Positions 1-64,000 of a stretch of 64,000 nucleotides of DNA are shown piece after piece. A model generated the notes under the pieces. It worked only from the letters and a program-made list of their open reading frames with translations, ran no database searches and was not told the origin of the DNA. Source of the stretch: Escherichia coli (GTDB lineage: Bacteria > Pseudomonadota > Gammaproteobacteria > Enterobacterales > Enterobacteriaceae); NCBI RefSeq assembly GCF_044324785.1, contig NZ_CP172127.1; one strand, given 5' to 3'. Made by a program: the position numbers and the translations under genes. Each line of letters opens with the position of its first letter. The stretch's first letter is position 1.

Positions 1-57
1 CAGTTTCGCGAAATGAAACTGATGCGTAACCCGGGGTGTGAGGTGTGTGGGCAGTAA
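1..57 (+). CDS. moeB: MoeB (molybdopterin-synthase adenylyltransferase), 3-prime end only
   Basis: In-frame translation QFREMKLMRNPGCEVCGQ then TAA at 55-57 matches the MoeB C-terminus as I recall it; K-12 gene order places moeB next to fsaA. Confidence 0.7.
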   Translation, partial: QFREMKLMRNPGCEVCGQ

Positions 58-130
58 TTGCCACCTCAGGCCAGATAAGACGTAGCAGGCATCGGTGCAC
101 TCCGCCACGTCATCAGCAATTTATGAAGAT

Positions 131-160
131 GCAGAACGTCCGGTTAAATCGACGTTCTGC
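131..160. terminator. 10-bp inverted repeat (gcagaacgtc...gacgttctgc) between convergent moeB and fsaA; overlaps the fsaA stop codon
   Basis: Inverted repeat read directly from the sequence; no strong U-tract on either side. Confidence 0.35.
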
Positions 161-806
161 CAAACGCTCCCAGCCAGTCCTGTTCAAACTTCGCCACAGC
201 GGCATCAACCGCCGGATAGCTAATCATCTGTTGTGCCACATCCAGCGGCAGAGTAATTGATTCACACCCTGCCAGTAAGCAGTCCAGCGCCTGACGCGGG
301 GTTTTGAAACTCGCGGCTAACACTTTCGCCTGCGGCGCATGCATTTTCAATAACTGGTGTAAGTCGGTCACAGTCTGAATACCGCTACCGCCCTGAGCAT
401 CAATACGATTAACGTAAGGCGCAACATATTCCGCACCTGCCAGCGCCGACAGCAGCCCTTGTGCTGCGCCATATACCGCGGTTCCCAGCGTCGGAATCCC
501 TTCCGCTTTTAACATCTTAATAGCTGCCAGCCCCTCGGCGGTCACCGGAACTTTCACCACGATATCCGCAATAATAGAACGCAATTTACGTGCGTCATTC
601 ACCATCCCTTCAGCAGTGGTAGCCATTACCTGGGCAAACAGACGCCCCTGACCGCCCATCGCTTCATGAAGTTCCGGAAGCACAACCTCCAGCGGTTTTT
701 TACCCGCGGCGATAATGCTTGGGTTAGTGGTCACACCCGCCAGCGGAAAAATACGTGACAGCGCCTTCACCGCAACAACGTCTGAAGTATCCAGATACAG
801 TTCCAT
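144..806 (-). CDS. fsaA: fructose-6-phosphate aldolase 1
   Basis: ORF 144..878 (-); internal start [10 protein letters not shown] at 806 gives 220 aa; transaldolase-like sequence recognised as FsaA. Confidence 0.9.
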
Positions 807-936
807 AACCATCCTCAAAATGTACTTTTTGTCTGAATGTAGACTATCACGGGAAAACTCTCTGAACAGTTGACGCACATCAATCTAACTTTCATTCGAA
901 AGTATTTTAATGTTTGAACGAAACAGAGAGGCAACT

Positions 937-1836
937 ATGATTTTCAATATTCAGCGCTACTCGACCCATGATGGCCCCGGTATCCGCACGGTCGTATTTC
1001 TTAAAGGCTGTTCGCTGGGCTGCCGCTGGTGTCAGAACCCGGAAAGCCGCGCCCGCACGCAGGATCTGCTGTATGACGCACGTCTGTGTCTGGAAGGCTG
1101 CGAGCTGTGCGCTAAGGCCGCGCCGGAAGTGATTGAGCGCGCGCTGAATGGCTTGCTTATTCATCGGGAAAAGTTAACCCCGGAGCATCTGACAGCGTTA
1201 ACCGACTGCTGCCCGACACAGGCGTTAACCGTATGTGGTGAAGTGAAAAGCGTTGAGGAGATAATGAAGACCGTTCTGCGCGATAAACCGTTTTACGATC
1301 GCAGCGGCGGCGGCTTAACGCTTTCTGGCGGTGAACCCTTTATGCAGCCGGAAATGGCGATGGCGCTACTGCAAGCCAGCCACGAGGCCGGCATTCATAC
1401 TGCGGTAGAAACCTGTCTGCATGTGCCGTGGAAATATATCACCCCTTCTCTGCCCTATATCGATCTGTTTCTTGCCGATTTAAAACACGTTGCCGACGCA
1501 CCGTTTAAACAGTGGACCGACGGTAATGCCGCCAGGGTGCTGGATAACCTGAAAAAACTCGCCGCAGCGGGCAAAAAAATCATTATCCGCGTGCCGCTGA
1601 TTCAGGGCTTTAATGCCGACGAAACCTCTGTAAAAGCCATTACCGATTTTGCCGCCGACGAGCTGCACGTTGGCGAAATTCATTTCCTGCCCTACCACAC
1701 GCTGGGCATCAACAAATATCACTTACTTAATCTGCCCTATGACGCCCCGGAAAAACCGCTTGATGCGCCAGAACTGCTCGACTTTGCCCAGCAGTATGCC
1801 TGCCAGAAAGGGTTAACCGCGACCTTACGAGGATAA
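937..1836 (+). CDS. ybiY: glycyl-radical enzyme activating enzyme (radical SAM, PflA-like)
   Basis: ORF 910..1836; ATG at 937 has GAGAGG 5 nt upstream; CxxxCxxC radical SAM motif ([14 protein letters not shown]) plus extra Cys clusters. Confidence 0.85.
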
Positions 1837-1841
1837 CAACC

Positions 1842-4274
1842 ATGACCACACTGAAACTGGATACGCTCAGCGACCGCATTAAAGCGCACAAAAATGCGCT
1901 GGTGCATATTGTGAAACCGCCGGTCTGTACCGAGCGCGCGCAGCACTATACTGAGATGTATCAACAACATCTCGATAAGCCGATCCCGGTACGTCGCGCG
2001 CTGGCGCTGGCGCATCACCTGGCGAATCGCACCATCTGGATCAAGCACGATGAGTTGATCATTGGCAACCAGGCAAGCGAAGTTCGCGCCGCGCCGATCT
2101 TCCCGGAATATACCGTCTCCTGGATCGAAAAAGAGATTGATGATCTGGCGGATCGTCCGGGTGCTGGTTTTGCGGTGAGCGAAGAGAACAAACGTGTTCT
2201 GCATGAAGTGTGCCCTTGGTGGCGCGGTCAGACGGTACAGGATCGCTGCTACGGCATGTTTACCGATGAGCAAAAAGGTCTGCTGGCGACCGGAATCATT
2301 AAAGCGGAAGGCAATATGACCTCCGGCGATGCGCACCTGGCGGTGAATTTCCCGCTACTGCTGGAAAAAGGTCTTGATGGTCTGCGCGAGAAAGTAGCGG
2401 AACGTCGCTCGCGCATCAACCTGACGGTGCTGGAAGATTTGCACGGCGAGCAGTTCCTGAAAGCGATTGATATCGTGCTGGTGGCAGTCAGTGAACACAT
2501 TGAACGTTTCGCTGCCCTGGCGCGTGAAATGGCAGCCACTGAAACCCGCGAAAGCCGTCGCGATGAACTGCTGGCGATAGCAGAAAACTGCGATCTTATC
2601 GCCCACCAGCCGCCGCAGACTTTCTGGCAGGCGCTGCAACTGTGCTACTTCATCCAGTTGATTTTGCAGATCGAATCTAACGGTCACTCGGTATCGTTTG
2701 GTCGTATGGACCAGTATCTCTACCCGTACTATCGCCGCGACGTTGAACTGAACCAGACACTGGATCGTGAACACGCCATCGAGATGCTGCATAGCTGCTG
2801 GTTAAAATTGCTGGAAGTGAACAAAATCCGCTCCGGCTCGCACTCGAAAGCCTCTGCGGGAAGTCCGCTGTATCAGAACGTCACCATTGGCGGACAAAAT
2901 CTGGTTGATGGTCAACCAATGGACGCGGTGAATCCACTCTCTTACGCGATCCTCGAATCCTGCGGTCGCCTGCGTTCTACTCAGCCTAACCTCAGCGTGC
3001 GTTACCATGCAGGAATGAGCAACGATTTCCTCGACGCCTGCGTACAGGTGATCCGCTGCGGCTTCGGGATGCCGGCGTTCAACAACGACGAAATCGTCAT
3101 CCCGGAATTTATTAAACTCGGTATTGAACCGCAGGACGCTTACGACTATGCAGCGATTGGTTGTATCGAAACCGCCGTCGGTGGCAAATGGGGCTATCGC
3201 TGTACCGGCATGAGCTTTATCAACTTCGCCCGCGTGATGCTGGCGGCGCTGGAAGGCGGGCGTGATGCCACCAGCGGCAAAGTGTTCCTGCCACAAGAAA
3301 AAGCGTTGTCAGCGGGTAACTTCAACAACTTCGATGAAGTAATGGACGCATGGGATACGCAAATCCGTTACTACACGCGTAAATCAATCGAAATCGAATA
3401 TGTCGTCGACACCATGCTGGAAGAGAACGTACACGATATTCTCTGCTCGGCGCTGGTGGATGACTGTATTGAGCGAGCGAAAAGTATCAAGCAAGGCGGC
3501 GCTAAATATGACTGGGTTTCTGGCCTGCAGGTCGGCATTGCTAACCTCGGCAACAGCCTGGCGGCAGTGAAGAAACTGGTATTTGAACAGGGCGCGATTG
3601 GTCAGCAACAGCTGGCTGCCGCACTGGCGGATGACTTCGACGGCCTGACTCACGAGCAGCTGCGTCAGCGGCTGATTAACGGTGCGCCTAAGTACGGCAA
3701 CGACGATGATACTGTCGATACGCTGCTGGCTCGCGCTTATCAGACCTATATCGACGAACTAAAACAGTACCATAACCCGCGCTATGGTCGTGGTCCGGTT
3801 GGCGGCAATTATTACGCGGGTACGTCATCTATCTCCGCTAACGTACCCTTTGGCGCGCAGACGATGGCAACGCCGGACGGGCGTAAAGCCCACACCCCGC
3901 TGGCAGAAGGCGCTAGTCCGGCCTCCGGTACTGATCATCTTGGCCCTACTGCGGTCATTGGCTCAGTGGGTAAACTGCCTACGGCCGCGATTCTCGGCGG
4001 CGTGTTGCTCAACCAGAAACTGAATCCGGCAACGCTGGAGAACGAATCTGACAAGCAGAAACTGATGATCCTGCTACGCACCTTCTTTGAAGTGCATAAA
4101 GGCTGGCATATTCAGTACAACATCGTTTCCCGCGAAACGCTGCTGGAAGCGAAAAAACATCCGGATCAGTACCGCGATCTGGTAGTGCGTGTCGCGGGTT
4201 ATTCCGCCTTCTTCACTGCGCTCTCTCCAGACGCACAGGACGATATCATCGCCCGTACTGAACATATGCTGTAA
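1842..4274 (+). CDS. ybiW: glycyl radical enzyme, pyruvate formate-lyase family (PflF/YbiW)
   Basis: 810 aa; C-terminal glycyl radical motif RVAGYSAFF; immediately downstream of its activase. Confidence 0.9.
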
Positions 4275-4419
4275 CTCTTCCGCCCGGCGGCCACCGTCGC
4301 CGGGCCAAATCATTCACATCATCAATTTCATCCTCGCTTTCATTCGAAATATAATTTGTGCTCTGCGTCACATTGTTATTACACTGTTACGGTTTCATTT
4401 TCGAGCCAGGAGCACACCT

Positions 4420-5235
4420 ATGAGCGTAAAAGTTATCGTCACAGACATGGACGGTACTTTTCTTAACGACGCCAAAACGTACAACCAACCACGTTTTATG
4501 GCGCAATATCAGGAACTGAAAAAGCGCGGCATTAAGTTCGTTGTCGCCAGCGGTAATCAGTATTACCAGCTTATTTCGTTCTTTCCTGAGCTAAAGGATG
4601 AGATCTCTTTTGTCGCGGAAAACGGCGCACTGGTTTACGAACATGGCAAGCAACTGTTCCACGGCGAACTGACCCGACATGAATCGCGGATTGTTATTGG
4701 CGAGTTGCTAAAAGATAAGCAACTCAATTTTGTCGCCTGCGGTCTGCAAAGTGCATATGTCAGCGAAAACGCCCCCGAAGCATTCGTCGCACTGATGGCA
4801 AAACACTACCATCGCCTGAAACCTGTAAAAGATTATCAGGAGATTGACGACGTACTGTTCAAGTTTTCGCTCAACCTGCCGGATGAACAAATCCCGTTAG
4901 TGATCGACAAACTGCACGTAGCGCTCGACGGCATTATGAAGCCGGTTACCAGTGGTTTTGGCTTTATCGACCTGATTATTCCTGGCCTGCATAAAGCGAA
5001 TGGTATTTCGCGGTTACTGAAACGCTGGGATCTGTCACCGCAAAATGTGGTAGCGATTGGCGACAGCGGTAACGATGCGGAGATGCTGAAAATGGCGCGT
5101 TATTCCTTTGCGATGGGCAATGCTGCGGAAAACATTAAACAAATCGCCCGTTACGCTACCGATGATAATAATCATGAAGGCGCGCTGAATGTGATTCAGG
5201 CGGTGCTGGATAACACATCCCCTTTTAACAGCTGA
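4420..5235 (+). CDS. ybiV: HAD-family sugar phosphatase
   Basis: Internal ATG at 4420 of ORF 4189..5235; N-terminal HAD motif VTDMDGTFL; 271 aa. Confidence 0.9.
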
Positions 5236-5242
5236 CCTCTCT

Positions 5243-5278
5243 ACCGGAGCTATGCGCTCCGGTTTTCCCTTCTTTTTA
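5243..5278 (+). terminator. rho-independent terminator after ybiV
   Basis: Hairpin ccggagctatgcgctccgg followed by a T-rich tract. Confidence 0.55.
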
Positions 5279-5386
5279 CATCCTTTACATCACATCAAAT
5301 CATTAAACTTCCATTAACTTATTTATAACTTATATTGTCACATGCAAATCAGCATAGTTTCGAATGAAAGTTAATGCGAGGTGGTT

Positions 5387-6652
5387 ATGGCTTCTACTTT
5401 TACCAGCGACACATTGCCTGCCGATCACAAAGCAGCTATCCGTCAGATGAAGCACGCGCTGCGGGCGCAGCTTGGCGACGTCCAGCAGATCTTTAATCAG
5501 CTAAGCGATGACATTGCCACGCGAGTGGCTGAAATCAACGCACTCAAAGCACAGGGCGATGCCGTCTGGCCGGTGCTGTCTTATGCCGATATCAAAGCAG
5601 GTCATGTTACTGCAGAGCAGCGCGAACAAATTAAACGTCGCGGTTGTGCGGTGATAAAAGGCCATTTCCCCCGCGAACAAGCGCTAGGCTGGGATCAGTC
5701 GATGCTGGACTATCTGGACCGCAACCGCTTTGACGAGGTCTACAAAGGCCCCGGCGATAATTTCTTCGGGACACTCAGCGCTTCACGTCCCGAGATTTAC
5801 CCCATCTACTGGTCGCAGGCGCAAATGCAGGCCCGCCAGAGTGAAGAAATGGCGAATGTGCAGTCGTTTCTCAATCGTCTGTGGACATTTGAAAGTGATG
5901 GAAAGCAATGGTTTAACCCGGATGTGAGCGTCATCTACCCTGACCGTATCCGCCGCCGTCCGCCCGGAACGACCTCCAAAGGTCTTGGAGCGCATACCGA
6001 CTCCGGGGCGCTGGAACGCTGGCTGCTTCCAGCGTATCAGCACGTTTTCGCCAACGTCTTTAATGGCAATCTGGCGAAATACGATCCCTGGCATGCGGCA
6101 CATCGTACGGAAGTTGAAGAGTACACGGTGGACAACACCACCAAATGTTCCGTGTTTCGGACATTCCAGGGCTGGACAGCGCTCTCTGATATGCTGCCTG
6201 GTCAGGGGTTGCTGCACGTCGTGCCCATTCCTGAAGCCATGGCGTACGTACTGTTACGTCCGCTGCTTGATGATGTGCCGGAGGATGAACTGTGCGGCGT
6301 AGCGCCCGGAAGAGTGTTGCCGGTATCAGAGCAATGGCATCCACTGTTAATTGAGGCGTTAACCAGCATTCCAAAACTCGAGGCCGGAGACTCCGTCTGG
6401 TGGCACTGCGACGTCATCCATTCCGTTGCCCCCGTTGAAAATCAACAGGGTTGGGGCAACGTGATGTACATTCCTGCGGCACCGATGTGCGAGAAAAATC
6501 TTGCCTACGCGCACAAGGTGAAGGCCGCACTGGAAAAAGGCGCATCGCCGGGCGACTTCCCGCGCGAGGACTATGAAACAAACTGGGAAGGACGCTTTAC
6601 GCTTGCCGACCTCAACATTCACGGTAAGCGAGCGTTGGGAATCGACAGCTGA
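5387..6652 (+). CDS. ybiU: DUF1479-family protein YbiU
   Basis: ORF 5381..6652; ATG at 5387 has GAGG upstream; 421 aa recognised as YbiU. Confidence 0.85.
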   Translation: MASTFTSDTLPADHKAAIRQMKHALRAQLGDVQQIFNQLSDDIATRVAEINALKAQGDAVWPVLSYADIKAGHVTAEQREQIKRRGCAVIKGHFPREQALGWDQSMLDYLDRNRFDEVYKGPGDNFFGTLSASRPEIYPIYWSQAQMQARQSEEMANVQSFLNRLWTFESDGKQWFNPDVSVIYPDRIRRRPPGTTSKGLGAHTDSGALERWLLPAYQHVFANVFNGNLAKYDPWHAAHRTEVEEYTVDNTTKCSVFRTFQGWTALSDMLPGQGLLHVVPIPEAMAYVLLRPLLDDVPEDELCGVAPGRVLPVSEQWHPLLIEALTSIPKLEAGDSVWWHCDVIHSVAPVENQQGWGNVMYIPAAPMCEKNLAYAHKVKAALEKGASPGDFPREDYETNWEGRFTLADLNIHGKRALGIDS

Positions 6653-7722
6653 GTGTCGTACAGCCCTTCCCGTTCCACGGCGGTGTTCCCTTTTCCTGGG
6701 CGAACCCGCCGCACTGACTCCCGCACCGCCAATCGTCCGTGCAGCAGCAGCGAGCCCACCGGAGCATCCGGGCGAATCAGCCGCTGTTGCAACATTTGCA
6801 CCGCTTCATTGCCTAGCTCATCGCGTGGCACATGCACAGCCGTCAGGGGAACATCCTCGATTGCCGCAAGGTTAAAGCCGTCGATACTCATCACCGAGAC
6901 ATCCTGTGGTACGCGCAGACCACGACGATGTAGCGCATTTACCGTTCCCGCCGCCATAAAATCCCCGCCGACCAGAAACGCCGTCGGCAACGTCTTGCCA
7001 TTGGCGGCATCCAGCCACGCTCCGACCTTTTCTTCCGCTTCTTTAGCGCTAAAACTGCTGATATTCAGCAAATGACGGTCATGGTGAAAGGCCAGATTAT
7101 GCTGACGCCATGATTCTTTAATCCCTGCAAACCGCTGCTCCATAGTGTAGCGGCGCAGGCACATCACATTCATCACCTCCCGGTGACCCATTTCAAACAG
7201 ATAGCGGGCGGCGAACGCGCCAATTAACCGATGGTCCGGCGCAATCGCCGGGAGGCGCATTCGTTCATCACGGCAGTTGATCAGCACACAAGGCTTAGCG
7301 AGATCGGCGGCCAGATCATGGATGTGCGGATCGTCAATCCCCAGCAGGATCGCCGCCTGCGTATCTGCTTCATTCATCCGCGAGAGAAATAGCGCGGGAT
7401 CGCTGTCAAACTCCTCCAGCGCGCAGTAACGCAGCCGCACTTCATGCGGCGATAACGCTTTGCTGATGCTCTGGATCACACGGTAATAAAAGATATCAGA
7501 TCGTTGGTCAAAAGCGCGTTGCGGCGCGAAAATAATCAGGTTGTTCAGCAACATACGACCTGCTGCCATGCCATCCATCACGCCCAACTCACGCGCGCAG
7601 GCCAGCACCTGTTCGCGAGCGCGTGCACTGGTATTCGCTTTGCCAGCCAGCACCCGCGAAACCGTACTCGGCGATAGCCCGGTACGTGCGGCGATATCGG
7701 CGATTTTCAGCTTCTTGTCCAT
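6619..7722 (-). CDS. LacI-family transcriptional regulator (accessory locus)
   Basis: ORF 6619..7800 (-); likely start MDKKLKIADIAARTGLSPSTVSRVL (HTH at N-terminus) at 7722; periplasmic-binding-protein-like core; 3-prime end overlaps ybiU by 34 bp. Confidence 0.8.
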   Translation of the reverse strand: MDKKLKIADIAARTGLSPSTVSRVLAGKANTSARAREQVLACARELGVMDGMAAGRMLLNNLIIFAPQRAFDQRSDIFYYRVIQSISKALSPHEVRLRYCALEEFDSDPALFLSRMNEADTQAAILLGIDDPHIHDLAADLAKPCVLINCRDERMRLPAIAPDHRLIGAFAARYLFEMGHREVMNVMCLRRYTMEQRFAGIKESWRQHNLAFHHDRHLLNISSFSAKEAEEKVGAWLDAANGKTLPTAFLVGGDFMAAGTVNALHRRGLRVPQDVSVMSIDGFNLAAIEDVPLTAVHVPRDELGNEAVQMLQQRLIRPDAPVGSLLLHGRLAVRESVRRVRPGKGNTAVEREGLYDTQLSIPNARLP

Positions 7723-8016
7723 TTTGTGATCTGCCTCTAATTCGGAAATGACAGAATTTTCATGAGCAAAAAAGCCCATTCTGTCTGGCATTAAATCCAT
7801 TTCAGTAATGTATATCAGTCACTCATGGAAAAACGTGCACAAAACCCGCTTTCTTTCGCTTTTAGGGTCTCTTACTGTGAATTGGTAGAACAACTTCCAT
7901 ACAAAAATAATGGAAAAACGAACAACAAAGACTTTATTTATCAAAAAGTTAAAAGTGGTGTGACAACTCCATTCTGACGTTGCCGCACAAACCCTATACC
8001 ATTCTGTGGAGTGCAT

Positions 8017-9318
8017 ATGAGTCAGGGTATCAATAACGATATGACTGCCAGTAAACCGCGCCATATCGTCAAAAATCTGCGTTGGTGGATACTGGTCCTT
8101 TTTTTGCTCGGTGTTACTGTCAACTACATCACGCGTAACTCGCTGGGTATTCTCGCCCCCGAACTGAAAAGCAGCCTGGGGATTACCACCGAACAATATT
8201 CCTGGATTGTAGGTGCTTTCCAGCTCGCCTATACCCTATTCCAACCGTTGTGCGGATGGCTGATTGACGTCATTGGCCTCAAACTGGGCTTTATGATCTG
8301 CGCGGGACTGTGGGCACTGGCCTGTCTGATGCATGCGGGGGCGGGAAACTGGGTACATCTGGCGCTGTTGCGCTTCTTTATGGGCGGTGCGGAAGCCGCA
8401 GCAACCCCAGCAAACGCCAAAACCATCGGTGAATGGTTTCCAAAATCAGAACGCCCGATCGCCGCAGGCTGGGCAGGCGTCGGTTTTTCCATCGGTGCCA
8501 TGCTGGCCCCACCGATTATCTATTTTGCCCACGCTTCATTCGGCTGGCAGGGTGCATTTATGTTCACTGGCATCCTGGCGATGCTGTGGGTCGTGCTGTG
8601 GTGGGCGTTCTATCACAGCCCGGATAAGCATCCTAACCTCAGCAAAGCCGAGCTGGACTTTATTCGCCAGGATAACGAAGCGCCCCCGGTCAAGTTACCC
8701 TTTCTGACCGCACTGAAAACCGTGGGCAAAAATAAACGCTTTTACGGTATCGCTATCCCGGCCTTTATGGCAGAACCGGCGTGGGCGGTGATGAGTTTCT
8801 GGGTTCCGCTATACCTGTCCAAAACCTATGGCATGGACCTGAAGCAGATCGCATTATTCGCCTGGTTGCCGTTCCTCGCCGCTGATCTTGGCAGTATTGC
8901 CAGCGGCTATCTGACCAAACTTTACACCCGCCTGTTTGGGCTGAGTCGTGTGAACTCCGTTGTCGCATCATCGGTCAGTGGCGCATTCCTGATGGTTTCG
9001 CTGGCGGTGATGGCCTTTACCAATAACCCGTATATCGCCATCGTCCTTATCTCCATCGGCGGCTTCGGTCACCAGATCATCTCCTGCATGCTAAGCGCAC
9101 TGGTGGTGGAATCCTTCGACAAAGGTCAGATGGCCACTGTTAACGGCATGCGCGGTTCTGCCGCGTGGATCGCAAGTTTCCTGTTCTCCCTGATAATCGG
9201 GGTTACCGCAGACAAAATCGGCTTTAACCCCCTGTTTATCGCCATGGGCTTCTTTGACCTGATTGGCGCTTTCTTCCTGGTCACCTTTATTGCTGAACGT
9301 CGCGCAAAACGCGCCTGA
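8017..9318 (+). CDS. MFS transporter, anion:cation symporter family, ExuT (hexuronate transporter)-like
   Basis: ORF 8011..9318; ATG at 8017 has GGAG 5 nt upstream; N-terminal region aligns by eye with ExuT (LRWW..TRN...QYSWI...GEWFPKSER...IGAMLAPPI). Confidence 0.8.
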   Translation: MSQGINNDMTASKPRHIVKNLRWWILVLFLLGVTVNYITRNSLGILAPELKSSLGITTEQYSWIVGAFQLAYTLFQPLCGWLIDVIGLKLGFMICAGLWALACLMHAGAGNWVHLALLRFFMGGAEAAATPANAKTIGEWFPKSERPIAAGWAGVGFSIGAMLAPPIIYFAHASFGWQGAFMFTGILAMLWVVLWWAFYHSPDKHPNLSKAELDFIRQDNEAPPVKLPFLTALKTVGKNKRFYGIAIPAFMAEPAWAVMSFWVPLYLSKTYGMDLKQIALFAWLPFLAADLGSIASGYLTKLYTRLFGLSRVNSVVASSVSGAFLMVSLAVMAFTNNPYIAIVLISIGGFGHQIISCMLSALVVESFDKGQMATVNGMRGSAAWIASFLFSLIIGVTADKIGFNPLFIAMGFFDLIGAFFLVTFIAERRAKRA

Positions 9319-9332
9319 GAGTGGATGTAAAC

Positions 9333-11696
9333 ATGAAAACGCTGAAAAACTGGACCCTGCACAAACAGTCTGCCCACCACGTTGAACTGCTGGTCGATGG
9401 CCAGCATATCCTGTGCCTGTACGTGCTGGAAGAAAATCTGTTCCGCGTGCTGTTAAAACGCAAAGGCGAGCTGGCGCTGGATCGCACCTGGAGCATTGCT
9501 CCGGCGCAGGATGTGCCATGGGAAGGGCGCAGCCGCGAAGATCTCAGCGGCTTTAGCCTGCCCGCGTGGACATTGATCCAGCACGACGACACCGTGGTTA
9601 TCGCCACCGAGTCACTGCGTGTCACCGTTCACCAGCCGCTGTGGCTGGAGTGGCACTATCGTAACAACGAAGGCGAATGGCTGCCGTTGGTGAATGACCG
9701 CCCGACCAGCGCTTATCTGCTGAATGCCCACGGCGATGGCGTGGCACACTATCAGAGCCGTCGTAAAGATGAACGCTTTTATGGCCTCGGAGATAAAGCC
9801 GGCGACCTGCAACGCAACGGTAAACGTTACGAGATGCGTAACCTCGACGCGATGGGCTACAACGCCGTTAGTACTGACCCGCTGTACAAACACATTCCAT
9901 TCACCATCACCCGCCGCGATGACATTAGCTTCGGCCTGTTTTATGACAACCTCAGCAGCTGCTGGCTGGATCTGGGCAACGAGATCGACAACTACCACAC
10001 CGCCTATCGCCGCTGGCAGGCGGAAGCGGGTGATATCGACTACTACCTGTTTACCGGCGAACGCGTACTTGATATCACCAAAGCCTTCGTACGCCTGACC
10101 GGAAAAACCCTGTTCGGACCGAAATGGAGCCTGGGCTACAGCGGTTCAACTATGCACTACACCGATGCGCCGGACGCACAAAATCAGTTGATGAACTTTA
10201 TCCGCCTGTGTGAAGAACATGCAATTCCCTGCGATTCGTTCCAGCTCTCTTCCGGTTATACCTCAATTAACGGCAAACGCTATGTGTTCAACTGGAACTA
10301 CGACAAAGTGCCGCAGCCGAAAGTGATGAGCCAGGCATTTCACAATGCTGGTTTGCACCTGGCCGCCAATATCAAGCCGTGCCTGTTGCAGGATCACCCA
10401 CGCTATAACGAAGTGGCAGAAAGAGGACTGTTCATCCGTGATTCAGAAACAGATGAACCAGAACGTTCCAGCTTCTGGGATGACGAAGGTTCTAACCTCG
10501 ACTTTACTAATCCGCAGACCATCCAGTGGTGGCAGGAAGGCGTGACCACACAGCTTCTGGAGATGGGTATCGACTCCACCTGGAACGACAACAACGAATT
10601 CGAAGTATGGGACGGTGAAGCACGCTGTCACGGCTTTGGTCAGACGATCGCGATCAAACATATTCGCCCAGTGATGCCACTGCTGATGATGCGAGCCTCG
10701 ATGGAAGCCCAGCAGCGTTTCGCTCCGGAAAAACGTCCGTACTTGATCTCCCGCTCCGGCTGCGCGGGAATGCAGCGCTACGTGCAGACCTGGAGTGGCG
10801 ATAACCGCACTAGCTGGGACACTCTGCGCTACAACACCCGCATGGGTCTGGGGATGAGCCTCTCCGGGTTGTATAACCTCGGTCACGACGTCGGCGGTTT
10901 CTCCGGTGATAAACCGGACCCGGAACTGTTTGTACGCTGGGTACAAAACGGCGTGATGCATCCGCGCTTTACGATTCACTCATGGAACGATGACCATACC
11001 GTAAACGAACCGTGGATGTATCCGGGCGTCACTCCGGCGATCCGCAGCGCTATTGAGTTGCGCTATCGCCTGCTGCCCTACTTTTATACCCTGATGTGGC
11101 AGGCATACGCCGATGATGAACCAATGCTACGTCCGACTTTCCTTGACCACGAGCACGACGTTCAGACTTTTGAAGAGTGTGATGACTTCCTGCTTGGTCG
11201 CGATATTTTGGTTGCCAGCGTCGTAGAGCAAGGCGAGCGCCAGCGCCGTGTATGGCTGCCAGATAACGAAACTGGCTGGTACGATTTCTACAACGGCGAA
11301 TGGTTCAGTGGCGGTCAGTGGATCACCCTCGACGCACCGCTGGAGAAACTGCCGCTGATGGTGCGTGCCGGGGCTGGTCTACCGCTCAGCAAACGCATCA
11401 CCTATGTGAGCGCAGAACAAGACGATACCCGCGAACTGAAACTGTTCCCGCTGAAAGGTGTGGGCACAACGTCCGGCCTGCTGTTTGAAGACGATGGCGA
11501 AAGCTGGGGCTACCAAACTGGTAATGCGCTTTGGGTGGAATGGGAAATGGTTTGCGATGGGGCGACCATCAACCTGAAAGTCAACGCGCGCGGGGATTAT
11601 CGTCCTGCATGGAGTGCACTGAAAGTGTCATTACCATTGGAAGAAAAACGCACGCTGCTGGTCAATGGTGTTGAAGGGAGTGAATGGATGCGTTAA
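9333..11696 (+). CDS. glycoside hydrolase family 31 (alpha-glycosidase), specificity unknown
   Basis: ORF 9321..11696 (GTG at 9321 or ATG at 9333); GH31 motifs GIDSTWNDNNE (nucleophile region) and RSGCAGMQRYVQTWSGDNRTSW (acid/base region). Confidence 0.8.
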   Translation: MKTLKNWTLHKQSAHHVELLVDGQHILCLYVLEENLFRVLLKRKGELALDRTWSIAPAQDVPWEGRSREDLSGFSLPAWTLIQHDDTVVIATESLRVTVHQPLWLEWHYRNNEGEWLPLVNDRPTSAYLLNAHGDGVAHYQSRRKDERFYGLGDKAGDLQRNGKRYEMRNLDAMGYNAVSTDPLYKHIPFTITRRDDISFGLFYDNLSSCWLDLGNEIDNYHTAYRRWQAEAGDIDYYLFTGERVLDITKAFVRLTGKTLFGPKWSLGYSGSTMHYTDAPDAQNQLMNFIRLCEEHAIPCDSFQLSSGYTSINGKRYVFNWNYDKVPQPKVMSQAFHNAGLHLAANIKPCLLQDHPRYNEVAERGLFIRDSETDEPERSSFWDDEGSNLDFTNPQTIQWWQEGVTTQLLEMGIDSTWNDNNEFEVWDGEARCHGFGQTIAIKHIRPVMPLLMMRASMEAQQRFAPEKRPYLISRSGCAGMQRYVQTWSGDNRTSWDTLRYNTRMGLGMSLSGLYNLGHDVGGFSGDKPDPELFVRWVQNGVMHPRFTIHSWNDDHTVNEPWMYPGVTPAIRSAIELRYRLLPYFYTLMWQAYADDEPMLRPTFLDHEHDVQTFEECDDFLLGRDILVASVVEQGERQRRVWLPDNETGWYDFYNGEWFSGGQWITLDAPLEKLPLMVRAGAGLPLSKRITYVSAEQDDTRELKLFPLKGVGTTSGLLFEDDGESWGYQTGNALWVEWEMVCDGATINLKVNARGDYRPAWSALKVSLPLEEKRTLLVNGVEGSEWMR

Positions 11697-11875
11697 ATCA
11701 TTACCGGGGCCGGGAGGCGACTGCACCTTACCCGGTCCAGCCATCGAATCCTTTACCTCAGTATTTCACGCTGCAGGAAGGCAGCAAACCTGTAAACCCC
11801 GGGAGCTTAAATAAGTAAGTGACCGGGGTGAACAGGTGAAGCCAATGCATCTGCCGCATGAAAGACGGCGGGGAA

Positions 11876-13471
11876 TTAACCGTCGATCCCTTTACTACGC
11901 AGGTAATCTTCGTAATTACCGCTAAAGTCAATAACGCGTTCCGGGGTGATTTCCAGAATGCGGGTCGCCAGGGAGCTTACGAACTCACGGTCGTGTGAAA
12001 CAAAGATCAGCGTGCCCTGATACAGTTCCAGCGCCATGTTCAGCGACTCGATGGATTCCATATCCAGGTGGTTGGTCGGTTCGTCCATGATCAGAATGTT
12101 CGGCTTCTGCATCATTAACTTACCAAACAGCATCCGCCCTTTTTCCCCACCGGAAAGCACTTTCGCTGGTTTTTTGATGTCGTCCTGGCTGAACAGCAAA
12201 CGACCGAGAATGCTGCGTACCGCCTGCTCGTCATCGCCTTCCTGCTTCCACTGGCTCATCCATTCGAACACGGTCAGATCATTTTCAAACTCATATTCGT
12301 GGTCCTGAGCATAGTAACCAATGCGCGCGTTTTCAGACCATTTTACGGTGCCGCTGTCCGGTTGCAGATCGCCCACCAGCGTTTTCAGCAGCGTTGATTT
12401 ACCGACGCCGTTGGTACCCAGTACCGCAAGTTTTTCACCGACCTCCAGCAGCAGGTTGAGATTTTTAAACAGTGGACCGTTATCAAACCCTTTGGTCAGA
12501 CCTTCCACTTCCAGCGCGTTACGGAACAGTTTCTTATCCTGTTCAAAACGGATGAACGGGTTCTGACGGCTGGAGGCTTTCACCTCTTCCAGTTTGATTT
12601 TATCAATCTGGCGCGCGCGCGAAGTTGCCTGGCGAGATTTCGAGGCGTTGGCGCTAAAGCGGCTAACGAAAGATTGCAGCTCAGCAATCTGCGCTTTCTT
12701 CTTGGCGTTATCAGCCAGCAGACGTTCACGCGCCTGGGTCGCCGCCGTCATGTACTCATCGTAGTTGCCCGGATAAACGCGCAGCTCGCCGTAATCCAGA
12801 TCCGCCATATGGGTACAAACCATGTTAAGGAAGTGACGGTCGTGCGAGATGATGATCATGGTGCTGTCACGCTCGTTCAGCACCTGTTCCAGCCAACGAA
12901 TGGTGTCGATGTCGAGGTTGTTGGTCGGTTCGTCGAGCAGGAGAATGTCTGGATCAGCAAAAAGCGCCTGTGCCAGCAGCACACGCAGCTTCCAGCCAGG
13001 AGCAACTTCACTCATCGGGCCGTAGTGCTGTTCCACTGGAATTCCCACGCCAAGCAACAATTCACCGGCGCGAGCTTCCGCAGAGTAACCGTCCATTTCG
13101 CCGTATTTCACTTCCAGATCGGCCACTTTATAGCCGTCTTCTTCACTCATTTCCGGCAAAGCATAGATGCGGTCACGCTCCTGCTTCACTTCCCACAACT
13201 CTTTATGCCCCATGATCACCGTATCCAGCACAGTGAACTCTTCAAAGGCAAACTGATCCTGACGCAGCTTACCAATGCGCTCGTTGGGATCGAGGGAAAC
13301 GTTACCCAACGTCGGCTCTAAGTCGCCGCCGAGGATCTTCATAAAGGTGGATTTACCACTACCGTTCGCGCCAATCAGGCCGTAACGGTTGCCGCCGCCA
13401 AATTTGACGGAAATGTTTTCAAACAACGGCTTACTGCCGAACTGCATGGTGACGTTACTGGAAACTAACAC
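11876..13471 (-). CDS. ybiT: ABC-F family ATPase (tandem ABC domains) YbiT
   Basis: 531 aa; two Walker A motifs ([18 protein letters not shown]) and ABC signature motifs. Confidence 0.9.
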
Positions 13472-13689
13472 AGGCGTATCCTGAAAAGAGATATGACAAA
13501 CCGCGCATTATGCCATAAGTCTGAAAGAAGATCCTGCTCCTCGCTTAAGGTCTACACTCAAGCCAAAGGCAAAAAATGTGATTTCGTACACATCTGATTT
13601 CACTGTGAGCTGGAATGAACTTATAATGCGCTTCCAATACTCTAATATTCTCAACCCAATGGCCTGCCAGGCACAAAATCTCGCTTAAC

Positions 13690-14610
13690 ATGAATATGAA
13701 ATTGAAAACATTATTCGCAGCGGCCTTCGCTGTTGTCGGCTTTTGCAGTACCGCCTCTGCGGTAACTTATCCTCTGCCAACCGACGGGAGTCGCCTGGTT
13801 GGTCAGAATCAGGTGATCACCATTCCTGAAGGTAACACTCAGCCGCTGGAGTATTTTGCCGCCGAGTACCAGATGGGGCTTTCCAATATGATGGAAGCGA
13901 ACCCCGGTGTGGATACCTTCCTGCCGAAAGGCGGTACTGTACTGAACATTCCGCAGCAGCTGATCCTGCCGGATACCGTTCATGAAGGCATCGTCATTAA
14001 CAGTGCAGAGATGCGTCTGTATTACTATCCGAAAGGAACCAACACTGTTATCGTGCTGCCGATCGGCATTGGTCAGTTAGGCAAAGACACGCCTATCAAC
14101 TGGACCACCAAAGTTGAGCGTAAAAAAGCAGGCCCGACCTGGACGCCGACCGCCAAAATGCACGCAGAGTACCGCGCTGCGGGCGAACCGCTTCCGGCTG
14201 TCGTTCCGGCAGGTCCGGATAACCCGATGGGTCTGTATGCACTCTACATCGGTCGCCTGTACGCTATCCATGGCACCAACGCCAACTTCGGTATCGGCCT
14301 GCGTGTAAGTCATGGCTGTGTGCGTCTGCGTAACGAAGACATTAAATTCCTGTTCGAGAAAGTGCCTGTCGGTACTCGCGTGCAGTTTATTGATGAGCCG
14401 GTGAAAGCGACTACCGAACCAGACGGCAGCCGTTACATTGAAGTCCATAACCCGCTGTCTACCACCGAAGCCCAGTTTGAAGGTCAGGAAATTGTGCCAA
14501 TTACCCTGACGAAGAGCGTGCAGACAGTGACCGGTCAGCCAGATGTTGATCAGGTTGTTCTGGATGAAGCGATCAAAAATCGTTCCGGGATGCCGGTTCG
14601 TCTGAATTAA
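13690..14610 (+). CDS. ldtB: L,D-transpeptidase LdtB (YbiS)
   Basis: 306 aa; signal peptide; catalytic motif [20 protein letters not shown]. Confidence 0.9.
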
Positions 14611-14630
14611 TCGTCAAAACGTAAAACAGA

Positions 14631-14659
14631 GGCGGACTCATCATCCGCCTTTTTTATTT
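14631..14659 (+). terminator. rho-independent terminator between convergent ldtB and ybiR
   Basis: Hairpin ggcggactcatcatccgcc followed by ttttttatttg. Confidence 0.7.
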
Positions 14660-14667
14660 GCCAGACC

Positions 14668-15786
14668 CTACCAGGCCGGGATCATAACCAACAAAACGTA
14701 TCCCACCAGCGCCGCCCACAACAGCATCGGTATTGAATAGAGATGGAAACGCCACCAGATACGGCGATCGTTCGCCATCCGTAACGCAATCAAATTTGCC
14801 AGCGATCCGGGTAATAAACCAAAGCCACCTACGTTAACCGCCCATGCCAGCAGCAACGACGGCGGCACATAATTGAGCAGCAAAATGGTACTCGGCACGT
14901 TACTGATCACCTGCGATAAACCGATTGCCGTTAACCATAACCCGGGTTCAGATAAATGACTCACGTTACCCAACACACCTTGCAACGCTGGAAGCTGGGT
15001 CAGTAAATGGACGTCGATAAACATCGCCATAAACACCAGCAGCAGCGTCCAGTCCACACTCAACACCACGCGACGTGCCAGCAGCGCAAAGCCCGCCGCC
15101 ACAATCACCAGTCCCCACAGCTCTTGTTTTAACTCCAGCGCCGTCAGAAAGACGATATACAGCCCCAGACAACTCCACACCAGCCGCGGTTTCCACTCCG
15201 GAGTTTGCACCCCCGTATGGTATTGGAGTGCCTTTCCAGGGAAACAACACCAGCACAGGAGCAGGAGCGTCAGCATCATTGCGCCAGCCAGTGGTGCCAT
15301 TTGGGCAATAAATCCGGCAAACGAAAGACCAGAACGTCCCCAGATAAGAATATTTTGCGGGTTGCCAATTGGCGTCAGTAGCGAACCAGCGTTGACTGCC
15401 AGCGCCTCAAAAATAATCAGCCGATTAACCGGGATCTCACACAGTCTTTTGAGCGTGATAGTCAGCGGAACAACTATAAACAGCGCGACATCGTTGGTCA
15501 GAAAGGTAGAAAGCAGCGCCGCCGCCAGCACCATAAACATCGCCAGCCGACGCTCCGTAGCAAAGCGGCGCACCATTTTGCGCCCCAGCACATCAAAATA
15601 ACCGCTTAGCTCCACACCTTTAGTCAGCAGCATCAGGCCGCTTAAGGTGATGATGGTGTGCCAGTCGATAGCAGCAGGCCAGGATTTCGGTGCAAAGGGA
15701 ACAAAAAAACTTAATCCGATGCCAACAAGAATTAATAACTGAAAAAAACGATCGCCTTGCAGCGTGCGTAAAAAAGGCAGGCTCAT
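14668..15786 (-). CDS. ybiR: inner membrane transporter YbiR (anion permease family)
   Basis: 372 aa polytopic membrane protein recognised as YbiR. Confidence 0.9.
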
Positions 15787-16250
15787 TTGGCACCGTGTTT
15801 CTGGGTAAACAAACGAAAGGCATCCAGCGTCTCTTCACTAACATGGTGCTCCATGCCTTCCGCGTCGCGACGGGCGATTTCCGGACTGACGCCCAACACC
15901 AACAAGAAATTTTCGACTATCTGATGTCGCTCGCGGCTTTCCTGCGCCAGTTTCTCTCCTTCTGCCGTTAAAAACACGCCACGCCAGGGGATCATTTCAA
16001 TCAGCCCCATGGTTGCCAGCCGCTTAAGCATTTTCGCCACCGTCGGTTGCGAAACCCCCAGACGAGCAGCCATGTCCACCTGACGAGCTTCCCCCACTTC
16101 CCTGATCAAGTCAGAAATCAGCTCAACGTAATCATCAATAAGCTCGCGCCGATGCGCCTCTCTGACCTGGCGGAACCCTTCAACGTGCTCTTCCACGTTC
16201 ACTAACTGCGTCACTTTTTTTGCTGTTGGCGTACCTGCGCGACGACTCAT
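15783..16250 (-). CDS. mntR: manganese-responsive transcriptional regulator MntR
   Basis: 155 aa DtxR-family sequence recognised as MntR; 4-bp overlap with ybiR. Confidence 0.9.
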
Positions 16251-16351
16251 TGTGCTTCCTCATTATGGTGACGCATACCTAGCGTTCTCATTTCGTGCGC
16301 ACATTGTAAACCAGAGTTGCGAAGGTACAAAAAATTAACGTTTTAGCAATA

Positions 16352-16380
16352 GCTATATAATATAGCCTGTGCTATATCTG
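16352..16380. promoter_or_regulatory. candidate MntR operator in the mntS promoter region
   Basis: Near-palindrome gctatataatatagc plus adjacent gctatatctg upstream of mntS; resembles MntR box half-sites (TAGC/GCTAT). Confidence 0.4.
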
Positions 16381-16435
16381 TATGTAATGCAATCATCCCT
16401 CAAGGATCGACGGGATTAGCAAGTCAGGAGGTCTT

Positions 16436-16564
16436 ATGAATGAGTTCAAGAGGTGTATGCGCGTGTTTAGTCATTCTCCCTTTAAAGTACGGTTAATGCT
16501 GCTCTCTATGTTGTGCGATATGGTCAACAACAAACCGCAGCAAGATAAACCTTCCGATAAATAG
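16436..16564 (+). CDS. mntS: small protein MntS (42 aa)
   Basis: Translation MNEFKRCMRVFSHSPFKVRLMLLSMLCDMVNNKPQQDKPSDK read by hand; absent from the ORF track (<60 aa); SD-like AGGAGG upstream. Confidence 0.8.
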   Translation: MNEFKRCMRVFSHSPFKVRLMLLSMLCDMVNNKPQQDKPSDK

Positions 16565-16835
16565 CGGCGTCGCGGTACGCCGCTTCACTCCTGCTTTTAT
16601 GCAGGCACAACGCGTTTTGGTCTGAAAAACCCCACTTTTTGTCGGATTTGCAATCCCCTTCGCAAAAGATTTGTTCGTCAGTAGTTGACCTGAACGGCGG
16701 CTCGCTCTATCTTCTTGCAGCCCTGCGTATATTGCGGCTCGCGGATGCGGACCCCTTTCCCCTCTTCACGCACTCTTGCAGGTATTGACCCTTGACGCCA
16801 GGGTAAGCACATGGCGTTTGTTACGATAGTGGCAT

Positions 16836-18419
16836 ATGAATTTAACCCTCAAAGAATCGCTTGTTACCCGTAGCCGGGTATTTAGCCCGTGGACTGCGTT
16901 CTACTTTTTACAGTCGCTATTAATTAACCTCGGCTTAGGTTATCCCTTCAGTTTGCTCTACACCGCTGCGTTTACGGCTATTTTGCTTTTGCTATGGCGA
17001 ACATTGCCTCGCGTACAAAAAGTTCTGGTCGGTGTCAGTTCGCTGGTGGCGGCTTGTTATTTCCCTTTTGCTCAGGCCTACGGCGCGCCTAATTTCAATA
17101 CATTGCTGGCATTGCACTCCACCAATATGGAAGAGTCGACCGAAATCCTGACGATTTTTCCGTGGTACAGCTACCTGGTCGGCTTATTTATTTTTGCGCT
17201 CGGCGTAATAGCAATCAGGCGAAAAAAAGAGAATGAAAAAGCGCGCTGGAATACCTTCGACAGCCTGTGTCTGGTATTCAGTGTGGCGACATTTTTTGTT
17301 GCTCCCGTGCAAAACCTGGCCTGGGGCGGCGTATTTAAACTGAAAGATACTGGCTATCCGGTATTTCGTTTTGCTAAGGATGTCATCGTCAATAATAACG
17401 AGGTGATTGAAGAGCAAGAACGGATGGCAAAACTGTCCGGAATGAAAGATACCTGGACGGTCACTGCCGTTAAGCCGAAATATCAGACTTATGTGGTGGT
17501 GATCGGTGAAAGCGCGCGTCGCGATGCCCTCGGTGCCTTTGGCGGTCACTGGGACAATACCCCGTTTGCCAGCAGCGTTAACGGTTTGATATTTGCTGAC
17601 TACATTGCCGCCAGTGGCTCCACGCAGAAATCGCTTGGCTTAACGCTCAATCGCGTAGTCGATGGCAAACCACAGTTTCAGGATAACTTTGTCACCCTGG
17701 CAAATCGCGCGGGCTTCCAGACCTGGTGGTTTTCCAACCAGGGCCAAATCGGCGAATACGATACCGCCATCGCCAGCATCGCCAAACGTGCAGATGAAGT
17801 GTACTTCCTGAAAGAAGGTAATTTTGAAGCAGATAAAAACACGAAAGACGAAGCGTTACTGGATATGACCGCTCAAGTGCTGGCACAAGAGCACTCGCAA
17901 CCGCGGCTGATTGTTCTACATCTGATGGGCTCACATCCGCAGGCCTGCGACCGGACACAAGGCAAATACGAAACCTTTGTGCAATCGAAAGAAACGTCGT
18001 GCTATCTCTATACCATGACGCAAACGGACGATTTACTGCGCAAGCTGTACGATCAGTTACGCAACAGCGGCAGCAGCTTCTCGCTGGTTTACTTTTCTGA
18101 CCACGGTCTGGCTTTTAAAGAGCGCGGCAAAGACGTGCAATACCTTGCCCATGATGATAAGTATCAGCAAAATTTCCAGGTGCCTTTTATGGTCATTTCG
18201 AGCGACGATAAAGCGCATCGGGTGATTAAAGCCCGCCGCTCAGCCAATGACTTCTTAGGTTTTTTCTCCCAGTGGACGGGAATTAAAGCGAAGGAAATTA
18301 ACATCAAATACCCGTTTATATCTGAGAAGAAAGCCGGGCCGATATACATCACCAACTTCCAGTTACAGAAGGTAGATTACAACCATCTCGGAACCGATAT
18401 TTTCGACCCGAAACCTTAA
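16836..18419 (+). CDS. opgE: phosphoethanolamine transferase OpgE (YbiP)
   Basis: 527 aa; N-terminal membrane domain plus sulfatase-like domain. Confidence 0.9.
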   Translation: MNLTLKESLVTRSRVFSPWTAFYFLQSLLINLGLGYPFSLLYTAAFTAILLLLWRTLPRVQKVLVGVSSLVAACYFPFAQAYGAPNFNTLLALHSTNMEESTEILTIFPWYSYLVGLFIFALGVIAIRRKKENEKARWNTFDSLCLVFSVATFFVAPVQNLAWGGVFKLKDTGYPVFRFAKDVIVNNNEVIEEQERMAKLSGMKDTWTVTAVKPKYQTYVVVIGESARRDALGAFGGHWDNTPFASSVNGLIFADYIAASGSTQKSLGLTLNRVVDGKPQFQDNFVTLANRAGFQTWWFSNQGQIGEYDTAIASIAKRADEVYFLKEGNFEADKNTKDEALLDMTAQVLAQEHSQPRLIVLHLMGSHPQACDRTQGKYETFVQSKETSCYLYTMTQTDDLLRKLYDQLRNSGSSFSLVYFSDHGLAFKERGKDVQYLAHDDKYQQNFQVPFMVISSDDKAHRVIKARRSANDFLGFFSQWTGIKAKEINIKYPFISEKKAGPIYITNFQLQKVDYNHLGTDIFDPKP

Positions 18420-18427
18420 AAACAAAA

Positions 18428-18453
18428 ATCCGCCCCGAGAGGCGGATTTTTTA
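18428..18453. terminator. bidirectional rho-independent terminator between convergent opgE and ompX
   Basis: Hairpin atccgccccgagaggcggat flanked by an A-run and a T-run. Confidence 0.75.
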
Positions 18454-18467
18454 TATCACCGAAGTGA

Positions 18468-18983
18468 TTAGAAGCGGTAACCAACACCGGCAATCCAGGT
18501 GCCTACGTCAACGCTACGAATACGGCTCTGCTCGTAAGAGAAGTCCAGAGCAACGTTTTCCATCGGGTTGAACTGCAGACCAGCACCGTAGGAGAAACCG
18601 TAGTCGCTGGTGTCGTGTTTGTAGGTCGGGTATTCAGTGGTCTGGAATTTACCATAACCCACACCCACTACACCGTAGATGCTTGCCCAGTCGTTAATGC
18701 GGTAAGCCGGACCAGCAGTGATGCCGTAGTACTGGTTTTTGTTGTAGTCACCAGAGCTTGCAGTACGGCTTTTCTCGGTGTAAGTGAAAGAACCGATCAC
18801 ACCCAGCGGGCTGTTGTCTTCTTCATAGCGGTATTTCAGGTTGAAACCGCCCATTTTGTTCATTTGGCCCTGAGCGTCGCTCTGTGCGTAACCGCCAGTT
18901 ACGGTAGAAGTCGCAGCTACGGAAGTACCTGCGGTGAAAGCCAGAACTGCGGCCAGTGCTGAAAGACATGCAATTTTTTTCAT
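18468..18983 (-). CDS. ompX: outer membrane protein OmpX
   Basis: Start MKKIACLS at 18983 (171 aa); beta-barrel ending in terminal F. Confidence 0.9.
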   Translation of the reverse strand: MKKIACLSALAAVLAFTAGTSVAATSTVTGGYAQSDAQGQMNKMGGFNLKYRYEEDNSPLGVIGSFTYTEKSRTASSGDYNKNQYYGITAGPAYRINDWASIYGVVGVGYGKFQTTEYPTYKHDTSDYGFSYGAGLQFNPMENVALDFSYEQSRIRSVDVGTWIAGVGYRF

Positions 18984-19335
18984 AACCACCTCAAATGTGA
19001 TTCAAATAAGTCCTAAGTTTTAAATATATCAAAAATTAATGGGAAACTCTTCGCGATTTGTGATGTCTAACGGGCCATTTCATGTAACAGAACGTTTCCA
19101 TACACCGCTATCCATCTAAATTTAAATCACTTTTTCAGAGAACTGCGTAAGTATTACGCATGTTTTCCCTGTCATTCATCCAGATTATTCCTAATCACCA
19201 GACTAATGATTCCATCAATCCTGGCGCATTTTAGTCAAAACGGGGGAAAATTTTTTCAACAAATGCTCAACCAGCATTGGGTATATCCAGTACACTCCAC
19301 GCTTTACTTAAGTCTAGATATTTGTGGGAGAAAGG

Positions 19336-20223
19336 ATGCCTGGTTCATTACGTAAAATGCCGGTCTGGTTACCAATAGTCATATTGCTCGTTGCCATGGC
19401 GTCTATTCAGGGTGGAGCCTCGTTAGCTAAGTCACTTTTTCCTCTGGTGGGCGCACCGGGTGTCACTGCGCTACGTCTGGCATTAGGAACGCTGATCCTC
19501 ATCGCGTTCTTTAAGCCATGGCGACTGCGCTTTGCCAAAGAGCAGCGGTTACCGCTGTTGTTTTACGGCGTTTCGCTGGGTGGGATGAATTATCTTTTTT
19601 ATCTTTCTATTCAGACAGTACCGCTGGGTATTGCGGTGGCGCTGGAGTTCACCGGACCACTGGCGGTGGCGCTGTTCTCTTCTCGTCGCCCGGTAGATTT
19701 CGTCTGGGTTGTTCTGGCGGTTCTTGGTCTGTGGTTCCTGCTACCGCTGGGGCAAGACGTTTCCCATGTCGATTTAACCGGCTGTGCGCTGGCTCTGGGG
19801 GCCGGGGCTTGTTGGGCTATTTACATTTTAAGTGGGCAACGCGCAGGAGCGGAACATGGCCCTGCGACGGTGGCAATTGGTTCGTTGATTGCAGCGTTAA
19901 TTTTCGTGCCAATTGGAGCGCTTCAGGCTGGTGAAGCACTCTGGCACTGGTCGGTTATTCCATTGGGTCTGGCGGTCGCTATTCTCTCGACCGCTCTGCC
20001 TTATTCGCTGGAAATGATTGCCCTCACCCGTTTGCCAACACGGACATTTGGTACGCTGATGAGCATGGAACCGGCGCTGGCTGCCGTTTCCGGGATGATT
20101 TTCCTCGGAGAAACACTGACACCCATACAGCTGCTGGCGCTCGGCGCTATCATCGCCGCTTCAATGGGGTCTACGCTGACAGTACGCAAAGAGAGCAAAA
20201 TAAAAGAATTAGACATTAATTAA
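19336..20223 (+). CDS. rhtA: threonine/homoserine exporter RhtA (DMT family)
   Basis: ORF 19324..20223; start MPGSLRKMPVWL at 19336 (295 aa). Confidence 0.85.
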   Translation: MPGSLRKMPVWLPIVILLVAMASIQGGASLAKSLFPLVGAPGVTALRLALGTLILIAFFKPWRLRFAKEQRLPLLFYGVSLGGMNYLFYLSIQTVPLGIAVALEFTGPLAVALFSSRRPVDFVWVVLAVLGLWFLLPLGQDVSHVDLTGCALALGAGACWAIYILSGQRAGAEHGPATVAIGSLIAALIFVPIGALQAGEALWHWSVIPLGLAVAILSTALPYSLEMIALTRLPTRTFGTLMSMEPALAAVSGMIFLGETLTPIQLLALGAIIAASMGSTLTVRKESKIKELDIN

Positions 20224-20231
20224 ATTTACAT

Positions 20232-20268
20232 TTCTGCATGGTTATGCATAACCATGCAGAATTTCTCG
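20232..20268 (+). terminator. perfect 30-bp palindrome plus T-rich tract after rhtA
   Basis: ttctgcatggttatg/cataaccatgcagaa is exactly self-complementary and is followed by tttctcg. Confidence 0.6.
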
Positions 20269-20377
20269 CTACTTTTCCTCTACACCGTCTTTATATATCG
20301 AATTATGCAAAAGCATATTTATTCCGAAAATTCCTGGCGAGCCAATAAATAAGAATTGTTCTTATCAATATAACTAA

Positions 20378-21025
<648 letters not shown>

Positions 21026-21354
21026 ATCCATCGCTGATGGTGCAGAACTTTAGTACACGATAAAAGCGGCTTCCTGACAGGAGGCCGTTTTGTTTTGTAG
21101 CCCGCCTCAACGCACTTATTTAGTGCATCCATCTGCTATCCCCAGCTGGTTAAGTAAATTTTTTGTATCCACATCATCACACAATCGTTACATAACGATT
21201 GTTTTTTCATCAGGTTTTACGCTAAATAATCACTGTGTTGAGTGCACAATTTTAGCGCACCAGTTTGGTGCCCCAGAATGGTGCATCTTCAGGGTATTGC
21301 CCTATAAATCGTGCATCACGTTTTTACCGCATCTCGATAAATCAATGAGTTGCA

Positions 21355-21376
21355 AAACTGGCACGATTTTTTCATA
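21355..21376 (+). promoter_or_regulatory. sigma-54-type promoter (glnHp2-like)
   Basis: TGGCAC at 21359-21364 followed by a -12-like element about 50 bp upstream of glnH. Confidence 0.5.
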
Positions 21377-21413
21377 TATGTGAATGTCACGCAGGGGATC
21401 GTCCCGTGGATAG

Positions 21414-22175
<762 letters not shown>

Positions 22176-22195
22176 TAACGCTACGCCTGTAAAGC

Positions 22196-22258
22196 GCACT
22201 GGCAGTTCCCTCTCCCCTCTGGGGAGAGGATTAGGGTGAGGGGCGCAAACCCGCTCCG
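22196..22258 (+). repeat. GC-rich intercistronic stem-loop / repeat-like element between glnH and glnP
   Basis: cctctcccctctggggagagg forms a 9-bp stem with 3-nt loop, followed by gggtgaggggcgc. Confidence 0.5.
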
Positions 22259-22313
22259 GGGCCATTAATTACCCTGAATTTGATTATTTACACCACGGTA
22301 ACAGGAACAACAT

Positions 22314-22973
22314 ATGCAGTTTGACTGGAGTGCCATCTGGCCTGCCATTCCGCTTCTGATTGAAGGTGCCAAAATGACCCTGTGGATTTCGGTCCTCGGT
22401 CTGGCTGGCGGCCTGGTGATCGGATTGCTGGCAGGTTTTGCACGCACCTTCGGTGGTTGGATAGCCAACCACGTCGCGCTGGTCTTTATTGAAGTGATCC
22501 GCGGCACACCTATCGTCGTCCAGGTGATGTTTATCTACTTTGCCCTGCCGATGGCGTTTAACGACTTACGCATCGACCCGTTTACTGCGGCGGTGGTCAC
22601 CATCATGATCAACTCCGGCGCGTACATTGCAGAAATCACGCGTGGTGCGGTGCTGTCTATTCACAAAGGTTTTCGTGAAGCAGGACTGGCGCTCGGTCTT
22701 TCACGTTGGGAAACCATTCGCTACGTCATTTTACCGCTGGCATTGCGTCGTATGCTGCCGCCGCTGGGTAACCAGTGGATCATCAGCATTAAAGACACCT
22801 CGCTGTTTATTGTTATCGGCGTGGCGGAACTGACCCGTCAGGGGCAAGAAATTATTGCCGGTAACTTCCGCGCCCTTGAGATCTGGAGCGCCGTGGCGGT
22901 GTTCTATCTGATTATTACCCTGGTGCTGAGCTTTATTCTGCGTCGTCTGGAAAGAAGGATGAAAATCCTGTGA
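22314..22973 (+). CDS. glnP: glutamine ABC transporter permease
   Basis: 219 aa polar amino acid ABC permease. Confidence 0.9.
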
Positions 22974-23692
22974 TTGAATTTAAAAACGTCTCCAAGCATT
23001 TTGGTCCAACCCAGGTGCTGCACAATATCGATTTGAACATTGCTCAGGGCGAAGTCGTGGTGATTATCGGGCCGTCCGGTTCCGGTAAATCGACCCTGCT
23101 GCGCTGCATCAACAAACTGGAAGAAATCACCTCCGGCGATCTGATTGTCGATGGCCTGAAGGTTAACGATCCGAAAGTTGACGAGCGCCTGATTCGCCAG
23201 GAAGCAGGTATGGTGTTCCAGCAGTTTTACCTCTTCCCGCATCTGACGGCGCTGGAAAACGTCATGTTTGGTCCGCTACGCGTGCGTGGCGCGAACAAAG
23301 AAGAGGCGGAAAAACTGGCGCGTGAGCTGCTGGCGAAAGTCGGCCTGGCAGAACGCGCTCACCACTACCCTTCCGAGCTTTCTGGTGGTCAACAGCAGCG
23401 TGTGGCGATCGCACGCGCGCTGGCGGTGAAGCCGAAAATGATGCTGTTTGATGAACCGACTTCCGCTCTTGACCCGGAACTGCGCCATGAAGTGCTGAAG
23501 GTTATGCAGGATCTGGCTGAAGAAGGGATGACGATGGTGATCGTGACACACGAAATCGGTTTTGCCGAGAAAGTAGCTTCGCGCCTGATCTTTATCGACA
23601 AAGGCCGGATTGCGGAAGATGGCGATCCGCAGGTGTTGATCAAGAACCCACCGAGCCAGCGCTTGCAGGAATTTTTGCAGCACGTCTCTTAA
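22970..23692 (+). CDS. glnQ: glutamine ABC transporter ATP-binding protein
   Basis: 240 aa; Walker [10 protein letters not shown]; signature LSGGQQQR; 4-bp overlap with glnP. Confidence 0.9.
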
Positions 23693-23700
23693 CTTCTCAG

Positions 23701-23724
23701 CCTCCCTTTCCCCCGAAAGGGAGG
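23701..23724 (+). terminator. stem-loop after glnQ
   Basis: cctcccttt...aaagggagg hairpin; weak U-tract. Confidence 0.45.
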
Positions 23725-23808
23725 CACACCAGATTCCTCTCATTTAAAATCGCCCCTCCCCCAGCATCTATACTTATCTTTTTGCTCTGTTTTCTCACTG
23801 GAGGAGTC

Positions 23809-26034
23809 ATGCGGTGGATCCTGTTCATCCTCTTCTGCCTGCTGGGCGCACCTGCCCACGCGGTATCCATACCCGGCGTTACAACCACAACGACAACGGA
23901 CTCAACGACTGAACCGGCCCCGGAACCGGATATCGAACAAAAAAAAGCGGCCTATGGCGCACTGGCGGATGTGCTGGATAATGACACCTCGCGTAAAGAG
24001 TTGATCGACCAGTTGCGCACCGTCGCCGCGACGCCCCCTGCGGAACCCGTACCGAAGATCGTGCCGCCGACGCTGGTTGAAGAGCAAACCGTGCTGCAAA
24101 AAGTCACCGAAGTCAGCCGCCATTATGGTGAAGCCCTTTCCGCCCGCTTCGGACAACTTTATCGCAATATCACCGGCTCCCCGCATAAGCCGTTTAATCC
24201 ACAAACCTTCAGCAATGCGTTGACCCATTTTTCAATGTTAGCGGTATTAGTGTTTGGTTTTTACTGGCTGATTCGCCTGTGCGCACTTCCGCTGTATCGC
24301 AAAATGGGTCAGTGGGCGCGGCAAAAAAATCGTGAGCGCAGTAACTGGTTGCAGCTTCCGGCGATGATTATCGGGGCGTTTATTATCGACCTGCTGTTAC
24401 TGGCGCTGACATTGTTTGTCGGCCAGGTATTAAGCGACAACCTGAATGCGGGCAGTCGCACCATCGCTTTCCAACAAAGTTTGTTTCTCAACGCCTTTGC
24501 CCTGATTGAATTTTTCAAAGCTGTACTACGCCTGATTTTTTGCCCAAATGTGGCGGAGCTGCGCCCGTTCACGATTCAGGACGAGAGCGCCCGTTACTGG
24601 AGTCGTCGCCTGAGCTGGTTAAGCAGCCTGATTGGCTATGGCCTGATTGTGGCCGTGCCGATTATCTCTAATCAGGTGAATGTACAGATAGGTGCGCTGG
24701 CGAACGTCATCATTATGCTGTGCATGACGGTCTGGGCGTTGTACCTGATCTTTCGTAATAAAAAAGAGATTACCCAGCATTTGCTCAACTTCGCGGAGCA
24801 TTCGCTGGCCTTTTTCAGCCTGTTTATCCGCGCCTTTGCGCTGGTGTGGCACTGGCTGGCAAGCGCCTATTTTATCGTGCTGTTTTTCTTTTCGTTGTTC
24901 GATCCGGGCAACAGCCTGAAATTTATGATGGGTGCAACGGTGCGCAGCCTGGCGATTATTGGTATCGCAGCGTTTGTTTCCGGTATGTTTTCCCGCTGGC
25001 TGGCGAAAACCATCACCCTCTCGCCACATACTCAGCGTAACTATCCAGAGCTGCAAAAACGGCTGAATGGCTGGCTTTCGGCGGCGCTGAAAACAGCGCG
25101 TATTCTGACAGTCTGCGTGGCGGTAATGCTGCTGTTGAGCGCATGGGGATTGTTCGATTTCTGGAACTGGCTGCAAAACGGTGCGGGGCAGAAAACCGTA
25201 GATATCCTGATCCGTATCGCACTCATTCTTTTCTTCTCGGCGGTTGGCTGGACGGTGCTCGCCAGTTTGATCGAAAACCGGCTGGCTTCGGATATTCATG
25301 GCCGCCCGCTACCCAGCGCCCGCACGCGTACCCTGCTGACGCTGTTTCGTAACGCGCTGGCGGTGATTATCAGTACCATCACCATCATGATTGTGTTGTC
25401 GGAAATCGGCGTCAATATCGCGCCATTGCTGGCAGGTGCCGGGGCATTAGGTCTGGCTATCTCGTTTGGTTCGCAAACGCTGGTGAAAGATATTATCACC
25501 GGGGTATTTATTCAGTTTGAAAACGGCATGAACACTGGAGATTTGGTTACTATCGGGCCGTTGACCGGTACTGTGGAACGGATGTCGATTCGCTCCGTGG
25601 GCGTGCGTCAGGATACCGGGGCGTATCACATCATTCCGTGGTCTTCGATAACCACCTTTGCTAACTTCGTCCGCGGCATTGGTTCGGTGGTGGCAAATTA
25701 CGATGTTGATCGCCATGAAGATGCTGATAAAGCCAATCAGGCACTGAAAGATGCGGTAGCTGAATTGATGGAAAACGAAGAAATTCGCGGGTTGATTATC
25801 GGTGAACCGAACTTTGCCGGGATTGTCGGCTTAAGCAATACCGCGTTTACACTGCGTGTTTCGTTCACCACGCTGCCACTCAAACAGTGGACGGTCCGCT
25901 TTGCCCTCGACAGCCAGGTGAAAAAACATTTCGACCTGGCGGGTGTTCGCGCGCCGGTACAGACTTATCAGGTGCTGCCTGCTCCGGGCGCGGCCCCGGC
26001 TGAACCGTTGCCGCCGGGGGAACCAACGCTTTAA
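23809..26034 (+). CDS. ybiO: mechanosensitive channel, MscS/MscK-like (YbiO)
   Basis: ORF 23782..26034; start [12 protein letters not shown] at 23809; signal peptide, multiple TM segments, MscS-like C-terminal domain. Confidence 0.85.
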
Positions 26035-26957
26035 CGCTGGCGATTGACAAAACGGCGGCGCTGCTCGTCGTTCATAAAGGTCCAGGCAATAAAGCGACTC
26101 TGCTTTTGCCCCTGGGCCATCTCTTTTTTAACCACCTTCACCGCGCCCACGTCCGTCAGGGCACGATACAACGGCGGTAAGTTTTCACCACGAGATACCA
26201 GTGAGGTAAACCACATCACCTGCTTCGCGAAGCCTTTGCTCTCTTCAATCATCTTTTTGATAAAGGTGACTTCACCGCCTTCACACCACAACTCCTGTTG
26301 CTGGCCGCCAAAGTTCAGTGCATCGTCTTTGTTTAGCCCCAGGTTACGGCGTTTACGTTCACTACCTGCCCGTGCCGCAGCGGCGGAATCGTGGAATGGC
26401 GGGTTACACAAGGTCGCGTCGTATTGCTCGTTTTTATGGATGATGCCGTTAAAAATCGCCCCACTCTCTTTTTGCCGACGCAGACGAATGGCGCGGTTAA
26501 GCCCCGGATTAGCACTGATGATCGCCTGCGCACTGCTTAACGCCTGGCTGCTGGTTTCACTACCAGTAAAACGCCAGCCATATTCATGTACGCCAATCAG
26601 CGGGTAAATACAGTTCGCACCAACGCCGATATCCAGAATGCTGGCATTAGCTGGAATTGTTCCGCTTGCTTCTGCCAGTAAATCGGCAAGGTGATGAATA
26701 TAATCCGCCCGGCCCGGTACTGGTGGGCAGAGAAAACCGTCGGGGATATCCCAGTTCGCTACGGCGTAAAAATGGGCCAGCAACGCCTTATTGAGCGCCT
26801 TCACCGCCAGCGGATTGGCAAAGTCTACGCTTTGCTCCCCGGCGGGTGTAAGCGTGAGGAATTGCCTGAGTTCAGGATTGACCTGACAAAGCGTGGCGAG
26901 ATCGTAGCGGCTGTGATGACGGTTGCGCGGATGCAACCCCGGTTTCTGGGCGGACAT
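26031..26957 (-). CDS. rlmF: 23S rRNA m6A1618 methyltransferase RlmF
   Basis: ORF 26031..27038 (-); start [12 protein letters not shown] at 26957 (308 aa); SAM-dependent MTase motifs. Confidence 0.85.
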
Positions 26958-27232
26958 AGCATTCTCCTTTAAGCAGCGGCGTAAGATACCCGCATAACGC
27001 GACAGGGTAAATATCTGGCTGCGTTTATCATTCCCCAAAACCTTAACATGGCTATGGTTTATGGCAATTCATCATAAAAATCAGCATCATGCATTTCATT
27101 GATTTGTCTTATTTTGTAAAAATATATCGTTCAAAAAATAAGCACATCTCTGTCAATTTTTTGCGTCATTTTCATCGCCCAGGCGACCTACACTTATCAG
27201 GCACTACCCGTTGTATTTATGAGGATGTCATT

Positions 27233-27493
27233 ATGAAAAAGTGCCTCACACTACTGATTGCCACCGTCCTGAGCGGAATCTCTCTCACGGCTTATGCCGC
27301 GCAACCGATGAGTAACCTGGACAGCGGTCAGCTACGGCCCGCCGGTACCGTTTCGGCAACTGGCGCATCAAACCTAAGCGATCTGGAGGATAAACTGGCA
27401 GAAAAAGCGCGCGAGCAAGGCGCGAAAGGTTATGTCATTAATTCCGCAGGCGGAAATGACCAGATGTTCGGTACTGCAACCATCTACAAATAA
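27233..27493 (+). CDS. mcbA: DUF1471 (YdgH/BhsA/McbA-like) periplasmic protein
   Basis: Internal ATG at 27233 of ORF 27089..27493; 86 aa with signal peptide; symbol assigned from K-12 gene order and could be swapped with ybiJ. Confidence 0.7.
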   Translation: MKKCLTLLIATVLSGISLTAYAAQPMSNLDSGQLRPAGTVSATGASNLSDLEDKLAEKAREQGAKGYVINSAGGNDQMFGTATIYK

Positions 27494-27627
27494 CCCCACC
27501 AACGTAACTGCATTCGCCTCTGGATGCAGTTTTCGCCTGTTTTGTAATCAAAAAACATCAAATATGAACGCAATGTAAATAAATGTATTTCTTTTTCGCG
27601 CAATGGGTGATAGAAAATCGCGCCAAG

Positions 27628-27655
27628 TGATAATGCTTATCAAAATTATTATCAC
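27628..27655 (+). promoter_or_regulatory. Fur box upstream of fiu
   Basis: tgataatgcttatcaaaattattatcac matches GATAATGATAATCATTATC-type Fur operator. Confidence 0.75.
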
Positions 27656-27757
27656 TTGCACGAACACTATCACGAGATTAACAGTGGCATCGCATCCGCA
27701 GAGAGGCTTTCTCGTGGCAGTGAAAATTTCAACATATAAGAAAAAGTCACCTGCAAA

Positions 27758-30040
27758 ATGGAAAACAATCGCAATTTCCCTGCCAGACAATTTCATTCGC
27801 TCACGTTCTTTGCCGGTCTTTGTATTGGCATCACGCCTGTGGCTCAGGCACTCGCCGCCGAAGGGCAAGCAAACGCGGATGACACGCTGGTTGTCGAAGC
27901 ATCAACGCCTTCGCTTTATGCGCCACAACAATCTGCTGATCCGAAATTCTCGCGTCCGGTAGCGGATACTACCCGCACGATGACGGTGATTTCTGAACAA
28001 GTGATTAAAGATCAGGGCGCAACCAACCTTACCGACGCGCTCAAAAACGTCCCCGGCGTGGGTGCGTTTTTTGCGGGTGAGAACGGTAACTCCACCACTG
28101 GCGACGCCATTTATATGCGTGGTGCCGATACCTCTAACAGTATTTATATTGATGGCATTCGCGATATCGGCAGCGTCTCGCGCGACACCTTCAATACCGA
28201 GCAGGTCGAAGTGATTAAAGGGCCGTCCGGCACCGACTACGGGCGCAGCGCACCGACGGGCTCGATCAATATGATCAGCAAGCAGCCGCGCAATGACTCA
28301 GGCATTGACGCCTCCGCGAGTATTGGCAGCGCCTGGTTCCGCCGCGGCACGCTGGACGTCAATCAGGTCATTGGTGATACCACTGCGGTGCGCCTGAATG
28401 TGATGGGTGAAAAAACGCACGATGCCGGACGCGACAAAGTCAAAAATGAGCGTTACGGCGTCGCCCCTTCTGTCGCTTTTGGCCTTGGCACAGCGAATCG
28501 TTTGTATCTTAATTATCTACATGTCACCCAGCACAACACGCCAGACGGCGGCATTCCGACCATCGGTTTGCCGGGCTATTCTGCCCCATCTGCGGGAGCG
28601 GCGGCCCTGAATCATTCCGGAAAAGTAGATACGCATAACTTTTATGGCACGGATTCCGATTACGACGATTCGACCACCGATACCGCTACCATGCGTTTTG
28701 AGCACGATATCAACGATAACACCACCATTCGCAATACTACCCGTTGGTCGCGCGTGAAGCAGGATTACCTGATGACGGCGATTATGGGCGGGGCGTCGAA
28801 TATTACCCAGCCCACCAGCGATGTGAATAGCTGGACCTGGTCACGCACGGCGAATACTAAAGATGTGAGTAATAAAATTCTCACCAACCAGACCAACCTG
28901 ACCTCGACGTTCTATACCGGTTCTATCGGTCATGATGTCAGTACCGGCGTGGAATTTACCCGTGAAACGCAGACTAACTACGGCGTTAATCCGGTGACGT
29001 TACCTGCGGTAAATATTTATCATCCTGACAGCAGCATTCATCCCGGCGGCCTGACGCGCAACGGCGCAAACGCCAATGGTCAGACGGATACCTTCGCAAT
29101 TTACGCTTTCGATACGCTGCAAATCACCCGTGATTTTGAGCTGAACGGCGGGATCCGTCTGGATAATTATCATACTGAATATGACAGTGCCACCGCCTGC
29201 GGCGGCAGCGGACGCGGTGCCATCACCTGCCCTGCTGGCGTGGCAAAAGGTTCTCCGGTCACCACCGTCGATACCGCCAAGTCGGGCAATCTGGTGAACT
29301 GGAAAGCCGGGGCGCTGTATCACCTGACGGAAAACGGCAATGTCTATATTAACTATGCTGTTTCCCAGCAGCCTCCGGGCGGCAACAACTTCGCCCTTGC
29401 GCAGTCTGGCAGCGGTAACAGTGCCAACCGCACCGATTTTAAACCGCAAAAAGCCAACACCAGCGAGATTGGCACCAAATGGCAGGTTCTGGATAAACGC
29501 CTGTTGCTCACCGCCGCGCTGTTCCGTACTGATATCGAAAATGAAGTTGAGCAAAATGATGACGGAACTTACTCGCAATACGGTAAGAAACGCGTCGAAG
29601 GCTATGAGATATCCGTGGCCGGGAATATCACTCCCGCGTGGCAGGTGATTGGCGGCTATACCCAGCAAAAAGCAACCATCAAAAACGGCAAAGATGTTGC
29701 CCAGGATGGTTCCTCATCGCTGCCGTATACCCCGGAGCACGCCTTTACCTTATGGAGCCAGTATCAGGCAACCGATGATATTTCCGTTGGTGCGGGCGCA
29801 CGCTATATCGGCAGTATGCATAAAGGTTCTGACGGCGCGGTGGGAACGCCAGCGTTTACCGAAGGTTATTGGGTCGCCGACGCTAAACTGGGGTATCGGG
29901 TTAATCGCAATCTCGACTTCCAGCTAAACGTCTACAACCTGTTTGATACCGATTACGTCGCCTCAATCAACAAGAGCGGCTACCGTTATCACCCGGGCGA
30001 GCCAAGAACCTTCCTGCTCACGGCCAATATGCATTTCTGA
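27758..30040 (+). CDS. fiu: TonB-dependent catecholate siderophore receptor Fiu
   Basis: 760 aa; signal peptide; TonB box region; C-terminal aromatic residue. Confidence 0.9.
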
Positions 30041-30081
30041 TTCAGATGTGGGGCGCAGGCCCCACTTTTTGGAGAACTTGT

Positions 30082-30759
30082 ATGATGTACCACATTCCCG
30101 GCGTGCTATCGCCAAAGGACGTCGCCCGTTTTCGCGAACAACTGGAACAAGCCGAATGGGTGGATGGACGCGTCACCACTGGCGCACAAGGTGCGCAAGT
30201 TAAGAACAATCAACAGGTAGACACCCGCAGCACGTTATACGCCGCCCTGCAAAATGAGGTGCTGAACGCGGTTAACCAACATGCTTTGTTCTTTGCCGCG
30301 GCCTTACCGCGTACCCTTTCCACGCCGCTGTTTAATCGCTATCAGAACAATGAAACCTATGGTTTTCATGTGGATGGCGCAGTACGCAGTCACCCACAAA
30401 ACGGCTGGATGCGCACTGACCTTTCTGCCACACTGTTTTTAAGCGATCCACAAAGCTACGACGGCGGCGAACTGGTCGTTAATGACACCTTCGGACAACA
30501 TCGGGTAAAACTCCCGGCAGGCGATCTGGTGTTGTATCCCTCCAGCAGCTTGCATTGCGTGACACCCGTAACCCGCGGCGTACGAGTGGCATCATTTATG
30601 TGGATCCAGTCGATGATCCGTGATGATAAAAAGCGCGCCATGCTGTTTGAACTGGACAACAATATTCAGTCGCTGAAAAGCCGCTACGGCGAAAGTGAAG
30701 AGATCCTGTCGCTGCTCAATCTTTATCATAATCTGCTGCGGGAATGGTCGGAGATCTGA
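30082..30759 (+). CDS. ybiX: Fe(II)/2-oxoglutarate-dependent oxygenase YbiX (PKHD-type hydroxylase)
   Basis: ORF 30046..30759; ATG at 30082 has GGAG upstream; 225 aa. Confidence 0.85.
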
Positions 30760-30832
30760 CGCTTGAACTGCCCGAGTTCGTCCCTATATTAGCTACACTT
30801 AACTGTACAAGTATTGATATGGGGAGGACGAT

Positions 30833-31099
30833 ATGGCATCCGGTTGGGCTAACGATGACGCCGTCAACGAACAGATCAACAGTACAATTGAAGATGCGAT
30901 TGCCCGCGCTCGGGGTGAAATTCCGCGTGGTGAAAGCCTGTATGAATGTGAAGAGTGCGGCGCACCTATCCCACAGGCCCGTCGGGAAGCCATTCCTGGC
31001 GTGCGCTTATGCATTCATTGTCAGCAGGAGAAAGATTTACAAAAACCAGCTTATACAGGATATAATCGCAGAGGTTCGAAAGACAGCCAGTTACGTTAA
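30833..31099 (+). CDS. ybiI: DksA/TraR-family C4-type zinc finger protein YbiI
   Basis: 88 aa with CxxC...CxxC (CEECG...CIHC). Confidence 0.85.
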   Translation: MASGWANDDAVNEQINSTIEDAIARARGEIPRGESLYECEECGAPIPQARREAIPGVRLCIHCQQEKDLQKPAYTGYNRRGSKDSQLR

Positions 31100-31363
31100 C
31101 TACAACTGGCGGGATGTATAGCGAGTATAATTTGTATTTTGCGTGGCATTCCGTGCCTTTAACGCTGTCGTGACTGCCACGCTGCATAAAACAAGTCCAT
31201 AAGTTCAACAAATAAATGGATTATCAGTATGTTAGATATCAATCAATTTATTTGAACAAGGCGGTCAATTCTCTTCGATTTTATCTCTCGAAAAAAAACG
31301 TGATACTCATCACATCGACGAAACAACGTCACTTATACAAAAATCACCTGCGAGAGATTAATT

Positions 31364-31624
31364 ATGAAAACTATCAATACTGTTGTTGCTGCTATGGCTC
31401 TTTCAACTCTGTCATTTGGCGTGTTTGCCGCGGAACCGGTAACGGCATCCCAGGCACAGAACATGAATAAAATCGGCGTGGTTTCTGCCGATGGCGCATC
31501 CACCCTCGATGCCCTGGAAGCGAAACTGGCTGAGAAAGCTGCGGCAGCTGGGGCGAGTGGATACAGCATCACTTCTGCCACCAACAACAATAAATTAAGC
31601 GGTACTGCGGTAATTTATAAGTAA
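31364..31624 (+). CDS. ybiJ: DUF1471 periplasmic protein (paralogue of the gene at 27233)
   Basis: 86 aa with signal peptide; symbol by gene order. Confidence 0.7.
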   Translation: MKTINTVVAAMALSTLSFGVFAAEPVTASQAQNMNKIGVVSADGASTLDALEAKLAEKAAAAGASGYSITSATNNNKLSGTAVIYK

Positions 31625-31735
31625 TTCGTAAGCCGGATCAGTCGTTTACGCTACGTCCAGCACAAGTATTTCCCTGTCTGTTTGCCGACAGACGCATATG
31701 CTCTAACCCTCATTGATCCTATATTACCCTTGTTT

Positions 31736-31764
31736 GCCCGTCCGTTACTGGACGGGCTTTTTTG
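31736..31764 (+). terminator. rho-independent terminator downstream of ybiJ
   Basis: gcccgtccgttactggacgggc followed by ttttttg. Confidence 0.7.
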
Positions 31765-32473
31765 TGCACAGAAAACCCCCAGCTAGGCTGGGGGTTCCGG
31801 AAAGCTTTCAGCTTTGAGCCAGTTATTAAAACCCCTTTTGATTTGTTAAAACACCTTGCGGTCTGGCAACTGCAAGTGTCAAACAAGAAATCAAAAGGGG
31901 GTCCCAATGGGGGACGAAAAGAGCTTAGCGCACACCCGCTGGAACTGTAAATATCACATAGTTTTTGCGCCGAAATACCGAAGACTGGCGTTTTACGGAG
32001 AGAAGCGTAGGGCGATAGGCAGTATTTTGAGAAAGCTGTGTGAGTGGAAAAGCGTACGGATTCTGGAAGCAGAGTGCTGCGCAGATCATATCCATATGCT
32101 TGTGGAAATCCCACCCAAAATGAGCGTATCCGGCTTTATGGGATATCTGAAAGGGAAAAGCAGTCTGATGCTTTACGAGCAGTTTGGGGATTTGAAATTC
32201 AAATACAGAAACAGGGAGTTCTGGTGCCGAGGGTACTATGTCGATACGGTGGGTAAGAACACGGCGAAGATACAGGACTACATAAAGCACCAGCTTGAAG
32301 AGGATAAAATGGGGGAGCAGTTATCGATTCCATATCCGGGCAGCCCGTTTACGGGCCGTAAGTAACGAAGTTGAATGCAAATGTCAGATCGTATGCGCCT
32401 GTTAGGGCGCGGCTGGTAACAGAGCCTTACAGGCGCATTTGAAAAACCTCCGGCTATGCCGGAGGATATTTAT
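31758..32473 (+). mobile_element. IS200 insertion sequence (ends approximate)
   Basis: Y1 transposase gene flanked by similar subterminal hairpins (cccccagc-tag-gctggggg at 31776-31794 and cctccggc-tat-gccggagg at 32447-32465); RBS-sequestering stem-loop at 31829-31904; about 0.7 kb. Confidence 0.75.
31907..32365 (+). CDS. tnpA: IS200 transposase TnpA (Y1/HUH)
   Basis: ORF 31856..32365; start MGDEKSLAHTRWNC at 31907 (152 aa); HUH motif HIHMLVEI and catalytic Tyr region. Confidence 0.9.
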   Translation: MGDEKSLAHTRWNCKYHIVFAPKYRRLAFYGEKRRAIGSILRKLCEWKSVRILEAECCADHIHMLVEIPPKMSVSGFMGYLKGKSSLMLYEQFGDLKFKYRNREFWCRGYYVDTVGKNTAKIQDYIKHQLEEDKMGEQLSIPYPGSPFTGRK

Positions 32474-33694
<1,221 letters not shown>

Positions 33695-33699
33695 GAAAA

Positions 33700-34662
<963 letters not shown>

Positions 34663-34689
34663 TTACGACTCCTTACCTGACTCACATCA

Positions 34690-36840
34690 TTAACGCCGCC
34701 GACGGCGTGGGGATTTCGTTTTTTCTTTCTTTTTAACTATACCTTCAGGGACTTCCGGTTGCTCTATCGGAAATACCGGTAATGCATCCAGTAGCCGCTT
34801 GCCATAATTTTTGGTCAGCAAGCGTTTGTCGTAAATCACCACTTCGCCCCAGCAACCGTGGCTTCGAATCAGTCGCCCAACCTGCTGAATCAGGTTAAAC
34901 GAGGCGCTCGGCAGGCTTTGCACCTCAAACGGATAGCGGTTGAGGCTTTTCAGCCATTCTCCTTCGGTGATCACCACCGGGCTGTCGATGGGCGGAAAAG
35001 CGATTTTGTGGATATGCACCTGGCTGAGCAGATCGCCTTTCAAATCAAGCCCTTCGGCAAATGACTGCAAGCCCACCAGCACGCTACGCTCACCGTTGGC
35101 AACGCGTTTGCGGTGCAGTTCAACTAAACGGTAACGCGGCTGATCGCCCTGCACCAGCAACATCAGGCGTAAATCCGTCACATAGTCGAGAAACCGCTGC
35201 ATCGCCCGTCCGCTGGCAAACAGTACCAACATACCGAGATGTTTTTTGCTCTCCACCTGTTTACGGAAAAAGGCCGCCATTTCGGCAATGTGCTGCTCTT
35301 CGTTGTCGATGGAAGGCTCAACGCGCATCCGGGGAATAACAATTTTGCCCTGTTCGCAGTGGTTAAAGGGCGAATCCAGCGCCACAAAGCGGTCGCCCGC
35401 TTTCTCTTTCAGCCCGCTCATCTCCTGCAAACGCGAAAAACTGTTCAGCGAACGCAAGGTTGCGGAAGTGACAATAATGTGCGGAATACTGCGCCACAGC
35501 AGCCTTTCCAGCTGATCGCTGACACGAATACCCACGCAGTGAAACCAGAGATGCAGCTGCCCTTCGCGCTCTTCCCGCGTCGCCCATTTGGTCACCGGCG
35601 CACCGGAAGATTGCGCCAGAGACGCCAGCCGCCAGAGTTTGCTTTGCGCCTCGAACATCCCCAGCGCGCGGTTCATCTGCAAAATCAACCGATGCAGACG
35701 TACAATGTCATGGCTGCCGGTTTTCTCACTTAAATCGTTAAGAAATAACTCCGCCAGACCACGCAGCATCTCGGTGAGTTTTGCCAGCCGTTGGCAGATC
35801 TCCAGCACTTCATCAGGCAGTTCGCCCATCGCAAAACGGTGCTCTGCCTCCTGCCCGGCAGGCATGTAGAGGTTGAGAATGTTGTTTAACGAGGCGATAA
35901 GCTCATACAACTCTTCACAATGGGCATTCAAACGCTCGGGGATCGCCAGCGGAGGGATGGTCTTCGGGCGAAACTGCTCCATACAGGTAGCGACCAGTTT
36001 CGTGAACAAGTCCAGCTGTAGCCGATACCAGGGCGCGGTGATTTCGGCGCTCATCTCCAGCGCATCCCGTGCCACATCCGGCAGGTGATGACCTTCGTCC
36101 AGCACCAGCAGTAAATTTTTCGGGTCAGGCAATACGGCTTCGCTTTCCATCGCCGCCATCACCAGCGCATGGTTTGCCACTACAACTTCCGCTTCCTGAA
36201 TTTCCCGACGAGCGACAAAAAACGGGCATTCGCGATAGTAATAACAGTTGCGGTTGAGGCAGCTGGCTTTGTCGGTACTCAACCGACGCCAGAGATCATC
36301 ATCAATGGCGATATCCGTATGATCGCGCAGACCATCCCATTTATAAGTGTCGAGATCGCCCTTCAACTTTGCACAACGCTTTTGCTCTTCCTGATTGTTC
36401 GGCGTCAGCTCGTCGTCAAGAAACGCCAGCAGATCCTGTTGCGTGGGTTCAGTACTGGCAAGCGCTGTCAGATTACGCGGGCAAACGTAGCGCCCACGCC
36501 CAAAAGCGGCAGTGAATTTAAGATCGGGAATGATCTTTTTCAGCAATGGTAAATCTTTGCTGTAGATCTGATCCTGCAACGCCACGTTGGCGGTACTCAC
36601 CACCAACGTTTTTTGCTCTTCGCGGGCAATGGCGATGCCGGGAATCAAATAGGAGAGCGTTTTCCCAACGCCGGTGGGTGCTTCAATCGCCAGATGCCGC
36701 CCTTCTTCTCCGGCCAGCGTTTTGGCGACGTCCGCAATCATCTGCCGCTGCGGCGCACGGGGAATAAAGTCGGGGATCTGTTCCTGAAGCGCCTTATACC
36801 AGGCGGCAATTTGCGCTTTAAGCGCGGCGGTTAATGCCAT
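34690..36840 (-). CDS. dinG: ATP-dependent DNA helicase DinG
   Basis: 716 aa; Walker A APTGVGKT; DEGH box; Fe-S cluster cysteines. Confidence 0.9.
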   Translation of the reverse strand: MALTAALKAQIAAWYKALQEQIPDFIPRAPQRQMIADVAKTLAGEEGRHLAIEAPTGVGKTLSYLIPGIAIAREEQKTLVVSTANVALQDQIYSKDLPLLKKIIPDLKFTAAFGRGRYVCPRNLTALASTEPTQQDLLAFLDDELTPNNQEEQKRCAKLKGDLDTYKWDGLRDHTDIAIDDDLWRRLSTDKASCLNRNCYYYRECPFFVARREIQEAEVVVANHALVMAAMESEAVLPDPKNLLLVLDEGHHLPDVARDALEMSAEITAPWYRLQLDLFTKLVATCMEQFRPKTIPPLAIPERLNAHCEELYELIASLNNILNLYMPAGQEAEHRFAMGELPDEVLEICQRLAKLTEMLRGLAELFLNDLSEKTGSHDIVRLHRLILQMNRALGMFEAQSKLWRLASLAQSSGAPVTKWATREEREGQLHLWFHCVGIRVSDQLERLLWRSIPHIIVTSATLRSLNSFSRLQEMSGLKEKAGDRFVALDSPFNHCEQGKIVIPRMRVEPSIDNEEQHIAEMAAFFRKQVESKKHLGMLVLFASGRAMQRFLDYVTDLRLMLLVQGDQPRYRLVELHRKRVANGERSVLVGLQSFAEGLDLKGDLLSQVHIHKIAFPPIDSPVVITEGEWLKSLNRYPFEVQSLPSASFNLIQQVGRLIRSHGCWGEVVIYDKRLLTKNYGKRLLDALPVFPIEQPEVPEGIVKKKEKTKSPRRRRR

Positions 36841-36854
36841 GAGAAAACCTGAAA

Positions 36855-36874
36855 TACTGTATAAACAGCCAATA
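36855..36874. promoter_or_regulatory. LexA (SOS) box of dinG, asymmetric type
   Basis: tactgtataaacagccaata immediately upstream of the dinG start; CTG...CAG half-sites with non-canonical spacing. Confidence 0.6.
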
Positions 36875-37010
36875 TTGTGGCATTTTTCGGTTTTCAGGGG
36901 TAATGGTTTTTCTGTTTCTGGAAAGCGGCTCGCAATAACGTTTTCTGGAAGTGAGATTTTCCCGCAGCAGAAGAAACATCATTGCGTAGTAAAAGACAAT
37001 GCACGCAGGC

Positions 37011-37292
37011 TTATTGCGCTGGTGGCCATTGCAGGGCGGTATGCAAAACACGCAGTACCGAGAGCGTATCGCCCTCCACTTGGTAGATCAGCACATAATG
37101 CGGTCTGACAACGGCTTCATGAGTGCCAGCGACTCGTCCGGCCCGATACATCTGCGGGCGTTCACAAACCTGTTCCGCAATGGCTTCAAATTGATTATCA
37201 AGGGCAATTGCCGCTTGCGGATTATCTTTACTGATGTATACCATGATTTGCTCCCTGTCAGACAGGGACATTGGCTTCCATTCCAGACGCAT
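37011..37292 (-). CDS. RelE/ParE-family toxin (ParE-like), 93 aa
   Basis: Pattern typical of ParE/RelE-fold toxins (YISKDNPQAA ... YVLIYQVEGDTLSVLRVLHTALQWP); start ATG overlaps the upstream stop (TAATG). Confidence 0.7.
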   Translation of the reverse strand: MRLEWKPMSLSDREQIMVYISKDNPQAAIALDNQFEAIAEQVCERPQMYRAGRVAGTHEAVVRPHYVLIYQVEGDTLSVLRVLHTALQWPPAQ

Positions 37293-37732
37293 TAATCCCC
37301 CTTCAACAAGGCTTTTTTACGGGCAGCAAATAGACTTTTGGCCTCTTCATGAGAGAGCGCTGGGCGTGGATCGTCAATGGCGGCCTGCACCTGCTCTCGA
37401 AACCAGGCATCATACGCGGCAGCTTCATGAGCTCGTTTTAATGCCTCTGCCCTGTCAGGTCGGGTCGTTTTCTTCTGACCATCCGGGTCGTAATTAGAGG
37501 CGTCGACTTCAAACCGGGCAATACCAACATCTTTCAGGTAGTTGACAACCGTTTCCAGCCGTTTGAACAGGCGGATTTGCCGACTGCGTTGTGCTGCAAG
37601 AGGCCGTTCAGTGTGGCCGTATTTCACGGTCAACGACCAGCCTCCCTGGGTGCCAATAACGTGTGCTGCATCCACTACGCCAGACTCAACCAGTTTATGT
37701 AAGGTTGAGTGATCGATCGTTTCTGGTGCCAT
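37292..37732 (-). CDS. putative antitoxin partner of the ParE-like toxin, atypically long (146 aa), function unknown
   Basis: Coupled to the toxin gene by a 1-nt overlap; AGAGG about 10 nt upstream of the ATG; no confident family assignment by eye. Confidence 0.55.
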   Translation of the reverse strand: MAPETIDHSTLHKLVESGVVDAAHVIGTQGGWSLTVKYGHTERPLAAQRSRQIRLFKRLETVVNYLKDVGIARFEVDASNYDPDGQKKTTRPDRAEALKRAHEAAAYDAWFREQVQAAIDDPRPALSHEEAKSLFAARKKALLKGD

Positions 37733-37768
37733 AATGCGCTAACCTCTTTGTATACAGCATGCAATTTA

Positions 37769-37812
37769 TAATTAAAGATAGCGCAATTAATAATTAAAGA
37801 TAGCGCAATTAA
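37769..37812. repeat. perfect tandem direct repeat, 2 x 22 bp, in the promoter region of the toxin-antitoxin-like operon
   Basis: taattaaagatagcgcaattaa at 37769-37790 and again at 37791-37812, 37-80 bp upstream of the start at 37732; candidate operator. Confidence 0.6.
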
Positions 37813-37909
37813 TAATAAATTGCATTTTTTGATCGTAAATTGTCCAGGGTGAAATTGCGGTAGAAAGAGACTTGTTGCGAAGATGCCGGGCATCGCCCGG
37901 CATAAAAAG

Positions 37910-39271
37910 TTACTGCGCAGCGGCAGGTTTACGCGGACGGCGGCGACGTTGTTGTTCGCCTGCCGGTTTGGCATCGCCGAGACGACGAGACGGTTTTTCT
38001 GCAGGTTTTGCGCTTGCAGATTTTGCACCACCTTCAGCGCGGCGTGGTTGCTGTTGACCGCGACCACCGCCTTGTCCACGACCGCCGCCACGTTGCTGGC
38101 GACCATTCTGGATCGGTTCGGCTTTGATTGACGGGTCCGGCTCATAGCCCGGAATCGCAATGCGCGGGATCTCTTTTTTCAGCAGTTTTTCGATATCACG
38201 CAGCAGTTTGTGTTCATCCACACACACCAGCGATAACGCTTCACCGGTGGCTGCGGCACGACCGGTACGCCCGATACGGTGGACATAATCTTCCGGTACG
38301 TTTGGCAGTTCATAGTTGACCACGTGCGGCAGCTCTTCAATATCCAGGCCGCGCGCAGCGATGTCAGTTGCCACCAGTACACGAATATCGCCCGATTTAA
38401 AATCGGCCAGCGCACGGGTACGCGCACCTTGCGATTTATTACCGTGGATCGCCGCACTGCGGATGCCATCTTTATTGAGCTGTTCAGCCAGATGGTTAGC
38501 GCCATGTTTGGTACGGGTAAACACCAGCACCTGCTGCCAGTTCCCTTTCCCAATCATGTGCGACAGCAATTCGCGTTTGCGTTTCTTATCAACAAAGTGA
38601 ACATGCTGGGTCACCTGATCAGACGCGGTATTGCGGCGTGCCACTTCGATTTCCAGCGGGTTGTGCAGCAGTTTTTCCGCCAGGTTTTTAATATCGTCAG
38701 AGAAAGTGGCGGAGAACAACAGGTTCTGGCGCTTCGCTGGCAGCTTAGTCAACACACGACGGATATCGTGGATAAAGCCCATATCGAGCATGCGGTCAGC
38801 TTCATCGAGGACGAGAATTTCAACCTGATCCAGCTTCACTGCATTCTGATGTTCCAGGTCCAGCAAACGTCCCGGCGTTGCCACCAGCACATCAACGCCA
38901 CCGCGCAGCTTCATCATCTGCGGGTTGATGCTGACGCCACCAAACACCACCAGCGAACGAATGTTCAGGTATTTGCTGTAATCACGGACGTTTTCGCCAA
39001 TCTGCGCCGCCAGTTCACGGGTCGGGGTAAGAATGAGCGCACGTACCGGACGACGCCCTTTGGCGTGCGGCTGGCGAGTGATCAGGTGTTGCAACAGCGG
39101 CAGCGTAAAGCCCGCTGTTTTGCCGGTACCGGTCTGGGCACTGGCCATCAGGTCGCGGCCCTCCAGCACCGCAGGGATCGCCTGCTGCTGAATAGGGGTG
39201 GGTTCACGGTAACCCTGCTCGGCAACGGCGCGCAGGATATCAGGGCTTAAACCCAAAGAATCGAAAGACAT
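37910..39271 (-). CDS. rhlE: ATP-dependent RNA helicase RhlE (DEAD-box)
   Basis: 453 aa; Q motif, Walker [13 protein letters not shown] box, RG-rich C-terminal tail. Confidence 0.9.
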
Positions 39272-39499
39272 AACTACTCCGAACCGCCCCGACCGTTACC
39301 GGTGTAGTTTTCAGGGAGATACTGAAAAGGAAAATGACAAAAACCACAATGTCATGAGGGAGCGGAGTGTAGCAGTTTTTGTGACGCAGCGCATAAATTA
39401 TCCCTGTGACTGGCGTAGCTAAAATTCTTAGCCATACTGGACAACTCCCCTATGGAGTCATAATCTTAATCAATCATTTGATTAAGAATGGACTGTGTG

Positions 39500-42890
<3,391 letters not shown>

Positions 42891-42898
<8 letters not shown>

Positions 42899-44024
42899 TC
42901 CGATCCTGTCCTGGCGTCGCGTGCGGGCACTGTGCGTCAAAGAGACGCGGCAGATCGTTCGCGATCCGAGTAGCTGGCTGATTGCGGTGGTGATCCCGCT
43001 GCTACTGCTGTTTATTTTTGGTTACGGCATTAACCTCGACTCCAGCAAGCTGCGGGTCGGGATTTTACTGGAACAGCGTAGCGAAGCGGCGCTGGATTTC
43101 ACCCACACCATGACCGGTTCGCCCTACATCGACGCCACCATCAGCGATAACCGTCAGGAATTGATCGCCAAAATGCAGGCAGGGAAAATTCGCGGTCTGG
43201 TGGTTATTCCCGTGGATTTCGCCGAACAGATGGAGCGCGCCAACGCCACCGCACCGATTCAGGTGATCACCGACGGCAGTGAGCCGAATACCGCTAACTT
43301 TGTGCAGGGGTATGTCGAAGGGATCTGGCAGATCTGGCAAATGCAGCGGGCGGAGGATAACGGGCAGACTTTTGAGCCGCTTATTGATGTACAAACCCGC
43401 TACTGGTTTAACCCGGCGGCAATAAGCCAGCACTTTATTATCCCCGGTGCGGTGACCATTATCATGACGGTCATCGGCGCGATCCTCACCTCGCTGGTGG
43501 TGGCGCGAGAATGGGAACGCGGCACCATGGAGGCTCTGCTCTCTACGGAGATTACCCGCACGGAACTGCTGCTGTGTAAGCTGATCCCTTATTACTTTCT
43601 CGGGATGCTGGCGATGTTGCTGTGTATGCTGGTGTCAGTGTTTATTCTCGGCGTACCGTATCGCGGTTCGCTGCTGATTCTGTTTTTTATCTCCAGCCTG
43701 TTTTTACTCAGTACCCTGGGGATGGGGCTGCTGATTTCCACGATAACCCGCAACCAGTTCAATGCCGCTCAGGTCGCTCTGAACGCGGCTTTTCTGCCGT
43801 CGATTATGCTTTCCGGCTTTATTTTTCAAATCGACAGTATGCCCGCGGTGATCCGCGCGGTGACGTACATTATTCCCGCTCGTTATTTCGTCAGCACCCT
43901 GCAAAGCCTGTTCCTCGCCGGGAATATTCCAGTGGTGCTGGTGGTAAACGTGCTGTTTTTGATCGCTTCGGCGGTGATGTTTATCGGCCTGACGTGGCTG
44001 AAAACCAAACGTCGGCTGGATTAG
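42891..44024 (+). CDS. ybhS: ABC-2 family permease YbhS
   Basis: ORF 42885..44024; start [10 protein letters not shown] at 42891. Confidence 0.85.
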
Positions 44025-44034
44025 GGAGAAGAGC

Positions 44035-45141
44035 ATGTTTCATCGCTTATGGACGTTAATCCGCAAAGAGTTGCAGTCGCTGCTGCGCGAACCGCAAACC
44101 CGTGCGATTCTGATTTTACCCGTGCTGATTCAGGTGATCCTGTTCCCGTTCGCCGCCACGCTGGAAGTGACTAACGCCACCATCGCCATCTACGATGAAG
44201 ATAACGGCGAGCACTCGGTAGAACTTACTCAACGTTTTGCCCGCGCCAGCGCCTTTACCCATGTGCTGCTACTGAAAAGCCCGCAGGAGATCCGCCCGAC
44301 CATCGACACGCAAAAGGCGTTACTACTGGTACGTTTCCCGGCTGACTTCTCGCGCAAACTGGATACCTTCCAGACCGCGCCGTTGCAGTTGATCCTCGAC
44401 GGGCGTAACTCCAACAGTGCGCAAATTGCCGCTAACTACCTGCAACAGATCGTCAAAAATTATCAGCAGGAGCTGCTGGAAGGAAAACCGAAACCCAACA
44501 ACAGCGAGCTGGTAGTACGCAACTGGTATAACCCGAATCTCGACTACAAATGGTTTGTGGTGCCGTCGCTGATCGCCATGATCACCACTATCGGCGTAAT
44601 GATCGTCACTTCACTTTCTGTCGCCCGCGAACGTGAACAAGGTACGCTCGATCAGTTACTGGTCTCACCGCTCACTACCTGGCAGATCTTCATCGGCAAA
44701 GCCGTACCGGCATTAATTGTCGCCACCTTCCAGGCCACCATTGTGCTGGCGATTGGTATCTGGGCGTATCAAATCCCCTTCGCCGGATCGCTGGCGCTGT
44801 TCTACTTTACGATGGTGATTTACGGTTTATCGCTGGTGGGATTCGGTCTGTTGATTTCATCACTCTGCTCGACACAACAGCAGGCGTTTATCGGCGTGTT
44901 TGTTTTTATGATGCCCGCCATTCTCCTTTCCGGTTACGTTTCTCCGGTGGAAAACATGCCAGTATGGCTGCAAAACCTGACGTGGATTAACCCTATTCGC
45001 CACTTTACGGACATTACCAAGCAGATTTATTTGAAGGATGCGAGTCTGGATATTGTGTGGAATAGTTTGTGGCCGCTACTGGTGATAACGGCCACGACAG
45101 GGTCAGCGGCGTACGCGATGTTTAGACGTAAGGTGATGTAA
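44035..45141 (+). CDS. ybhR: ABC-2 family permease YbhR
   Basis: 368 aa, paralogous to YbhS. Confidence 0.85.
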
Positions 45142-45513
45142 CTTCTTATCTTTCGCCAGCAAAGACACTACCGCCGGGCCGGCAAGGATTGCCAGCCCTG
45201 CAATTGCCAGCAAAAAGTTGTTTTCCAGTACGCGGGACAACAGCCACAGCACAATCAGCGCTGCGCCAAAATACCAGGTCGTAGTCAGCTCTTCCAGCAC
45301 GTCTGCCACCTCACGCCAGCGTTGCTCGGGGTGGCGCTGAAACACCAGCATCATCACTACCGTGACACAATACAGTGCGCATAATCCCACGCCGACGTGA
45401 ACCAGAGTCTTACTCATCCAGCCCACCACCAGCAGCGCCACTACCAGTAAATGCAACATAATCTGCCAGCAACTTAGACCCGTTGCGACACGAACACGTT
45501 GTTGCCACTTCAT
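45103..45513 (-). CDS. ybhQ: inner membrane protein YbhQ
   Basis: 136 aa, four predicted TM segments; 39-bp convergent overlap with ybhR. Confidence 0.8.
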
Positions 45514-45645
45514 GGCTTCTCTCCTGAAGAATTTATCTCTACTTACTCAGAGTACCGAACTTTACGGAAAATTCCGTAAGACCGCACCTTTTTGTGACGC
45601 CGACTACACTATTTCAATGAGATAAGAGGCAAAGACAGGAAAATT

Positions 45646-46407
45646 ATGCCCGATCAAACACAACAATTTTCGTTCAAGGTGCTCACCATCAATATTCACA
45701 AAGGCTTTACCGCGTTTAACCGACGCTTCATTTTGCCGGAACTTCGCGACGCCGTGCGTACCGTCAGCGCCGATATTGTTTGCCTGCAGGAAGTGATGGG
45801 CGCGCACGAAGTTCATCCGCTGCATGTGGAAAACTGGCCCGATACTTCGCACTACGAGTTTCTCGCCGACACTATGTGGAGCGATTTTGCCTATGGTCGC
45901 AATGCCGTATACCCGGAAGGGCATCACGGTAACGCGGTTCTTTCACGTTATCCCATTGAACATTATGAGAATCGTGATGTTTCGGTCGATGGTGCGGAAA
46001 AGCGCGGCGTGCTCTACTGCCGCATTGTGCCGCCGATGACCGGGAAAGCGATTCATGTGATGTGTGTACATCTGGGCCTGCGTGAGGCGCACCGTCAGGC
46101 GCAGCTTGCGATGCTCGCCGAATGGGTGAATGAGCTGCCGGACGGCGAACCGGTATTGGTGGCGGGTGATTTCAACGACTGGCGGCAAAAAGCTAATCAT
46201 CCGTTAAAAGTGCAGGCCGGGCTGGATGAGATATTTACCCGCGCCCACGGACGCCCGGCGCGCACGTTTCCGGTGCAATTTCCTCTACTACGACTGGACA
46301 GGATCTACGTCAAAAATGCCAGCGCCAGCGCGCCAACCGCGTTGCCGCTGCGGACATGGCGACACCTTTCTGATCATGCCCCTTTAAGTGCGGAGATTCA
46401 TTTATGA
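45646..46407 (+). CDS. ybhP: endonuclease/exonuclease/phosphatase-family protein YbhP
   Basis: 253 aa recognised as YbhP. Confidence 0.85.
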
Positions 46408-47645
46408 AATGTAGCTGGCGCGAAGGCAATAAGATCCAGTTGCTGGAAAACGGCGAGCAATATTATCCCGCGGTGTTTAAGGCGATTGGCGAGGCACAAG
46501 AACGCATCATTCTTGAAACGTTTATCTGGTTTGAGGATGACGTCGGCAAACAGCTGCATGCGGCGCTACTGGCAGCAGCGCAACGCGGGGTAAAAGCGGA
46601 AGTCTTGCTGGATGGCTACGGTTCGCCGGATCTCAGCGATGAGTTTGTCAATGAACTGACGGCAGCTGGCGTGGTGTTCCGCTACTACGATCCCCGCCCT
46701 CGCCTTTTTGGTATGCGCACCAATGTGTTTCGCCGGATGCATCGCAAAATTGTGGTGATCGACGCGCGTATTGCCTTTATTGGCGGGTTGAACTACTCCG
46801 CCGAGCATATGTCCAGCTACGGTCCGGAGGCTAAACAGGATTACGCGGTACGCCTCGAAGGGCCGATTGTCGAAGATATTCTCCAGTTTGAGCTGGAAAA
46901 CTTGCCAGGACAAAGCGCGGCACGACGCTGGTGGCGACGTCATCATAAAGCGGAAGAAAATCGCCAGCCGGGAGAAGCGCAGGTATTGCTGGTCTGGCGC
47001 GATAACGAAGAACATCGCGATGATATCGAACGCCACTATCTGAAAATGCTCACTCAGGCGCGGCGGGAAGTGATTATCGCCAACGCCTACTTCTTCCCCG
47101 GCTATCGATTTTTACACGCCTTGCGTAAAGCGGCACGGCGCGGGGTGCGGATCAAACTGATCATTCAGGGCGAACCGGATATGCCGATTGTCAGAGTCGG
47201 TGCACGCTTGCTGTATAACTATCTGGTTAAAGGCGGCGTTCAGGTGTTTGAGTACCGCCGCCGTCCGCTACATGGCAAAGTGGCATTGATGGACGATCAC
47301 TGGGCGACGGTAGGGTCCAGTAATCTCGATCCGCTCAGTTTGTCACTGAATCTCGAAGCAAATGTCATCATCCACGATCGTCATTTTAACCAGACGCTGC
47401 GTGATAATCTGAACGGCATTATCGCCGCAGACTGCCAGCAGGTGGATGAAACCATGCTGCCCAAACGCACCTGGTGGAATCTGACCAAAAGCGTGCTGGC
47501 GTTCCACTTTTTACGCCACTTCCCGGCGCTGGTCGGCTGGCTTCCGGCACACACACCACGTCTGGCGCAGGTTGACCCGCCCGCTCAGCCGACAATGGAA
47601 ACGCAGGATCGGGTAGAAACTGAAAACACGGGGGTAAAACCCTGA
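46404..47645 (+). CDS. clsB: cardiolipin synthase B (phospholipase D family)
   Basis: 413 aa; two HKD motifs ([16 protein letters not shown]). Confidence 0.9.
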
Positions 47646-48601
47646 TGAGTAAATCACACCCGCGCTGGCGCTTAGCAAAGAAGATCCTCACCTGGCTGTT
47701 TTTTATCGCGGTGATTGTGTTGCTGGTGGTCTACGCCAAAAAGGTGGACTGGGAAGAGGTCTGGAAGGTCATCCGCGACTACAATCGCGTTGCGCTGCTT
47801 AGTGCGGTCGGGCTGGTGGTCGTCAGTTATCTGATTTACGGCTGCTATGACCTGCTCGCCCGCTTTTACTGCGGTCACAAACTGGCGAAGCGCCAGGTGA
47901 TGCTGGTGTCGTTTATCTGCTACGCCTTCAACCTGACGCTCAGTACCTGGGTCGGCGGCATTGGTATGCGCTATCGTTTGTACTCCCGGCTAGGGTTACC
48001 GGGCAGCACCATTACGCGGATTTTCTCGCTGAGTATTACCACCAACTGGCTGGGCTATATTTTACTGGCGGGGATTATCTTTACCGCGGGCGTGGTGGAG
48101 CTGCCGGATCACTGGTATGTCGATCAAACTACACTGCGTATTCTCGGCATTGGCTTATTGATGATTATCGCGGTTTATTTGTGGTTTTGCGCTTTCGCGA
48201 AGCACCGCCATATGACCATCAAAGGGCAAAAACTGGTGCTGCCTTCATGGAAATTTGCCCTCGCCCAGATGCTGATTTCCAGCGTTAACTGGATGGTAAT
48301 GGGAGCGATTATCTGGCTGTTACTCGGTCAAAGCGTAAACTATTTCTTTGTACTGGGTGTGTTGCTGGTTAGTAGCATTGCTGGCGTCATCGTGCATATT
48401 CCGGCGGGAATTGGTGTGCTGGAAGCGGTATTTATCGCGCTACTGGCTGGGGAGCATACCTCCAAAGGCACAATTATCGCCGCCCTGCTCGCTTACCGTG
48501 TGCTGTATTACTTTATCCCACTGCTGCTGGCGCTGATCTGTTACCTGCTACTGGAAAGTCAGGCGAAGAAGCTACGGGCGAAAAATGAAGCGGCGATGTG
48601 A
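47645..48601 (+). CDS. ybhN: inner membrane protein YbhN
   Basis: 318 aa polytopic membrane protein; overlaps clsB stop. Confidence 0.85.
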   Translation: MSKSHPRWRLAKKILTWLFFIAVIVLLVVYAKKVDWEEVWKVIRDYNRVALLSAVGLVVVSYLIYGCYDLLARFYCGHKLAKRQVMLVSFICYAFNLTLSTWVGGIGMRYRLYSRLGLPGSTITRIFSLSITTNWLGYILLAGIIFTAGVVELPDHWYVDQTTLRILGIGLLMIIAVYLWFCAFAKHRHMTIKGQKLVLPSWKFALAQMLISSVNWMVMGAIIWLLLGQSVNYFFVLGVLLVSSIAGVIVHIPAGIGVLEAVFIALLAGEHTSKGTIIAALLAYRVLYYFIPLLLALICYLLLESQAKKLRAKNEAAM

Positions 48602-48636
48602 AGTTTAGTTAAGTTCTTTAGTATGTGCATTTACGA

Positions 48637-49086
48637 CTAATGAAAAAAACGCGTATGCCTTTGCCAGACAAGCGTTATCGCTATTGCTGCAAGAATCCCA
48701 AAGAAGCCGATAAAATAGTAATAGAGTGTTAATGCACCTGTAACAGCGCAACGAACCGGACTCCACAATTCTTCGCTATGGCATTTTCCTGCCAGTTCAA
48801 GGAGCTTATTTCGTCCATGCGAGATAATGCCTGACCATAAAACAATCATTAAGCAACTTATTACCCAAATGGGCCGTTCACTCATTAATGCGGCATTCAC
48901 GATGATCACCAGGGCCAACCCTGTCAACGTCATCATAATGATAAAACGGTGAGAACCAGGATCAACATTAAATAATAAACCGGCCAGCATACTGATTAAA
49001 AACATCGCGCCCGCAGTGCTGAACACAAGGATAATGGCAGATACAGGAAGTGACTGCTCCCCGTCCTGTCGGGCGAGGCTTCCCAC
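48637..49086 (-). pseudogene. ybhM: ybhM (BAX-inhibitor/YccA family), C-terminal fragment; upper boundary approximate (about 49030)
   Basis: Minus-strand ORF whose TM-rich sequence continues the N-terminal fragment at 50769..51113; separated from it by the tnpA/tnpB element. Confidence 0.65.
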
Positions 49087-49089
49087 TTC

Positions 49090-50259
49090 TTAAGCCGCAA
49101 CCGTCTGTGTGACGGATTTATGCTGGCCTCCATGGGCAGAAACGACGAGTCCCGCCGCTTGTAATTCCAGTATGCCCTTGCGTTTGATGTTGAGCGCCGC
49201 GTTGATATCGCGGTCATGTTCAACTCCACACTCTGGACACTGCCAGATGCGCTTACGTAATGGCATCTCCGACATTTTGTGACCGCAGCAGTGGCAGGTT
49301 TTCGAACTGGCGAACCATTGATCCAGTTTCACCAGATGCACACCTTTCTCTGCTGCTTTATATTCCAGTTTTGTGATGAATCCAGACCATCCAGCATCGC
49401 CTATCGCACGAGCCAGATGGTGATTTTTCATCATATTTGCCGTTTTCAATTTCTCGACAATTACCGCTTGGTTTTCGTCAACAATTGCGCGAGATAACTT
49501 GTGCTGGAAATCGGCACGGGCACTGGCTACCCGTTCGTGAACGGCTGCAAGTTGTATTCTGGCTTTGCGCCTGTTTGCGCTCCCTTTTTTCTTACGGGAC
49601 AGTGCTTTCTGCTTCCGGCGCAGGTTGCGACTTGCATTGATTAGGTGGCGGGGACTGGCAATTTTATTGCCGTCCGATTTGATGACAAAATGCGCCAGCC
49701 CCATATCCAGCCCTGTCACATTTGATATCAGTGCGGGCTTTGCCGGCGCTTCCATCCCGTCGTCACAGAGTAACGACGCGTAGTATTTCCCGGTTGCGCT
49801 GCGGCTCAACGTGATACTTTTCAGCATTCCCGTAATTTCACGATGTAAACGCGCTTCAATCGGCAAGATTTTCGGTATTTTTATCGCACCATCAAGGACT
49901 TTTATGCCAACACAATGATAGCTCGATTGTCTGCCGTGTTTACTTTTAAAGGTAGGTTTACCTGCTTTCAGTTTCGGATTGAAAAAGTTAGAAAAAGCCA
50001 CGTCGAGGTTAATTACCGCCTGCTGCAACGCAATAGAATCATATTCTTTAAGCCATCCATACCGGCGGGATTTCTTCGCCACTGCAAGCAGTGGTTTGAG
50101 GTCTTTACGCGGGTTTAAATTTACGCGGTGCCGCTGGTAAGAATGTTTCTTGATATGCAGAGCTTTGTTGTACGCAAAACGCACTGCACCGAACTGGGCG
50201 TTGATAAATTCAGCCTGTTCTGGTGTCGGGTAGATGCGTACTTTTGTTGCTCTTAACAT
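49090..50259 (-). CDS. tnpB: TnpB (IS605-family OrfB; RuvC-like RNA-guided endonuclease)
   Basis: 389 aa; RuvC-I GLDMG, zinc finger CHCCG...CPECG, RuvC-III HDRDINAALN; apparently intact. Confidence 0.85.
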   Translation of the reverse strand: MLRATKVRIYPTPEQAEFINAQFGAVRFAYNKALHIKKHSYQRHRVNLNPRKDLKPLLAVAKKSRRYGWLKEYDSIALQQAVINLDVAFSNFFNPKLKAGKPTFKSKHGRQSSYHCVGIKVLDGAIKIPKILPIEARLHREITGMLKSITLSRSATGKYYASLLCDDGMEAPAKPALISNVTGLDMGLAHFVIKSDGNKIASPRHLINASRNLRRKQKALSRKKKGSANRRKARIQLAAVHERVASARADFQHKLSRAIVDENQAVIVEKLKTANMMKNHHLARAIGDAGWSGFITKLEYKAAEKGVHLVKLDQWFASSKTCHCCGHKMSEMPLRKRIWQCPECGVEHDRDINAALNIKRKGILELQAAGLVVSAHGGQHKSVTQTVAA

Positions 50260-50315
50260 AATCAGCGCTCATTGATATAATGCTTTTATTTTAACACTTT
50301 AGGTGAATATATCAA

Positions 50316-50741
50316 TTGAGTAATCATGATGATTTACTGGCGGGATTTCTCCGCAAACGACACAGTGTCAGTAAGCTGGTTGTGCACCTTATTTTTACGA
50401 CAAAGTATCGACGCAAACTATTCGACAGTCAGATGATCGCTCAGTTGCGTGAGGCTTTTGGCTCCGCTGCGGCAAAGCTTGAATGCGAAATTATTGAGAT
50501 GGACGGGGAGCCAGACCATGTACACCTGCTGGTGGCCTACCCGCCAAAACTGGCGGTCAGTGTGATGGTCAATAATTTAAAATCGGTATCATCACGTTTG
50601 CTACGCCAGCAGAACGCGCATTTACGTATGCAGAGTAAAACGGGGCTTTTGTGGTCGAGATCGTACTTTGTCTGTAGCACCGGAGGGGCAACGATTGAAA
50701 CGCTCAGAGCCTACGTTCAGAGTCAGTCAACACCTGATTGA
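50316..50741 (+). CDS. tnpA: IS200/IS605-family transposase TnpA (Y1/HUH)
   Basis: 141 aa; HUH motif HVHLLV; C-terminal Tyr in RAYVQSQ. Confidence 0.85.
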   Translation: MSNHDDLLAGFLRKRHSVSKLVVHLIFTTKYRRKLFDSQMIAQLREAFGSAAAKLECEIIEMDGEPDHVHLLVAYPPKLAVSVMVNNLKSVSSRLLRQQNAHLRMQSKTGLLWSRSYFVCSTGGATIETLRAYVQSQSTPD

Positions 50742-50768
50742 TCTTTAAAGCCCTGCGGGCTTTTCGCC

Positions 50769-51113
50769 TTATATCCCCGCCCGCATTGGGCGAGGGTTTA
50801 CGGCGTTTTTCGCTAAACTTGCAACGACAATCGCCACCAAAGAGAGTAAAAACAGATATATTACGCCTGCGATGGCGGCATTTATCTTGTTGATATCCTT
50901 ACTTAAGCCATACATACAAAGTAATAATAACCCTATGGCGACATACATTGGTGGTGAATCATATTTGGTTGCCGTAATTTCGAGATACTTAGCTCCCCAG
51001 GCCAGTCCTGCGGTTGCCACCAAACCTAAAGCGGTAATGAGCCATATACCGTTTAATATCCTGGCCTCGTGCTGAAAATCTAATTTATTGCTGTTTTGCG
51101 AGTATGATTCCAT
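50769..51113 (-). pseudogene. ybhM: ybhM N-terminal fragment; the reading frame runs into the IS end and stops
   Basis: ORF 50769..51140 (-); start MESYSQNSNKLDF at 51113; last codons (NPRPMRAGI) overlie the IS subterminal hairpins. Confidence 0.65.
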
Positions 51114-51318
51114 TCTTTTAGTTGTCCTTAGAAAAAACATTAATATTTACCATCAATAAATTTAAAGCCACGCATACAAAATACTTTTTTATTTATGGAT
51201 ACGGAAAACGCTTCCGCTCGCTCATAAGGCATATTTTATACCTGGTACTTGTTAAGTGTCGTTTTTTCGTAAGAAAAAATCCCGACACATGGCCGGGATA
51301 TTGATGGTGAAAAAAGAA

Positions 51319-52023
51319 TTAACGGCGGTTGCCGAAGATCCGCAGCAACATCAGGAACAGGTTGATGAAGTCCAGATACAAGGTTAACGCGCCAAGAATG
51401 GAATATTTGCGCAGGTTCGACGTGTCGCGGGTATCAATCTGCTCACCCATATTTTTCAGTTTCTGCGTGTCATACGCCGTCAATCCGACAAAGACAATCA
51501 CGCCGATGTAGGTGACTGCCCACATCAATGCTTCGCTTTTCAGCCAGAAGTTGACCAACGATGCCAGCACAATGCCGATTAACGCCATAAACAGCATATT
51601 GCCAAAGCCGCTTAGATCGCGCTTCGTGGTGTAACCGTACAGGCTCATTGCGCCAAACATCCCGGCAGTAACGACGAAAGTACTGGCGATAGAAGCAGCG
51701 GTATAGACAATGAAAATACTGGAAAGCGTAAGACCCGTCAGCGCCGAATAAAGCATAAAGAGCATCGTCGTCACACCTGCGCTCAGCTTTTGAATCATCG
51801 CTGATAACACAATAACCAATGCTAATTGCGCGATGATCAGACCGATTAAAAAGACACGGTTAGTGAACAACAGCTCCATCACGGCCGCGGAATTAGCCGC
51901 ATACCAGGCAACAAATGCGGTCAGCAACAAGCCAACGGTCATCCAGCCATAGACTTGCGCCATATAAGTTTGCAAGCCAGCCCGGGGTTGTACAATTGAA
52001 TCAGAACGTGGGAATCTGTCCAT
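51319..52023 (-). CDS. ybhL: BAX-inhibitor/YccA-family inner membrane protein YbhL
   Basis: ORF 51319..52104 (-); start MDRFPRSDSIVQ at 52023 (234 aa). Confidence 0.85.
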   Translation of the reverse strand: MDRFPRSDSIVQPRAGLQTYMAQVYGWMTVGLLLTAFVAWYAANSAAVMELLFTNRVFLIGLIIAQLALVIVLSAMIQKLSAGVTTMLFMLYSALTGLTLSSIFIVYTAASIASTFVVTAGMFGAMSLYGYTTKRDLSGFGNMLFMALIGIVLASLVNFWLKSEALMWAVTYIGVIVFVGLTAYDTQKLKNMGEQIDTRDTSNLRKYSILGALTLYLDFINLFLMLLRIFGNRR

Positions 52024-52122
52024 GATGATCTCCTGAAGATATAAGGAATATCTTAAGGATACTGCAAAATGATGAGGCTGTGCATCGACGCAGCGTAAAC
52101 GCATGTACTGAGCGGTGAAATT

Positions 52123-52153
52123 GCCGGACGCAGCGGTGCCTTATCCGGCTAAC
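52123..52153. repeat. REP (repetitive extragenic palindromic) element downstream of moaE
   Basis: gccggacgcagcggtgccttatccggctaac closely matches the REP consensus. Confidence 0.7.
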
Positions 52154-52159
52154 AAAAAA

Positions 52160-52612
52160 CTACCAGCGTTTTGCCGCCTGCTGATCGCTCTCCCGAGCTT
52201 CAACCCAGCGGTCGCCTTCCGGCGTGGCTTCACGCTTCCAGAACGGTGCGCGGGTTTTGAGATAATCCATAATAAACTGCCCGGCTTCAAACGCACTGCT
52301 GCGATGCGCACTGGTGACACCGACAAAAACGATTTCATCTCCCGGCCATAATTCCCCGATGCGGTGAATCACCGTGACGCGCCCCAGCGGCCAGCGGTTA
52401 CGCGCTTCATCGACAATTTCTGCCAGTGCTTTTTCAGTCATCCCCGGATAGTGTTCGAGGGTTAATGCTTTGACGCTGTCGCCAAGGTTATGGTTGCGCA
52501 CCTTACCGGTAAAGGTGACTACCGCACCGTCTTCATCACGCTCCGCCAGCCACGGATACTCTTCTCCTACGCTGAATGGCTGCGGGCCGACAACAATTTT
52601 GGTTTCTGCCAT
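52160..52612 (-). CDS. moaE: molybdopterin synthase catalytic subunit MoaE
   Basis: 150 aa recognised as MoaE. Confidence 0.9.
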   Translation of the reverse strand: MAETKIVVGPQPFSVGEEYPWLAERDEDGAVVTFTGKVRNHNLGDSVKALTLEHYPGMTEKALAEIVDEARNRWPLGRVTVIHRIGELWPGDEIVFVGVTSAHRSSAFEAGQFIMDYLKTRAPFWKREATPEGDRWVEARESDQQAAKRW

Positions 52613-52613
52613 C

Positions 52614-52859
52614 TTAACCTCCGGTTACCGGCGGGAAGAAAGCCACTTCGTCGCCGTCAGTCAGCGGATGGTCAAAACTCACCAGCGTCTGGTTGACGGC
52701 AGCCAGCAATTTGCCATCTTCCAGCGCCAGCGCCCAGCGATCGCTCTGCGCAGCCAGATGTTGGCGTAACGCTTCAACGGTTGGGAAATCCGCAGCCACT
52801 TCGGTTGCATCTGTTCCCACCAACTCGCGCACCTGGGCGAAAAAAAGAACTTTAATCAT
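52614..52859 (-). CDS. moaD: molybdopterin synthase sulfur-carrier subunit MoaD
   Basis: ORF 52614..52922 (-); start [13 protein letters not shown] at 52859 (81 aa); C-terminal GG. Confidence 0.85.
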
Positions 52860-53337
52860 CCGCTTCCACCTTAAAGTCACCCGACTTGCCGCCGCTCTTT
52901 GCCAGCAAACGTACCGGACCAATCACCATATCTTTTTGCACCGCTTTGCACATGTCATAAATGGTCAGCGCCGCCACGGAGGCCGCGGTTAATGCTTCCA
53001 TTTCGACACCGGTTTTCCCGGTCAGGCGGCATAAGGTTTCTATACGTACCCGATTGTGCTCCGGCTCGGCCTGTAAATTGACTTCAACTTTGCTGAGCAT
53101 CAGCGGGTGACAGAGCGGGATCAGATCCCAGGTGCGTTTTGCCGCCTGAATACCGGCAATACGCGCAGTGGCAAATACGTCGCCTTTGTGGTGGCGACCA
53201 TCAATAATCATCGCCAGCGTCTCGCTGCGCATGGTGACAAAGGCTTCGGCGCGCGCTTCACGCACGGTTTCCGCTTTGGCGGAGACATCCACCATGTGCG
53301 CTTCGCCAGCGGCGTTGATATGGGTCAGTTGCGACAT
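52852..53337 (-). CDS. moaC: cyclic pyranopterin monophosphate synthase MoaC
   Basis: 161 aa recognised as MoaC. Confidence 0.9.
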
Positions 53338-53339
53338 AC

Positions 53340-53852
53340 TTATTTCTTCAAATGTGGATGGAAATTACACGGACGCGTACGGGCATCCAGCTGCGGCGCG
53401 ATGATATTTTCCCATGCGGTACGGCACGCTTTGGTCGAACCCGGCATGGCGAAAATCAGCGTTTTGTTAGCGACGCCCGCTACCGCACGAGATTGCAACG
53501 TGGAAGTGCCAATCTCTTCAAACGACAACATACGGAACACTTCACCAAAACCTTCAACTTCACGGTCGAACAACGGCAGCAATGCTTCGGGAGCCTGATC
53601 ACCTTCCGTCAGGCCAGTCCCCCCCGTAATCAACACCACTTGTACATCGTCGCTGGCGATCCACGCAGATACCTGAGCGCGAATAGCGTAGCGGTTTTCT
53701 TTCACAATGGCTTTATCGACAACGTGATGGCCCGCTTCTTGCGCCGAATCGCGCAGATAGTGACCGGAGGTATCGTCTTCTTCACCGCGACGATTAGAAA
53801 CCGTAAGAATAGCAATACGGGTCGGGATAAATTCAGTGCTTACCTGACTCAT
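53340..53852 (-). CDS. moaB: molybdenum cofactor biosynthesis protein MoaB
   Basis: 170 aa MogA/MoaB-family. Confidence 0.9.
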
Positions 53853-53873
53853 CTGATCTCTCCTTTTGACGTT

Positions 53874-54863
53874 TTAGCCGCCAATGTACGATAAGTTTTG
53901 CGTAATACCGGTGTTGTTTTGATGCAGGAAATGGGTCTGTTTCTTCTCCCGCAGCGCCGCTGAAATACGCGCTTCCAGCGCCTGTTGCTGGGTATCGTCT
54001 TCCAGCAGATCGCGCAGGTTAACGCCGCCTTCACCAAACAGGCAGAGATGGAGTTTACCAGTGGAGGAAACGCGCAGGCGGTTGCAAGTGGCGCAGAAGT
54101 CTTTTTCATACGGCATGATAAGGCCAATCTCTCCGGCGTAATCCGGATGACAAAAGACTTGCGCGGGACCGTCGCTGCGTTGACGTAATTGGTGGATCCA
54201 GCCGCGACGCAGTAGCTCGTCACGCAGAACCTGACCAGAGATGTGATGCTTACGGAAGAGCTCGCTGCCCTCGCCCGTTTCCATCAATTCGATGAAACGC
54301 AGCTGGATAGGGCGATGCTGGATCCAGTTCAGAAAGGTGTCGAGCTGATGATGATTAACATCACGCATCAGCACGGTATTGACTTTGACCTTCTCAAAAC
54401 CGGCCTCAAATGCAGCATCGATCCCTGCCATGACCTGGTTGAATTTATCCTGCCCGGTAATGGCATGAAACTGGCGAGCGTCAAGGCTATCAACGCTGAC
54501 GTTGATGCCAGTAAGTCCCGCATCGCGCCAGTTCGCCACATCGCGTTCCAGACGGTAACCATTGGTGGTGACCGCAATCTGGCGGATAGCGTCGTTTTCC
54601 CGCACAGCGACGATGATATCGGTAAAGTCGCGGCGTAAAGACGGCTCACCGCCTGTCAGGCGCACTTTTTCGGTGCCCAGACTGGCAAAGGCGCGCGTAA
54701 CCCGGCGAATTTCATCGACGGTAAGAAAGCCTTTATTGGTGACGCCGCTCGGTTTGTAGCCATCCGGCAGGCAGTAGGTGCAACGAAAGTTACACACATC
54801 AGTAATCGACAGGCGCAAGTAGTAAAACTTACGCGCAAATGCATCAGTCAGTTGTGAAGCCAT
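53874..54863 (-). CDS. moaA: GTP 3',8-cyclase MoaA (radical SAM)
   Basis: ORF 53874..54944 (-); start [19 protein letters not shown] at 54863 (329 aa); CxxxCxxC motif CNFRCTYC. Confidence 0.9.
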
Positions 54864-54869
54864 GTACAC

Positions 54870-55010
54870 CTTTCCAGATACGGGAGGCGAAGTCATTTCT
54901 TCCTTCGCCCTGGTGGCAATCTTTACGAGCATTGTCACGGCCAAAGCACCGTATCAGTTGACCCAGGTGCAGAGGCTAGAGTGTTTAGTGGTTAAGCCGA
55001 TACTAGCGTG
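54870..55010 (-). ncRNA. candidate molybdenum cofactor (Moco) riboswitch in the moaA leader (boundaries approximate)
   Basis: Long leader between promoter and moaA start; placement follows the known Moco RNA motif upstream of moaA; I did not fold it or score a covariance model. Confidence 0.45.
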
Positions 55011-55038
55011 TAAATGAGATTTTTACCATCCACACTTT

Positions 55039-55062
55039 CGCTATGTAATCATGTATATAGCG
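55039..55062. promoter_or_regulatory. candidate ModE operator upstream of the moa operon
   Basis: Inverted repeat cgctatgtaatcatgtatatagcg (CGCTAT ... ATAGCG). Confidence 0.45.
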
Positions 55063-55199
55063 TCATGATCGTGCTATTTCGCTACAGAATAAGGGAAAAT
55101 GGCGGTTTTACTTTGATATACATCATCAGGAAGGCATAGCGTACATCGTCCTTTAGAGGTAGAAGAAAATAGTTTGTATCCTCAATATTGGCAGGTTAA

Positions 55200-56168
<969 letters not shown>

Positions 56169-56169
56169 C

Positions 56170-56198
56170 ACGAAGCCGGAAGAATATTCCGGCTTCGT
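56170..56198. terminator. bidirectional terminator hairpin between convergent ybhK and uvrB
   Basis: acgaagccgg-aagaatatt-ccggcttcgt. Confidence 0.6.
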
Positions 56199-56205
56199 CA
56201 TCTTG

Positions 56206-58227
56206 TCACGACGCGGCAATAAACAACTCACGCAGCTGATGCAACTGGTCACGAATTTGCGCCGCTTCTTCGAACTCCAGATTTTGCGCGTGTTGCATCA
56301 TCAGCCCTTCCAGTTCATGGATTTTCTGCTGCAACGCTTTCGGCGACATATCCATCGGCACATTATCCGGCTCAACAATCGGTCGCGCTTTTCCTCTGCC
56401 CTTCGCTTTGGTTTTGGCAATGTTCTGCCCCAGCGCCAGGATATCGACCACTTTCTTGTTCAAGCCCTGCGGCGTAATACCGTGTTCCTCGTTGTACTTC
56501 TGCTGTTTCTCGCGGCGACGTTCGGTTTCGCCAATCGCTTTCGCCATTGACGGGGTGATCTTATCGCCGTAGAGAATCGCTTTACCGTTAACGTTACGCG
56601 CCGCACGACCAATAGTCTGGATCAACGAACGTTCAGAACGCAGGAAGCCTTCTTTGTCGGCGTCGAGGATCGCCACCAGCGAAACCTCCGGCATATCCAG
56701 ACCTTCGCGCAGTAAGTTGATCCCCACCAGCACGTCGAACTCGCCCAGACGCAAGTCGCGGATAATCTCCATACGTTCGACGGTGTCGATATCTGAGTGA
56801 AGATAACGCACGCGCTCGCCGTGTTCTTCGAGATATTCCGTGAGATCTTCCGCCATTCGCTTGGTCAGTGTGGTGACCAGCACGCGTTCGTTAATTGCCG
56901 CTCGCTGACGAATCTCCGATAGAAGATCATCGACCTGTGTCGCCACTGGCCGCACTTCGATAATCGGATCAAGCAATCCGGTTGGACGCACCACCTGATC
57001 CACCACATCGCCGCCGGATTTTTCCAGCTCGTAATTACCCGGCGTCGCCGAAACATAGATGGTTTGCGGCGCTAATGCTTCGAACTCTTCAAATTTCAGC
57101 GGACGGTTATCCAGCGCTGATGGCAGGCGGAAGCCATACTCCACCAGCGTCTCTTTACGCGCCCGGTCACCGCGATACATGCCGCCAATTTGCGGAATGG
57201 TAACGTGAGATTCATCGACCACCAGCAGCCCATCGGCAGGCAGGTAATCAAACAGCGTCGGCGGTGGCTCACCCGGTCCACGACCGGAGAGGAAGCGCGA
57301 GTAGTTCTCAATCCCGGAACAGTAGCCCAGCTCGTTCATCATCTCCAGATCAAACTGGGTACGCTGGGTCAGCCGCTGCTCTTCAAGCAACTTGTTGTTC
57401 TCCAACAGCACTTTGCGTCTGGCGGCCAGTTCTTCTTTGATCTCTTCCATCGCCTGTACGATGCGCTCGCGCGGCGTGACGTAGTGCGTTTTCGGGTAGA
57501 TGGTAAAACGTGGAATAGTGGAAACAATCTGCCCGGTGAGCGGGTCAAATAACGACAATCGTTCCACTTCCTCGTCAAACAGCTCCACGCGAAGTGCAAT
57601 GTCATCCGATTCTGCCGGGAAGATATCAATCACCTCACCACGAACGCGGAAAGTACCACGCTGGAATGCCTGATCATTACGAGCGTATTGCAGCTCCGCC
57701 AGTCGGCGCAGGATCGCGCGCTGATCGATAATCATGCCGACCGTGAGATGGAGCATCATCTTGAGATATAAATCAGGATCGCCCAGACCATAAATCGCGG
57801 AAACAGACGCCACCACAACCACATCACGCCGCTCCAGCATCGCTTTGGTAGCGGACAAACGCATCTGCTCAATATGTTCGTTTACCGAGGCATCTTTCTC
57901 AATGAAGGTGTCGGAACTCGGTACATAGGCTTCCGGCTGATAGTAGTCGTAGTAGGAGACGAAATACTCCACCGCGTTTTCCGGGAAGAACTCTTTCATT
58001 TCGCCATACAGCTGGGCCGCCAGCGTTTTGTTGGGCGCAAGTACCATGGTAGGGCGCTGAAGGTCAGCAATGACATTGGCAATGGTGAAGGTTTTCCCGG
58101 AGCCAGTCACGCCAAGTAACGTCTGGTGCGCCAGGCCATCTTCCAGCCCCTCTTCGAGACGTCGAATCGCCTCTGGCTGATCGCCAGAAGGTTTAAAAGC
58201 GGAATTCAGTTTGAACGGTTTACTCAT
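56206..58227 (-). CDS. uvrB: excinuclease ABC subunit B
   Basis: 673 aa; Walker A GVTGSGKT; helicase motifs; C-terminal UVR domain. Confidence 0.95.
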
Positions 58228-58301
58228 GAGTCGCTACCTGAAGGAGTTGGGCGGGCAGGTATGTAATTTTACTCGTCGTACTTAATTATGCCAACAAATT
58301 A

Positions 58302-58321
58302 TACTGGATAAAAAAACAGTT
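58302..58321. promoter_or_regulatory. LexA (SOS) box in the uvrB promoter
   Basis: Minus-strand reading aCTGtttttttatcCAGta fits CTG-N10-CAG. Confidence 0.7.
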
Positions 58322-58623
58322 CCTCACCATAATATTTCTGTTACAGCGTAAACTCCGCTGTCAATCATGAGCAAAATTTACTCTGTGGCGAGATAAAACT
58401 CCGGCCTTACCGGGTTATCCCCAAAGCAACGGCTTTTTTAACATTTGTCAAGATGAGTGATGACAGTTTTATGGCAAGAGATGCCTCTTCAGTGACTGCC
58501 ATTGCAATTATCTAACCAGTTAAAAAATAAAAGATATTTCTTTAAGCCGTCTTTAACGCCAATTCGCGTGCAAGCCGCGTATTCTCTCGCTTGCCTCGTG
58601 TTTTCTAACTCTAATACACATGG

Positions 58624-58646
58624 TTATCCACAGGAATAGTGGATAA
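58624..58646. promoter_or_regulatory. pair of inverted DnaA-box-like 9-mers in the distal uvrB promoter region
   Basis: ttatccaca and its near-reverse-complement agtggataa separated by 5 bp. Confidence 0.5.
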
Positions 58647-58805
58647 CTGTCTGCAGCCCCTATCCCCCGCCGCCTGGGCAATTCCCACATTCATCGCATG
58701 ATGCGGAAGTAAAATTTTTTTCGTGATTATTTTAGAATTTAATTGGTTAAATTGCAGTCAACCGAAGACGCGATCTCGCTCGCAATTTAACCAAATACAG
58801 GATGG

Positions 58806-59483
58806 CTACAGCAAGGCAAGGTTTATGTACTTTCCGGTTGCCGCATTTTCTGGATTTTCTGCAAGCCAGGGGATCTCTCCCAGCAGCGGCGCGGGAATCA
58901 TGCGGGTGAGCGTGGCCATATATTCAGCGTGACGTTTTCCAGGAGGCGTGACATCATTCGCCACCCAACCTGCCAGAGTCAGTCCGGCGTGTTGTATTGC
59001 CTGTGCCGTCAACATCGCGTGATTAATGCAGCCGAGTTTCACGCCAACTACCAGTATCACCGGCAGTTGTTCCTGTGTTACCCAATCCGCAAAAGTGAAA
59101 GTGTCAGAAAGCGGCGTAAACCAGCCGCCAGCACCTTCCACTAACACCCAGTCAGCCTGTTGTTCAAGCGCGCGTAATCCGGCGCTCATTACCAATGATT
59201 CTATCGGCCTGCCCTCTTGTGCGCTGATGATGTGCGGCGAAGTGGGTTCTGCGAAGGTGTAAGGATTTACCGTTGCGTAATCCAGCTGCAGGCTACTGTT
59301 GCGCTGTAACGCCAGCGCGTCACTATTACGTAAGCCTTTCGGGGTCTTTTCGCTGCCAGAGGCGACCGGTTTATAACCTGCCGTCCGATAACCTGCTACC
59401 TTCGCGGCTTGTAAAAGTGCACAACTGGCGACAGTTTTCCCCACTTCGGTATCTGTTCCGGTGACAAAATAACGTTTACTCAC
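58806..59483 (-). CDS. bioD: dethiobiotin synthetase BioD
   Basis: ORF 58806..59489 (-); probable GTG start at 59483 ([17 protein letters not shown]); P-loop. Confidence 0.85.
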
Positions 59484-60231
59484 GAGCAATTACTCCCAAA
59501 AAAAGATGATACGTCAGAGGATATCGCCCCTGTTGTTGCGGCCAAGCCAGTTGTAATCGCTGCAACTGCGAACGCGTTAATATTCGCGGGTCGCGCCCTT
59601 CATGAAGATGCGTGGCACCGATGCCTTTCAGCGAACGCATGGCACTGAGCGCATCAGCAAACCACAGCGTGATGGGCTGAATATGATGTTGATAATCCAC
59701 GCCGTTCAGCGACTGTTCGATTTCATCTGGCGGTAAAAAGCGATTAGCATGCGGGCGCTCGTCCACCGCCTGCCACGCCTGATGTAATTCAGGGAGCGAT
59801 CCCTGCACCAGCGTGGTAAACGCGACCACGCCTCCGGGGCGCACCACCCGATACAGCTCGCGAAGTGCCGTGGATAAATTACCGCACCACTGTACCGCGA
59901 GATTGCTCCATGCAAGATCGAAGGTTGCAGTCGCTAACGGCAGGGATTCGATATCTCCCGCCAGATAATGGTCTGCGGCATCCTTCTGGCGAGCCTGAAC
60001 AAGCATTGGCGGCGAGAGATCTAACGCCGTCACCTGCGCGTGACGTTCCCGCCAATGGCGGCTCATCCAGCCAGGTCCACAACCCGCGTCCAGTACGTGG
60101 GTGTATTTACGCTGTGGGAGCATTGCCAGTAAGACGTCAGCACTCTGGCGCTGTAACTCTGCGTGTTGCTCATAGTGCGCGGCTGCCCGACCAAATGCCG
60201 CTGCAATGGCTTGTTTATTAACCGTTGCCAT
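59476..60231 (-). CDS. bioC: malonyl-ACP O-methyltransferase BioC
   Basis: ORF 59476..60270 (-); start [13 protein letters not shown] at 60231 (251 aa); SAM MTase motif LDAGCGPG. Confidence 0.85.
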
Positions 60232-61372
60232 GCAGCACCTCCAGCAGACGGTCGATATCCTGCATTTCATGCGCGGCGGTTAGTGTCAAGCGCAGTCGCG
60301 CAGTACCAGCGGGTACGGTTGGCGGGCGAATCGCCGTGACCCAGCAGCCTTGCTGGCGCAGTTTTTCTGCCAGTTGTAACGCACGGCTGTTATCACCGAC
60401 GATCAATGGCTGGATGGCGCTGCATGAATCAGCCAGCGTAAACGGCAAATCCTGTACTCCGGCACGAAAACGCGCAATGAGTGACACCAGTTTTTCGCGC
60501 CGTGCATCACCCTCATCACAGCGAATGACCGCCAGCGACGCACGTAATGCCTGCGCCTGAGCGGGCGGCATACTGGTGCTGTAGATAAGATGGCGGGCGA
60601 ATTGCAGCAGATAATCCGCCACCGTACTGGAGCAAAGCACCGCTGCCCCGCTGACGCCAAATCCTTTGCCAAAAGTCACCACCAGCAATTCTGGTTTTAC
60701 CTTTTGCAGCCAGCAGCTGCCACGCCCCTGCTCCCCGATAACGCCCGTGCCGTGGGCATCATCAACCATCAACCAGCCATTGTGCTGTTGCGTTACCTGC
60801 TGGATTTCCGCCAGTGGCGCACTATCGCCGTCCATGCTGAACACGCCTTCTGTCACCACCAGTTGCTGCCCCGGACAGGGGGAAGCAAGCAGTCGCGCCA
60901 GATGAGCGACATCGTTATGGGTAAAACGTCGAAGCTGCGACGGGCTTAAACTGGCAGCCTCCAGCAATGAGGCATGGCTAAGCCGGTCGGCAACAATACG
61001 GTCCTCTTTCGCCATCATCGCGGCAATGACTGCCTGATTAGCGGCAAAACCAGAGATAAACAGCAGTGCCCGCGAATAGCCCAGCCACTCGGCCAGTTCT
61101 TCTTCCAGCGCCTGATGTGCCACGCTATAACCGCTGACGTGACCGGAACCGCCGCTACCGACGCCAAATTGCTCCGCTCCCTGCTTCCATGCACGAATGA
61201 TGTCCGGATGATGGCTTAAGCCGAGGTAATCATTGCTGGAAAAGTTCAGATACTGGCGATCATCCGCCACCAGCCAGCGTCCGGCCCCTTGCGCCACTGG
61301 ATAACGGCGACGCAGGGCATCGGCAGCACGCCGCGCATCGAGCGCCGCGTTGATTTTCTCCTGCCAGCTCAT
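60218..61372 (-). CDS. bioF: 8-amino-7-oxononanoate synthase BioF
   Basis: 384 aa PLP-dependent; lysine motif region TFGKGFG. Confidence 0.9.
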
Positions 61373-62409
61373 AGTGCTGCCGCGTTGTAATATTCGTCAG
61401 TGTCCGGGGTCATCAGTGCCTGCTCCAGACGCTGCTGTTGTTCGTTATCCCCTGCCAGCACGGCAGTTTGCTGCGGATTTAGCCCCAGTTTGCGGAACAG
61501 TTGCAGGTCTTTATCTTCTTCCGGATTCGGCGTGGTTAGCAGTTTGCAACCGTAGAAAATTGAGTTAGCCCCGGCCATAAAGCACATCGCCTGAGTCTGT
61601 TCATTCATCTGCTCGCGTCCGGCAGAAAGGCGCACGTATGAGGTCGGCATCATGATCCGCGCTACGGCAATGGTGCGAATAAAATCAAAGGCATCGACAT
61701 CATCGTTATCCGCCAGTGGAGTGCCTTTCACCTTCACCAGCATGTTGATTGGCACGCTTTCCGGCGGCGTCGGCAGGTTTGCCAGTTGCAGTAATAATCC
61801 GGCGCGATCTTTCACCGTTTCGCCTAAGCCCACAATGCCACCTGAGCAGACTTTGATCCCGGCATCGCGCACTTTTTCCAGCGTATCAAGGCGTTCCTGA
61901 TAAGTGCGTGTGGTGATGATATTGCCGTAAAACTCCGGCGAGGTGTCGAGGTTGTGGTTGTAGTAATCCAGCCCGGCGTTCGCAAGGCGCTGCGCCTGAG
62001 ATTCACTCAACGTACCCAGCGTCATACACGCCTCCAGCCCCATCGCTTTTACTCCCTGCACCATTTGTTCCAGGTAGGGCATATCGCGTTCGTGGGGATT
62101 CTTCCACGCCGCGCCCATACAGAAACGTGTTGATCCCGCCGCTTTCGCTTTGCGCGCCGACTCCAGCACCTGTTCAACTTCCATCAGCCGCTCGGCTTCC
62201 AGCCCGGTTTTATAGCGCGAGCTTTGCGGGCAATATTTGCAATCTTCCGGACAAGCTCCGGTTTTAATCGACAGCAAAGTGCTGACCTGCACCTGACGTG
62301 GATCGAAATGCTGACGATGCACCTGCTGCGCTTCAAACAGCAGATCCAGCAACGGTTTTTCAAATAATTCTGTGACTTGCGACAATGTCCAGCGTGGGCG
62401 GTGAGCCAT
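61369..62409 (-). CDS. bioB: biotin synthase BioB (radical SAM)
   Basis: 346 aa; CxxxCxxC motif CPEDCKYC. Confidence 0.95.
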
Positions 62410-62454
62410 GGGGCTTCTCCAAAACGTGTTTTTTGTTGTTAATTCGGTGTAGAC

Positions 62455-62494
62455 TCGTAAACCTAAATCTTTTCAATTTGGTTTACAAGTCGAT
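62455..62494. promoter_or_regulatory. bio operator (BirA binding palindrome) in the divergent bioB/bioA promoter region
   Basis: ttgtaaacc...ggtttacaa inverted repeat (cgtaaacctaaatcttttcaatttggtttacaagtc). Confidence 0.75.
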
Positions 62495-62495
62495 T

Positions 62496-63785
62496 ATGAC
62501 AACGGACGATCTTGCCTTTGACCAACGCCATATCTGGCACCCATACACATCCATGACCTCCCCGCTACCGGTTTATCCGGTGGCGAGCGCCGAAGGTTGC
62601 GAGCTAATTTTGTCTGACGGCAGACGCCTGGTTGACGGTATGTCGTCCTGGTGGGCGGCGATCCACGGTTACAATCACCCGCAGCTTAATGCGGCGATGA
62701 AGTCGCAAATTGATGCCATGTCGCATGTGATGTTTGGCGGTATCACCCATGCGCCAGCCATTGAGCTGTGCCGCAAACTGGTGGCAATGACGCCGCAACC
62801 GCTGGAATGCGTTTTTCTCGCGGACTCCGGTTCCGTAGCGGTGGAAGTGGCGATGAAAATGGCGTTGCAGTACTGGCAAGCCAAAGGCGAAGCGCGCCAG
62901 CGTTTTCTGACCTTCCGCAATGGTTATCATGGCGATACCTTTGGCGCGATGTCGGTGTGCGATCCGGATAACTCAATGCACAGTCTGTGGAAAGGCTATC
63001 TGCCAGAAAACTTGTTTGCTCCCGCCCCGCAAAGCCGCATGGATGGTGAATGGGATGAGCGCGATATGGTGGGCTTTGCCCGCCTGATGGCGGCGCATCG
63101 TCATGAAATCGCGGCGGTGATCATTGAACCGATTGTCCAGGGCGCAGGCGGGATGCGCATCTACCATCCGGAATGGTTAAAACGAATCCGCAAAATGTGC
63201 GATCGCGAAGGTATCTTGCTGATTGCCGACGAGATCGCCACTGGATTTGGTCGTACCGGCAAACTGTTTGCCTGTGAACATGCAGATATCGCGCCGGACA
63301 TTTTGTGCCTCGGTAAAGCCTTAACCGGCGGTACAATGACCCTTTCCGCCACACTCACCACGCGCGAGGTTGCGGAAACCATCAGCAACGGCGAAGCCGG
63401 TTGCTTTATGCATGGGCCAACTTTTATGGGCAATCCGCTGGCCTGCGCGGCAGCAAACGCCAGCCTGGCGATTCTCGAATCTGGCGACTGGCAGCATCAG
63501 GTGGCGGCTATTGAAGTACAACTGCGCGAGCAACTTGCCCCCGCCTGTGACGCCAAAATGGTTGCCGATGTGCGCGTACTGGGGGCAATCGGCGTGGTCG
63601 AAACCACTCGTCCGGTGAATATGGCAGCGCTGCAAAAATTCTTTGTCGAACAAGGTGTCTGGATCCGGCCTTTTGGCAAACTGATTTACCTGATGCCGCC
63701 CTATATTATTCTCCCGCAACAGTTGCAGCGTCTGACCGCAGCGGTTAATCGTGCGGTGCAGGATGAAACATTTTTTTGCCAATAA
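62496..63785 (+). CDS. bioA: adenosylmethionine-8-amino-7-oxononanoate aminotransferase BioA
   Basis: ORF 62385..63785; start [17 protein letters not shown] at 62496 (429 aa). Confidence 0.9.
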
Positions 63786-63843
63786 CGGGAAGTCAGCGTG
63801 AGGGTTTCTGGCTACACTTTCTGCAAACTAGAAAGGAGGGTTC

Positions 63844-64000
63844 ATGAAACTCATCAGTAATGATCTGCGCGATGGCGATAAGTTGCCGCATCGTCATGTC
63901 TTTAACGGCATGGGTTACGATGGCGATAATATTTCACCGCATCTGGCGTGGGATGATGTTCCTGCGGGAACGAAAAGTTTTGTCGTCACCTGCTACGACC
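63844..64000 (+). CDS. ybhB: YbhB (PEBP/RKIP-family), 5-prime part only; runs off the window
   Basis: AGGAGGG SD then ATG at 63844; translation MKLISNDLRDGDKLPHRHVFNGMGYDGDNISPHLAWDDVPAGTKSFVVTCYD. Confidence 0.75.
   Translation, partial: MKLISNDLRDGDKLPHRHVFNGMGYDGDNISPHLAWDDVPAGTKSFVVTCYD

Follow-up and report, generated by a model that had tools for sequence, protein, structure and literature searches.

A complete, recently mobile copy of ISEc46 in ybhM of Escherichia coli and its predicted TnpB-omega RNA system

The interrupted ybhM locus

The window, meaning the whole 64-kb stretch of DNA that was analysed, includes a region of the E. coli chromosome with the gene order clsB-ybhN-ybhM-ybhL-moaEDC, in which ybhM is split in two by inserted DNA. 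The parts of the interrupted gene and the features of the insertion are listed below by position in the window.

48637..49049, minus strand: interrupted ybhM, 3' part, collinear with the intact ybhM of strain AST215
49034..49049, minus strand: predicted 16-nt guide TTCCTGTATCTGCCAT, the ybhM sequence flanking the right end, which stops at 49050
49050..49167, minus strand: predicted omega RNA scaffold, 118 nt by covariance model, with a paired core at 49160-49059
49090..50259, minus strand: tnpB, 389 aa, ATG start, TAA stop (open reading frame; Pfam, NCBIfam and ISDra2 alignment)
50253-50281, plus strand: promoter-like site TTAACA-17-TATAAT in the tnpA-tnpB spacer (consensus scan, 11/12, extended -10 TG)
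50315-50288, minus strand: promoter-like site TTGATA-16-TAAAAT in the tnpA-tnpB spacer (consensus scan, 10/12, extended -10 TG)
50316..50741, plus strand: tnpA, Y1 HUH transposase, 141 aa, TTG start, divergent from tnpB (NCBIfam NF033573)
50750..50812, minus strand: left end (LE) with a subterminal imperfect hairpin (similarity to other copies begins exactly there; DNA fold)
50813..50816, minus strand: TTAG target site, directly 5' of the left end and predicted to be the transposon-adjacent motif (TAM)
50813..51140, minus strand: interrupted ybhM, 5' part (comparison with AST215)

The boundaries of the insertion were defined by comparison with intact ybhM. In strain AST215, the segments equivalent to 48600-49049 and 50813-51200 are contiguous, and the inserted DNA is therefore 49050-50812, a length of 1763 bp. 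By its sequence, this interrupting DNA is a complete copy of ISEc46, a catalogued E. coli insertion sequence of the IS200/IS605 family: the window element shares 99.7% identity over 1767 bp with RefSeq-annotated ISEc46 copies in hundreds of E. coli genomes, the name being taken from the RefSeq annotation 'IS200/IS605-like element ISEc46'. The element lies 3' of TTAG without a target-site duplication. The bases at 50813-50816, which read CTAA on the plus strand and TTAG on the minus strand, are part of ybhM and not of the element, and in intact ybhM TTAG occurs once, with the right-end flank directly after it. An exact match to the reconstructed empty site, TTAG plus TTCCTGTATCTGCCAT, is present in the ybhM genes of AST215 (20/20) and strain GF60 (60/60). 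Insertion 3' of a tetranucleotide with no duplication is the signature of the IS200/IS605 family, and the defining features are all present, namely a Y1 HUH TnpA, a target without duplication, subterminal hairpins and near identity to ISEc46. In AST215, the ybhL-moaE interval, 1.3 kb away, houses an independent ISEc46 copy.

A near full-length ISEc46 copy is present in 455 of the 5426 complete RefSeq E. coli genomes, where its commonest location is an IclR-family regulator gene. The ybhM insertion is absent from all 5426 complete genomes searched, and it was found in at least 21 draft assemblies, GCA_014185105.1 being an example of an assembly that has it; the flanks in the window reach at most 98.4% identity to any of the complete genomes.

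Element ends and the TnpA transposase

Both ends of the element carry a subterminal hairpin with the same stem sequence, and there are no terminal inverted repeats. In the LE hairpin (50795-50775), CCTCGCCC (50795-50788) pairs with GGGCGGGG (50782-50775); its counterpart in the right end occupies 49078-49059. A genome-wide scan gave 80 loci that encode relatives with 62-99% identity, from many gamma-proteobacterial genera, including Photorhabdus, Xenorhabdus, Serratia, Rahnella, Klebsiella, Pantoea, Vibrio, Shewanella, Idiomarina, Marinospirillum and others. In nearly all of these relatives, similarity at the right end stops exactly at the base matching 49050, with unrelated flanks beyond; the right ends show the pattern ...GAAGUGGGAAGCCUCGCC-loop-GGCGGGGAGCAGUCAC and finish in ...GAGCAGUCAC. 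On the other side, about 60 unrelated insertion sites, spread over many genera, have TTAG in front of the left end, with nothing conserved further upstream. The rest of the 64-kb window contains no further left or right ends and no orphan omega RNAs.

The TnpA protein matches NCBIfam NF033573 with 141 bits (cut-off 55), covering 3-125 of the 126 model positions, and its translation shows the HVH motif and the C-terminal Tyr. RefSeq names the product 'IS200/IS605-like element ISEc46 family transposase', and the gene has zero nucleotide differences from that of the common ISEc46. The Y1 protein of ISEc46 has been described as N-terminally truncated (PMC9956272); contrary to this description, tnpA of the window copy is not truncated. 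The two divergent promoter-like sites in the spacer, found by pattern match, are candidate promoters. According to GC skew, the top strand of the element, which is the minus strand of the window, is on the lagging-strand template.

The TnpB protein

TnpB contains the Pfam domains HTH_OrfB_IS605, OrfB_IS605 and Cas12f1-like_TNB, and it matches NCBIfam NF040570, 'RNA-guided endonuclease TnpB', with 341 bits against a cut-off of 100. Residues 4-380 align with the TnpB of ISDra2 (8exa/8h1j/8bf8; E=6e-75, about 40% identity), such that the RuvC triad D185/E269/D351 falls on D191/E278/D361 and the zinc-finger cysteines C322/C325/C341/C344 fall on C331/C334/C351/C354, residues whose catalytic and zinc-binding roles were described for ISDra2 (PMC10097598). 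The WED/REC-RuvC-TNB architecture, with its D-E-D triad and CCCC zinc finger, is present. None of these seven residues, the triad and the four cysteines, varies among 15 homologues that share 76-90% identity. Over codons 1-366, dN/dS is 0.05-0.10 relative to 57 homologous genes, and the tnpB family is under strong purifying selection. The earlier note, made from the letters of the window, had described an intact 389-aa TnpB at this position that retains its RuvC segments and zinc finger; since the open reading frame, the Pfam and NF040570 domains and the aligned catalytic and zinc residues all agree, that observation is correct. RefSeq already annotates the ISEc46 TnpB as an RNA-guided endonuclease, and the earlier note recognised neither this annotation nor the catalogued element.

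A structured RNA at the 3' end of tnpB

A guide RNA had also been expected at the 3' end of tnpB, on the minus strand from around 49150 down to about 49000. A structured, covarying RNA is encoded there, and the expected coordinates proved only approximate: the scaffold runs from 49167, or from 49160 for its paired core, to 49050. For the comparative analysis, the last 230 nt of 57 distinct elements were aligned and folded with RNAalifold, followed by pair counts on 30 pairs. RNAalifold placed five nested helices within the last 111 nt of the element. Standard pairs occupy 98.4% of cells; the figure is 89.7% for shuffles and drops to 35-57% once the 3' partner is displaced by 1-3 columns. Both sides change in 17 of the 30 pairs, compared with 9.6 in shuffles and 4-8 in slid alignments; none of 500 shuffles reached any of the five measures. 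In stems 1-3, located within the tnpB reading frame, 15 of 23 pairs covary. TnpA recognises the subterminal hairpin of IS200/IS605 ends, and stems 1-3 lie outside that part. Among enterobacterial relatives, the overlap codons 367-389 show 2-5 times fewer synonymous differences than the remainder of tnpB. These comparisons support a conserved structured RNA that overlaps the 3' end of tnpB and the right end and is predicted to be the omega RNA.

The covariance search proposed in the earlier note gave no match in Rfam 15 (E<=1, 47500-52500): no omega RNA family was hit, and the one exception is a chance snoRNA match elsewhere. It succeeded with a purpose-built model. This model (R1) was built from 42 relatives, with the window copy and near-identical copies left out, and its sole match in the 64-kb window is at 49167-49050 on the minus strand, over the full length, with 128.8 bits and E=6e-28. 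The omega RNA type of ISEc46 has no Rfam 15 family. The fold of the candidate RNA as a single sequence was unremarkable (z = -1.25) and mis-paired the guide with upstream sequence, and the comparative structure was therefore relied on. Two invariant helices proposed by RNAalifold were dropped: a 2-bp helix (alignment columns 86-87 with 108-109) and a long-range GAC/GUC helix (columns 68-70 with 245-247), the latter because pairing with the loop of stem 1 in a pseudoknot, for which ISDra2 is the precedent, accounts better for its 3' GUC.

The predicted scaffold extends across tnpB codons 367-389 and the 40-nt right end, and comprises the following helices.

49140..49160, minus strand: stem 1, 49160-49154 with 49146-49140, 7 pairs, 4 of them with compensatory change
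49082..49136, minus strand: stem 2, 49136-49132 with 49086-49082, enclosing stems 3a and 3b
49128-49122 with 49098-49093, minus strand: stem 3a
49115-49111 with 49105-49101, minus strand: stem 3b
49059..49078, minus strand: stem 4, 49078-49071 with 49066-49059, the right-end subterminal hairpin, with tetraloop GACA

Stems 2, 3a and 3b together contain 16 pairs, 11 of which show compensatory change, and 98-99.6% of their cells are paired. The loop of stem 1, GGGACUC, contains one partner (49151-49148) of the predicted pseudoknot GACU/AGUC, formed with 49055-49052. The pseudoknot is pairable in 93% of cells; both of its sides are invariant, hence there is no covariation, and covariation is therefore no test of it.

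Predicted guide and transposon-adjacent motif

The right-end flank at 49049-49034 on the minus strand is ybhM sequence, as the earlier note had expected for the guide, and the empty site consists of TTAG and this same sequence, which occurs once in the window. The guide length of 16 nt is taken from ISDra2 (PMC8612924), and the ybhM flank probably serves as the guide. The right-end flanks of relatives differ at every insertion site; hence their guides would differ too. In characterised relatives, the target of TnpA is also the TAM of TnpB (PMC8612924; bioRxiv 10.1101/2023.03.14.532601), and by analogy the TAM of ISEc46 is predicted to be TTAG.

Proposed mechanism

Taken as a whole, the region is probably a complete, recently mobile ISEc46 in ybhM that encodes a TnpB-omega RNA system of the ISDra2 type. 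Transcription, processing and cleavage are modelled on ISDra2 and Geobacillus elements, in which the mechanism has been described (PMC8612924; bioRxiv 10.1101/2023.03.14.532601). As suggested by the relatives, tnpB would be transcribed from a promoter in the tnpA-tnpB spacer, and the omega RNA would derive from the tnpB transcript or from read-through, comprising the last ~118 nt of the element and ~16 nt of ybhM, ~130-150 nt in total. TnpB would bind this RNA and act as a single-effector RuvC nuclease. Excision of the top strand by TnpA as single-stranded DNA would restore the ybhM donor joint, TTAG plus TTCCTGTATCTGCCAT, which could then be cut by the TnpB-omega RNA complex, and the element would be regained through recombination with the sister copy (bioRxiv 10.1101/2023.03.14.532601).

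A stronger proposal goes further: in its native host, E. coli, the ISEc46 TnpB-omega RNA would be a homing nuclease with full activity and a TTAG TAM, and the allele with K270 and a weak stem 4 would now be spreading. In our judgement it stands evenly balanced between true and false. The sites cited for the spreading allele are ybhM, the hok/DUF968 region and the recombinant with a ptrB-site copy.

Private substitutions, recent movement and alternative explanations

The window copy differs from the common ISEc46 by six substitutions, and these are the point of departure for the main rival explanation, which accepts the element as ISEc46 but takes its TnpB-omega RNA pair to be impaired or dead. 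Under this explanation, T270K or a mismatch in stem 4 lowers RNA binding or cleavage, and the system is a drifting passenger that owes its persistence solely to vertical descent and the activity of TnpA. Three of the four coding changes (T270K, H335R and R380H) are non-synonymous and one is synonymous; the others are one base 2 nt upstream of the tnpB ATG and G to A at 49064. T270K adjoins the catalytic E269 at a position that hardly varies within the close family, at least 90% of close relatives having T there, and this favours impairment; against it, the residue after the catalytic Glu varies among characterised TnpB proteins: ISDra2 has H at this place, and the active designed enzyme 9yyg has D. 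R380H is located in a C-terminal tail that shows disorder in ISDra2 and little conservation across TnpB proteins (PMC10097598), and it likewise speaks against this explanation.

In the RNA, the change at 49064 turns a C-G pair of stem 4 (49073 with 49064) into a C.A mismatch and weakens the hairpin by ~7 kcal/mol, from -17.3 to -10.1 kcal/mol. The broken pair is standard in 55 of 57 relatives and is flagged by the covariance model as non-canonical in the window copy, which is again in favour of impairment; however, the same C.A mismatch is found in one Rosenbergiella relative (L046), and the hairpin still folds at -10 kcal/mol. The earlier note had missed the three amino acid changes and the stem 4 mismatch. 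The ratio of three non-synonymous changes to one synonymous change in the window copy is what neutral drift would give.

The exact TnpB protein has been recorded in at least 27 contigs. At least 21 assemblies have the allele at ybhM, and at a second site (L083), in a hok/DUF968 region, an element identical at 1763/1763 positions again follows TTAG; the window allele has therefore moved recently, and the identity at two sites leaves little time for decay. One further assembly (L085), in which a ptrB-type left flank is joined to the ybhM right flank, is a recombinant between two ISEc46 copies. Since the allele moved recently, the weakened right-end hairpin is compatible with transposition; TnpB is dispensable for transposition, so this movement is no direct evidence on nuclease activity. 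On balance, we regard an impaired or dead TnpB-omega RNA pair as unlikely, though it is the most serious of the alternatives.

A second alternative assigns the pairing at the 3' end another role, either as a single-stranded DNA structure for right-end recognition by TnpA or in mRNA 3' stability or termination. Stem 4 is certainly a subterminal hairpin of the TnpA type, as it shares the stem of the left-end hairpin (CCTCGCCC/GGGCGGGG), and its conservation therefore cannot separate a DNA role from an RNA role. Stems 1-3, however, lie 33-111 nt inside the element, have no left-end counterpart and reproduce the helices of the ISDra2 omega RNA, along with a predicted counterpart of its pseudoknot between loop and 3' end (PMC10097598), and a DNA-only role for them was rejected on these grounds; nor does a T-run follow stem 4. 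A role other than that of a guide RNA is very improbable.

That TnpB has become a domesticated, nuclease-independent regulator of the TldR kind was rejected and is scarcely credible: although TnpB exaptations exist in Enterobacterales (PMC10705468), the RuvC triad is intact, the gene is surrounded by functional-looking ends and an intact tnpA, copy number and location vary among strains, and flanks and guides differ at every site, the opposite of a fixed syntenic location with a guide conserved across species.

Significance

The preferred reading, a recently mobile ISEc46 with an ISDra2-type TnpB-omega RNA system, is of small discovery value: ISEc46 already stands in the catalogue, its TnpB already bears the annotation of an RNA-guided endonuclease, and the mechanism is well known from relatives. 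The finding is correct but ordinary, an uncharacterised member of the well-known IS200/IS605 TnpB-omega RNA kind. In the literature searched, no published RNA or cleavage data for ISEc46 or close relatives were found, and coverage of ISEc46 or a TTAG TAM consists of resistance-genome surveys and one phylogenetic survey. Two gains can be named. The first concerns a TnpB clade that is widespread in Enterobacterales and other gamma-proteobacteria and lacks an Rfam family: it now has an omega RNA model supported by covariation and a predicted TTAG TAM. The second is a natural E. coli lineage with a recently mobile allele, in which TnpB homing could be tested in a native, tractable host. If the allele is indeed active and spreading, it could be asked whether the stem 4 mismatch separates end recognition by TnpA from RNA recognition by TnpB.

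Comparison with known systems

The closest point of reference is ISDra2 of Deinococcus radiodurans (PDB 8exa, 8h1j, 8bf8); its TnpB and that of ISEc46 agree in domain order, RuvC triad and CCCC zinc finger. In both elements, the omega RNA overlaps the 3' end of tnpB and the right end, the guide comes from the right-end flank, and the TAM is the TnpA target, omega RNA, guide and TAM being predicted for ISEc46. Stem 1, the pseudoknot as predicted for ISEc46, and stems 2, 3a, 3b and 4 are found at nearly equal distances from the guide, as shown by their positions relative to the guide junction in the ISEc46 model and in the ISDra2 cryo-EM structure (PMC10097598).

Stem 1: -111/-91 in ISEc46; -116..-111/-91..-86 in ISDra2
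Pseudoknot: -102..-99/-6..-3 predicted in ISEc46; -105..-103/-5..-3 in ISDra2
Stem 2: -87/-33 in ISEc46; -84..-81/-35..-32 in ISDra2
Stem 3a: -79/-44 in ISEc46; -77..-71/-48..-42 in ISDra2
Stem 3b: -66/-52 in ISEc46; -70..-49 in ISDra2
Stem 4: -29/-10 in ISEc46; tetraloop at -20..-17 in ISDra2

As modelled, the two omega RNA architectures coincide almost position for position, and Photorhabdus relatives of ISEc46 share with ISDra2 the UUUA tetraloop of stem 4. The two systems differ in several respects. Protein identity is only ~40%, a divergence of ~60%. The tnpA gene is divergent in ISEc46, whereas it is co-directional and overlapping in ISDra2; the target and predicted TAM of ISEc46 is the 4-nt TTAG, that of ISDra2 being TTGAT; and the loop of stem 1 measures 7 nt in ISEc46 and ~19 nt in ISDra2. 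Divergent tnpA and tnpB genes in an IS200/IS605 element, as in ISEc46, are also found in IS605/IS606 of Helicobacter pylori, which differ from ISEc46 in sequence and target site.

Compared with the common ISEc46, the window copy has an identical tnpA, the same gene order and the same ends, and is six substitutions apart. With the system in which homing has been demonstrated, ISEc46 shares the same predicted logic, in which the donor joint recreated by TnpA, consisting of the TAM and the right-end flank, matches the guide of the omega RNA; host and sequences are unrelated, and for ISEc46 homing would follow by analogy with that system.

Mobility and apparent recombination of the ISEc46 allele

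The ISEc46 allele carried in ybhM also occurs at a second genomic locus, L083 (GCA_048598525.1, 947-2710), where the element is identical to the window copy at 1763/1763 positions and occupies a different TTAG site, adjoining hok/gef and DUF968 genes and probably located within a prophage. This complete identity at another TTAG provides evidence for recent transposition of the window allele. At a further locus, L085 (GCA_040038515.1, 947-2710), the right flank of the element is ybhM, while the left flank is a peptidase S9 (ptrB-type) site, shared with the ISEc46-like element of locus L003. The L085 element contains two nucleotide differences, both limited to its left part, and looks like a recombinant of two ISEc46 copies; such recombination would imply an inversion or a deletion.

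The L003 element lies on a contig labelled as a 'Collinsella sp.' MAG, and another ISEc46-like element is present on a contig labelled as a 'Candidatus Paceibacterota' MAG (L005), their TnpB proteins being 99% and 88% identical, respectively, to that of the window. Both contigs are probably mis-binned enterobacterial DNA and not true hosts.

An additional ISEc46 copy is found between ybhL and moaE in E. coli AST215 (NZ_AP043621.1; locus L001, 3287-5053). It lies about 1.3 kb away from the window's ybhM site, is likewise preceded by TTAG and has the same orientation as the window copy. The AST215 insertion is independent of that in ybhM; hence, one small neighbourhood has been hit twice, by separate events in different lineages.

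Coding features and putative terminators

The Y1 transposase of ISEc46 has been described as N-terminally truncated (PMC9956272). This looks like a start-codon annotation issue, because TnpA read from its TTG start (window 50316-50741) covers positions 3-125 of the 126 in the NF033573 model.

Two terminator-like hairpins were observed, one within the left end of the element and one beyond its right end:
50750-50768 (+), GCCC-TGC-GGGC followed by TTTT, directly 3' of the tnpA stop and within the left end
49005-49028 (-), hairpin with a T-rich tail, 22 nt past the right end

The former may serve as a terminator for tnpA; with so short a stem, it falls below what the terminator scan could report. 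The latter lies inside the ybhM coding sequence, just 3' of the predicted guide, in a region where the number of terminator-like sites is at chance level.

Among enterobacterial relatives, synonymous differences are 2-5 times lower in tnpB codons 367-389 (window 49090-49160) than in the remainder of the gene, a pattern consistent with dual coding of the protein tail and stems 1-3 of the predicted omega RNA.

Strand orientation

Plus-strand GC skew is negative in seven of the eight 8-kb windows across positions 1-64000, which indicates that the minus strand, corresponding to the top strand of the element, is the lagging-strand template. In IS200/IS605 elements, the top strand is expected on the lagging-strand template, and the orientation of the window ISEc46 copy agrees with this expectation.
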